Shown: positions 1 to 64,000, numbered from the stretch's first letter. The stretch is DNA of 64,000 nt from Bigelowiella natans CCMP2755 (GCA_000320545.1 ADNK01003147.1:26101-90100), one strand, 5' to 3'. Notes: generated by a model from the letters alone, not told the origin. Translations and numbers: made by a program.

Positions 1-3000
1 GATCATATCTAGTGCAGCGGTTTCATTTTTACCCTTGATGTTATAGCTGTTCATCATTTCCTTGTAGCGTTTCGCAAGGCTGTCTGCCCGCTTATGTATG
101 GACTCTTTCGCGTGCTTAAACGAATCTAATATGGTAGCGCCACGGAATAACCACTGGTAGAAATGGTACTGGAAGATACGCGCCTCAATGTCACCTAGCA
201 CCTCCGACTCCTTACACACAATGACATGGTCTACTAATTTCGCTACCTCTTTACCGACGGCCTGACTGTGACACGCGGCGAGAAAGAGGAGTTTAAGCTC
301 ATACGTCTCCGTCTTTTTAGCATCCTCTATGGCTTTGAGAAAGTCTTGACCGGATATCATTACTGACTTGCCATCATCGTCAAATAAAAGACCTTCCTTT
401 TCGCCATGGCCGCTATAGTGCAAAATGGTGCAATTGCTGACCAGAGCTCGCACTAAATTCGGTTTGGTCGCCTTCCAGCGTGTCGTTTCAATTTTCTTCC
501 CATCAGCACATGGCAGCCGGTTGATACGCTCAAATATCTCCGAATCAAGGTCTAGATCCAGGTTTTTGTTCTCTTCACTCGACAAGGCACACCAGGACAG
601 GAAAGCGAGATGAGACTTGACTTCGTCGATTCTTGGTTTCTTTCTCTCTTGCTCCCTTTCGCTAACGAAGTTGATCGCTGACTGAGATTTCACAACTTTG
701 GTGTCTGAGGCTACACCGAGGTCTTCATTCCCATTGGATTCGTTGCCGCCCCACTCGTATTCCTCTTCATCGGAGTAATCATCAAAAACCTCTAAGATGT
801 CGTCGGCAATGGTTGTAGAGACGTCCTTAAGTAGCTGAAACAATGCGATGACACTCCCTGAACGAACGCTTAGGAGCCGTACGCGCAACACACCCGGGAT
901 ATGCTTCCGCACATAGCGCTTGGATTCGTCCTTGAATCTTTGTAGATTTTTCCCGCATGTTTCCTGGAATGAGAGTTTATCGAAGCAGAGAGAAATCTCT
1001 GTAAGTTGTATCTTACTCTGCGCCTCCCATGGCATTTCATGCAAGCATCGAGCAACTTCAGCGCCACTCAGTCGGGTCTCACACTTGATGTAATTGGATT
1101 TTTCTTTCTTGCTACTTACGATTAGCATACATTCGTTAATAAGGTCCTTTTTGAGGTCACTTTTAATTGCCCTGCCGTGGGAGAGGAGGAAGCGGCTTAG
1201 CTCGTGGACACTCATGCTGTCGTACACTCCGCCGATGTTGTTGTAGCTAGTCGCCACAGAAGGATGGGGTTTCTCCGCGCTGTACACCTTCAAATAGATA
1301 CCAAGAGCCTTCTTGTATTCCGTGAGCGCCTCCGGGTATTTCCTCATGCTCTTATACACTCCGCCGATGTTGTTGTAGCTATTCGCCACATGAGGATGGG
1401 GTTTCTCCGTGCCGTACACCTTCAGCCTTATATCAAGACTCTTCTTGTATTCCGTGAGCGCCTCCGGGTACTTGCTCATATCATAGTACGCTCCGCCGAT
1501 GTTGTTGTAGCTAGTCGCCACATCCGGATGGGGTTTCTCCGTGCCGTACATCTTTAGCCTTATATCAAGACTCTTCTTGTATTCCGTGAGCGCCTCCGGG
1601 TACTTCCCCATGCTCTTATACACAAAGCCGATGTTGCCGTAGCTACCCGCCACATCCGGATGGGGTTTCTCCGTGCCGTACACCTTCAACTTCATAGCAA
1701 GAGCCTTCTTGTATTCCGCGAGCGCCTCCGGGTACTTCCCCATCTTTTTGTACACTGTGCCGATGTTGTTGTAGCTCATCGCCACAGCAGCATGGGGTTT
1801 CTCCGTGGCGTACACCTTCAACCACATAGCAAGAGCCTTCTTGAGTTCCGTGAGCGCCTCCGGGTACTTGCTCATTCCACAGTACACATTGCCGATGTTG
1901 CCGTAGCTATTCGCCACATCCGGATGGGGTTTCTCCGTGCCGTACACCTTCAACTCTATATCAAGACTCTTCTTGTATTCCGCGAGCGCCTCCGGGTACT
2001 TCCCCATGCTATCGTACACTGAGCCGATGTTGTGGTAGCTACTCGCCACATCCGGATGCGGTGTCTCCGTGCCGTACACCTTCAACCTCATAACAAGGCT
2101 CTTCTTGTATTCCGTGAGCGCCTCCGGGTACTTCCCCATGCTACTGTACACGGTGCCGATGTTGTGGTAGCTCATCGCCACAGCAGCATGGGGTTTCTCC
2201 GTGCCGTACACCTTCAAATAGATACCAAGACTCTTCTTGTATTCCGTGAGCGCCTCCGGGTACTTCCCCATGCTACCGTACACTGAGCCGATGTTGTTGT
2301 AGCTACTCGCCACAGAAGGATGGGGTTTCTCCGTGCCGTACACCTTCAAATAGATAGCAAGAGCCTTCTTGTATTCCGCGAGCGCCTCCGGGTACTTCCC
2401 CATCTTTTTGTACACTGTTCCGATGTTGCCGTAGCTTCTCCCCAGATAAGGATGGGGTGTCTCCGTGCCGTACACCTTCAACCTCATAACAAGACTCTTC
2501 TTGTATTCCGCAAGCGCCTCCGGGTACTTCCCCATGCTATCGTACACTCCGCCGATGTTGTGGTAGCTACTCGCCACATCCGGATGCGGTGTCTCCGTGC
2601 CGTACACCTTCAAAAAGATATCAAGACTCTTCTTGTATTCCGCGAGCGCCTCCGGGTACTTGCTCATATTAGAGTACGCATTGCCGATGTTGCCGTAGCT
2701 ACCCGCCACATCCGGATGGGGTTTCTCCGTGCCGTACACCTTCAAATAGATAGCAAGAGCCTTCTTGTATTCCGCGAGCGCCTCCGGGTACTTGCTCATA
2801 TCAGAGTACACATTGCCGATATTGCCGTAGCTTCTCCCCAGATAAGGATGGGGTGTCTCCGTGCCGTACACCTTCAACCTCATAACAAGACTCTTCTTGT
2901 ATTCCGCGAGCGCCTCCGGGTACTTCCCCATGCTATCGTACACTGAGCCGATGTTGTGGTAGCTAGTCGCCACATCCGGATGCGGTGTCTCCGTGCCGTA

Positions 3001-6000
3001 CACCTTCAAAAAGATATCAAGACTCTTCTTGTATTCCGCGAGCGCCTCCGGGTACTTCCCCATGCTATCGTACACTCCGCCGATGTTGCCGTAGCTACCC
3101 GCCACATCCGGATGGGGTTCCTCCGTGCCGTACACCTTCAAAAAGATATCAAGACTCTTCTTGAGTTCCGCGAGCGCCTCCGGGTACTTCCCCATGCTAT
3201 GGTACACTCCGCCGATGTTGTGGTAGATAGTCGCCACAGAAGGATGGGGTTTCTCCGTGCCGTACACCTTCAAATAGATAGCAAGAGCCTTCTTGTATTC
3301 CGTGAGCGCCTCCGGGTACTTCCCCATGCTATCGTACACTAAGCCGATGTTGCCGTAGCTTCTCCCTAGATAAGGATGGGGTGTCTCCGTGCCGTACACC
3401 TTCAACCTCATAAGAAGACTCTTCTTGTATTCCGCGAGCGCCTCCGGGTACTTCCCCATTCTACTGTACACATTGCCGATGTTATGGTAGCTAGTGGCCA
3501 CATCCGGATGGGGTTTCTCCGTGCCGTACACCTTCAAATTTACATCAAGACTCTTCTTGTATTCCGCGAGCGCCTCCGGGTACTTGCTCATATTAGAGTA
3601 CGCATTGCCGATGTTGCCGTAGCTACCCGCCACAGAAGGATGGGGTTTCTCCGTGCCGTACACCTTCAACCGCATAGCAAGACACTTCTTGTGTTCCATG
3701 AGCGCCTCCGGGTACTTCCCCATGCTATCGTACACATTGCCGATGTTGTTGTAGCTACCCGCCACATCCGGATGGGGTCTCTCCGTGCCGTACACCTTCA
3801 AAAAGATATCAAGACTCTTCTTGAGTTCCGCGAGCGCCTCCGGGTACTTCCCCATGCTATCGTACACTCCGCCGAGGTCGGCGTAGATACTAGCCATTTC
3901 TGTTTGATTTTTTCCTGTTTTGGATTCAGCAGAAACTAATGCTTCAGTTTCAGTTTCACCGAATTTTGCGGCGCTTAAGAACCAATATAAAGCTTTATCA
4001 TAAAAACATGCAACGTTACAGGCCTGGCCCAAAATCTTTGCTAGCCATCGTAACCAGCTGCGTTCTGCTTTGGAGGATTTGTGCAGCGTCATTAGCCGGG
4101 TTCCGTGCTGGAGCACCGCGGCCCATTCGTCCTGGCGGTCGTGAGATTCACTGTAGTCTCCTCCGTAGGCAGCCAGGGCTACAACCAGATTTCCAATTTT
4201 GGTTTGTGGCTGCAGGTACCTCACTATCTCTTGCGTGACAGCGTGCATGTTTATGCAATTGGTTTTTCGGCTCCATTGTATCAAGGAATAACGCTCTAGA
4301 AGCGCTAACGCGTCGCGAACGTCTTCGTCCTCTTCAGAGACCGCCAGCTGCTTCTCGTCGTTCTTTTCATCTTCCGTGCAATCTTTGATATCCTCAACCT
4401 GATTGGGCGATTCGTCAAATTTTAGAAGAAGAACCAGTTCCAATGGAATGTTTTTCGGATCCAGGTACGCAAGCGAACGCAACAACGCGAGGCAGTCCAC
4501 GCATGAACTTCCAGCGGGGTGCCCGATCGCGTCTGGATCCGACAGGCTTGACAGGCTCTCGCGGACCACTTCGACGATGCTCTGTCCGTACCTGATGCTC
4601 TTGTTGGGGTTCTTAATCAGAAACCTTTTTCTTCCTAGAGACTGTTTCTTTCGCAAATTCTCGATGCGATCTGCTACCTTGTAGTAGCCCATCTCTTTGC
4701 AGTGGCTGAAGAATTGCGCTAGGATCACGGGCATGCCCGAGAACTCGGTTTTCAGGTACTCCATGCAGTCCTTCGCATCTCTGTCTTTTGGGTCGGGCAT
4801 TTTTAGGCTGAATTTACGGGCGAACTGCACCAGATCTTCTTCATCCATGAGCCCGTCAATCGGCCAGCGTTTGACGTCCAGACTCCAATCGGTGGTTTTG
4901 CTGTTTCTAGACGTTAGGATCACGTGTCCTTTGTTCCTAGGTAAGAACTCAGCTATGTCACTGCAATCACCAACATCGTCGAACACCAGAAGGCAGCGTT
5001 CAGTCTCGATTCGTTCCCTGATGGTTTGGATGGCCGATTTGATGTCCTTTTTGTCAACAACGTGCAGGCCTGGGATGTTCTTCTCAGCGATGCGCATGTA
5101 CCCGATCTTCAGCTGCTCAGTTGTTTGGCAATCTAGCCAAAACGCGTGAGAGTATTGACCGGTCTCAATGAGGGCGTCAAACAACCGGACGGCCAACTGG
5201 CTCTTCCCAATACCCCCATGGCCACAGAGCAGATGCACTTGTTTGCTGGCATCTTTGAGTTCATGCAGAACCTGCTTGACTACTTTCTCCCGCCCAACGA
5301 AGAAAGACACTTGGTCTGGGCCGGGGATGAGCGTCATTGAAGCTCGGAGTCTCATCTGAAATTCAATTTGAAAATAAAATGTACACACACAGATGTAAAG
5401 ATCAAGTTTTAGATGCCATGGGGTTTCCTCGTGGAAAGGAGGGAAGGTAAATGGGGGATGGGTCCTGTACCGACCGAGGGGTGAGGGAAAAAAAAATGTC
5501 GGCGTGTTTTTGTGCAGATGCACAATGAACTAAATGTTATAAAGACATAACTGTATACACTGATACTCCCAAAAAACCGTACCAACCTTTTCTTTCTTAT
5601 TCTCTTCCTCTATGAGTATCCCTGCAACGCGGACTAGATGCTGTTTGTCCTCAATCACTATCTTTTGGCTCCCGGGTGCCGAAGAAACAGCTGTTCTCAG
5701 CATTCGTTCCGCCAATTTTGTGCACAGAGCAGGATTGCGTACATCCTTGCCAACCTTTACGTCTGCGAACATGTATGTCCAATGGAAATATCTATCAACC
5801 CAATCCGCCAATATCGACTCTAAAAAGTAACGATACCTTTGTAAAGCGTTGAAAAATGGTAAGATTTTAGGCCTCGAGTAGCAATGAACTTCGAGTGTAA
5901 ATATCTTAGAAACAGTTTCTTGAATCGCTCTTTATATAAAGGGTTCATCTCCACAGCCTGCAAGTAAACGTGTCAATTGCTGCTTGAACCGAAACAATTA

Positions 6001-8834
6001 TGATGACAATTTTTCACAATGATTAACTCTGATAGAAGATCATTTTGTACCTTGCAACAAGGGTAATCAATTTTCTTCCTTGACGTAGTAAACAGCAATA
6101 GAGATTTGCTGATTTTTAGAATCTGGTGAAATGCTTGCGGTCCAAGGAAACTGGATACGTTGTCGCAAATCTAAAAGACAAAATTTTCACCTGGGTTCAA
6201 CCTCAACACTAGAAACCCTCATAACATCTATCTATTCAAACAAAAAAGGTACCAGTAAGATTCGTTTTTCTTTTTTATCTTTGAGCGAATGGAGAGGATC
6301 TCCTGCTATCAAATGGTGGCTTTTATCGGAACATGTCGTTTTTGCAACCGCCGATAAAACACCCTTTTCATCAGCAATACCGGCAAGGTCCACCTGAAGA
6401 AAAATTGCCATAACCGTTACGAATACGCTAACAACACCTCGAACGAACACGAATTGTATTCGAATGAAATCTTGCATCCATTTCATGTGCACAGAATGCA
6501 CTCATTACATACACGCGTGCACACATGCACGGAAAACATGATCAGGACCCAATAGATAGCATCTGGCCCGTCGTTGTCATGCCACATGGACCGGGCTACC
6601 ACCTCCGCCAAAACAGATTTCCCGCTACCCTTCCCACCCACGATTTGGATCCATTGAGTTGCAAACGTTTTCTTGAAAACAGCATGGTCGTTCTTTATAG
6701 AAAGCCTGCAATTTTCCAAGATTTCACGATACTGCTTCTTAACTACATCTCGTGAGAAGAAAGACCCAGGATCTGGATCTGGGATCCATCCGGTTTTGGG
6801 CTCGATTTGTTCCAACTCCCTGAACTCGTATGTCACGTTGTGAATTTCATCGTTGTCAGTGGACCGGGGTAGAAGTATCAATTTGTCTACTTCATTCTCA
6901 GCTAAATCTGCCCAAAGGAGCTCCTCTTGTACTTCCTGATTGATGTTTTCTTCCTCGCAGAAGATCCGAAAGTCTCGTTCTACCTTCCACTTTGCATTGT
7001 ATGTTGTGCATTGCGCATGCAGAGACTTGAGTTTTTCCTCGAGCTTGGCTGCGATTAATGATGGCTTGGGATGCTCCTCCAGGTAAAAAAGCGCTCGGTT
7101 TTTACATTGCTGAGCTATCACACGGAGTCTTCGCTTGGCCAGTTCAAAAGCTTCTGATACAGAGTGCCCTTGTAGCAACCGTTGATAAAATATACCCGCA
7201 AATACCGGGGCACCGTAATCGCTGAGTTCGTCCTTTCCTCGACAAGCTATGACGTGGCTCACTAATCCATCTTCTATGAGTTTTTTGCCTACAATCTCGC
7301 TGTGGCATGCCGCTAGATACACAATCTTAGGCCGTCCATTTTGATTCCTTCTGAACATTTCTGCAAGGGCTTTTCCACCAAGGTATTTGCTGGTTTTTCC
7401 AATCGCTGGGCCACCTTCAATGCAGAGACCCTTCTGAGGATCGCCGTGCCCAGAGAAATGGAGACAAAAACAATTCGAGCCGATAGCAGTATCTATTTGC
7501 TCCTCAGTCGCACGATATGTCGAATACTGAAATTTGGGATAAACTCTGATGAGTTCCCGCATCAGCTCATACTCAGTTTGGAAATCCAGTGCCTTATTGT
7601 CGGCCTCGTTTATCGGAGAAGACGATACGTACGCGATGCGGGCTGGGAGCTGCTCGGCCGATACCATTGGTTTTGCGTGAGACGGAGATATCTAGGGGTT
7701 CAGAGAAACGTGGAAAGAAGGTCGATGTGATACAGGGAGGGAAGCCAAAACAAAGAGAGTCAGAGAGTGTTTAGACATAAACAAAGAGAAAGGGAGTGGG
7801 GGGGGGGGGGATTTAAAAGAGATGATCTGGCAGAGAGAATCCACGGAGATGATCATGAAAATTTAAACTAACATTTTATGCTCAAACGATACCCAATGGA
7901 AAGTACTAGTACTTACACATTACTAAGCTTAGGCATTGATGATTACAACAAATGTCGTAAAACGTTTCATGTGGCTGGCCAGCTGTTTGAAGCAATGAAA
8001 AATTGACTAAACTAATCGTACGTGCGACAAGGGTTTTATTGCGGTGAAGGGACTCTTTGGGACAAACGACGACTACAATTTAAAGAACATGAATGTCAGG
8101 TAAAGAAGAACAACGTGGGGGTAGAAAGAGTTCAGAGAGATGATCAGACAGAAAGAGCGCACAGTGAAGATTTTTGGTTGCCGCTTCACTGAAAATTTTA
8201 TGGTTGATTTACATGTCATTAATTAACAACCGTTATTACAATGATGTCACTAAGCATGAAATATTGTTTTAGACTTTCTACAAGAGTGTAGATTTTCGCA
8301 CTGCAATTCTGAAATCGTGACAAAATGTGTTACGTGTTCTATCGAATAAGAGATTTGGTTCCAAATGCTTGAGTTTTCCTTACATGCGATGGGGGCTCTT
8401 TGGTATCTGGTTTTTCGAACATTTTATTGAGTTTTTTTACAAGAATCTCTAGTTGGATTCGTGGCCCCATCTTCTTGCCTTCAATCATCTCCTTCACGTG
8501 ATCCGGGGTCATTTCCAACAGATCCTCACCTGTGAGGTCGTTTTCCTCTATTATCTGTGGATGCCGCAACATTAGTTAAGTCTCCGTGTTATTACCGATT
8601 ACGTATTGGAATGTTTATGTGCAATGAAAACTTGAGTGACTGAGTACTTGGGTCTTTGCTAGTGATGTGTATGACTTTATTGGAGGAGGAAGGGGGGAAG
8701 ATTCGGGCCAATTTTTGAACCTTAATGATTTTTGGCTTCGTTTTGAGTGCACGGGCATTCGCACGGAGCCATTGCACCAGACCCTCACCAGAGAAATCCT
8801 CGAACTCTTCCCTGGTCAGAGATTTGGAGTCCAT
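1..8834 (-). CDS. Giant NLR-like STAND protein: SAM - CHAT - NTPase1 - NB-ARC NTPase2 - 20 TPR - SEA-like linker - CHAT2 (3'-partial, >2400 aa in window)
   Basis: Hand-built GT-AG exon chain: 8834-8721, 8554-8384 (SAM: WL..IIEENDLTGEDLLEMT..KE..MGPRIQL), 7691-6549 (CHAT1 HFSGHG / YLAACHS; Walker A GGKGSGKS), 6393-6253, 6170-6051 (Walker B RILL|ICDNV, LLFTTSR), 5957-5837, 5762-5587, then one open exon 5355-1 (FVGRE, GHGGIGKS, LLVFDDV, ILTSR, GMP, LAYLDPKNIP, MHAVTQEIVR, TPRs, SVRSGSVI, CHAT2 HYSGHG / FLAACHS). No stop is reached inside the window. The 5587/5355 splice is the least certain link, so two tandem genes are possible. Confidence 0.85.
1213..3876 (-). repeat. Coding tandem array of 20 x 132-bp (44-aa) TPR units with very high internal identity
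   Basis: The anchor (g)ccgatgttg recurs every 132 nt from 1231 to 3871. Consensus NIGxVYxSMGKYPEALAEYKKSLxIxLKVYGTEKPHPDVAxSYx (kinesin-light-chain/NPHP3-like TPR). Confidence 0.97.
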
Positions 8835-9120
8835 CTGTATGATGATTTCAATGCACCTGGCCCAGAGGAAAACGAAAGCCTACTGGCTTTGGTCTTTCTC
8901 TCTCTCCCTCCCTCCTCTTGATGCGTGAGAGGGACGCTCTCTAATCGATCTTTCTTGCAATCATCAATTTTGTGAAAACTGGAAAAAAAAGGCCTACAAA
9001 TTGTTGTCGCATGATGAATTTCCACTGCATTGATGACCTAAAGGCAACATGGCATTCCTTGCGACGTGAACTTGGGTTTCGGTTCTAGTCCGCATTATTC
9101 ATTGGGGTTGCACTCTCGGT

Positions 9121-10410
9121 TTCGGTGTTTTCTTCTCAATTGCCTTTTTTCACTGCCGTTTCGTTTTCCGCAGGTTTCAGTCTGTTCCTGCTGAAAGTTT
9201 TGTCTGAAACACCTTCCAAAGTCTGTGTCTCGTGGGTCTGTCTTGATGACAATGTGTGTTCTGTTTTGTGCGGTTTTGACGCACATTGCATGTCGCCCTT
9301 TCAGAAATTGCCTGGTTGTTTCTCTCCTTCATAATTCAGAGAATCTGTCTGTATCTCACCTTCTTGCCGACTTCGCATGAATCACAATCCCCATCCTCCT
9401 TGCAAGGAACTTCTCCTGTGTGTTTCAACTTCTTCACCCTGGGATTCTCACTCAACTTCTTCAACGTGTCAAGCATGGGGGATGGCAGTGCGCAATGCAG
9501 GCGGATGGCAGCAGCTACCAGGTTGCAGGGGGGATGGTTGGCCATCTCAATTCTGTGATGAGGGTGACGTGAGGTTGCACGTGCATGCTGGGCATGCATG
9601 TCAATGTCCCCACGTTTGTCAAGGCGAAATTGCCTGAAACTGAATCATGCGTGGCGGCAGAGGCACACGATGATGGGAGAAACAGACTGAGGGCTCACCG
9701 ATGACACACGTGAGGATGAGCTGCAATTCTGGAATTGGCCAGCAGTCAGCAGGCGCTGCACGCGTTGTAGCGGCAGTTCAACGAAGTTGCACATTGCACT
9801 TTGGCTGCATTCGCATTTCGTTTTGTGCTGGCGGTTGCTTGTCACAGCTAACAAGCGCCCGCAGCTTGCGCTGGCGTTGCCACTGCTACAACGCTGCAAC
9901 CACATGCGGCACTTCGCATCGCGGTCTGGACGCACAGTGTTCCAACCCGCACATGGACGCTCAGGAAATTGTTGCCATTTGACACGAATCGAAGGCATGC
10001 ATGTGTCCTTTGCGTGCGTGTGCACATGCATGCACGTAGTAGATGCCATTTCTGCACAACGCAAAAGAAAAATTGCAACATTTGTCGCAATGATTCAAAG
10101 GACCTTTTGAGGGGGGGCCACACATTCGTCATTTTGGACAACGTCGCAACATTGTAACATCACATGCGCAAAGTGTGCATGATGTCATTGCGGTGTCTAT
10201 GATCTGCACGAACGAGCAAAAAACAAAAACCTCCTAGCTCACAATGGCGCCAATGCCCATGCCTTGAGAGCAATCATAGCATCTACACGTTCATTGTGCA
10301 ACAACGTGCTCACAAGCACCTCAACCATGATGAGAACACGGGGCGGTGTCCAAGAACATCGCATCGATCTTCGTCATTTTGACATGCAAACGGCTTGCCA
10401 AAGTGCAGCG
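9121..10410. other. TpA-depleted intergenic island 1
   Basis: About 13 TpA in ~1290 nt by hand count, ~10 of them in CTA/TAG. TGCA/CATG-rich, CpG retained. Confidence 0.9.
9336..9530 (-). mobile_element. Decayed Ty1/copia-like GAG-pre-integrase fragment
   Basis: AIRLHCALPSPMLDTLKKL..VKKL..CDSCEVGKKVR resembles the WHxRLGH..L..L....CxxCxxGK zinc-binding motif that precedes copia integrases. No RT, integrase core or LTR seen. Confidence 0.45.
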
Positions 10411-10575
10411 CCATTTATTGATTCAACTCGAGACCTTCATCAATATTTTTCATGCCTGGACGATCTTTCCTCGTGCAGATACGTATCCTACATCGATGTT
10501 TTGCGAGCCGCCATCGATGAATTTGACAAGCATATACTTGCCTGGGGCAACGCAAAAACAAACCAGTATTAATAA

Positions 10576-12445
10576 TCACACACGTCGAGTTGTTGTCTGA
10601 AAATATATGCCATGCCGCACGTAGCGTACAGTAGTCATCACGTTATCTATGATTACGTAACGAGATTGTGGACATTGCATTGGTGAGCTTAATCGGTTGT
10701 TATAACCTTTGACAGGAGTCTGAAGTTTAGTAGCCGACACTCTCTGCCCGTAGTGGCAATGCACAGAAGGGCCCATTTTAACAAATACAGCTGGCATCAC
10801 TGCCACTCCTACATTAACACACATTAAATAAATAAATAAATAGATAAATATGAAGATGAATAAATTAAAAATTAGAATTAACAACAATGCTAATAATAAT
10901 ACTAAATCAATATAAAGATAAAAAACTCATGGAGGCATTGCTTTGCAATGCACACAGCTGTAGCTATATTTCTGTTATATGTGTCGAGTGATGACCCTTT
11001 TCTTTCAGCTCATCCATCGATTTCGCATCATCGCTATCCTTGAAGTCCTCAGGCTTGGGAAGATCATTCGTGATGTAAACTGCAGCATGCTTGAAAATGT
11101 CGTTAGCAAACAAGCCCTTGCTGAAAGCGTATGGCTTGTAGAGTTCGATGGCCGACACAACAGCCTCCTCTGCAAAAGGAGTGAGTTGGTATACAAAACA
11201 CGCGTTGAGAACCTTGCGCTTGACACTGCATAACGCTCCCCCCTCGTAATCAGAGCGCGTCTGTTCAATTGTGTAGTTGCCCTCCATTGGAGGGCCAGAA
11301 AGGGGGCTTAACGGAAGCTCAGCCTCTGCGTCATCGTAGTATGCTTTCAGCTCTTCCAGCATTTCTGCCGCCTTCTTCTTGTCTTCATCAGACTTTTCCC
11401 CTCTCAAGTTTCCTCTTGGGCCTTCAAACTCCGCCCTCAATGAGACCAGTTTCGCAGCCTTCTTCGCAATGCGAGAGGTGACGTCCGCAAGAGGGTACTC
11501 GCTCGGTGAGGCCATGCCGTTCTTCTCGGCGACCTTATACCAATACTCAACATCGCACGGGATGAAACGGCTGTAGGGAGTCACGTTGTATTCGGTGCCG
11601 ACAGCATACGCGAATTGGGCAAAGCAGTTGCCCTTTTTAGCATACTCGAGGAGTGTGGCGAGGGCTGCTTTCTGGACATCGTTGCGCTGGCGGCAAGATC
11701 CGTTTAGTCGGAAAACGGCGTTGGAGAGCACGATGTTCGTCTTTCTCTGCGCGTCTGTTTTCGCATCCTCCGCCTCTTTCAATAGCATGTCCGCCGCGCT
11801 TGTTGACGTGATTTTGATCAACTCAAAACCCTTTTCGAGTTTTTCCTTGTTTTCCTTCATCTCTACCGCCAGGCGGATCTTCTCCTCGAAGGCGAGTTCG
11901 CTGAGCGTATTTCGGAGAGTAATTTCTCTCTTGATAATCCAAAGCGCCACGGATTTATCTTCTCTCTTCTTCTTGGCCCATCCAGCGGCATCAGCCTTTT
12001 GGAAGGCAGCCTTAACACCTGCCACACTTGTTGGCCTCTTGTCGTTGTCCTTATCAACAACGAACTTGGGGTGGAGAAGGCATCCGAGCGCCATGTTTCC
12101 TTCAGGGTCCTTCTCGCCAGCCTTGGCGAAGCTTTCCGCAGCAGCCTTGAAATCTGTATTATTCGTTTGTGTTTGTGCTTGCGTGAGCGCGTGTTGTGTG
12201 CGTGTTGTGGGCGTGTGTGTGTGTGTGGTTTGAGTACCTGGGGTAGTCCCGACTCCCATCATCAAAAAATATCCATATTTGAGTAATCCTGCAACTTCAC
12301 CAGTTTCGCTCGCTTTCTTGGCGTATTCGAGAGCTTTTTCGGCGTTGAAGTAGTAGTTCTTGCAATTCATATCGCCCTTGTCGTTGTACAGAGCCGCAAG
12401 CGCGCACATTGCCTTTGCGTCTCCTCCGTCAGCCTGTGCGTTTAT

Positions 12446-12484
<39 letters not shown>

Positions 12485-12883
12485 AAATATCCGTGAACGT
12501 GCATGTCTGTTGAACGTAAGCTTAGGTTTATTCTTTCTTATTATTTAGGTCTTTCGTTTTTCCGCAAACTTTTATATCGATGCAGAGTTTGATATTGTCG
12601 CGCCATAATCGTCATCATCATAAGTATGCTGCGCGCTTCTTTGTTTCATCTTCTAGTCACCGTCATCAGCATGTCACCGTACTACAGAAGTTAGGCTCAC
12701 CTTAGACTTGTTCTCTTTGAAGATCTTCTCGTGTTGGTTTGCCACACGCAAAACATTGTTAATCGCGTACTGACTGTCCTTTTTGCTTTTCTTATTGTAT
12801 TCGGTTGCCTTCTCAAGATCCTACCCAAGAGTGAGTCATCGTGCAAATGAAATATGCAAATGAGTGAAAATGAGCTCCTGCGT

Positions 12884-12957
<74 letters not shown>

Positions 12958-13693
12958 AGCGCGACCCTTTCAGCTCCAAACTTCCCGTGAATAAGGTTTA
13001 ACGCCAGCAATCCATAGGCTCGTTCCTTTTCATCGATATACTGACTAGAATGACAGAGTCCGTCCTTCTCCTCCAGCTCGGTCGGGGTATGATTGATAGC
13101 TTTTTCGAGCCACTGAGTATCATCATCATCATCATCATCATCATTATCAGCATACCAATCATCGTCGTCGTCGTAATCGTCAGTGTACCATATGCTTTGA
13201 GTTGAAGATGCTATAAAATGTCTAACTACTGCTGTGTCTGCGCGACCGTCATCATCACCACCACAAAACGCACCTGCGACGGCGTCCACGCCATCTTAGC
13301 CTTTGCCTCTTCTTCGGAGACTTTCAACTTCTTAAGATCCTCACTATTGGGTTTCAGCTCGTCTGTTCTTTTTTGAAGATGCATAGCCACCATCACCATA
13401 CCTGGCACGTACTCTCCCATTGCCGACGCAATCTTGTACCTTAGGCACAGCTCATGAGACGGGTTGCCTTGATGGTATATCCATGCGAGATCATACATGG
13501 CCTGGAAGTATGTGTGTGTGTTTGTGTGTGGGTGTGTGTGTGTATGTGTGTGTTTAGCCCGCCTGTGTTGAACAGACTACAATCCCAATGCGGCAAGGCA
13601 AAAAAAAAAAAACAACACAAAATTATGTTCTATCACTCTCTCGTCCAAGTGCTGCTTCTTCTCTACTGATCCAAGCACACTCGTATGTTTATA

Positions 13694-13734
<41 letters not shown>

Positions 13735-13800
13735 TAAAAATATATACTAAAACTTAAGTGTCTATGCTACTCTCCGTCGGGGCAATATGCGTAACATACG

Positions 13801-13859
<59 letters not shown>

Positions 13860-14019
13860 AAATGCATCATACTGCTGGATGGCCATGCTCAGCTGCTTTT
13901 GTGAGAGCCTCGATTGCCTTCTCCTTAAATTCCTTATTCTTCGGGCCCGGGGCAGAGTAGCTGTATTTATGCTTCAGCATGCTGCCTTCTTTGTACAATT
14001 CCGATACATTAGTTCCCAT
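10576..14019 (-). CDS. Sel1-like repeat protein with a divergent C-terminal PARP/ART-like domain
   Basis: Multi-exon. SLR motifs: KAIEALTKAAEHGHPA|AMYDLAWIY, WLEKA, ADGGDAKAMCALAALY, KALEYAKKASETGEVAGLLKYG, YAKKGNCFAQFAYA, YWYKVAEKNG. The last intron 10995-10809 joins ORF 10964..12409 in frame to ORF 10576..10887. Start uncertain. Confidence 0.8.
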
Positions 14020-14211
14020 GATTAATAGTAAGTTGTCCTGTCCTGATAGGAAATCATGAAAATGAGAGGGAGAGTAAAGATCTATAATTGCCGGATATGA
14101 TATGGGAGATATGTAGCCGCATCGTACACACGATGATTGTGACCATGATTCTCACCACAAACACGCCATCATCACAGAAACAACACCAACAACAACAACG
14201 ACAGTATGATC

Positions 14212-14243
<32 letters not shown>

Positions 14244-14710
14244 GGCGCGCGCGCACACAACGCAAACTCCTTAATTTTCCCCTCTCTCGCCCAAAAACAT
14301 CAAAAGACACTTCCAACCGACAAGCAAAAAGGGCTCGCAAAAGAATACCAGAAAACCATGAGAAAGAAACCCCAGCCCAACTCAAACACGCAAGCACACA
14401 CGGAATCACGCACACGCACGCACACGCCTACAGGCTACATGGGCGCATTCACATACAGAGGATATGGGTTTTTCCGCCTGCCCCCTGCGTCCACTGCGCA
14501 AAACGAGTTTAAAAAACTGTTATTTTTTAGTAATTTCACGTTAATAAACACAGTGCGAAAAACGGATTATTTTTTGTAACGACTAGCATTCCTCCGGATT
14601 ACCGGAAATCCATTGATGACCCTTCTACTGCCATGCATTTCCCCTCATTTTGATGCATTGCGACAACGAATAAATGTCTATGGACCCAAGGACTTGTCGC
14701 TTTAGGTAGT

Positions 14711-16322
14711 TTCTCACTTTCGGAGACTGGAATGATTGGTTTGATCGCATTGTTGCTTTCCTTGCGTCAAAGAAATCGGGATGTCGCACAGTTGAGAATG
14801 GCTCTGTGTTTTCCCTGCGAGTCGACTTCCTCTGGGCCTGCTAGCCAGAGCGTCTCAGGTGCACGCCACCAACAGGTTGTGCTTGCACACATGCACACAC
14901 CTGTCTCCCATGTGGTTCTGGCGCATGTTCATTCAACTCTTTGGGCCCGCGTCTCATCACAGGATCATTGGACTAGTTGGCAATGCTTGGAAACGTTTTT
15001 CAGCGATCTGGCACATGCAAGACGGATGCAATTGATCAAGGGGGATTCACTCCCAAGGGTTTTGGTCCGTGTCATGCTCGGAATCCAATCCAAACTTCTT
15101 CCGAAGCACCACAGAAGACTTCTGGACGTGTGAAAAGGTCCAGAATTGTCCAGATGGGGGTGCAAAAAAGTGGATTTTCAAGGAAAAAAATCGAGGGCAA
15201 AAACTTTGGGTGCCGCGGAAAGGGTCCACTTTGCGTGTTGGCTCAAAAAAACATGCTCAGAGGCCGTGTCAACAGCAACTCCATCACCTCCAGAAGTTCC
15301 ACTCCAAAGTTCGCAAAATTGAACGTTTCCGCGCCAAAAAGGTGCTTTTTTTTTGTGGTTTTGACTTTTGTGAGTTTTCGATGTGTGGCTCCTAGCGGCC
15401 TGCACGGTGCCGATGCGGCAATCAATGAAGCTGGATGTGATGCGCTAATCGCAGCTCCAGAGCTGCTTGGGATTGGACGCACGAGCAAGACGTGTGGGCA
15501 CGATGGCGCACACTGGCACACTTTGTGCGTGCCCAGCGCGTGCGCACGCAAGCACTCACAGCTTCCCACTCTGATGCACACTTGTCACTTGATCATCAAA
15601 TTGAAGCTAGACACGTCGCGACGTCGCGCACGACTGGATGATCGACGCTGCGCACGTGATCAGTCACACACGCTGGTGCACACATCGATGGGAAGGGCGG
15701 GAATGATGAACAATGAATGATGAACAAAGCATTGATCAAATCTGCATGCGCCAGGGAAGTGGGTTGGGCACATCTGAGACATCCCAGTGACTCGATGCCA
15801 AGAGTTCCGCCAATGTGCATCTTGGGCAATTTCACTGGACACTTTGTGGATGGTTTTTGAAGAAAACATTGAGGAATTTGAACAAAATTTGCATTTTTTT
15901 GGGTGAAATCGAAAAAATTTTCCCGGCTGACGCCGGGGCAAAACCGCCGAGCATGACACGGACCAAAACCCTTGGGAGTGAACCCCCCTTGGCAATTGAT
16001 GTCAATCAAATTTGTTCAATGGCCATGCTCAATGTAGCTGTGCTTGTGTGCAATGCAGCGGCTACAGCGCTAATGTTGAACCCATTCAATGTGCACACAC
16101 GTGATGCGTTCAATTGCAAGTGGCATGCACACTGCTACCAGCACCACACCAGCTAGCCAGCACGCACGGACAGCCTCTCATGACAGATGAGAGTGAAAGT
16201 TGCGAAGGCGCCTGCATGCGATGCTGCACACGCAAAGGCATGTTTGCGTGTCTGCGATGTAGATCGATGCAAAACATCACTCGCAACTTTAGCAAGCACT
16301 GCGGACGAGCACAAGATGCATG
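14711..16322. other. TpA-depleted intergenic island 2
   Basis: 12 TpA in 1612 nt by hand count, all in CTA/TAG and 10 in GCTA/TAGC. Confidence 0.95.
15037..15991. mobile_element. Non-autonomous DNA transposon (MITE), 45-bp TIRs, 9-bp TSD (Mutator-like by TSD length)
   Basis: TIR caagggggattcactcccaagggttttggtccgtgtcatgctcgg at 15037-15081, with its reverse complement (1 mismatch) at 15947-15991. Direct repeat gcaattgat at 15028-15036 and 15992-16000. No transposase ORF. Confidence 0.9.
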
Positions 16323-16481
16323 GTAATTTGGAACAACCGCGCGCACGGCAAAATTGTGAAATGCATGCAATGTATCATTGTCTCTTGATGCTAATTATCA
16401 GTTTCTTTATCGATTCTGTACAGGTTACTCTCATGGTCATTTGTCAACGCTCACAAAACCAATTTAACGGGTGAGTAGTGA

Positions 16482-17520
16482 TTAAGAGTCTTCGAAGCAG
16501 ATGTAATCTGCAAGAATGTGTGCTGTTCCAGTGCAAGGTCCTGAGCACCACCACTCGAAAGAGAATCCTCTTGCGTCTTTCGGGGAAAAGACACGCATGT
16601 CCTCATTTCTGCCTTGATAAAACCCTCCCCTATGTCCGGAGAAACAATTGGCTGTGGGGGGGGGGAGGTGTCCCCCGCAGTCTTCGGCCTTCCAAGTGTA
16701 GGAAATCGTATTCTGCCCCGCATCCCAGAAAAACTTATAGCACTTGTAGATCTTCCATGGGCTCTGGTCTCTGTGTCTCAGCTTCGGACAGACGTAATGT
16801 ACCTTAGCAGAGAGAGGAAGCAAGGGCGGGTATAAATAAGAACGATGATGATTATGGGCGTTTGGAAGTAAACTGTACGGTATGGATGCAGCGGCTCATA
16901 CGTGTCGCACGAACGCATTCACTGCCTCCCACAGACGAATACAAACCATATTTTATATGGAAAATAAATACTTTTAATATAGAGCAATAATGATGACTCA
17001 TCGACCCGTTCTCTCTCATCCTTTACTTCACAACAACCCTGTTGTTGTTTCCACCACCCGCGTCTCTGGCCGCCCCCTCCCGCTCACACTACCCCTCGAA
17101 ACGCAAAGGCAATGCACAATTACAACATCATCTCACGGCACCTCAGCGTTGATATTCGCGCTGCATCCGGGGCACTGCCATTTGATAGTTGTTGCTTGCT
17201 CGTAACGTAACACCTCCCATTGCTTGTCTCTCCCACTCTGCGACCTCTGCCCGAAAACAGCAAGGCAGTCTCGCCCATTGAATGGAGGCAGTTTCCCCCC
17301 GCACTCCGCGCTAGTGAAGGTGTGGGATTTGGTGGTGGCTCCTGAGTAGGCCCGAGTAGACTTACATCGGAAGAAGCTGAAATCGGATGTGAGGCGCGAG
17401 TTGGACGCAGGGCACAAGTAATCGGTGGCTAGGTTGGTACTAGCTGCGGCGGAATTCATCCACCATTTCATGCGTGGAGGATTCACGTACGCACGGAAGT
17501 CTTCGTCTTCGCCTGCGAAT

Positions 17521-17561
<41 letters not shown>

Positions 17562-17653
17562 TGATTATGATCGTTTTGTAGAATAGCAGCAGGGTGAGGG
17601 GTTGCAAGCGTTTTCAGTGCTGATGTGACAACTCCTTCTGAATGAGTGGAGGC

Positions 17654-17700
<47 letters not shown>

Positions 17701-19882
17701 GGGAGGCGGGGAGGGGGAAGGAAGTATTCGGTTTCTTCAACTCCAAAAGCTTTGTAAAGAAAAAGAAATATGACAAATTCCCAAACGGTGCGTATAATCG
17801 ACTCTCTCTTCGCACACTGTATGAGTTATCTCTGTTGGCACCTGATTGTCGCGCCTCTTTTATCCCAATAACACACGACGTGGAGCTCCATGAGCGAGGT
17901 CCTCCTGTGCAGTTGGGGAAACAACACGCGAATTTGAAATCATGTGCAATTTCGAAAAAACTCGTACAAAATCTTGCTCATCCTTATCACCATCGTTGTC
18001 TATATCTATATTGCGAACAGCATCATACACGCGCACAACAGTCTCTAGATTTCAGATCGAAGCAAAACACGAGATCTCTCCCCCATAAACTAATCAAGCG
18101 GCAAAAGGTCTATAATGGCAAAACTGGCAAGCATAAACTAAACAATTCCTTCCAGCTGCGGAGAGCAAAAAAACGTCGCGTAATGAAGACTTACCACAGT
18201 CTGCATCGGTAAAGGTATATGTAACTCCTCGGTACGTGCCCCCCCCACCATAGCTCGCAGGAGCTTTGCAATGATGCAGCTGCTTGAGCTCCTCGACGCT
18301 ATCGACCGCCTCTTTTGCAATCTTTCCAGAGCACGCAAGGTACTTATACAAAGCATCAGCATCGTGCACGATGCTCCCTGTGCGCGAGGAGCTAGAGCCG
18401 GTTAGCCAACTTTCAAGCTCGTACTTGCCGACAGCAGTCTTCGCCTTCACTGGCTTTATCGTGGCGAGGTGGGGGAGGTTGGCGAGCACCGGAAACTGGA
18501 CCGTAGGGTCCACTGGCGGCGTGAGCGCGTATATCTCCACCTTGCTCACTACAATTCTATTAGGCCCGGGCATGCCCCCCCCATAATTCACTGTTGACCC
18601 AAACGAGTACCACCATTTCGTGGCATGGTTATTTGAAGAACCACTCATCATAGTGGAAGAGCCAACGTTATATTGAAGCCCCCCCCAGTACTCTCCCGTG
18701 TAGGGTACACTATCAGCTTGGTAGCCTGTTACCCCCCTTGAACGCTTGATGAAGGGATTTGATGTTTGATACCAGATCTGCGGCTTGAGGTCATGCCCTG
18801 GCCAAATCATCTTCAGCCATAGTCGTCCGTCCGGCATGCGGTAGGTCTCGAGCTGATCGAAGATCGCGTAATTCGCGGCATTTGGGTTACCGGCGTTGAG
18901 CGAGAAGGTGGTTATGCTCGGCCACAAGCTTGCGGTATTGAAAGTTTGGCGCCCGATAAGAACCTCGCTGCCGTGCGTAATTGTCCACGACCACCCGTCT
19001 TTATCCTGAATCGTCAGAGGGTGGTAGTATTCTTGCAGTCTCCAGTGATGAATCTTTGGCGCCGAGATCTCCACCAACGCTTGCTCTTCCGTGAGCTTTA
19101 AGGAGCCTTCTGTCATTGCTTGCCACATCTTGTGCGTGAAAAACGTGTCCTTCGTCTCCTTAGGAAATTCCGGATCGTTCTGCATGCCGTACCAGTCGCC
19201 CTCCCAGACATATCGCCCCGCTTCTTTCGCGGGAACATCCTCTGGATTGTTGAATAGCTTATCAAAATCATCCGCCCATTGCAGCTGTGCGCACCCGCGC
19301 TGCCGTCCGGCAAACCCGCCGTAGTAGTCGTCAATGGAGATCTGTGACACCGACACGTGCGTGTTCCTCCCGACGAAGAGGAACTCGATCTTGCCCGAGC
19401 TATCCGTGGTGGCGACGCCGTGGATCATCTGCTGGTTCTTGCAATGCGAGGCGACGATGTACTTGTTCGGCCCGCCGTTGATTTTGAGCTCATTGGTCCC
19501 GCAAGGGTACCACCCTGGAGATACGCCAGCTGTGCAGTAGTTCCAGATGTGATAGTGATACCTGGATCGGGGGGGGGACGGTGATAGCGAAGATTAGAAC
19601 GCTTCCTTCATTAGGAATGAGACTATAGAGATTGTACGTGCGTGACTGCGTGACTATATTGTCGCGAGTGGTGGGGTGTGTGGCAAGCTCGCATCGTGTG
19701 CATGAATAAGGGTGGGAGGGGCCGTAGAGCTCTTCCTGTTTTTTTGAAGTTAGAAACGCACTTAAATTCTACTATTATAATATATTATCTATGTTTGATT
19801 TATACACACACACACACACAAACATATATATATATATATATAATTTTGTGTATTTTAACATATCATACTATATCAAACCAAC

Positions 19883-19924
<42 letters not shown>

Positions 19925-20615
19925 AACACACACACGCACGCGCGCGACATACGCACATGCATTCTAAGTGTAAAAAGCTAAATAATAGGTGCGTGATAAG
20001 GACGGGACGAAGGCATCATACCTTTTGCTTGGCTTTAACCCTGAAACCGTAGCTTTGTTGTCACTACCAGGGCCGGATAAGAACCCGTCTTGATAGTTGC
20101 GCGTATGGCTCCATCCGACTAGTTTTAGTGTCGCCTCTCTCGACGTGTACGTAAACGTCGTGGAGCTACTAAAATGTGTGTTTCCTCGATTTCCAAGGTA
20201 AAAATTATAGTAGTAATGCGTGCCGCGCGTGCTTGTGCACTCGAGGTATCTCCCTCTGTCAATCCCTATAGCACTGACGGCAGTGTGGCCTCCTCCATTT
20301 CTATCGAAGTAGAAGATAATCTCGCCTTTTTCGTTCGCATTAACGTACCCAGTCGCGGACGGTATGTCGCAGGGAGAAGTGCTCGTAGTGAACCAGTGGT
20401 TGTTGTTGATCCGCATCTTCATCTTCTTGTTTGCGTGGGTTACCGCGTATTGAAAGACTGCGAACTCGTATTCCGCGTTGGGTTGGAGATTGTAGATCTT
20501 GACCTGAGCCTCCCCGTTGGTGTTACGAAGATACCCTTTGTGATATCCCCTGGGAGGAGGAGGGTGAAAATAAGTCAGTTACTTTTATCTGTATATAATA
20601 CCGACGTGATGATAT

Positions 20616-20658
<43 letters not shown>

Positions 20659-20780
20659 CTCTCTCTCCTTTCCCATTCCCACCGCACCTATACATATATA
20701 CATTGTGATACAAATAATATATATATATATATATATATATATTATACAAAACATAAAACACAAACAAAAACAAGAAAACA

Positions 20781-20829
<49 letters not shown>

Positions 20830-21146
20830 AGAGAGAGGGGGGGAGGGGGGGTAGAGAGAGGTTCGGCTCTATAGCATCACACTAACAAGTAGGAAATCCT
20901 CTCAGTCTCTCCTATAATACCTTAGATGCGTCCAACCGTACAAAGCAGCTCTTTCCTGTTTCCCCCCCCCCCCTGCATACTGACTAAAATGATAATACGT
21001 CGTGGTGACTCCCAAATTAGAGTTTTTCAGTCCCTCCTCTGCAAAGTCAAAGATGAACTCAAAGTCTTGTAGCTTCTTGAAATCGAGTTGCTTTTCCTCG
21101 TCGCAGTTCAGCACCGTGCATGCATTCGATCCGCCCTGTGTGGGGT

Positions 21147-21196
<50 letters not shown>

Positions 21197-21783
21197 CGAG
21201 AAAGGGAGGGGGATAAAAAATGGGAGGTGAGAACACCACCAAATGCGAATCATGGCTCGCACTTCGTCAGAAAACCTCTCGACACCCACACACACGCATT
21301 CCATACATCTAACGTATCATCTGATGCACCTCGATCGTTCATTTTCAAAACAGAACCCAACAAAAATTAAAACAAAATAAAATAGTCGAAATAGTCGCCT
21401 TCCCCCCCCCCGGCCCACCCGTATTGCCCATCCTGGACACGCTGTGTCGTGGGGTACAAGGCCTGATCCTTCCATTGTTATCGGGACGAATTGGTATGGG
21501 GCATAGCCGGGATATTGCCCAAATTTGCAGTCTTTGTCATTATTTGAAGCGCATTCAATTCTTGATTTGATTGTTGGATGACATCGTCCAGCCACCCCTG
21601 AGCCAGTATCTAGATAGTACCATTGCTCGTTTGCTGCCGAGCAGACGCCTGGTACTCCTTCTGGCTCTAACCCGATATAGGAGAGCACCATGTGCCCCCC
21701 CCCTCTCTGGGTAAAGGTGAAGGTCAACTTCCCAGTTGAGTCCGACCTGCCAACACACACACACACACAAACACACACACAAT

Positions 21784-21828
<45 letters not shown>

Positions 21829-23584
21829 TTGTAAATACGCACATTGTCGTCCCCGTATATGTAGCCTCGCCCATATTCCTATTAGTCCTTATGGCAGAGA
21901 CTTTTGGGAGCCCTCCTAAGAAGACGCGTGATGGGATCAAAAAACAAAGTATTAGCTAGCTAACACCTATCGCATGTTCCAACGCTATGCGAAACGTGCG
22001 CAAACACAGGAAATGTGCTGACACTGACCAGCTTGAATGTCTGACTCGTAGTAGGCCTGACCGCCGTTGTTATACTGGAAGATGTGAAAAATATATCGTT
22101 TGCTAGTTTGGAGACCAGAGATCACCGCCGTTCCAGTGCCTGACGAGTCTCGATACCGACCGAGATGGTAGCTGGCGTGCTTTGTAAAGCCTGTGAGAGC
22201 AAGCTTGTCAACCTGCCCAGTGACTGGAGAGTTATGGCTTGTCGTCGCACCTGACGTTGTCCCTGTATAGCTACTCAAATCGAAGTAAATGGGGAACCGC
22301 CGTTGCTCGCCGGTTCCCACAAGACAGCGGCACTCTTTGGTGATGCCCGGTGCAGGATTTCCAAACTCGCCACTCGTACAAGAGATGGAGGTTTGACTGT
22401 GCTTGACCTTCAGCTTGCCTTGGTCGATGGCTGACCTTATCGAGTCCGCAGGATTGAGGTAGAACACCGGCCCCGAGCAGCTGCAAGTTCCCCCTTCATT
22501 TGCACATTTAAACGAGACGATGGAATCGATGTGGAGCATTCGATAGACCCCATTCTGTGACCCCCCTCCCACCTTTGTCAAAGTTCCCCAATAGCCGGGT
22601 ATTCGCTTGACTTTCGCGTCTACGCCGGCAATCGTGGTACGTTTCGAGTAGAAATTCGTGTTTAAATCCGAGAAATCGCCCGAGATGGCGTGGTAGAAAT
22701 GCGGTCCATTGCTAACAGCGCCATCCTGAACGGCAAATAACCCATCCGTGGCAGACTTGGACTCGAAGTAAGCGACGGCGTGATCCATTTGGGATTTGTA
22801 GCACTCCTCCGTGGTGCACCTTCCCGACTTAGCGCGAGTCATAATCCTGGCGCTGGTGGAATCCTGGTAGATTCCATCGAAGACAAACAGCCAATTCGTC
22901 GAGCACGCTACTTCAGGCACATATGCGTAGATGTCGTAGTAATCATAGTGTGCAATGCCACAGGAGGTCCCTGCGCCGAGGCCAGCGTAAGTCTTGGTCG
23001 GTTCTCGTCGGAGCTGAAACGCTCCGTATCGATTCCCCCCTCCGTTCCGGCTATGCCAGAAATTTGCGGCCTGATTGTCGCAACGAGATGTCCTCCTATC
23101 GTTCTTCATGTTTCCTAGATCTTCCCACAAGTCTCCTGGCCCAGGGCTGTAGACGTAAAGGCCGGAATCCATTACTCCCGAATTACAGCGACTGGCGTCA
23201 TTTCCTAGGATGTTCCAGCAAGAAGCAGCGCCATAAAACCTCTGCTTGTACTTTATCTTGGTCCACTTCTGCAGATTGCTAACACGAATGTAGTGCATGG
23301 AATCGGCTCCAGGGTTGCCACAACCTGGGTTTTGACCAGTAACTGCGATCTTCACACCGCCACTGCTGCTTTGGTATGCAGTAGTTGATCCACAGTTTTT
23401 TTGCCAGACGATATGCGAGTACTGCACGTGCACCCATTGTGAGGAGGTCAAGCATTGGGGAAAGACGTCCACCTCCCGGTAGTTCCTAACGTCTCCATGG
23501 AGGATGTGCGCCGCGCTTGTGTAGTGGCCAGAGTTGACGTAAGTTGCTGTGTGGGCCTTCAAAGCGCATCTGTGTAAGGGTTAC

Positions 23585-23618
<34 letters not shown>

Positions 23619-24143
23619 ATGTGTGCGCGTCTGCGGGTGCGTGCGTATTGCGGATGGAGAGAGGCAGAGAGAGTGAGAGAGGGCGGGGGAGAGAGGGAGA
23701 ATGAGGATTTAAAACCAGAATTCTATCAAAATCTACTCTCCTGAGATTACTCACTGTGCTGTGGTGTATGAAGTTGTGCATTTCGGAGCCGAAGTGTCGC
23801 CGTTTACGTGGATACTTAAACATCGGTCTCGTTTCTTCACTGTAATCGTATACCTGGAGAACCAAAACAAAGTTCATCAAGTCTTTTCGATGCTGTCTAC
23901 TCGACTATCCACCAATTGCAACTTACCATGTGTTCACGCTGAGCTTAGAAGCAGTTTTTACATCGCCCATGCATCTGCCATGGCCTCCAACATTACCGGC
24001 AGAGATGTAGTAAAAACCGACCCTCCCTGAAATTGTATATCGTGAGATTTAATTATAGAATTTTAAATATATATAAATATATAAATATACATGTATACAA
24101 TTTTATATATCCCAAAAGACTCCATGTATCATGCATATTTCAT

Positions 24144-24200
<57 letters not shown>

Positions 24201-24426
24201 ACGAAAGTTAAATTAACACAAAATATTGGATGTAGATAATTCATGCAAATATTCATATTGAGTATTCGTGGGAAAGAGATATTACAAGAACACTCTTGCA
24301 CATGTAGAGTATTATAAAACTTTGACGTTTCATAACCGCTGGTTAAATTCACCTTTGTTAGCGCCATAGGCTGGTCCCATTCCATGAAAAAAAATGACAT
24401 TGTTCCCTGCATGATTAATGCATGTG

Positions 24427-24474
<48 letters not shown>

Positions 24475-24819
24475 TCTCTAGGCTTGCAAAACAACATAGA
24501 TAACACCGATAAATATCATATAATATCATATACATATATTATTAGTGTATAATATGTTTGTGTGTGTGTGTGCAAAATAAAGAGAAGGCGTGGGAAGCAG
24601 ACTAGGAGAAGGGAGGCACAGAGAGAACATTTATTTTGGTAAAAAAAGAGAACTACAGGTACTTATAAGAAGAAAGGCAAAAAAAAATTCTATGTATACC
24701 ATATAAGGAAGAGAAGAAGAGGCTTAAAAATACACATACCGCTCTCCGTAGATACAATCATGGGATAATTGTTGTTGAAATCGGTGAATTTAACCTCCAG
24801 TTCGAGTGTAAACTAGATG

Positions 24820-24863
<44 letters not shown>

Positions 24864-25095
24864 ATTTACGAGGGTCTGTTCGCACGCGCGGGTGTACAAA
24901 TGTACACAGGAAGAGAGTGTTTTCATTTTTCAATCGAAACACTAAAAAACACACATCAAGTAGTTGTATTTTGGGAATAGTAGCGGGTAAACTTACATCG
25001 ACAAGGTTTTCTATTTTAGGGTATTTCGAGTTCCTTGAAATGCTCTGTGCCTCGAGAGGCAAGGCCAAAAGAAACGCTAGAATCCACCGAGCCAT
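16482..25095 (-). CDS. Large secreted mosaic protein (lectin-like and fibrinogen-like modules, repeated beta modules, C-terminal Cys repeats)
   Basis: Signal peptide MARWILAFLLALPLEA at 25095. Long coding exons lie in ORFs 21985..23562, 21317..21940, 19964..20422, 18094..19428, 17133..17486 and 16482..16823. Motifs CANEGGTCSCSGPVFY..SCTSGEFGNPAPGITKECRC and WYQTSNP..VTGY..WGGL..WWYSFG..GGMPGP..VEIY. Not every junction was resolved. Confidence 0.75.
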
Positions 25096-26044
25096 GATGA
25101 TCTCTAATGAGAAGAAGTCGCGAGAGATGCAATCAGCAGAACAATTTTGTCACATTTCATTTGTATGGGTTGAGCCGCAGCTTGTATACCTCTCCGCATC
25201 CTTCTTTAGTGCATGCCAAAGAACGCGACTTTCTTATAGGTCCCAGTCAGGGGCATTCGAGGTGGAATGGAGATCAAGCCCGCATGGACTCCACCTTCGT
25301 GGAGCCGGTGATATCGAGATTTTATAAATGCGACTTAATACAATCTTTGTCGCTTATCAATATTGTCCAGTATTTCTCATAAATGAGACACCTGCATGAC
25401 GAAGTGACATTGGAATTCAGATTCAAAACTTCGTTTGGAAGCTCGGAGGATCGTTCTTATTATGTACTTACGACACAATCTGAATGATCTCAGAATGATA
25501 ATATACCATGTTTTTGCATGTATTTCTTTATATGATGTACTCTCAAAATTAGTATTAAAGCTGAATTATTCCAACATTGGGGATGAGGGATGCGAGCACC
25601 AGTAACGGCTTGCTTAATACCGCGTAAATACCGTCGTAATTCACGCGTTTTGCGCAAAATCGGTCAAAAAAACATGGATTGATCTAGATCTAGACCTAGT
25701 TTAGAGTGTGACAGGCCTTATTAGATCTATCGCAGAAATCGTTTTCGGGCATGCAGTGTAACGAGACATCACTTTTCGGCCATCGTCAGTTAGATCTACA
25801 CACCTATCTAAATGCGCAAGCAGGGAGAATGCGAAAAATATTTTCAAGGAGGGCGTTAGACAGGAGGAGGAAGAGGACAGCCTTCTACGATATATCTAAC
25901 CGCAAATATCATGTCGCAATTGTGTAATTGCCGGCATTACATAATTTCAAAAACATCTCCAAACATCTCCCTAAGAATCTACAGGCCTGGACCACTTCTC
26001 GAGACTTCCCTGCGCAACAACCATCGTGGTCATCTAACTAGACA

Positions 26045-27207
26045 ATGGAGTTCATCAAAAAGAATCTTGTCCTGCAATATCCCAAGACAAAACAGGGTAG
26101 ATCTAAATCATACGTTTTGGTTTGAGGCGCATTTCTCATCAATGAATTGCTACAGGTAAGCAAGAATACATCGGTTACTACTTCATCCTTGCAGTTGTCT
26201 TCGGCCTGCTGATAGCCTTCTACTCCGTCCAAGAGGTCACTATCACAGAACAGAGTTCCACAGATGGAGATGGATGCACAGCGAACGATGTTACTTTTAA
26301 TTCAGTCCTCGGCAGTGTTCAAAATCTTCCTTATAACGACGGGGACTGCTACAATAGTATCTACAAAGTAGTCAACGAGTCAATATATATGAACTTCCTT
26401 CACCAATGCTTTTATGATCCTACCGATAGCACCAGCCCTTATACACATACTTCAACGTGGGAAGCTTCATACTACAATGGTGCAACGGTTACTGTCATGA
26501 CCAAAGTGGGTTTCACCGCCGCGACCCAGATATCACAGACGGATCAGCAAGAATACGCTCGCTGCTACCAAGCCACACCTCCTGGGATAATTGATTACGA
26601 GGACAACATCTGCTGCACTGGCACTTCAAGTCCAGGGTACTGTCTTCCTACATATACAGGAACAAGCTGGAACCTAGCTAATTGTCCGAGCACTGAAACA
26701 GTAAGTAACAAAAGCTGAAGTAAAACTTTTGAAAATAAGCAGTTGATGAATACAATGTGTGAGAGTGTGAGAGACTTGTGCTTCGGTTTCTGGCTGCGCC
26801 AGCAGATGATTTTAGAACGATGAGTGCCTACCGAGAAATTGACTGATTTGAATCTGTGTCAGATTAAGCCTGGACAACTTCTAAAAAATTCTCCGGACGG
26901 AATATTTAGTCTACTCACTGACGCTGAGAAAGATACTATTATCTCTCAATATGCCGTATCTTTTGATAATACTGTAAAAGGAATGTGCAGATTTGCTCCT
27001 CAAAGTGTAACCTACACGTGTGATAGGAAGATCAAACAGTCACCGATATCGATTTTAGTCACCTGCATTACTCTCTGGACTAGCATTGCTGCTTATGTTC
27101 TGTCCGCTTTTTCTATGTACTATGGCCCTGACCCTGAAGAAGACGCGAGTAGCCCAGTCGTGAGTGCTGCTGTCGAGCTCAAATCGTCTTCGACAAAGCC
27201 TGTGTGA
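26045..27207 (+). CDS. Hypothetical two-transmembrane protein with Cys-rich ectodomain
   Basis: Exons 26045-26096, 26156-26700 and 26863-27207 splice in frame: MEFIKKNLVLQYPKTKQG..YIGYYFILAVVFGLLIAFYSV (TM1), a ~250-aa Cys/Thr-rich loop, then SPISILVTCITLWTSIAAYVLSAFSMYY (TM2). Confidence 0.8.
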
Positions 27208-28143
27208 TGGTCTCAGATTCTTAAAAAACAGCGATCACAACCAAAGTAATCAGCATGGTCTCTGGCCCAGCAAGATTGTAAGACATCTGTGCATTTGTTT
27301 TTCAGCATGACATGTCTTCAGTGTGCACTTCATGTCTTCATTTTCACACAGATTCCCAAAACAACATTGCACATGCGCACCGCCTGTCTGTGACACACAT
27401 GCGCTAAAAGAAGTGACTGCTATGCCAGCAAAGGCAGGCAGTGCTGTGGAATCGAATGGTCCGTGCATGCATGAACAGATCCGCACTTGCTTAGTTTTTG
27501 GTCGGCGCTGCATGTGCCGGCAAATTATTAGAAGCTTGCTTCACAGTGTCATGCATTTGGATGAATGCTAGAATGCGTGACGCACTTATTCGTCCGCAGG
27601 CGGCCAGACCAAATGCCTGATCGACAGCGCAGTGTCGCAGGCGCCCCGCCAATGTGTGCACACGTACGGCATGCCACATGCGCATCGCATGTCAAATTGA
27701 GCACCAAAGCAGGCCAACAAGTTGATGTGCTACGCACAGCTGTCATCATGGGATACGAAACATTCGACATGCGCGCAAGTGCGTGCATGCGTGCGCACAT
27801 CAATTGTGTGCCGCGAATGCACCACGTGCAGCATCACAATGACACTGTGACTGCTCGCATCGCGCAGTCGCGATCATGAGCAATGAGCACCACTGGCCGT
27901 GCATCACATCTAGCTAGGCTAGTTAGCCATGCCAACATGCCACACCAGCATTCGTGCGTTCTCACGCGATTTTTACTCATTGTTAGCGGCACGCTGACCA
28001 ATCAGTCTCCATTGAATTCTTTCTTGTTCTGTGCTCCTTGGCACGTTTTTTTTCTCTTTCCTGTTATCTCAATTTTCTCTCTCTCCATCACGTTGCCAAT
28101 TCTTTCTTCCTTGTTCCTCACGTCTCTCTGCCTCTCTTTCTTC

Positions 28144-28179
<36 letters not shown>

Positions 28180-28199
28180 TCTTTCTCCGCCCCCCCCTT

Positions 28200-29140
28200 C
28201 CTTTTCCAACGTGCATTTCCTGATTTCTGGAACGGAGACGAGCGAGTTGTTTTGTCCACAGTTGCTCAATGGCACCAAACGTCAGAACCATCAGAGGTGA
28301 ATTTGGTCTGTGAACTCTGCCTTTTTTTGGGGTCAACAACACGGTGTTCTTTTTTGTTCATGCATCAGGTCATGACAGACACAGCAATGCTAGACACAGC
28401 AATGCACTACATGTATAACATGTGTTGTGTATTGCGTGCCTATCATGGTTGTTGTTCCTCAGCTGACCTCAGCTCACCTCCGACTTCCAGCAGCTTTCGT
28501 TTCAGACATGCTTGACAACATCCACCAGTTCTCCATGCGTGCCAGCACCAAGGACTCACAAGGTGCAATTGCAGATGCATGATGATCAACCGACACCCAA
28601 ACAAGGAGGCCAAGGCACACATTGTCTCCCAGTTCATGCTGTCGGGGACACCAATGTGACGTTCACAGTGCGCACCTCCGATGAGCCTGTGAGAGCAATT
28701 GTTTTTGGCGGTTCGGAGCGACTGGTGTCACTCTCCGCAGGACCCAACATTGCTTTTGAAGGAGGAGAATCGGTCGATCCAGCGCATGTTTCTTCCCGGT
28801 CATCGTTCAACTGGTCGCTCACTGACGTTGTTGCCAACGGAAACTGGGAAACGCTCTTCCGCCACGGGCCATCAGCAGCACAGCAGCACGTGCGCAGCAG
28901 CCCTCGTTTCCACCGACATTCTCACAGCCAACAAAACGTGCTTGCCAGAGCTCGTTGCGACCAGCAACGCCTCCAGATGGACAGATCGGGCAGGACACAG
29001 CAGATGATTCGCACTGCAGACGTGTCTCATCACGCAGATGACCGGTCTCTGCCACAACGTCCATGTTGAAGAAATGGGGGATGTGAAGACTGCGCACGAC
29101 AACTGCAATTTGGGATTGGATTTGAACGGCAATTCTTGAG
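28200..29140 (+). pseudogene. Relic spliced gene inside a TpA-free island
   Basis: Exon-like blocks with splice-like borders (cagag|gtgaat ~28296, tttcag| 28505, ctcacag| 28927), preceded by a (CT)n intron-like tract. The translation is globular-looking but has no Tyr. Zero TpA in 28443-29140. Confidence 0.5.
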
Positions 29141-29339
29141 TAAAACGGCCTACATTCATGGATTTATTCGAACAAATATTGCGAATTTTATGACACAAAC
29201 GCCCATAGATGGCTGACACGCATCCCTCTCCTAACACGAATCTGAAACAACACACGCCGCCCCCCCCGATAACCCTCTCTCCAACAAGCACTACCTGCAC
29301 ATAAAAATAAAACCAAACGATACAGCGGTTTTCAGATTA

Positions 29340-30195
29340 ATGGACGCAAAAGAACATTCATTAATCGCTACAGAAACCAGTGGTAAGCATGGAAAGAAGT
29401 AGTATTTAGGAATACAACTTCGCTCGTTCGACTATTCGTACGTCTTTCATTAACGCGCCCCAGCAACTCATGTTTGTCTTCTATTACTACAGGCGACGAC
29501 TATTTCTATCCGTCAGCGAAAAGCTTGCGAAATCCGAAAAAACAAGGTGATACTACTATCATAAAGCCATTGCATTCGTGTGCGAATATGAAGATTATCG
29601 TACTTTAAACATAAACGTGCAGGTTGGCTCATCAAGTACAAGCCTGGCTGCTTCTGCGATGTCTGGAAAAGACGATGGTACGTTTCTAGTTTCAACTAAG
29701 TTGGTATTCGTTTTGGATGGGCAGAGCTCCTTATTGTTACGATGATGAAAGACAATCCTTTTGGATTTGCGAAAACATACCTAGAAAGAGGAACTAAAAT
29801 TAGAGGAGTCTTTCACTGCAGCTTCGAATGCTAACGTGTGCGTTGGATATTGCTTCCAAAAAGAGTTCAAATGGTTTGGTTCTTATCGAATTATGGTATC
29901 GTGATTGCCTTTAAATGGTAAATTTAGGGTTGTGCTCCAAGGAGGCTACATCTTCAAATTCGAGCGGGTAGTAGTTGTCATCGTGGTTTTGTAACTCTAT
30001 TAGTCTAGAACAGCCATATGCCATATTTAAATTGAGAGGTACTGCTCTTTGAATGAATCCGTGTGCTTTCCACGGCCTCTCCTCTGTTTGTAGAAAGACT
30101 CTAAGAGGCCTAAGGGGCTGCCCATATCAGTCACCGAGACCAGTGCATCGATAGAGCGAAACACTTCCGACACTGATCAATACGTAATTAAATTA

Positions 30196-30267
<72 letters not shown>

Positions 30268-30437
30268 TATGTCTGTGTGTGTGTGTGTGTGCGTGTGCGT
30301 GTGCGTGTATATGTTTCTGAAATGTTGGTGTTCTATTTGAAGAATTTCCTCGGTCAAGATGATACATTCGCAATGTTTCCTATTTTTCATTTAGCAATAG
30401 GGTTTCATCACGGTGTTTTACGGTAATTATGTATTTT

Positions 30438-30499
<62 letters not shown>

Positions 30500-30790
30500 A
30501 TTTCAGGGGAAAGTCCTATGTATATCAAGCATTTCAAAGAAGCAAGTGTTTGCTACAGATGATGGTGGGTGCGTGTGTATAACTCATGAGACTGTCATTT
30601 TGAATATTGGAGATTTATCGGTTATCACTGTGGTACAATGGGGTTTGCCGCTACCACAAAACTATAGCAAGCTCTGTACTATGGCGCATACGACTGTGTT
30701 CAAATATTAACTAGTCTTCATAAACTTAAGCATTGATTATAACAACTTATTAGTGTGGAAGGCACAAATTATAAATATATATTATATATA

Positions 30791-30824
<34 letters not shown>

Positions 30825-31857
30825 GTGTGTGTGTGTGTGTGTTTGTGTGTGTGAGTGTAAATATTATGTTATATACTGTATTTTTATATAAATGTGTGTT
30901 ATTTGTGTATTAAAAACAATGAATTTAAGTAAAAACAATATTCTTAATATAGATGTTATACATTGTATCATAAAAATTTTATAATCTTATCGAAAGAGAT
31001 TTATAGTTTCGTATTTAATATACAAAGAAAGATACCATATGTACTTATCTGGCATATCTTTGCATTCGTAGTGGCCTTCTCTAAATCGAGTACTTTTGGT
31101 AGAATTGTATGGAGGTTTTTTTACACTTTCACGTCTTATTTTTACACACAGACGAAGAGCTGTACGAATGGATTGAAGCTATTCAGGTAATTCAACACGC
31201 ATACATATGCATATATAAATATATATTTATTTATTTATATTATATTTATATATATCATAATTGATATTTACAACGTGTGGAACTTTAAAGAGAATTTGCC
31301 GATATATTGTCATAACATGTACGTCGTTTTGGTTGTTTGCCATTGTAGAAGGCGAAGAATGATACAATAAAACAAAGGTGGGTATTTGTCTACTATCTGT
31401 AAGAATCTTGATATACGACGGATGCTGATTTCCTGAAAATGTAACAATAATTTACTTTTACATAAGCGCCGCATAAAGGTATTTGTTTTCAGAAGTCTAC
31501 GTGTTTGTTAATTAGTATTTTCGGTTGTGTTGTGTAGATTAGGGCACATGGAAATAGGGAGTGAAGATGCTTACGCACACCGAGCCGGTTTGCCGTCAGC
31601 AACAATTAGAACTTATGAAAAATAATGAGTTGTGTTTGTTTGTTTGATTCGATGCGTGCCATCCACACGTCTCCATAACTTTAGTGATTTGTTCGTTTTC
31701 GCATGGTATATAATTAGATGCTTCACTAACGTATCTACTGAATGATATATTTGGTATTTTAGGAGCTAGATTAGAAAAATTCAAAGCGCGAATAGAAGGG
31801 CGCGATGCAGCCCTCAATCAAGGACGCTTTGGAGTGGCAGACACGCCTTTTGGATGA
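29340..31857 (+). CDS. Small pleckstrin-homology (PH) domain protein, ~10 short exons
   Basis: Spliced translation: MDAKEHSLIATETSG|DDYFYPSAKSLRNPKKQG|WLIKYKPGCFCDVWKRRW|VVLQGGYIFKFER|KDSKRPKGLPISV..|GKVLCISSISKKQVFATDD|DEELYEWIEAIQ|KAKNDTIKQR|LGHMEIG..|ARLEKFK..ADTPFG*. All junctions are GT-AG and in phase. Confidence 0.88.
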
Positions 31858-32675
31858 ACGGCTGTTTCATGGGCCGAACAGTATATTGTGTATAATCATT
31901 GAATTTACAAGCAATGAACCTTACTTATCAATGAGTTTTTAGCAAGCGTAGAATCAACATTCATTCATCACGTTGTCAAACATGATGATAAAGCCAGTTA
32001 GCATATGCTGCGCAGAACAAAAGCAAATCGAGTTTGTTCGCTATCGGTACCGCAAGACAGCTGGGAGCAGTAGCACGATGAGGTGACTGCGATGCCTCTC
32101 AAAAAGAAGATTTTCGTGCTGGTAAAACCGTAGATATTTATTGCCTGATCGATGTTGAGCATGCTATATATTGCATGCAACAGCTACATTGCCGCAGACA
32201 CCTGCTTTACTGCAACATGAGTGTTTAGACTGCAGGCCACACAACATGTACAACATATGCTAGCATCAGCAGCCTTTGTGTATATGCATTAACACTTTTG
32301 CTCTAATATGATATTCACATACATATTTATCATTATTGCTGCGTGTCCATGCACGATCGACACAACGAGGCTTTACTAGCGTAGCTGAAGGCACGCGGGC
32401 GCTTCACATTGTCACGCCTCAAACATTGTGTAGTGCACACTATATGTTAAAAGGATGATCATGCCTGCTGAACTTAATTCCCTTGTTGCAGATTCTCATG
32501 AAAGTCACCTTGTCTCAACAAAATGTGGCCCACAGAATCATCACAAAGGTGTACACACACGTCTTCAGTCAGGATCCGCAGCCAGGAGTTATTTTTTCCA
32601 ACATAGAATTATCGAAGTTCTAAGGAAAAATTGCTCTGGTTGCCATCAGATGAAGTAATTGAAGCAACATTCTTC

Positions 32676-33820
32676 TCACATACATCCCTCAGGTTGCATT
32701 AATGCACAGTATGCGCTTTGACTTGCTGGGACAATGCTGACGTTGTTGTTGAAAAAGTTTGTCGGATCATATTTTTGTTTGATTTTGCAGCGTTTCACAT
32801 AGCTGTCTTTGTGGATCCAACGAGCATGACTTTTACTCCGCCAGTCAAATGCAGCGGCACATATATATCCAGAAAATAAATCTTTGCGGATAGGTTTCCA
32901 CTGCTTTCGTACCCATTCAATGCAGGGAGCTTTAATTTTTTCTTCCATCCACCCGCTCCAGGTTGCCATTAGCCAATTGATTTCGGAGTTACCAGGCCAT
33001 GCCATCTTTGAACATTTTCGTTGGGCTGCTCCACCAAAGTGGTAACATGCTGTTGAAAAAAATGGAACGTCTCCTGCCCCAGGTGGCAAGATGCTCAAAC
33101 ACCTTCCGACCGTTCTCACGAGATACAAACCCCCCGCAATGATAATAACTTGCTTTCCATGGAATACAGAAAAGCTGTTGTAGATTCCAATGCGTAATGC
33201 TGGCCCATGCATCCCCATCTTTATTGTGCTCATTTATTGGTTTTGCACCACAGTCTTTTGCGAGATCACGAAACATTGTCTCCCACTTCTTTGGCGAAGA
33301 AGTATTGATTCCCTTGCTCATACATATATTGAGCCATCCAAAATCCAACACCGGTTACTCCATCGGCAATCATAAAGCAAGGAAGTAAAAATACTGAATC
33401 TGGGAAAGAAGGATCTGGGAAAGAAGGATCTTCGTTGCATTTGCTCACAACGTCCCAAAGTTTTGTTGTATATTTTTATTCGAAGAAGTAGGCGCCCAAG
33501 CGAACCTCCTTTCCTTGATCTGGATCAACCATCTCATAATTTTTCTTGGTAATTTCTGTGACAATTCCGAAGCTTGGTGCTGCTCCACGGAGTGCAAAAA
33601 ACAGATCTTGATTCTCTTTCTCGGAGGCAACTTTGATGCTACCATCAGCCAAGGACACGGACCGATCTCAAACATTCTATACCTGACGTAAGATTATATA
33701 AACATCACGAAGGGGTGGTGACGATGAAGGACAGAATTAAATGCAGCAGGGATCACGAACCATTTCCGACAAGACGTTGTAGCCACCCAACCCCGACAGC
33801 GAAATGTGCGCCTACCCTGC
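32676..33820 (-). pseudogene. FAD-linked oxidase (berberine-bridge-enzyme-like) pseudogene, 5'-truncated
   Basis: LADGSIKVASEKENQDLFFALRGAAPSFGIVT and C-terminal IKQKYDPTNFFNNNVSIVP. In-frame stops (e.g. 33476, 33266) and frameshifts. Similarity ends at a (TGCTCGGA)4 repeat at 33821. Confidence 0.8.
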
Positions 33821-34013
33821 TGCTCGGATGCTCGGATGCTCGGATGCTCGGATCCAGTGCATACTAAGAATCCATTGTCGCATCAATAAAATGACTTCAA
33901 TTCACGTTAATATCTATATCCTGATAAGAATCGATTGTCGCATGAATAAAATGTCATAAAATCACGGTAATGTGTACATAGCATTTTGGATCTTAAGGCT
34001 GATTTCCACCTTC

Positions 34014-36420
34014 ATGATCACTGCAAGCCCTCCTCCCCCTCTCCAGCAGCCATTATTTCACTCGCATGTACCTGCACTTCACCTAACGCCAAGGATCATT
34101 TGAAAGTTCTAAAGGATAGAATAAAATGAGGCAATTGATTATAGTATATTGGTGTTGTTTCAGGGAGGAGCTGGCCTTTATCCTTGCAAGAAAACAGGCA
34201 TACGAACGATGATGATGACTAACATTTTGGGGTACGCGCAAGACCCCAATAGCGATCATAGGAAGGATCCAATTACGACTAAAGAAATTTTGGACGATGT
34301 TGACGACAGCAACTCCGAAGTACAGAGTTAATTGCTTCTCATCCCATGTTTTAAAGCAAGCGATGACGATGACGATGATGATGATGATGATGATGATGAT
34401 CGTGATACTGCGAAGGTTACTTTGATTACCATGAGCTTTGCCCAATTGGTCCTTCATAGAACTCATATCTGATTACAACATATCTACCACCTTAGAGCTG
34501 GGTCACAAACTCTGCATTCTACACCTCGGTTGCAGGACTTGCTGCTGGCTACTACAAAGTACTCGCCCTCCCCCATCTTCATCAAGCTACTACCAGCACA
34601 TCTGCTCTAGAGATTCCTCTTGGCACTAATTTTGGTTCGTAAGTACTTGTGATAATCAATGAGACAACGATAACGATGCTTGGCGTATTTTGATGATCAT
34701 GTAATTGATTTTATAGCGGATATGTGGATGTGATGATGTGAGTGGGAGCCATATTTTCCGCAGAGTGATTTATATATATTCTTCAATTTGATCATCCTAT
34801 AGGTATCTCAACCCCCCTTATCCTTCAATTTTGCGCAATATTCACTGCTCTTATTGCTACAAACGATCTTCTTCTAAGCCCATTCTTCGATAAAGTTTTG
34901 TCGCAAGATGACCTGAGCAAAGCTAGAAGAGTGATGACGGAAGAAAGTGCTCAGGATGATATCATTGGTGGATTTGGAGGCATATTAGCAAAAGAAATTG
35001 TCATTGCGACAAGCGAGGAGCTTTTTTTCCGAGGTGGTGATGATATTCTTCCGTTGTATGTCAAGTACATCGATGATGATACTATACTTTGATGGCACTG
35101 ATCGTCAAGTTTGGGGGAATTCTATCCTCTAGTGGGAGAAAGAGAGTAAGAGCGCTAATCATTGAGCAATAGATAGAATAAATTGTGTTTATCGTGGTTC
35201 TTGATAATATTATAAACAATATGGAAGATGAGTTGTGTAAACGAATCTGCGACTCTTCTTCTATGTTCATCCCCTTGTACTCGATCATCATCATCATCAT
35301 CAGGAAGTGTGCAAGGTCTACTTCAAGCAGGGCTAGGCTACTTAGCGCTGGTGGGATCAACAACAACAGGAGGCAGTGAGACGATGGCTAAGGCGATGAT
35401 AGATACTCACTATCTATTAGACAGTACTACCCATATTATTTCTCTTCCTGCATTACAGAGGTGATGAGGATGATGATGATGATGATGATTATAAAGATGA
35501 ACTTATCGAGACTAACTAATATTACATTGATTTGAATGATCACCTTATCGAGAGCAACAACCAATATTGCATCGCACGTTACTCATACTCAAGTATTGGA
35601 CAATGCATTTTTTTGGAGGGCACACGCCACTTTAATAGCATTGAAATAAAAACTGAATAAACCATGCTTTTCATTATCCCCAGCATTCTAGGATCCAGTC
35701 TGCTCTTCGCTGCTTTCCATGCGAATGGGTGAGTAATGGTAGATGATGATGGATGGTTTCATTGAGCGTACAATACACGCATTAGTAGAAGGCTAAGCTA
35801 AAGTTAGAGTGCGTGTGCAGCACCAAATTAGGATGAGGAGGATGATGTTCTGATATATTTCTTCTTCTTTTTTCTACTTCACCGCAATTTGCTTTGTCCA
35901 TATCTACAATGGCAGGGGTGCTGTATTTCTCCTGGGAAACCTAGTGTTAGGGCTTTTTCTAGGTACAACTTGCAATTTAGACATAATAGGGGGATGTGTT
36001 AGGGCTTTTTCTAGGTACAACTTGCAATTTAGACATAATAGGGGGATAGAGAACAACATCGCTAGTAATGCCATACTTATTGTGGATTATAAACGTTATT
36101 GAGTTCAAAATAATCGAGAGGAATACAAAGGTTTTTGGTTTTTCACAGCTATTCCACCAAACATTTAACGATAATTATGTATTTTCCTCATAATGCACTA
36201 CACGGCAATGATGCTGCAGCACAACAAATCATCGGTGTTCTCTCTGTGGAGTTTAATTTCAATGTCTCAAATATTATGTTTTTGTGTTTGTTATTCGGTG
36301 GATTATATCTTTATTAGGAGGATCTTTTAGTGGTTCCGGCAATTTGCTCTTACCAATACTATTGCACGCATCTTTTAATATTCGCGCCAAAGCAATGCAA
36401 AGAAATAGTAAAAATAGCTG
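34014..36420 (+). CDS. CPBP (CAAX protease type II / Abi) family intramembrane glutamic protease
   Basis: Exonic motifs IATSEELFFRG (~35005-35035), ILGSSLLFAAFHANG (~35685-35728), GAVFLLGNLVLGLFLG, and SGNLLLPILLHASFN..* (stop at 36420). 5' exons and start uncertain. Confidence 0.82.
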
Positions 36421-36599
36421 ACGATGACGCAATGCAATACGACTTTCGTGCCTATAAATGGGTTGAAACAGAGGGGAGCTAATGAAAGAAGAAGGCTATT
36501 TACATCAATATCAAAGAGCAGGAGGTATAAAGGAGAGTAAAGGCTACTTACATCGATACCAAAGAGCAGGAGATACAAAGGAGAGTGACTCCCTTTCAT

Positions 36600-37240
36600 C
36601 ACTTGCCGTATCAAGCCTCCTTGAATTAGAAGAGGCGTTCAAGTAGGCAGGCATAACCGACTACAACAACAACAACTACTACTACGACCACTACTACTAC
36701 TCCTATTATCAATTGTTCTCTTTGCAAAAATGTGAGTTCGTAAGTAGAGTTATTCGCAAGAAAGGCTTTTATTCAAGAGTACAGCAATTGGTTGCTGTGC
36801 GTCAGCCGCCTTCTTAGTAACGATTAGTAACTACAACGTTCTCCTCCATCGGCCATGTTTGGCAAGTGATAATCTAGTGCCCAAGCAGCAGCCATCTTGG
36901 CATCGTCTATCGGTAGTAACATGCGTGCTCCCTCTATTGTATCCCCACTTAGCTACTCAATGCTTGACATCTTTTCCACAACAATCCGAATGCCAGTGGA
37001 ACGAAGAGAGATGGTAAACATTGGTGTGAGACGACTTTAAAAGGATATTCGTAGTACCAATGCATGGGTAGTAACGAAGTTCCGCTATATATATCTCTGT
37101 ATCCAGTCGCGAAATCGTATGTCCTCTAGGATATGAGTGCTGATAACTTAAAATCTTGATGTTTTTCATTGCTCTGCTGGATATCCAGCCAATGCACCAA
37201 TAACGTCGGGAACTAATGTGACAAGCTTCCATCCTATTCA
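36600..37240 (-). other. Possible exon fragments of an unidentified gene or pseudogene
   Basis: Short AG/GT-bounded blocks translate to protein-like text (e.g. KWGYNRGARMLLPIDDAKMAAAWALDYHLPNMADGGE). No family recognised and the chain was not closed. Confidence 0.25.
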
Positions 37241-39107
37241 AAACTAAGACTCGAGATCAACACCAACTCATAGCAGCCGACTTTGCTATAGAACTGCATA
37301 TGGACATAATGCATAAACGATGAGCTAGACACGATATCCAAACGCATCGATTGCAATTCCAGCTCCTGCTCCAAATTCTATAATTGCTGACGCGTGGTGT
37401 ATGAGCAAACCTCTCCTTTCAATGACTTTATTGTGTGCACATTTCATGCGCACGTGTGCATTTGGCCTGTACGTGTACATCGAATTATATTATTCCATTG
37501 CATGGATTTGTGATGTTCACATGCACCACTGTCCAAACACATATTTGTCTAGATATGTCTGCATGGAGCATTCTGTGCGATCATTTAGACCTGTTTTGTT
37601 TTTAGATGAACGTGTATGAGACTTTGTATCGTAAGATCGACGGATGTAGTTAATCAATTAAATTTTCTTCAATGGTCATTCTTGTCTAGTTGTGCAGCTG
37701 TGCCCCCACATGTGTGTGACAAAGTTTGACAAATGTGTCATTCGAGCATGATGTTACACTAGCACATGGAACATGCACATATAAGCGAGCGCTCATTCTA
37801 GCATTCTACAACCAGCAGAAACCACACAGAATGTGCACTCATGCATTTGGCCAACCCCAGCGCATGCAGTACTAGAGTACGTGCAGCGCGCAGCGGCAAA
37901 AATCACAAATGTGCACATGGCCAGATCTAGAGATCGATGGAAACAATGCTTGACCAACTAGCAAGCTAACGCCAGCCAACTTTGAGGCCGCACGCGCATT
38001 GCTAGATTGTGCCATGTAAAAGTCGCGCCGTCATGACGCCTTTTATTTAGGCTTTTTTGAGGCATCAAATTCCCATGAACCTCATCACGCTGTTTTGCAG
38101 AAAGCGCATTTCTCAATTTGAATTTTCGCGAGCAAAGATGTAAGCATATTGCACACTTTTTCCACAACTTACAAGACATTGTAATTGATGTCGCATATAC
38201 ATTTCAAAATTCGAACACAACGTACGCACAAAGCAATTTTCATTGAGTTTGATCGAACTTTTCACTTCAAAATTTGTCATTTTGAATTTTCAACAACCAA
38301 ATGAGGACGCAAATCACAGGTAAGTAGTGGCAAGTGCGACGGCATTGTGAATCTGCGAGCTCATTTTGGAGTGTTCAGAGGTGTTTTAGCGCACCAAAAG
38401 CTCGCAAAAATTGTATGAACTCTGCTAGCAGAAAAGTGCGTTTTCATGCGCGTTAGGCGATGATTCCCCAGTGGTGAATTCAACCGAGGCCTGCTAGCCT
38501 GACCTGCGCATAATGCTCAGGAGGCCATTGTCACAGGTTCGTGCTGGATGCGTCGAATGTTAACACATGACCGGCCAAGGCTATGTAAATGCATCTAGAC
38601 ATTCAGTACTAGAGTGTTATGTCGTCATGATGAAGCTGCATGCGCACAAGACACTTGCTACTAGCTTGGGCGTAACGGGCTCTAGTGTGAACACAAATGC
38701 ATGGCACATTAGCTGTGTACAGGTAGCGTAGCATTGCAACATGTGAACATGTGCTTGTTGAGATGCACGTATGGAATGCTTGACAGAGGCAGAGTATCAT
38801 ACATCTACACATTTGCACACACATACATATATATATACAATCATGTACATGTAGTAGGCATGTTACGTTGTCCGTATGAAGCATGCGCGGTGCATTGAAT
38901 TTACGCCGCAGGCGTTTCTATGCATATGTGTGGCCGAATGACTAAGTATGTGTAATACATCCTATGTGATATTGAAATTCCTAACTCTGCTTAAAATTGA
39001 AATTTTCTCATGAAGGTGTTTGCAGGACTTAATATGTCGGCATGAAATGATATGATCTAAGTATTATAGAATCTATCATTAGGTACTGACGATATACCGC
39101 TGCTCGT

Positions 39108-39281
39108 TTAAGCCCAAGCACGAGATTGTGTCTTCCACCACACCACGAATTCTTTCTTATCGATCTTTCCATTGCGATCCGTATCTAGGATGTTGTAAGC
39201 CACCTGCATTGTTTTGGAAGTTTATTATATTGTTCCAAACAGTGATTATGTACCAATCAACGTATTGTTGAGAGGATGATA

Positions 39282-39314
<33 letters not shown>

Positions 39315-40737
39315 GTTCGCATATATTTAAGAGAACAAACTTCTCCCTCAGCTCCAGATAGAGGAATCCCCCATCCAATACATAAATCTCGCAATTCCGC
39401 AGAATCGATATCCCCGCTGTTATCCTGATAATCATGAAAGTGAAGTATATCATTACCATCCGTGTCAATCTCCCCCCCCCCCCCCTCCTCCTTCTCCTCT
39501 TCTTCCTCTTCCTCTCATCATAAAGATGGTTCAAATCCTACCTTATCCCAATCGTCAAACTTTTTCTGAATAAATTCAACATCGTTCATACTTGTTCCTC
39601 TTGACATCTCCTTCATTACATCCTTAAGGCTAATGCGTAATAAGGGAGCAGCGGAGTTATTAAAGGGGTGACGATGGCAAAGGAAGAGGAATATACTCGC
39701 CGAGAAGATGAAATACATGATGCATATTATCACCTATTTAGTTTCTTTCCAGTACTCATTGCCAATAAAATCGCAAATACAGCGAGGGTCACCATATACA
39801 AGAACCCAAGCCAATCCATCCAGCCTCCAGAAGTCAATAAGAGGAAAGCTTCAAATAGATAGAGCAAAGCGCGGCCCCTGCGTGTGTTGCAGTGAGTTGC
39901 GACATTGCTGGTCAAGACGAAGCAATTTATTTCGATGATAGAACGCATCATTACCACGTAGTTGCAAAGAGACGAGCATACTCCTCTATCAGCATTTGGA
40001 ATTTGACAGCATTTTTCATGTATTCTGCCAGGTGTGGATGAGCGAGGAATCTGTTTGCCTTCGTAGTCATATAATTTGTAGCAAAGAAAATACAATCAAT
40101 ACAGGGGCTCAAATAGTTTAAAACACATAATGTAGCACACATAAAATGCATATAAAAAGTTCCATGGTCACAACCCCCTCCCCCAATACTCTTCCACACG
40201 GAACCATGTCCACACGTAAATACATTGGCGGAAAAAAAACTATCTCGTAAGTTTGCAGCTAAACAAAAATTGAGACACCATATCAAAAAGGAAAAATAAG
40301 GGGCATGGCTGAACAAAAATAATGGCCGCGATAGAGTGAAATTTAGCCTCTGCCAACCAAAACTGAAACAATACATTTAGAGATTCCGAAAAGCTGGCGC
40401 ATAATTACGTAAACTATTCGATAGCATTTCTAGTATAAAAATAGCTGCGATTTGTTGCTTGAGCACCTCCAAGACGGTGATAACAAGTCCGAAGAAGATT
40501 GCATATGCATGAAGAGGGAAGTTTGTGAAGTCAGTGAGTAGATTCAATGAAGCAATCGTTGTCGAACCAATACCTAAATGCACACTCGTCCATAAACGCT
40601 CCAGGAAATGAAGACAAAGAAATGAATGAGATTTACAAACCTCCGGCCAGCGCAAGGGTGCCAAGGGTAAAGTAAAAGATCTTCTCGCATTGCGATAACA
40701 CTTCTTTCTTGTCCAAGAGGGGAGAAATTTCGTCCAT
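39108..40737 (-). CDS. Membrane protein of TVP15/COPI-associated type with a C-terminal EF-hand pair
   Basis: MDEISPLLDK.., TM segments HAYAIFFGLVITVLE and GRALLYLFEAFLLL..WLGFLYMVTLAVFAILL. EF-hands FDDWDK|DNSGDIDSAEL and ILDTDRNGKIDKKEFVVWW. TAA stop at 39108-39110. Confidence 0.78.
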
Positions 40738-41306
40738 TGTGTAGGTGCTCCTTCGCTCGAATGGTTGATCTATGTGTTTTAACTACGTCTTTTTAAGCAT
40801 TAGGTATGGTACTCTTTCAAGTATCTAATACCATCTTTACCACTACTACGCCTACCTTACAATGTTAAGACAACGAAGGATGATTGTCGTAAGCAAAGAT
40901 ATCCTCTAGTGGAACTCTTATCTCGTCGGAGCGAGTTCTTCGTAAGAAAGTACTGAGATAATGGGGGGCTATTCAATACTACGGCATACGTTAATACCTT
41001 GTCGTTGATGCAGCTCTGCTTTAACTTCCGATAAGCCAGGAAATGATTAATTATTCAATCCTACGTCAAAGTGTAAGTCTTGTCGTCGTTTCAATTAGTC
41101 CCTGTCCTTGATAGATCATCTTCAACAAACAACACTCGCGCAACACCAGCCTGCTTCCATCGACAATTACGGCAAAAACAACACCGGCAAACATCCTAAG
41201 AAAGCAATACTAGGACATGTGTATGTTAGTGTTGTGTCGGTTGTTGTTCGGAGAATAAGCGAAAATGATCGGGAAATTAATGGTGATTCCAGGAGAATGA
41301 CGATGA

Positions 41307-42531
41307 ATGAGTACCGCCGCTCATTGCAGAACCCAACCACCAGCTAGCTCACGTGAAGAAAGGACAGGGAGGGAGGAGGAGAAGGACGATGCCGAGGTTA
41401 AACTACCTTGCCCCTTAACGTGCTCTCGTGCGCACTCTTTGTTTCTCAGCATTATGCCTCTTGTTTTGGGGGGGGCGGAGGGGGGGGGGGGGGGGGGGCT
41501 CTCCGTGCAATGCATGGACAGCTGACGAGGGTTAGCAGGACGGGGTCTTTTTTAATTTCGAGCTTTTAATTATACACCCAAATCCAACTCCCTTGAATAC
41601 AGAAATAAGTCGAAATCTCCCCGAAATAAGAAATGGGGGAAAACACCAGGGCCAGGAAAGCAGCAACCTAATGGAAACAGAGCTGTCTCCAGAAGAAATG
41701 ATAGTATGAGCAGGAATACAAAAAGGAAAAATTCGAATTCTTCTTCAAGAAAAGGCGATGTAAGAAAAGGGAACAACGCCTACATTGAGAGTCAGAAGGA
41801 TGATAGAAAATGGTACGAAAAGTTAGGATCAAAGCTTCCATCAGGAGATCATTCAACAGGTGGGTAGTAGTACCACACTATTTTAATTAATTACGAGTCT
41901 TATTGCTCTTTCATTGTGTCATCATCATCCTCGCCTTTGCTATCATCATCTTTAATAAGATTAGCTGCGCAATACGCATCATGCTAGCACGGCACTCGTA
42001 CTGAATTGTGCTAGCCTACCCTGCTGCTGCTGCTGCTGTACACGATGAGAGAATGAGAGAATAATCATCGTACATTCAACAACGATTCGGATGTAGTATC
42101 GAATCTTAAAAATAAGAAATAATAATGAAAATGATAGTATTTTTAAGCAACATGCCCTACCACATACATCTCTAGGTGTACGGAATAAGAGCTTTAAACT
42201 CACTTTGAAGCAGGTGTAGTAAGTAGTAGTAGAATAGTAGTAGTAGTAGTAGTAGTTGTAGTAGTAGTAGCACTTGTAGCCCTCTGTGTTATCATCAATC
42301 GATTTGAAGAATAAAGCACTTAAATTGTCGGTATTGTTTCCTTACTGATGAACATTTACCTTGCATTTGATAAAAGGCCTCTGCATTTATGGACAAGGGG
42401 ACCAACGCCCTTAAAGAAGAAGTCGACAGGTAATTGATAGGCATACTATCCACGACGATACATCTATGTATATATGTGTTTATACATGTGTTCGTATAAA
42501 TGCACATATACTCTGTGTGAAGTACATGAAG

Positions 42532-42574
<43 letters not shown>

Positions 42575-43478
42575 GGCTGATCTTCAGTAGCATCAAAGTC
42601 CTAACTATCATCGTTCATATACGTAGATTTTCGGATGAAAAGAGCAAAATACAGGACAAAGGAGAGAAGCGGTAAATTTTCATCGTTATCATAATAATAT
42701 CACTCTTCTGATGAGTGAATTGCTAGTCTTTAATAGCATGGTGTCTTTGATTAACCGACGATGATAGTGTACGTAATAATGACAAATGGTGGGGGTGGAT
42801 GGAATTCCGTTTTGTTGTTGTTATCAAGGTGGTTTGCCAAAGTAATGTCATCAGGTGCTCTGGCAGATAAGGTCATATACATGAGTACTTGCATTTTGTA
42901 TGTAGTTTTTGTATGTGATCAACCCTTGCACCCGATGGTGCGCGCTTGTGTGCGTATGAGCGTGTCATCATCATCATCATCATCATCATTATCATCTTAA
43001 CAAATATGTAGCCGATTCTCTGTTTTATGCAAAAATCAATTGAATGCATTAAACATCTTCAAAAGACCTATTAATAATAATTGTAAGAAGAATAAGAATA
43101 AGAACAACACGGCTGCTTCAGCCGTCAAGGCGTTCTTGACTACTTACATGCTAAACATCTACATTAGCAATGAGAACAGCATGGTTCTCATTTTGTTGTT
43201 GCTACTTCGAAGTTATATGTTAAATATTTTGTCACGTAGTAAGCTGAACAACTGGCAGTACCGCAACCTAATTGTTGGTGTTTTGTACTTTTGTGTTGTT
43301 GATGATGATGATGATGATGATATTGCGGTAGGTGGCTGCATTGACGTTAGCTGTGCAGGAGTCACCTGTCCATAATCTGCCATACCTCGATAGACTCATT
43401 GCAATGTCACAAAAGAAAAAAGGTACTAGCTGCTGCTCACTTCTTGCTACCACCACTCAAGAAAAACAAGATTATGTG

Positions 43479-43513
<35 letters not shown>

Positions 43514-45230
43514 ATATGTAAATGTATGTGTATTAAAGGTTTAAGTTATTCTCGTTTTGTTTGTACATAATATCCTATTATTCCTCTTCCAGCTGCTCGA
43601 GAGCAAAGCATTTCAATGGATATAATATGTAAATGTATGTGTATTAAAGGTTTAAGTTATTCTCGTTTTGTTTGTACATAATATCCTATTATTCCTCTTC
43701 CAGCTGCTCGAGAGCAAAGCATTTCAATGGAGGCATTGAAAGATCTTTTTCTGGCAGTATTACTTCCAAAAGCTCGTAAATTAGTGAGTTTTAAGGAAAG
43801 ACTTAATCTACATTATGCTACATGGAAGAAGAAGAAGAAGAGTAGCAGCATCCGAAGAAAGAAGAACAAAGGCAAGGAAGGGGCACAAAGTAGCAATGCT
43901 GATGATGAAGCAGATGCGACCGAATTTTCGCCTACGAAGGAAGAGCTTGCGTTTTGGTTGTTTGAAGACCAACTAAAGGTAATAATGGTATATCTGACTG
44001 GGTATGTGTGTGTGTGTGTGTGTGTGCGCGCGCGCGCGCGGCATATTTTCCCCTAGATTTCACCATCGTCGTAACCACCCCTTTGATTTACCCCATTTCT
44101 GATTATATTGCTATGTTTGTTATTGTAAGTATTCTCAATAGTAGTCAACGATCCATAATATAACTAACTTTTTGATGCATGTAACGAATTATCTCCCCTC
44201 CTATCGTCTCCTTGGAGTGTAGTGATAACTAGCTAACAACTACAACAACTACTACTACTACTTCTACTACTCAAAGGTACGGTATGGGCAATTCTTGGAA
44301 CAACTTCGCAGAGCACTGCATGATACTCAAGTAATTATGGAAAAACAACCAAAAACCCAACATCGAAAAAGAAACGATAGCTACAACAAATAATAGTGGA
44401 GAGAGAGAGGGGGGTTAGGGGGGGGGGGGGAGGGAGTTGTTGATATTTGTTAAGAAAGGGTGTATGTTGCTTCCATCATCGGTATTATTATAATTTGTTC
44501 TTAAAAGGAATATGTGAAAAAGAGCACGTTGGGTTATTGCCACGATCTTCTGGTAGGAAGGCCGGAGCAGGTAGTAGTACTCGACAATGATCATAAGTAA
44601 CTAGATTATTATTTTATTACAACAACGACGACGACGACTATCTTTCACGACTAAGATGAAGTAATATGATGATAATGATGAGAATAGCCTTTAAGTGCCT
44701 AACATCAGCATTCACACTTTATATACATAGAACTACCATTGATCTTTAGTACTTGAGCAGCCATTGATTTATTTTAAAGGAGCAAGCTCTTCTCTCCATG
44801 ATTATAAATAAACTTGGAGACCCCATCAAGAAGATTGCTTCCCAGGCACTACTACTACTACATACTACTACTACTATATACTACTAAATGCTACCACATA
44901 CTACATACTACTACTACATACTACTAAATACTACCACATACTACATACTACTACCACTACTACATACATACTACTACTACTACTACTACTACTACTGCTG
45001 CCACTACCACTGCTATTACCACTACTTTCCAGTAGATATCAATGTTTAGACAAAAGGAGGTGATAACACCAACTTCAACTATACTACCTGATCTAACAAA
45101 TCTCTACCCTTCTCCCTCCTCCTCCTCCTCTTCCTCCTCCTCCTCTCTTCTTCTTCTTCTTCATTTCTCCCATATGTAGTCGGTATTTCTAGTCCACAAG
45201 ATTCTTAAGAAGCATCCTGGTAAATAATCG

Positions 45231-45267
<37 letters not shown>

Positions 45268-46950
45268 GGCTATGGATTGCGTTTGATGACTAAACAACGA
45301 CAAGACGATACATGTGTGTGTGCATTTCATTTGCTTTATCATTGCTTTAAGTTGAGAGGTGAAACATTAAGTGTTGGGGTTACTACTACTACTTCTTCCT
45401 TCGTCTTGTTGTTGTTGTTGTTGTTGTTGTTGTTGCATTGTTCGTGATGGTGATGATAATGGTATTGATGCTTGACAAATCATCATGGGTAGATAATGGA
45501 TATAGATACACAAACACAAACACTGCTACTTTACCATCACCAGAAGTGCCTTGTTTCCTCCGCCTCCTATTTTGATCATGATTGATCATGATCTTCTTCT
45601 TCCTCTTCTTCCTCATGCAAACATGGTGACTTCTTGCTATGTTATTTGCTACTTTCTTTACTCATTTACTTATGACTCCTCCTCACTAGGAATGAAAATC
45701 GCAGTCGTCAAAGAAGTTGAGCATATGCTCTTTAGACCAAACATCACAGATCGAGGCAAGTATTATGGCCTCATTTGCCTCAATCAGGTACTACTAATGC
45801 TACTCTCTCCTCCCAGTAGTTTTATCTTTTCAATCTACGTTCTTGAAGCCACCATATTGTAGTTTCGTCATGTAAGAACTAGTGAATCTTAGTGTACTAC
45901 CAAACAACACTTGCTTTACTGGTACATCTGATGATTGATCTCGTCTATTTGCTGTTTTTACTATCTTCTAAGATTATTTTTAGTAGAAGTAGCGTATGTC
46001 GCGAAGCTGCAGGGTACATGATTAAGGTATTGTTATAGAAGAAGAAGAAGAAGAAGAAGAAGAAGAAGATATGATCATATGATCATATGATGATATGGAA
46101 TCGAAACGAAATTGCAAGAGAAGAATGCCAACCTTCTACTTTTCTCTGTGTTACCGCAGTCTATTACCATCATCTTCGTCGTAGCATCGCTTGTATTGTC
46201 TTTATTGTTTATTTCTTCTTTTCTTATCCGCCTCTCATTTGCCTCTTTTGCTACTATTCCACATACAATGCAAATGCTTGTAGGTGTACCTCAGCGTATT
46301 CAATTCCTTACTTGATAATGGAGAAAGTGTGCAAGAAACTATGGGGAAGAAGAAGAAAGATCCCAGACGACCACAGAAGAGCAGCAGCAATATTATGACT
46401 ACTACGAACCCAAGAATGGTATGGACAATATCATCAGCATCACCACAATAATCACGATAGTAAGTAAACAATGATGACTATTACGTGGTGGGAATGTCTG
46501 GGAATAAATGCCCCTTATTTCATACAAATTGACTCGCCATTCCTCTCTGACTAGTTTGTAATAGTAGTAGTAGCAGTAGTAGTAGTAGTAGTATTGCAAT
46601 GTCCTGTGATATGATATCATCATCATGATCATCGTCATTATAATGATAATTAATGATGATGATGATGATGATGATGATAGTGTGTTGGTGCTTAATGACT
46701 ATCTGCCTACGACTCATCAGGTTGCAGCTTTGCTCACGGGTATTCACAGAGCTGTACCATTCGCAGGAGAAGACTATGTAGTAGTACTAGTAGTAGTAGT
46801 AGTAGTAATAACATGAGAAAGAGACCGATGATAGATAAATAATGATGAAGATCATATGCTTATAGTAACCCTATCTGCCAGTGGCAATAGTACACCAAAA
46901 AAATGAAGATGAATAAATGATTTATCTCACATCATTATCAATATCATCAC

Positions 46951-46985
<35 letters not shown>

Positions 46986-47276
46986 CTATCATCATTATCA
47001 TCAGCTAAAAAGGTGATAGTAGAAGTAGTATTAAATAAGTCATCATATAATGCTGCGTCACACGCTCCTATGAAATGAGTTATTTTATCTCCCTCCCCTC
47101 CTTTCTTTTTAATGACTCCTCTCCATAGGTGGAAGAGATATCAGATGCTTCTTCTGTCTTGTTTCGAGTGGTAATAATGTCATGTGCGGCAGCTTGTACA
47201 AACATAAGAATATGATAACGACGATGATGATGATGATGATGATGATGATGGTAATGATGATGATGATGCATGCGAC

Positions 47277-47356
<80 letters not shown>

Positions 47357-47550
47357 GCTCGGCACGTACATCTGCTGATATTGATGCCAACACTACAGGT
47401 TCATCAGTCATCTCTTCCTGCTGCGACACAAGCACTAGCTGTAAGGAGATTGATAGACAGACAACAACAACAACAACAACAACACAAGCACTAGCTGTAA
47501 GGAGATTGATAGACAGACAACAACAACAACAACAACAACAACAGCGCACC

Positions 47551-47588
<38 letters not shown>

Positions 47589-49210
47589 CGTGCTACTGTT
47601 TGCTGCTGTAGGTGCTGTTTCAACTCCTTCCAGAGGCAAACGATGATCATGATTATGATGATAACACGAGTAAGAATGAAGAAAACAGGGCTACACAGTT
47701 GTCATCTCGCAAAGGGAAAAACGAAGAATACAAACATACTGATGGTAACCATGATGATCTTGAAGAAGAACATCCCAATCACGACGGAGGAAGTACTCTT
47801 ACAAAACGATTTTACCGTGCTCTTTACGCCAAGATTCTGTCCCTCCGAGGACCAACAGGCCATAGGTACTACTACCACTACTACCACTACTACTACCACT
47901 ACTACTACCACTACTACTACTAATCCTACATTGTTCCTAGATAATGAGCTGGGAGCTCTACTCATATTGCAGCTTATTAAATCTCTTTTATATGCAAAAG
48001 ACTGAATACACAAATATACCTCAAGTTGTATGTAGCACAAATAATATGGTGATACGATTGTGCAGGTGCTTGACGATGCTGCTGAATCTTCTCTTCAAAG
48101 CAATGGTAGTGAATAATTACAATGCACGCTAAAACTACCACCTCACTTTATCAACTTGAGAAGAAAGAGAAGAGGGGGGAGAGATGATGATGGTGATGAT
48201 GATGATGATGAAAATTTTCTACTCGGTGTCATGATGAACTACCCTTTAGATCTTGCTTCATCATCATTGTCCTCCTGCTCTCATCATCATCAGATGCATC
48301 ATCATCATCATCATTGTCCTCCTGCTCTCATCATCATCATCATCATTATCAGATGCGCGACCTAAATACGGAAAGAATTGCAGCTTTTATCAAAAGAATA
48401 CTTCAAGTTTGTGGAGTGGTAGTGAAACTTTTGTTGGGAGAAGGCGGAGGAGGAGGAGGAGGAGGAGGAGGAGGAGGAGGAGGCTATTAGCTAGAAGATT
48501 GGGAAAGTTTAATTAGTACGGAATTGATGAGATGCTGCCATACTACTTACTATAATCCACTTGCTTGAAGAAGAAGAAGAAGAAAAAGAAGAAGAAGAAG
48601 AAAAAGAAGAGGAAGAAACACCATGCAGTATAGCTTAAAGAATTATTCGTTCTGAGCATGTTTCCTTATTATCATTTGTATTATTATTATTATATCTCCT
48701 CATAATATTGTTGTTGAAAGGCGTTCCAATCATTTCTTCTTCCTCACCATCAGCATCTTTACAATCATCATATCCCTTCCTTGCATCAACCCCCCCCCCT
48801 TTGCACAACCTTATGATATATTATCATCAGGTACCACCTCATGTCGCATGTGCCTTGCTGTATCTGGTGGCTAATGTTGGATCAAAGGCGCGTACCATTG
48901 TGGACTCCCTTATGAAAAACGAAGAAGAAGAAAAAGAAGAAGAAGAAATGGGAGGAGGAGGAGGAGGAAAAGAAGATGAGGATGGTAAAAGCACTAGCAA
49001 GGATAATGTAGCAGCAGTTGGAAATAGGTGTAAAAAGTGCTACGATCCGCAGAAACGAGAACCTTTACACGCCAAAGCAGGCGCGTCTTGCTTGTGGGAA
49101 GCTACACTGCTATCAATGTAATAGTAGTTGTAGCAGTAGTGGTGGTGGTGGTAGGAAGCTACACTGCTATCAATGTAATAGTAGTAGTACTAGCAGTAGT
49201 GGTGGTAGTG

Positions 49211-49241
<31 letters not shown>

Positions 49242-49310
49242 AGATAGTAGTTGGTAGCAGCAGCAGCAGAGCAGCAGTAGTAATTTAGTATGTGATATGT
49301 GTTGGAATAT

Positions 49311-49343
<33 letters not shown>

Positions 49344-49412
49344 GATCTCACCCTCACTATTACTATATTTCTCGTCGTCATCATCATTATCATTGTTATC
49401 ATTATCATTGTT

Positions 49413-49446
<34 letters not shown>

Positions 49447-51216
49447 AGGTCATATTTCCATCCTGGGGTAACTAAGTTTACACAAGATATCTTGCCGTTG
49501 GAGACTGCATTCATGCTGATGGGTATTGTTAGTACTACGTGCGTTAGTAGTAGTATATGTGATGTGGTGCTCATGTCCTGGAAGCAAATAATGACCGAAT
49601 TAATAGAAACTACAACCAGGAAGAAGAGGAAGAAGAGGTGGAGGAGGAGGCTATTTTTATAAGTTTTTATTTTCCCCAATAGGAAATATGGTCGGTATGA
49701 TCATCATCATCATCATCACCATCATCATCACCACCACCAGCAGCAGCACTAACCACAGTTTTGTGTTACTGATAACCCCACAATCCTACCACTTAGATCA
49801 AGATAATCATACGAGCGGCGAAGGCAGCAGCAACCATGACATCAGCAAGAAGATGAAGATGAGACGGCTACAAAAGCGCTCAAATAGCTATTCTGGAGAC
49901 CCCTTGGTAGTAGTAAGAGTAGTAATATAGTATAGTAATAGGCCACATTCGCACAGTGATACAACAACAACAACAACAACAACAACTCACTTTTGATCGC
50001 AGCGCATGTAGAACCGTGTATTACTATACGAGAAGAAGGCAATCTACTGCTGCTCCTAACAGCTACTATATTTCTACTAAACAAGACTCAATTGAAATTA
50101 TACAAAGTTATTCTTATCATCACCCTCATCATCATCCAACCTCCTTTTTCAGGTTGATTTCACGAATATTGCTTTCCTCGATAGGTCTCCATTATTATCA
50201 ACATCATCATCATCATCATCATCACTTTTGCTGTGATTATCATTATTCTTAGATTCGTATTTCGAAATCCTAAAAAGATGGACAAGAAAGATGATGCAAA
50301 TAAAGGTTATTTTGTTAGTTGTAGTAGTAATCGTAGTAGTAGTAGTAGTAGTAATAGTAGTAGTAGTAGTAGTAGTAATAATAGTAATAGTAGTGCTATT
50401 TGTTGGAGGTGTGTAATTAGCAGCACACACATATGTGTGTATATGTGTGTGTATATATGTGTGTATATATGATATATGTCCGCACTAATTCAACACTATT
50501 TCACACACACACACACACGCATTTACCTTTGATGTGTTGGAAAAATCATCATCTTGATCCTTCCTCATAATATAAGGAGGCATATTTGCCAAACAACAAC
50601 AAGCTGCTGCTTCTTCCTCCTCCTCCTCGACAAATCACAATCAACCAGTCAATACTGATGAATTCATCAATCAGCAAGAAAGCCAGGTACAATTTGCATC
50701 ATATTGTAGTATGGCTACTAGTGCTTTGATTCACTGATCGATTGCATGATGTTGTCTATATTGTTTATTCAGTGTACTTCTCAATCATTCTAGTATATTA
50801 TGCTTGTTGTTGTCTGGTGGTTTTCTTGTTCTCTCCTCATCGTCGCCCTCCTCCTACTTCTCATCATCTTTGACAGGTTGCTTCCCACGAACGTTTCTTC
50901 TACAAGTATTTTAAGCTCAAGGCTGCTGCTGAAAGAAAAATGCTCTCACACGATGATGATGATGATGATGATGACGAGGAGGAGGAAGAAGAGGATGATG
51001 AAGAGCTAGTAAATGATTTTAAGGTACGTTCAGCAGCAGCAGCAGCAGCAGCAGCAGCGGGGAATAGTACCCATTTTCTCATCGTTTATGTAGTTAGTCA
51101 TCGTTTTCATCATCATAGTATCTGTTGCTGAGAATAGTCTTTTTTAGAAAGTTTTCCAACATTATTTCATCTTAACTTAACGTTGATTTTATGAGCGTCT
51201 TGTCATACTATTTAGT

Positions 51217-51255
<39 letters not shown>

Positions 51256-52793
51256 TCAATATTGAGATAGGTAGATCCATTCGTTGGTTGAAGGTGAATT
51301 GTTGTTTCTGTTGTTATCAATCCATCTTCAGACATCCTCATCATCCTCAGCAAAAGCATCGTCGTACCTCCTATCTGCAAACATGAAAGAAGAAGAAGAC
51401 GATATGGCTTCTTCATCTGATGCTAATTCAGAAGAAATAGACGAATACTTTGATTTATTGATGGAAAAGGAACTACGCAAACAAGCTAAAGGAGATGATC
51501 CTGACATGCCAGATGAATTCTTGGACCCCGACATTGATGATGATAACGATGATGATTATGAGGCTATCCATCAAGTTCATCACGACGACGATGACGATGA
51601 CGATGACAGCGACGCTGATTTTGATGATTTTGCCGCTGTTAAAGGAGGAAATGATGATGCTAATGATGATCATCAAGAGGATGTCATGGAGGAAGAAGAT
51701 GAGGATAATGATGATGATGATGATGATGATGATAAGAATAGACCAATACCTGATGCTCATACTCTTGATAGCGACGATAGCAGCGGCAATGATGATAACG
51801 ATTACGATGATAGTGATGACGATGATGATGAAGAAGCTGCTGAGCAAGAAGCACTTCAGGAGATGATGATGATGGGAAATGAAGGAGGAAAAAGAAGAAG
51901 CATGGATGATACAGATGACGATGAGGACGACGAGGAGGAGGATGATGATCTCTTCAATGCATTAGCAGCAGAGAGTGATGAAGATGAGAGTGACTTCGGA
52001 GATTATGATGATAATGATGATAATGAGAAGAACAATGATCGTACGTTCGCAGCAGCTGAAGAGTTTGCACAGTAATATGAATCCCTAGCTCTAGTCGTAT
52101 CCGTTGTTGAGAAATATAAATGTATACTACGACAATATATATTATATATATATATTTATATAATATATACAATATATATGGACGATGTACACACACCAAT
52201 GCATGTTCCCATATGTAAAGCAATGCGTTTATTTTAGAGAACACGTAGAAACATTTAAATTTTGATTACGATTAAGTAAATTAACTGTTGGTACGATCAT
52301 TAGCAAGATTTTACAAGTAGATTTTAATAGTCAGTGAAAAGCTTTTGAACAAACGTTTGATAAAGTATTTTTTTTGCTATATCCTAATCGTCATCACAAG
52401 ATCATGATCATCATAGTCATCATTCTCTTCAAACATAGGTTATTGGAAAGTAACCCCAGGACGAAAGCAGCAGGTCGCAAGCAATTAGAATGGGAAGCTA
52501 AGGCGGCGGTGACATCATCATCAGTACATAAAGGGAAAAGGAAGAATCGTAGTAGTAGTAGTAGTAGTAAAAGTAATAGTGGGGAATTGGGTAAGAAAGG
52601 AATGAGGAGTCATGATGATAAGATACAACATAAAAAGAAGAAGAATGGATTTAGAATCACATCCATTGGAAGCGCGGTACCAGCCGCATCCAAAGGCAAA
52701 AAAAATAAAAGAACGTTGAGTCTAACTCCGAAAAAATCGGGATCTCGTAGCACTCCAAATTCCAGGAAGAAAAGGCAGAAGACTCGTAAATAA
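41307..52793 (+). CDS. MAK21: Ribosome biogenesis protein NOC1/MAK21 (CEBPZ, CBF/Mak21 family)
   Basis: Exon motifs in the expected order: WFAKVMSSGALADK, LTLAVQESPVHNL, LKDLFLAVLLP, WLFEDQLK, KPEQ|EQALLSMIINKLGDP, VVKEVEHMLFRPN, ALLTGIHRAVPF, RFYRALYAKIL, YDPQKREP..CLWE, FHPGV, YSGDPL, RFVFRNPKK, ERFFYKYF, an acidic tract, FAAAEEF and a basic tail. Start approximate. Confidence 0.92.
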
Positions 52794-52980
52794 ATTTTAT
52801 GTCTGTAAACGTGCTATTGTAGTAGCACCAAATTTAAATACATGTGGTGGTCCGCCGTATTTGTTCCTACACATGCAGTAAACGATGAGACGTTTTCGAT
52901 AGCTTTCAAATGTGTGAGATTTTGACCATTGTGAAAGCACTGTGAAGTATTTGCAGGCGTGCATGTGTTTATCGCCAGGC

Positions 52981-53450
52981 ACTTTGCATGGAATTGCTCA
53001 TGCGCACAAAACTCAACTCGTGCAAAAACTTGTCGCTTGTGCTCTGATGCTATGTGCGTGGCGGCACGTTTTGCTGAATCGCCGCACACAAAATCGCTCG
53101 TTGTTGACAAGTTCAAGAAGCAAACAAACGTTTGTTGACAAGACACAAAACACAACTCAGCACTGCTAGACTGGAGCACGTGCACTGTCCTCATTTCATC
53201 ACGTCCAAGTCTAGCTGCAGCCTTGTTTGCTCACCTTTCATTTTTCGCTCTGTGACACCTGGCTCTCTGCAATTTGACCATTACGAAACTTTTTGAGCTC
53301 ATCCGACGAAAGCACACTGTCTTGCTCTTTTTCGGTGGCATCGCCACAGATCGCTAGCTAGCTAGGTCAGATCACAGTGATGGGGACAAAACTCACACTG
53401 TTTTTTGTTTTTCCAACATGACACACCATCCGCTATGATTCCGAAAACTA
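52981..53450. other. TpA-depleted intergenic island between MAK21 and oligopeptidase B
   Basis: 9 TpA counted, 8 in CTA/TAG (including gctagctagctag). Confidence 0.8.
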
Positions 53451-54070
53451 TTCAGCAGAAATCTTCGTGTCTTCTATACTTCCTTGGCCGGGCATGGTCG
53501 CATTCTGGCGCAAGGCTTGAAGGGCATCCAGTTCGGCACTCGGCATGTCGCTCCAGGTTGTTAATGGCCTCTTCCGCATCGCGGAATTTTGTCCCATGGT
53601 CTGTCGACTACATTTGCTAGACTGGCAAGGGGTGGCAATGGAGTGAGGCCTGAAAGCGGAGGCTTCAGAAGAAGAGAGGGTGTGCTGGGTGCAATGCTGA
53701 GATGAATTTTGGGTTTTGAGACAGTACGACTAGGTAAGAGGCAAGAGGGATCATGTAATGTTGTTGTCGCACTTATGAAATCCCCTGTCTAATGAACCTT
53801 TGAAATCCGAAGGCCTACAACCTACAACGCACATTCGCACACGGATCAAATTGTGTAAATTTCCCAGTTCACTTTGCTACTGCGACTATGCATCAGAAAG
53901 AAAAGTATTAAAAGTACCGGTAAAGAGCTAAGAGAGGTATAGTATATTGGATGTCTTAGGCATAAAACCGCATGCATTTCGATGATTATGATGATAATGA
54001 TGATGATGACGATGCGCTGCTTCTAGATCTATTTCCCCACTGATCGCACTCACCAAACAGATCTATAATA

Positions 54071-57000
54071 ATGGACCCAAGCCCCACCCCTCCCTCCTCA
54101 AATAACAACAATTTCACTCGCAAGGTAATTGCGGCCGTACTCATAGGCAGCGCTGCTCTCATGTTAATTGCACGACCAAGCTCCATCAGGTGAGAATATA
54201 GTTTCTATTCCTACAGGACAAACCATCATCGCCACATTTTACTTAATCTGTCCACAGAACTTTATCGAGGCCTATCATTGCGAAAGCTACCTCTTCACGC
54301 CCGATCCAAGGTTAATCAAACAACTATACAAATCCTATATTTTTAATGTGGTAAACTATTATTAGTCGGCGCAACAATGGTGGCTGCCGCAGCACTTGCG
54401 GGAAGCATGCGCCGCTTGATGAAGACGAAACAAGGAAGAAAACTAAGTATCAAGGTGTGGTATTGCAGTTGTTTAGTTTATGATTTATTCATCTTCGAGT
54501 GAGAAAGAAGGCGGTATGTATATATATACACCACGACGATCACCAACTCAGGCCGCAGCAGCAGCATCAAAACGAGATGATCCTTGGCAGGCTTTTGAGC
54601 AGTTGCCCCTCAAACTTGGGTAGTATTGTTGCATGTAGTGAAGGCATATACGAACAAGTTTGTATAGTAATACAGCAATGTATCATATTTCGTAATATTA
54701 GATCATAGACAAACAGAATCGGTGCTATCATATAACAGAGTTGGAACTAGAATAAATACTGCAGAATTCTATATAAAATAATAATAATAATATAGAAAAC
54801 AACGCCAATAATAGGGCCACAGTAGTAGTGTCAATTATTTCACGCGAAACAAGCTTTGAAAGGGAGAGTCTATATTATAGTTCTTCTCCCTCCTCCCACG
54901 ATGTTCAAACGTAATTTAACGACTACAACAGGAAAACCCCCCCAGTTCCGAAGAGGATCCCTCATAAGGTAGAGTAGGTTCCTTTCAAATGACATAGTAG
55001 TAGTAGTAATACAACTTATAAATGTATCTTGTCTTACTTTTATTTGTTTTCTTCCACCCGTCGCCCATGCATTAGGTTGCTTTCGGAACAGTTGAGGGAG
55101 AGGATAGAGGTGCCCCTCAAACGGTAAGACGTACAAACACCATATCACAAAAATTATTTGTTACTGAATTGTGATTCAAAACAACACAACTTCTCTCGAA
55201 CCTACTGTTGCTTTGCTTCTTAGTTAATAAACCCTCCAAGATACAGGGAAGATGATCTTTTTTGGATGAGAGATGACGATAGAAAGGTTTCATAGTTTTA
55301 TTAATAGTTAAATAGCAATTATGTAAGGGTTGCAAATGGCCGAAAGAGGGGTATGTATGTATGCATGTATGTAGTTAGTAGCTTTGTATTCCCAACCATC
55401 TAGTCTGACAATATGATATAATAAGAAACGGTATATTACTTAATGATTGATATATAATGTTTGTTACAGAACCCAGAGATCCTGCAGCATCTTGAGAGTG
55501 AAAATGCATACACCAACCATCAAACTCATCATCTGAGAGCACCAAGGGAGACAATCTACAAAGAGGTAGTAGGTAGTAGAACTACTGCCTCATGACAAAT
55601 ATGATGGTGCTGCAATTGTCCTCCCCACTCGTAAAGAACCATGATCGTTCGCGGCCTTACAAACAAACCCACGTTCTTATTCTTCTTCGGTCTGCCTTTG
55701 AAACAAACCCACGTGCTTCTTCTTCTTCTTTTTCAGATATTATCACATGTGCAAGAAACAGATGAAACATACCCGTATAGAAGGTATATGATAGATATTT
55801 ATGTTCGCTTGATTATTAGCATTGTAATGTAATCAGTATATGAGCTCTATTCAAATAATTGACTTATTCTTAGGGGGGCTTACGAATACTATTCACGCAC
55901 AATCGAGGTGCTGTAATTGCTATTGTTTATTTGTCCAACCTCAATGTGTTTGTTGATTAAATAGTAAGTCATTTCAATCAATCTTTCATCAGGGGAGCTC
56001 TTATAAAATTAGATGCCGACGAAAATCTGGTTTGAATGTAGAAGAGGTTTGATGTTTGGCTAAACATAATTGGACTTTAAACCACTGTGATAGCACTGAA
56101 ACATATCGATTGTTGTTGTTACTGCTGTATCTATATAAAGGTTTTCCTTGACGAAAATGAATTAGCCAAGGGCAAGAGCCATTGCGAAGTTGGCGATTTT
56201 GATGTAATATAATAAGTAAGGAGAAGAAAAAGAAGAAGAAGCAGCAGCAGCAGCAGCATAGATCAAAACATCAGTAAATATAAGAATGATATGTGATATA
56301 AACTACTACTTATTGTTGATGTTCAGTTAAACGTATTTGATCTAATATTATTATTATTTCTTTGAAGGTGAGCAAAAGCCAAGCAATACTAGCATTCACT
56401 GTTGATGAGTTTGGTTATGAGGTAATTGCAGTCGTAGTAGCAGTAGTAGAAGAGATTGTCATTCAAAGTACCCACCACCCACATAAATCAATTACATCGT
56501 TTGGCAACTAGTTTGTGTGTATTATATTACTTCATATATTATTAAAGTGAGAAAGCAGCAATTTTTGCAAAATGAGAAATACTAAATCCTATTTACACAG
56601 GAGTACTCATTGAGGTTTAAGGATCTAACAACAGGTAGGCATCATCCAGTAAAACACCAACCAGAACATAGATTGCAGCAGCCATTGCTTCTGCACACTA
56701 GCATATAAGATTATAGGGAGTTGTTATTAAGAGAAAGAGAGACTATCAATTACTTGGTATTGACAACGACGATGATAAATAATTTACGATCAGGGAGGAT
56801 GCTGGAGGATGTGATTCCTAAGACCTCAGGGAAGGTTGTCTTTGGTAACGATGAAAAGACTGTTTTCTATGCAACAATGGACGAGGCACATAGAACTGAT
56901 AAGGTGCTAGTAGTACTAGTAGTAGTACCAGTAGTACTAGTAGTAGTACTGTTAAGTATATGGATCTACTACTACTAATCACATTCTCACAATCGAGGAT

Positions 57001-58347
57001 GTGTGTGTGTGTGTGTGTGTGTGCGTGTTTGTGCGTGTTTGTGCGTGTTTGTGTAGGTCTGGATGCACAGGATTGGAACTCCTGTTTCTTCCGATATTCT
57101 TCTTTACCAGGTAATAAGGAAGTAGTCAGTAAGTTACAGAGGGGGGGGGGGAAGAGGAGGAGGGGGATGGGGGGAACAAGGAGCGACTATACAACATTAT
57201 CTACTAATGACATATTTATACTCTGCAAACATAACAACACACACGTACACACACATGCATGCATGCATGCATGCATGTGCACATATAATAGTAAAAATAT
57301 ATACAACGAATTAGCTTTTAATTTTGTGATATAATGTGATAATCTTGCTATTGTGTGTTTGCAGGAGGACGATACAGTTTTTGATGCTGGCTTTGAAAAA
57401 AGCTCTTCTCAAAAATTCTTATTCTTTTCTTCCTCTTCGAGGTGCTAATTTTGTTGTTAAAATTTGTTTAACTCGATAGAATACGTTGTTTCTGACACAC
57501 TTCTATGATTAACAGCGAGACGTCTGAAGTTTGGGCTTTGAAGTTGGAGGAGGATGGGAAACAACTGCTGTCATCAATATCATCCAATACCGTGCCTAAA
57601 TACGTACGTAATGATAGTGATAATAGTAATAGCAGTTTTCAAATGTTCCTGGGTCATTGCTTTACATTTTACCTTTGGTATTTATACTCGCTTACAGCCT
57701 CCACCTACGGATAATGATGATAATGATAACAATAAATAGTAATAATAATGATGATGATGATGATGATGAATACCTTGCATTACATATCAATTAGTGTTTA
57801 CGTCCTCGCCAAAAGGGCATTTTATACGAAGTCGATCATCATTCACGGTATTATGAGTTTATAATGGTAGTGGTAGTAGTAGCAGCAGTAGTAGTAGTAA
57901 AAGGTAGTAGGGAGAAATTAGGATAAGGGGGTACTGATGATGCTGCTGGTAGTGTTAATTAAAATAACACCACAAAGTTTATCAAAGCAAATAAATTAGC
58001 AAAACAATTATATAATATTAGCAATAACCAACACTTGATGAAGCAGTGATTGCTACCACGCCTTCCTCATTATGATAATCACGAAAGTATGATATTTCTC
58101 TACTATTCAGAGATTTTTACATCACAACAAATGTCGACGGAGCGACTAACTTCAAATTGGTACTACACAGACACCAGATACACGCACACAACGCATACAC
58201 ACACACACATTAAAAGATATTCATCTAATAATAATAGTAATAATAATAATACTCAAGAATGTAGATCATTTTTGGGTAGTAATAGAAGTAGTAGTAGTAA
58301 AATGTGGAGAAAGAGAAAACTCAAAAAGGAGCAATGAAAAGTAGTAT

Positions 58348-58380
<33 letters not shown>

Positions 58381-58619
58381 TGTTGTTGTATTATTGATTT
58401 TCTTCTTCTTCGTCAAGGTAAAAGTTGATGCTGAGGAAGCAGCAGCTGGAAAGGAGGACGCTAAATGGCAGGATGTTTTCCCATACGATGCAGATGTATG
58501 CCTTTCATTGTTTTTAAGCTTTAAATAAATCAGAATTTTCATGTATCATCATCCACTTCTAAGTTTTTTATATAATCCTCTCCCGACGAATGGTGTCGTT
58601 GTTTGCTTCCTTCCTCCTC

Positions 58620-58661
<42 letters not shown>

Positions 58662-58827
58662 ATTAGGTACTACAAACTTCCAATACAGTACTGATTATGA
58701 TCTCAGCAAATAACAACATGTATAAAATTAGGTGAAAATCAATGAAGTTCATTGTTTCAATTCGTTTATTGCTATCACGGGAAGGCAAGGAGGGTTTTCT
58801 CAGGTGACTAGATAATGCGCGTTAGAG

Positions 58828-58864
<37 letters not shown>

Positions 58865-59584
58865 CAGAAAGAGAGGGGGGGTGGTTATGTGGGAAATAGT
58901 TTACATGACTCCCTCCATGAAACGAATAATGTAAGGTTGTTATGTGTTGTTGTTTATTACTAATTCATTTTTATCGCAGATTTGGACTTTTGACCCTTCT
59001 GACCCAAAAAGTACCAAAAATATTTTGCAGTTTGAAGAAGAGGTAGGTTTCTATTCAATATTCTATTCATTATTATTATTATTTGTTGTTGTTATTATTG
59101 TTATTGTTGTTATCAGAGTATTATCATTCTTGTTGTTTGACAAACCAAATAATTGATATAAAAACTGATAATAATTAGTATAAAGGGAGAATTCTCTTAG
59201 TAGCAGTAGTAGCAGTAGCATTGGTAGTTGTAGTATAAAACTCAGTAATTGTTGTGTAGTTAATAAAGGAGGATGAAAAGATGCACTATTACCATATATA
59301 TCTACTCGTATTAATAATTATCTGGATATGATAATGGAGGATTTCAGAGATGATATAGTAGTAGTAGTAGTGGTGGTGGTGGTGGTGGTAGTAGTAGTCG
59401 TCATATACTATTTGATACTTTTGCTGCAAGTACTGCTACTACTAGTATTTCCACTAGTTGGTTTATGGGTTTGATAGGTCGGTGTGTTGTTGTTGTTGTT
59501 AGGCACATACTGTGGATATAGGGCCAAACTTTGATTTTGGAACTACGAAACTCAGACTTACTTATGGATCTCTTGTGACTCCAC

Positions 59585-59616
<32 letters not shown>

Positions 59617-59715
59617 GTGTGCTGCTGCTGCTGCTACAAATATTATTCTACTTATTGGATGCTTATTAGTCTGTTGAATGTAAATATTATTCTTCTTCCG
59701 AATCCATCTGCTACA

Positions 59716-59752
<37 letters not shown>

Positions 59753-60623
59753 TTAGGAGAGATTATGAGTACACTCCAAGCACATCTTCCTTGCAAATAC
59801 TGAAGCAACAGGTACTAGCAGCTGCTTAATCTTGCAAACTGAGGAATTGGGGGAAGATAATGATGTCTATTATTATTATTTTTTTTTTTTTTTTTTTCTA
59901 TTATGAGGATGATAATGATGACGATGATATGAGAATTCTAATTCGTTCCTTTGTCTTTTATATAAATTCTTTCATTCTATAACATTATTGTACGCTGACA
60001 CACGTGCATTGTGATGTTCAGAAAGTACCCCTTTATGATCGAAGCAAGTACTCTTCCGAGAGAATTGAAATCAAATCCCGAGATGGAACCCTCATTCCAG
60101 TGTCCCTGGGTATTATCAATCAAGCATTTAATCAATTTATAAAATAATATGTAGTCTACAACAAGGAGAAGGAGAATGCAGACGAGAGAGGAAGAATGAC
60201 TTTTTCCACAAAGAAAACTAGTTGTTGGGACAATCAACTGTTATTATGTTATTAGTTGCTTATGATTTGTTTCTATTGATGTGTAGTTTACCGTGAGGAC
60301 CTCATTGATAAGAAAAAAACCAATGCGTTGCATCTGTATGGGTAGTATCGACTTTATACACCTAATCATGATTGCTATCATCCATCCCATCCATCCATCA
60401 TCACTATTTGTTTGTTCACTATAGTACTATTATTAGATCTACACGATCGCATAATAAATTAGTGGAAACACCACTACTACTACTACTACTACAACTACTA
60501 CTACTTTAATATCATAAACTAATATGTCCTTTCTATAATACTACAACAACTAAAGGTATGGGTCATACGAGATAAGCATTGATCCAGAGTTTGCAACAAC
60601 AAGGCTCCCACTTCTCGATAGGG

Positions 60624-60660
<37 letters not shown>

Positions 60661-61334
60661 GATCATGATATATACAAGAGCAGCAATGATTGTGTGGTGA
60701 TTTGATAACGATGATATGTTTGCTTAAAATGATTACATTGTCATCACATCATCATCATCATATGTTTCCTATTATGATCATTGTCATCACTCGTATAGGG
60801 TGTTATTTTCGCTATTGCTCACGTACGAGGTGGGGGTGAGATGGGGAGAACTTGGTATGAATCGGCTAAGTACTCAAACAAGGTATAAAAGAAGGAAATT
60901 AGGAAGGAAGGAAGAGAGCAGTATTTATTTGTTTAGGAATTGTGTTTGTTATTATTGCATCACATGATGTTCTGCATGCACATGAAGTAGTAAGTAGTAC
61001 TGATTGCTAGTCTGATGATTCTCAGCAACAACATTTCCTTCAGAATTCTGGTTTTGGCTCACTCTGCTGCTGCAAATACTTTGTATTGTGTTTGGATTAT
61101 TCCATCTTCAGGCGCGAACCTTCACGGATTTCATTGATTGTGCAAACGCACTCATTAATTTAAAATGGACTAGCTCTAAGCAGCTCTCAATTGAAGGTTC
61201 GTTTGACAAAATGCCGATACATTAATGATGAAAATAGAATACATCGCATTAATGATGAAAATAGAATACATCTCAGAATAATAATCCACCCAGTAGGGCT
61301 ATCAGTAGGAAAACATGATTCATGATTATGTTGA

Positions 61335-61368
<34 letters not shown>

Positions 61369-61461
61369 GCTTCTGCACAAAAGGGAGGAGTGCTGGAGGG
61401 TTGTTGGTAGGTGCTGTGGTCAACATGGCCCCAAGGCTCTTCAAGGTATCATAATTAGTAC

Positions 61462-61493
<32 letters not shown>

Positions 61494-61991
61494 TTGATGT
61501 TATTAGCTTGTCGTAGTTAGTGTTACGCTGATAGACAGAAGAAGAAAAAATTATACTAATTGATGATTGAATGAGCAGTAAGTAGGTTTTGCGTTGATTT
61601 ATTATCAAAAATTAGGCAGCAGTGGCTGGAGTACCGTTTGTGGATGTGATGAACACGATGTTAGTGATTGCTAATTACTATTTTTCATGAATTACAGAAA
61701 TTGCAAAGTAGTTGGTGCAATGATGCTAAATTATTATTTCTAGTGATTATCATGTAAATACAATCTATTTGTGTTCTTCAAGTTGTCAAGATTCTTAAAG
61801 TATTTTTTTCCTTTAGATTATTCACAAATTGTTGTTGTTAGGTCGGATCCAAGCATTCCTCTAACGACAGGCGAATGGGAGGAATGGGGAAATCCCAATA
61901 TGGAACAAGGATATAACGATATGGTAGGAGTAGTAATAGTAGTAGTAGTAAACGATGATGATGTTGAGGAAAAGTGATGAGACGGAGATAA

Positions 61992-62053
<62 letters not shown>

Positions 62054-62752
62054 AAAGTAATTTACAAATACATTATATCTTATGATACTATGGTTTTTGG
62101 AATACAGCTCAAGTATTCTCCATATGATAACATCGGAGCTCAAGACTATCCAGCAATGTTTGTTTCATCAGGGTGACTTAGCATAAACACATAGTCTCAC
62201 ACTGTAGGGAAATGATAGTCTATGATGCGGAACAAATACTCGTTTTTCTTCTACCTTTTGATAGATTATACGATCCACGGGTTGCTTATTGGGAACCTGC
62301 AAAGTGGGTATCAAAGCTGAGACATTTTAAAACAGGTGGTAGTAATGATGGTTGTTTGTTGTAGTGATAGTAGGAGGAGGACATGTCGTTAAATAGTCGC
62401 TGTAGTATTTACGGACGTGTCTACAACATATTGGGCATGGATGTTCGTACTTTGTACATTTAGACATACATCGAGATCCATTGTTTGCGCCAAAAGATTG
62501 TTGTTTGAACCGCCGCGTGTTGTCATCGTTTCCGTTTAGATAACAATCCAATTCTTCTAAAAATGGATCTGAGTGCAGGGCATTTCAGTGCTTCTGACCG
62601 ATACCGGTACCTTGAATGAATAATCTCAGTTGATGTAGTTACGGTTTGATCGATGAATCGAATGCATCTGTTATCTGACTCGTGCTAGGTACTTCTGGGA
62701 AAGATCACTTGAAATATGTTTCATTCTAGACCAGTTGAAATGTTTAAAATGA
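54071..62752 (+). CDS. ptrB: Oligopeptidase B (prolyl oligopeptidase family S9A)
   Basis: Many tiny exons: KPPVPKRIPHK, WMRDDDRK, HLESENAYT, HVQETDETYPYR, FLDENELAKG, YGSYEISIDP, AIAHVRGGGEMGRTWYE, FTDFIDCA, GRSAGGLLVGAVVN (catalytic Ser), GVPFVDVMNTM, DPSIPLTTGEWEEWGNP, YSPYDNI, DPRVAYWEPAKWV (Asp), MDLSAGHFSASDRY (His). Stop at 62750-62752. N-terminal exons uncertain. Confidence 0.95.
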
Positions 62753-62760
62753 AAGGAACA

Positions 62761-63645
62761 TCACATGTGATGGACCTTTCAAGTTTTCTTTCAATCTTGT
62801 CCTGTCGTTGCAAATTGGAGGACAACATAACTGGACACGGGAACTGTGTTTTGGTGTAGTGTCGTTTGGAATTCGGAAACAATGAGACAAAAAATCTTTG
62901 TGGATGTCAGCATGCAAGCTTGCGGGTGATCCATCTTGAAATTGCACCAAAATTGTGATCTGGAGAAACTTGAACTGTTCACGTGCACATGAATTTGCAG
63001 GTCCAGCAAAACTGGACATCACGCCTAAACGTGAGCCCTCGCAAAGGACGTCGTGTGCGCGCAAAATTGGACAAAAACTCGCCATGTTGTGCCAAAAAGT
63101 GTGCGCACACGCGCGCATTTCCACAAAAACAAGTGTGTGGAGTGAAGCGACTCCAACGATGGGAGTGTGATTGGTTCTGTGAAAAATCGAACCCAGAAAT
63201 CAGGGGCTTCGATTGCCAACAATCTCCAATGCAACCGGCTTCTGATTGCCAAGAAAAGTCATTTTTTGTGGTTTTGTGAATGGTGTGCGCTTGACCACGC
63301 CAGCACGTTGCAAATGGTGTCAATTGCCTCTGGATCTCCAAGTCTCGCTGCATCAGCTCGGCCTCACACTTTGTCATCTGATCAAACACAAACTCTGAAA
63401 ACCCTCTAGCACTGTCAAACATGCAACGAACCTTCTGCATTGCAAGGTTGGCACTTCGAAGCTTTTTTGCTCCAGCAAATCAAAATTGCAACGCAGTCTA
63501 ATCAATCTCCGATGAACATCCTCAGGGTCACAGCTGCTCAAACCGTGCAACGTTGCACAGTGTGACGAGCGGGGCCATGATGTGACCGCACACCTGTCCA
63601 AAACCAAGGACGCGCGTGTGCACCGAATCGAAATTGTGCGAGTTT
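62761..63645. other. TpA-depleted subtelomeric island
   Basis: 5 TpA in 885 nt, 4 in CTA/TAG. Confidence 0.9.
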
Positions 63646-63646
63646 G

Positions 63647-63995
63647 TTAGGGTTAGGGTTAGGGTTAGGGTTAGGGTTAGGGTTAGGGTTAGGGTTAGGG
63701 TTAGGGTTAGGGTTAGGGTTAGGGTTAGGGTTAGGGTTAGGGTTAGGGTTAGGGTTAGGGTTAGGGTTAGGGTTAGGGTTAGGGTTAGGGTTAGGGTTAG
63801 GGTTAGGGTTATTTGTTAGGGTTAGGGTTAGATGGGTTCGGGTTAGGGTTAGGGTTAGGGTTAGGGTTAGGGTTAGGGTTAGGGTTAGGGTTAGGGTTAG
63901 GGTTAGGGTTAGGGTTAGGGTTAGGGTTAGGGTTAGGGTTAGGTTAGGGTTAGGGTTAGGGTTAGGGTTAGGGTCAGCCTCCACGTTAGGGTTAG
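63647..63995 (+). repeat. Telomeric (TTAGGG)n array, ~50 units with a few variants
   Basis: Directly visible. The G-rich strand points toward the window end, as expected at a right chromosome end. A short non-telomeric interruption lies at 63974-63985. Confidence 0.95.
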
Positions 63996-64000
63996 TCGAT

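Follow-up and report, generated by a model that had tools for sequence, protein, structure and literature searches.

The window, a stretch of 64,000 nucleotides from Bigelowiella natans CCMP2755, opens on an NLR-like gene with two CHAT protease domains, an observation made in a preliminary description of the sequence and confirmed here. The gene lies on the minus strand and comprises eight exons, which begin with an ATG at 8834 and carry about 2,857 codons, all of them open. All eight are bounded by GT..AG, their phases are consistent and the model agrees with spliced paralogue models. The encoded order is SAM-like domain, CHAT1, a short NTPase (NTPase1), NB-ARC, 20 TPR units, linker, CHAT2 and a further NTPase (NTPase3); as far as the preliminary description had given this order, it is borne out by motifs, Pfam matches and the phase-consistent exon chain. 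The features are as follows, with negative positions used below for sequence to the left of the window:

8721..8834, minus strand: exon 1, 38 codons, N-terminal half of the SAM-like domain (donor GT at 8720)
8384..8554, minus strand: exon 2, 57 codons, C-terminal half of the SAM-like domain (AG/GT borders checked)
6549..7691, minus strand: exon 3, CHAT1 and then the start of NTPase1 (Pfam CHAT, AlphaFold, Foldseek)
5587..6393, minus strand: exons 4-7, remainder of the short NTPase1 (tblastn of paralogue proteins)
6393-6253, minus strand: exon 4 (homology, GT..AG borders)
6170-6051, minus strand: exon 5 (homology, GT..AG borders)
5957-5837, minus strand: exon 6 (homology, GT..AG borders)
5762-5587, minus strand: exon 7 (homology, GT..AG borders; donor 5587 RNA-verified)
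5356..5586, minus strand: intron 7, 231 nt, GT..AG (spliced RNA contigs)
3898..5355, minus strand: start of exon 8, NB-ARC and winged-helix/DUF7779 region (Pfam, motifs)
1258..3897, minus strand: 20 TPR units of 44 aa (Pfam, unit count)
1213..1257, minus strand: partial 21st TPR unit, 15 residues, ending at the junction 1213/1212 (unit table)
610..1212, minus strand: linker, 201 codons (paralogue comparison)
1..609, minus strand: CHAT2, running off the window with its exon (open frame, profile, AlphaFold, Foldseek)

Exons 1-7 are predicted from homology, the donor of exon 7 at 5587 being the sole RNA-verified border among them. Exon 1 is based on the paralogue P0165 (jgi/Bigna1/142209), residues 1-41 of which align to 8840-8718 (61%), and exon 2 on residues 40-101 of the same protein, which align to 8557-8378; exons 4-7 were placed by tblastn with the spliced paralogue proteins P0159, P0006, P0158 and P0165. 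The terminal exon 8 runs for 2,195 codons without a stop and ends 1,229 bases to the left of the window. Its stop-free frame begins at 5529, passes position 1 and, with the upstream contig added, amounts to 2,253 codons reaching -1229, where the last sense codon of the gene ends (L004:8771). Both the stop-free 5355-nt exon and its suspected continuation beyond the window, as put forward in the preliminary description, have therefore held up, the continuation encoding a third P-loop NTPase before it reaches a stop.

Predicted domains

Exon 2 alone matches Pfam SAM_1 with E=0.027 (15.3 bits against a cut-off of 23, profile positions 26-63) and the SAM chain of Sfmbt in the PDB (5j8y_C) with E=0.29, and in a language-model atlas the N-terminus of the paralogue P0165 has a SAM lead of 0.85. 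These matches point weakly to the SAM domain named earlier, but the Pfam match lies below its cut-off, and we refer to the region as SAM-like.

The catalytic motifs of CHAT1 are HFSGHG (7460-7443) and AACHS (7313-7299), those of CHAT2 HYSGHG (420-403) and AACHS (279-265); both His-Cys dyads are intact, as had been noticed earlier. The H..GHG and AACHS columns are conserved at 90% or more in the alignments A1 and A2, and in A2 the CHAT1 residues H75, H79 and C126 are nearly invariant. CHAT1 matches Pfam CHAT (PF12770) above the cut-off of 24 (4.1e-6, 26.9 bits). CHAT2 alone gives weak Pfam matches (Peptidase_C14 at 3.6e-4; CHAT at 9.8e-3, 15.8 bits, below the cut-off), and the profile A1, made of CHAT2 and its relatives, matches the solved CHAT protein 8tl0 at 5.4e-31. 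A modelling check gave the same answer for both regions, each AlphaFold model matching 8tl0 at about 4e-11. For CHAT1 (mean pLDDT 84.5, pTM 0.84), the best Foldseek match is this SAVED-CHAT protein at 3.6e-11 (rmsd 3.0 over 193 columns), followed by MALT1, caspases, legumain, Csx29 and separase; for CHAT2, where most 10-residue blocks in residues 190-650 have a pLDDT above 90, it is again 8tl0, at 3.7e-11. The models, which are of high confidence, predict a caspase-hemoglobinase fold for both regions, and by sequence both are assigned to the CHAT group of clan CD caspase-like proteins, with predicted protease activity.

All three Walker A motifs of the gene are intact: GGKGSGKS in NTPase1 (6638-6615) and GHGGIGKS in NB-ARC (5223-5200), the two within the window that had been reported as intact, and GLEGAGKT in NTPase3, off-window at -264..-287. 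NB-ARC matches its Pfam family (PF00931) at about 1e-12 to 1.2e-13 (51.4 bits against a cut-off of 23.5) and is followed by DUF7779 (5.9e-6); it further contains Walker B LLVFDDV (4992-4972), GHVILTSR (4929-4906) and MHA(V) (4248-4237). Since it has Walker A and B, sensor 1 and a winged helix in which an MHD-like motif is found, it is predicted to be a complete STAND NTPase, in agreement with the earlier reading. NTPase1, spread over exons 3-7, had been described as short, and it does fall short of a full STAND core, but it is no stub: a Walker B (RILL/ICDN) spans the join of exons 4 and 5, and a sensor-1-like LLLFTTSR lies in exon 5. The same region of the paralogues P0158 and P0159 gives weak AAA_22 and NB-ARC matches. 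The off-window part of the gene matches NACHT below the cut-off of 26.7 (1.1e-4, 22.5 bits). NTPase3 has its Walker B at -480..-500; its AlphaFold model comprises a P-loop alpha/beta domain and two helices, with no winged helix seen. NTPase1 and NTPase3 are truncated STAND-like P-loop domains that retain Walker A, Walker B and sensor 1.

The unit table bears out the reported repeat number: there are exactly 20 TPR units of the KYPEAL type with a period of 44 aa, plus the partial 21st, and the array matches Pfam TPR_12 (4.7e-224, 725.7 bits) and TPR_10 (4.8e-188) above cut-off. By per-position entropy, the units combine an invariant scaffold with hypervariable positions 3, 6, 10, 13, 14, 30, 32 and 44. 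The linker behind them has no Pfam match and a pLDDT below 50 in AlphaFold.

Origin of the second protease module

The gene is an odd, chimeric member of a large B. natans NLR-like family, to which a genome search assigned at least 48 CHAT matches and whose canonical layout is SAM-like domain, CHAT, short P-loop NTPase, NB-ARC with winged helix, and TPR. The paralogues C180 and JGI model 142209 have this canonical form and end after the TPRs. Similarity to C180, a close paralogue, stops at 1213, and similarity to another family gene, on contig C1201, runs from 1218 to -2027; the 3.25 kb from the junction onwards are a copy of the 3′ end of this gene, whose type is laid out as Ank-TPR-linker-CHAT-short NTPase. 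As seen from the unit table and from a comparison of the junction peptide with C1201, the junction lies inside a TPR helix, the 21st unit being cut after 15 residues. Copies of the linker exist at three loci only in the genome, namely C590, C1201 (98%) and C3401 (80%), and only three copies of the full CHAT2-NTPase3 module were found.

Judged from these alignments, the CHAT doubling, reported here as new, is the result of a rearrangement: behind its repeat sensor the gene acquired, in frame, the tail of another member of the family, and with it a second predicted protease. This is no ancient designed architecture but the product of an event that broke a TPR unit mid-helix and attached a C1201-type 3′ end to it. 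The gene is probably a transcribed, chimeric NLR-like family member made by in-frame capture of a C1201-type 3′ end. The rearrangement broke the 21st TPR unit after 15 residues and joined 3.25 kb of this 3′ end in frame, yielding a predicted protein of 2,857 aa with a protease and NTPase module at either end.

Whether the captured module contributes to the receptor bears on an unlikely, though by no means negligible, alternative, in which the young chimera is expressed but functionless, CHAT2-NTPase3 adding nothing or even poisoning the receptor, and in which the same duplication and rearrangement that left a hypermutated copy produced the fusion as a side effect, neutral or mildly harmful. 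A junction in the middle of a TPR helix is what an accident would be expected to produce, and the close paralogue C180 does without the module. Downstream of the gene lies a decaying, 5′-truncated and TpA-hypermutated duplicate, whose CHAT exon contains a stop and whose 132 lineage-specific changes include 113 of the type A>G or T>C. The dN/dS values against C1201 over linker, CHAT2 and NTPase3 range from 0.13 to 0.26, the linker having 0.13 (8 synonymous and 4 non-synonymous changes); in the C590 lineage alone, however, 5 synonymous and 6 non-synonymous changes were counted in the captured module, a dN/dS of about 0.3 that is not significantly below 1, and the C-terminal 150 residues appear unconstrained. 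Against a functionless product stand 2,857 of 2,857 codons open, the integrity of the two dyads and of the three Walker A motifs, transcription and splicing of the gene, and the course of the TpA hypermutation, which ends near the end of the chimeric gene and spares its coding sequence.

RNA across the chimeric gene

The gene is transcribed and spliced. Its 5587/5355 junction, for which an RNA check had been proposed, is present in spliced RNA contigs of three studies (runs X1, X2 and X4), whose shorter side measures 114 letters, and is thereby confirmed. After correction of each bin for its exon share, the depth over intron 7 is zero, and the RNA runs therefore represent clean mRNA at this locus; a raw-read run yielded 12 reads only. 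From 5355 to -299, the RNA assemblies contain no further splice joint and no intron signal. Linker, CHAT2 and the start of NTPase3 are covered by exact RNA contigs, CHAT2 by a single one of 1,939 nt, and the contigs L005:2193-2549 and 2376-2549 span the TPR/linker junction by 37 letters with 0 mismatches. Because RNA contigs cross this boundary, the doubled architecture exists in mRNA. The tripartite NLR-like layout of effector head, STAND switch and repeat sensor is found in that order in one transcript, on the basis of the phase-consistent exons, the NTPase1/NB-ARC joint in RNA and the same order in spliced P0165.

It is rather improbable that the locus instead consists of two transcription units, i.e. 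a canonical mRNA ending soon after the TPRs and a separate linker-CHAT2-NTPase3 unit that starts within the linker or the last TPR, such that no protein would carry both proteases. This arrangement would fit the RNA contig depth, which over CHAT2 is 1.5-3x that over the NB-ARC exon and is compatible with 3′ bias or an additional shorter transcript, and it would fit the repeat array itself, within which the contigs break, so that no single RNA molecule or contig runs from NB-ARC through the TPR array into CHAT2. However, no stop interrupts the 2,195 codons from NB-ARC to the end of NTPase3, a canonical gene minus the fusion would lack a stop codon, contigs of clean mRNA cross the junction without mismatch, and no pile-up of molecule ends is reported there. 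The separation into two genes, named at the outset as what would undo the double architecture, is thus countered by both the RNA and the open frame.

Proposed mechanism and known systems

For the chimeric receptor favoured here, an immune or cell-death role may be inferred by analogy with related systems. As in Apaf-1, NLRs and fungal or bacterial CHAT-STAND proteins, the NB-ARC switch would be released once a ligand binds to the hypervariable surface of the TPRs; the released protein might then form an oligomer, assisted by the SAM-like domain, in which clustered CHAT domains could be activated by proximity and cleave a substrate, and thereby signal defence or cell death. In this scheme CHAT2 would serve as an additional protease head. 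Among the window ORFs of at least 220 aa neighbouring the gene, no Pfam match and no substrate gene was found. A genome profile search with the gasdermin family PF04598 gave no match and is uninformative because its controls were equally silent, and among the papers covered by a literature search none names both Bigelowiella and NB-ARC.

The integrated domains of plant NLRs act as baits and are often placed after the sensor. By this comparison, the C-terminal CHAT-NTPase could be a decoy that mimics the family heads and detects pathogen factors attacking them; its position after the sensor and its capture from another family member fit, but its catalytic dyad and P-loop are fully conserved and no pathogen or effector is known, making a decoy highly improbable. 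An assembly artefact joining two loci, conceivable in a repeat-rich region with near-identical copies on other contigs, is refuted by the exact junction in independent RNA assemblies from three studies (0 mismatches).

The likeness to bacterial and fungal CHAT-STAND-TPR proteins suggested in the preliminary description is well founded. In fungi, CHAT is an NLR signalling module, some NLR-like proteins have a CHAT or S8 protease at their N-terminus, and a TPR-bearing CHAT protease activates gasdermin (PMC12881547). The fungal CHAT-NLRs share with the B. natans gene a STAND NTPase that signals through a CHAT and has hypervariable TPRs of high mutual similarity, as well as an expanded, fast-shuffling gene family. 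They differ in that the gene described here belongs to a chlorarachniophyte alga, begins with a SAM-like domain, inserts an additional short P-loop NTPase between its first CHAT and NB-ARC, and continues beyond the sensor into another CHAT-NTPase; moreover, in contrast to fungal CHAT-gasdermin systems, no gasdermin or other substrate gene was found among its neighbouring ORFs of at least 220 aa. Both CHAT domains find their best match, by structure and by profile, in bacterial SAVED-CHAT (8TL0); together with the Craspase TPR-CHAT Csx29 it is the source from which the model of activation by induced assembly is borrowed. Yet sequence identity is only 20-26%, and what switches these proteins is a cyclic nucleotide sensor (SAVED) or a CRISPR complex rather than a STAND NTPase.

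For the NTPase parts, the best sequence match is the NB-ARC/NACHT switch of Apaf-1 (3e-15), found with profile A1, which matches Apaf-1, AfsR and plant NLRs at ~1e-15. The Apaf-1 apoptosome with caspase-9 and NLR inflammasomes likewise combine repeat sensor, nucleotide switch, oligomer and a proximity-activated clan CD protease, but the Apaf-1 type recruits its protease via CARD, whereas that of B. natans lies in the same chain, and their sensors are WD40 or LRR instead of TPR. The closest NB-ARC-TPR relatives outside Bigelowiella are proteins from Bacteroidota MAGs (37-41% identity, 1e-78 to 1e-69), which share the head-switch-TPR layout but have OTU or lipase heads; among those listed, none has a CHAT or a second module behind the TPRs.

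Finally, two or three CHATs per chain are also found in tandem CHAT-CHAT proteins such as a 'caspase family protein' of Nostoc linckia and unnamed metagenome proteins. Adjacent CHAT domains being common among the database relatives (18 of 156), a chain with two CHATs is not in itself unprecedented. What does stand as unprecedented is their arrangement: the CHATs of the tandem proteins are directly adjacent, whereas those of B. natans lie ~1,950 residues apart and flank the switch and the sensor.

Gene model, domains and folds

The final exon of this NLR-like gene belongs to a minus-strand frame without a stop codon that runs from 5529 beyond the left edge of the window (negative positions lie left of it). 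Including 10 kb of left flank (L004), this frame comprises 2,253 codons and ends at window position -1229. Paralogue proteins bear JGI Bigna1 and EukProt Bigelowiella_natans accessions, which identifies the host as the chlorarachniophyte alga Bigelowiella natans. Exons were mapped by aligning four spliced paralogue protein models, i.e. P0165 (jgi/Bigna1/142209), P0159 (Bigna1/89576), P0006 and P0158, and all exon borders were checked for GT..AG and phase.

Exons of the doubled gene
E1, 8834-8721, minus strand: ATG; N-terminal half of the SAM-like domain
E2, 8554-8384, minus strand: C-terminal half of the SAM-like domain
E3, 7691-6549, minus strand: CHAT1 and Walker A
E4, 6393-6253, minus strand: NTPase1
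E5, 6170-6051, minus strand: NTPase1
E6, 5957-5837, minus strand: NTPase1
E7, 5762-5587, minus strand: NTPase1
E8, 5355 to -1229, minus strand: NB-ARC, TPR, linker, CHAT2, NTPase3

E1-E7 have a combined length of 1,986 nt and join E8 in phase 0, giving a predicted protein of 662 + 2,195 = 2,857 aa. The preliminary description of a doubled CHAT-bearing gene holds in frame, motifs and domains, and the gene extends further off-window. The His and Cys motifs lie at 7460-7443 (HFSGHG) and 7313-7299 (AACHS) in CHAT1 and at 420-403 (HYSGHG) and 279-265 (AACHS) in CHAT2; both Walker A motifs are confirmed (6638-6615 and 5223-5200), a third is found off-window at -264..-287, and the KYPEAL-type TPR units number exactly 20, with a period of 44 aa. 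In Pfam searches, the E8 frame yields NB-ARC (1e-12 to 1e-13), DUF7779, a very strong TPR signal, weak Peptidase_C14/CHAT matches near the window end and a NACHT-like P-loop in its off-window part, and the CHAT match of the 402-codon frame 7691-6486 exceeds the Pfam cut-off. The SAM domain proposed at the N-terminus is weakly supported. NTPase1 is not a stub ending after Walker A, since four further exons hold a Walker B motif straddling the E4/E5 join (RILL|ICDN) and a sensor-1-like LLLFTTSR in E5.

A word-indexed protein search with the linker-CHAT2-NTPase3 segment (814 aa) returned no match, and a full HMMER scan with the same query returned 1,366 relatives, mostly matching the CHAT core; the blank is thus put down to word indexing or to the length window. 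Aligning 63 of the relatives shows the two His, the Cys and the next Ser to be at least 90% conserved. The profile of this alignment finds the solved CHAT protein 8tl0 (SAVED-CHAT) at 5.4e-31; through its NTPase part it also reaches AfsR and Apaf-1 as well as NLRs of plants and animals (1e-15 to 1e-8). Structure prediction likewise points to CHAT and STAND folds, as the preliminary description had assigned them. The CHAT1 exon model (mean pLDDT 84.5, pTM 0.84) has 8tl0 as its top Foldseek match (3.6e-11, rmsd 3.0 Å), followed by C11, MALT1, caspases, Csx29 and separase. The CHAT2-NTPase3 model, with confidence mostly >90 over residues 190-650 and <50 in the linker, also has 8tl0 on top (3.7e-11), the next matches, to its NTPase part, being AAA+/p97 and the NLR RPP1. 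In the model, NTPase3 combines a P-loop alpha/beta domain with two helices and lacks a winged helix; behind it comes a repetitive tail of ~150 residues, apparently free of constraint.

The 20 TPR units are built on one invariant scaffold and vary chiefly at positions 3, 6, 10, 13, 14, 30, 32 and 44; outside these eight hypervariable positions of the 44-aa unit, the units (window 1258-3897) are near-identical. Such an invariant scaffold with hypervariable positions is the pattern of fungal NLR repeat sensors.

Origin of the second CHAT-NTPase module

Single exons served as queries throughout. The genome comprises 91.4 Mb in 3,736 contigs, and the window is C590:26101-90100. CHAT-plus-Walker-A exons gave at least 48 matches; the full CHAT2-NTPase3 module occurs in three copies only, at this locus and on contigs C1201 and C3401. 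For the canonical half (SAM-like-CHAT-NTPase-NB-ARC-TPR), the nearest paralogue lies on contig C180; it matches at 92% over window 2621-7885 and ends after about ten TPRs, beyond which C180 matches sequence that is located here downstream of a second, truncated copy. Similarity to C180 ends at 1213, and that to C1201 (96.9%) begins at 1218 and reaches -2027, dropping to 86% past the stop codon. At this fusion junction (1213|1212), TPR unit 21 is cut after 15 residues, within its first helix, and the linker comes next (repeat table); in C1201, the linker is preceded by unrelated sequence. There, a frame of 1,467 codons encodes an Ank fragment, TPRs, ~400 residues of unknown sequence, the linker, CHAT and NTPase, with neither CHAT nor NB-ARC upstream.

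C1201 could in principle be an allele of the locus, but its similarity is limited to 1218..-2027 and the flanks differ. Nor is C1201 itself doubled, as only Ank and TPR lie upstream, without CHAT or NB-ARC. The break between C180 and C1201 similarity, the cut TPR unit and the C1201 layout together indicate that the doubled gene was born by rearrangement. As judged from these sequence comparisons, it arose when duplication and rearrangement added the 3′ terminus of a different family member in frame. We regard this as a dated, traceable module capture, in which a break inside a repeat welded a second protease-NTPase head onto the sensor end, and which shows how immune-type repertoires shuffle.

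An in-frame fusion on C3401 puts the module ahead of another CHAT-plus-P-loop exon, and module duplication within genes recurs in the B. natans family. This locus stands out for a traceable capture, backed by RNA, that placed a second CHAT-NTPase module behind the sensor.

Several features of these family members are worth recording. The donor-type gene on C1201 (L007:3743-8143 = C1201:17743-22143, plus strand) has five KYPEAL TPRs and divergent TPR-like repeats after Ank, two helix-rich stretches before CHAT that by eye are SAP-like candidates, and a short NTPase, all within the single 1,467-codon frame. On C3401 (23051-26488 = L006:5051-8488, plus strand), a 1,146-codon frame passes from linker-CHAT-NTPase directly into a second CHAT and Walker A and ends at a conserved intron site of the gene family, constituting an alternative head doubling at the front of a gene; immediately upstream of it is an ORF for a protein kinase (Pkinase 2e-27; C3401:21219-22667). 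The paralogue P0165 (1,624 aa) carries two near-identical tandem NB-ARC modules (aa ~597-1026 and 1035-1500).

Selection on the captured segment was gauged against both other copies.

dN/dS of the captured segment against the copies on C1201 and C3401
Linker: 0.13 (C1201); 0.55 (C3401)
CHAT2: 0.26 (C1201); 0.76 (C3401)
NTPase3: 0.26 (C1201); 0.66 (C3401)
Tail: 0 synonymous, 13 non-synonymous changes (C1201); 1.13 (C3401)

When changes were polarised with C3401 as the outgroup, the core showed five synonymous and six non-synonymous changes in the lineage of this locus and 10 and four, respectively, in that of C1201. These substitution counts hint at constraint acting on the chimeric copy, short of significance.

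Expression across the fusion junction

RNA was mapped to window -299..5700 at ≥98% likeness, using one raw-read run (X22) and three assemblies from three studies (X1, X2 and X4); ~0.6 of the words of the locus are present in RNA-type assemblies of several studies. The predicted splice between 5587 and 5355 is borne out by the joint 5355|5587 in all three assemblies, with 231 nt skipped and GT..AG on the minus strand, and these assemblies contain no further joint between -299 and 5355. About a quarter of retained intron or contaminating DNA was considered for the RNA runs; however, each of the two intron-containing bins is just as deep as its exon fraction alone would make it, which leaves zero depth for the intron, and the runs represent clean mRNA at the locus.

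X4 covers 30 of 30 bins, and X1 provides an exact 1,939-nt contig over part of the linker, CHAT2 and NTPase3. Other exact contigs bridge the final TPR residues and the linker (2193-2549 in X2 and X4 and 2376-2549 in X1, in the RNA-mapping coordinates L005), which dismisses an assembly artefact. The junction contigs derive from this locus, given that C1201 shows ~15 differences from it along the X1 contig and bears no relation to it on the upstream side of the junction. Contigs break within the TPR repeats, so that the two halves never share one record. CHAT2 is covered 1.5-3 times as deeply as the NB-ARC exon; X22 contributes 12 reads only, too few for joints, starts or strand. The locus provides RNA-backed evidence of splicing and expression of a CHAT-STAND-TPR gene in a protist.

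Relatives, proposed working and the downstream duplicate

CHAT-STAND-TPR proteins are already known in bacteria and fungi; our literature search found no paper on them in chlorarachniophyte algae and none naming both Bigelowiella and NB-ARC. Outside Bigelowiella, the NB-ARC-TPR half is most closely related to proteins of Bacteroidota MAGs (37% identity, 1e-78), an affinity that bears on the origin of eukaryotic NLR-like switches; ENA proteins whose heads are OTU or lipase domains are close relatives too. Of 156 relatives, 18 have two or three CHAT domains side by side, a Nostoc protein among them.

The CHAT-plus-NACHT head is shuffled onto several sensor kinds. In other chlorarachniophyte transcripts (P0010, P0013 and P0163, from Norrisiella sphaerica and JGI, and P0032, from MMETSP), it is joined to SH2 domains or follows a response-regulator receiver.

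By analogy with fungal CHAT-bearing NLRs and TPR-CHAT/gasdermin pairs (PMC12881547), a ligand would probably bind the TPR surface, whereupon nucleotide exchange at NB-ARC would let the protein oligomerise, aided by the SAM-like domain; the clustered CHAT domains would then be activated by proximity and cut substrates, with CHAT2 serving as a second head. Such a scheme would copy Apaf-1/caspase-9 logic and that of fungal CHAT systems. Since adjacent CHAT pairs are common in relatives, CHAT-CHAT pairing in one chain is plausible by analogy. We consider it rather unlikely that the fusion is a working two-headed receptor, with a caspase-like protease and mini P-loop at both ends of a switch and sensor, CHAT1 and CHAT2 pairing in cis or between neighbours upon oligomerisation like the pseudo and active halves of separase or the adjacent CHAT pairs of relatives, and a snapshot of protist immune repertoires gaining outputs by capturing effector modules of sister genes. 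Of the doubled NLR-like protease receptor originally proposed, the sequence, RNA junction and doubled architecture stand, and the interpretation is supported in part. The locus is a natural construct for asking if it matters for activation that two caspase-like domains sit near each other in the same chain.

A genome search for gasdermin (PF04598) gave no match, its controls being equally silent, and neighbouring ORFs of at least 220 aa within the window had no Pfam match. Three long minus-strand ORFs close to the gene (10964-12409, 18094-19428 and 21985-23562; 444-525 aa) lack a Pfam match at E≤0.001.

Beyond the stop codon lies a 5′-truncated duplicate of the canonical gene (window -2060..-5829), matching 7098..3149 at 89-93%. 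It is followed by a retroelement integrase (L004:2849-3790, window -7151..-6210, minus strand), an ORF whose zinc-binding domain (Integrase_H2C2, 5e-7) marks a retroelement remnant.

When part of the duplicate (L004:4921-7941, window -5080..-2060) is compared with window 3900-7098 and C180:6660-9823, its mutation load is strongly skewed: of 132 changes specific to its lineage, 113 are A>G or T>C, vs 15 of 66 in the expressed copy. These changes fall almost exclusively at TpA, where 50% of the T's and 34% of the A's have changed, vs 1-3% in other contexts. By its sequence signature, the pattern looks like repeat- or silencing-linked TpA-to-CpA/TpG hypermutation, and the duplicate may bear on genome defence in B. 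natans. Over window -1250 to -2027 (L004:7973-8750), divergence from C1201 is 8-11% after the stop codon vs 1-3% in coding sequence, and a hypermutated or fast-diverging domain seems to start at the end of the expressed gene.
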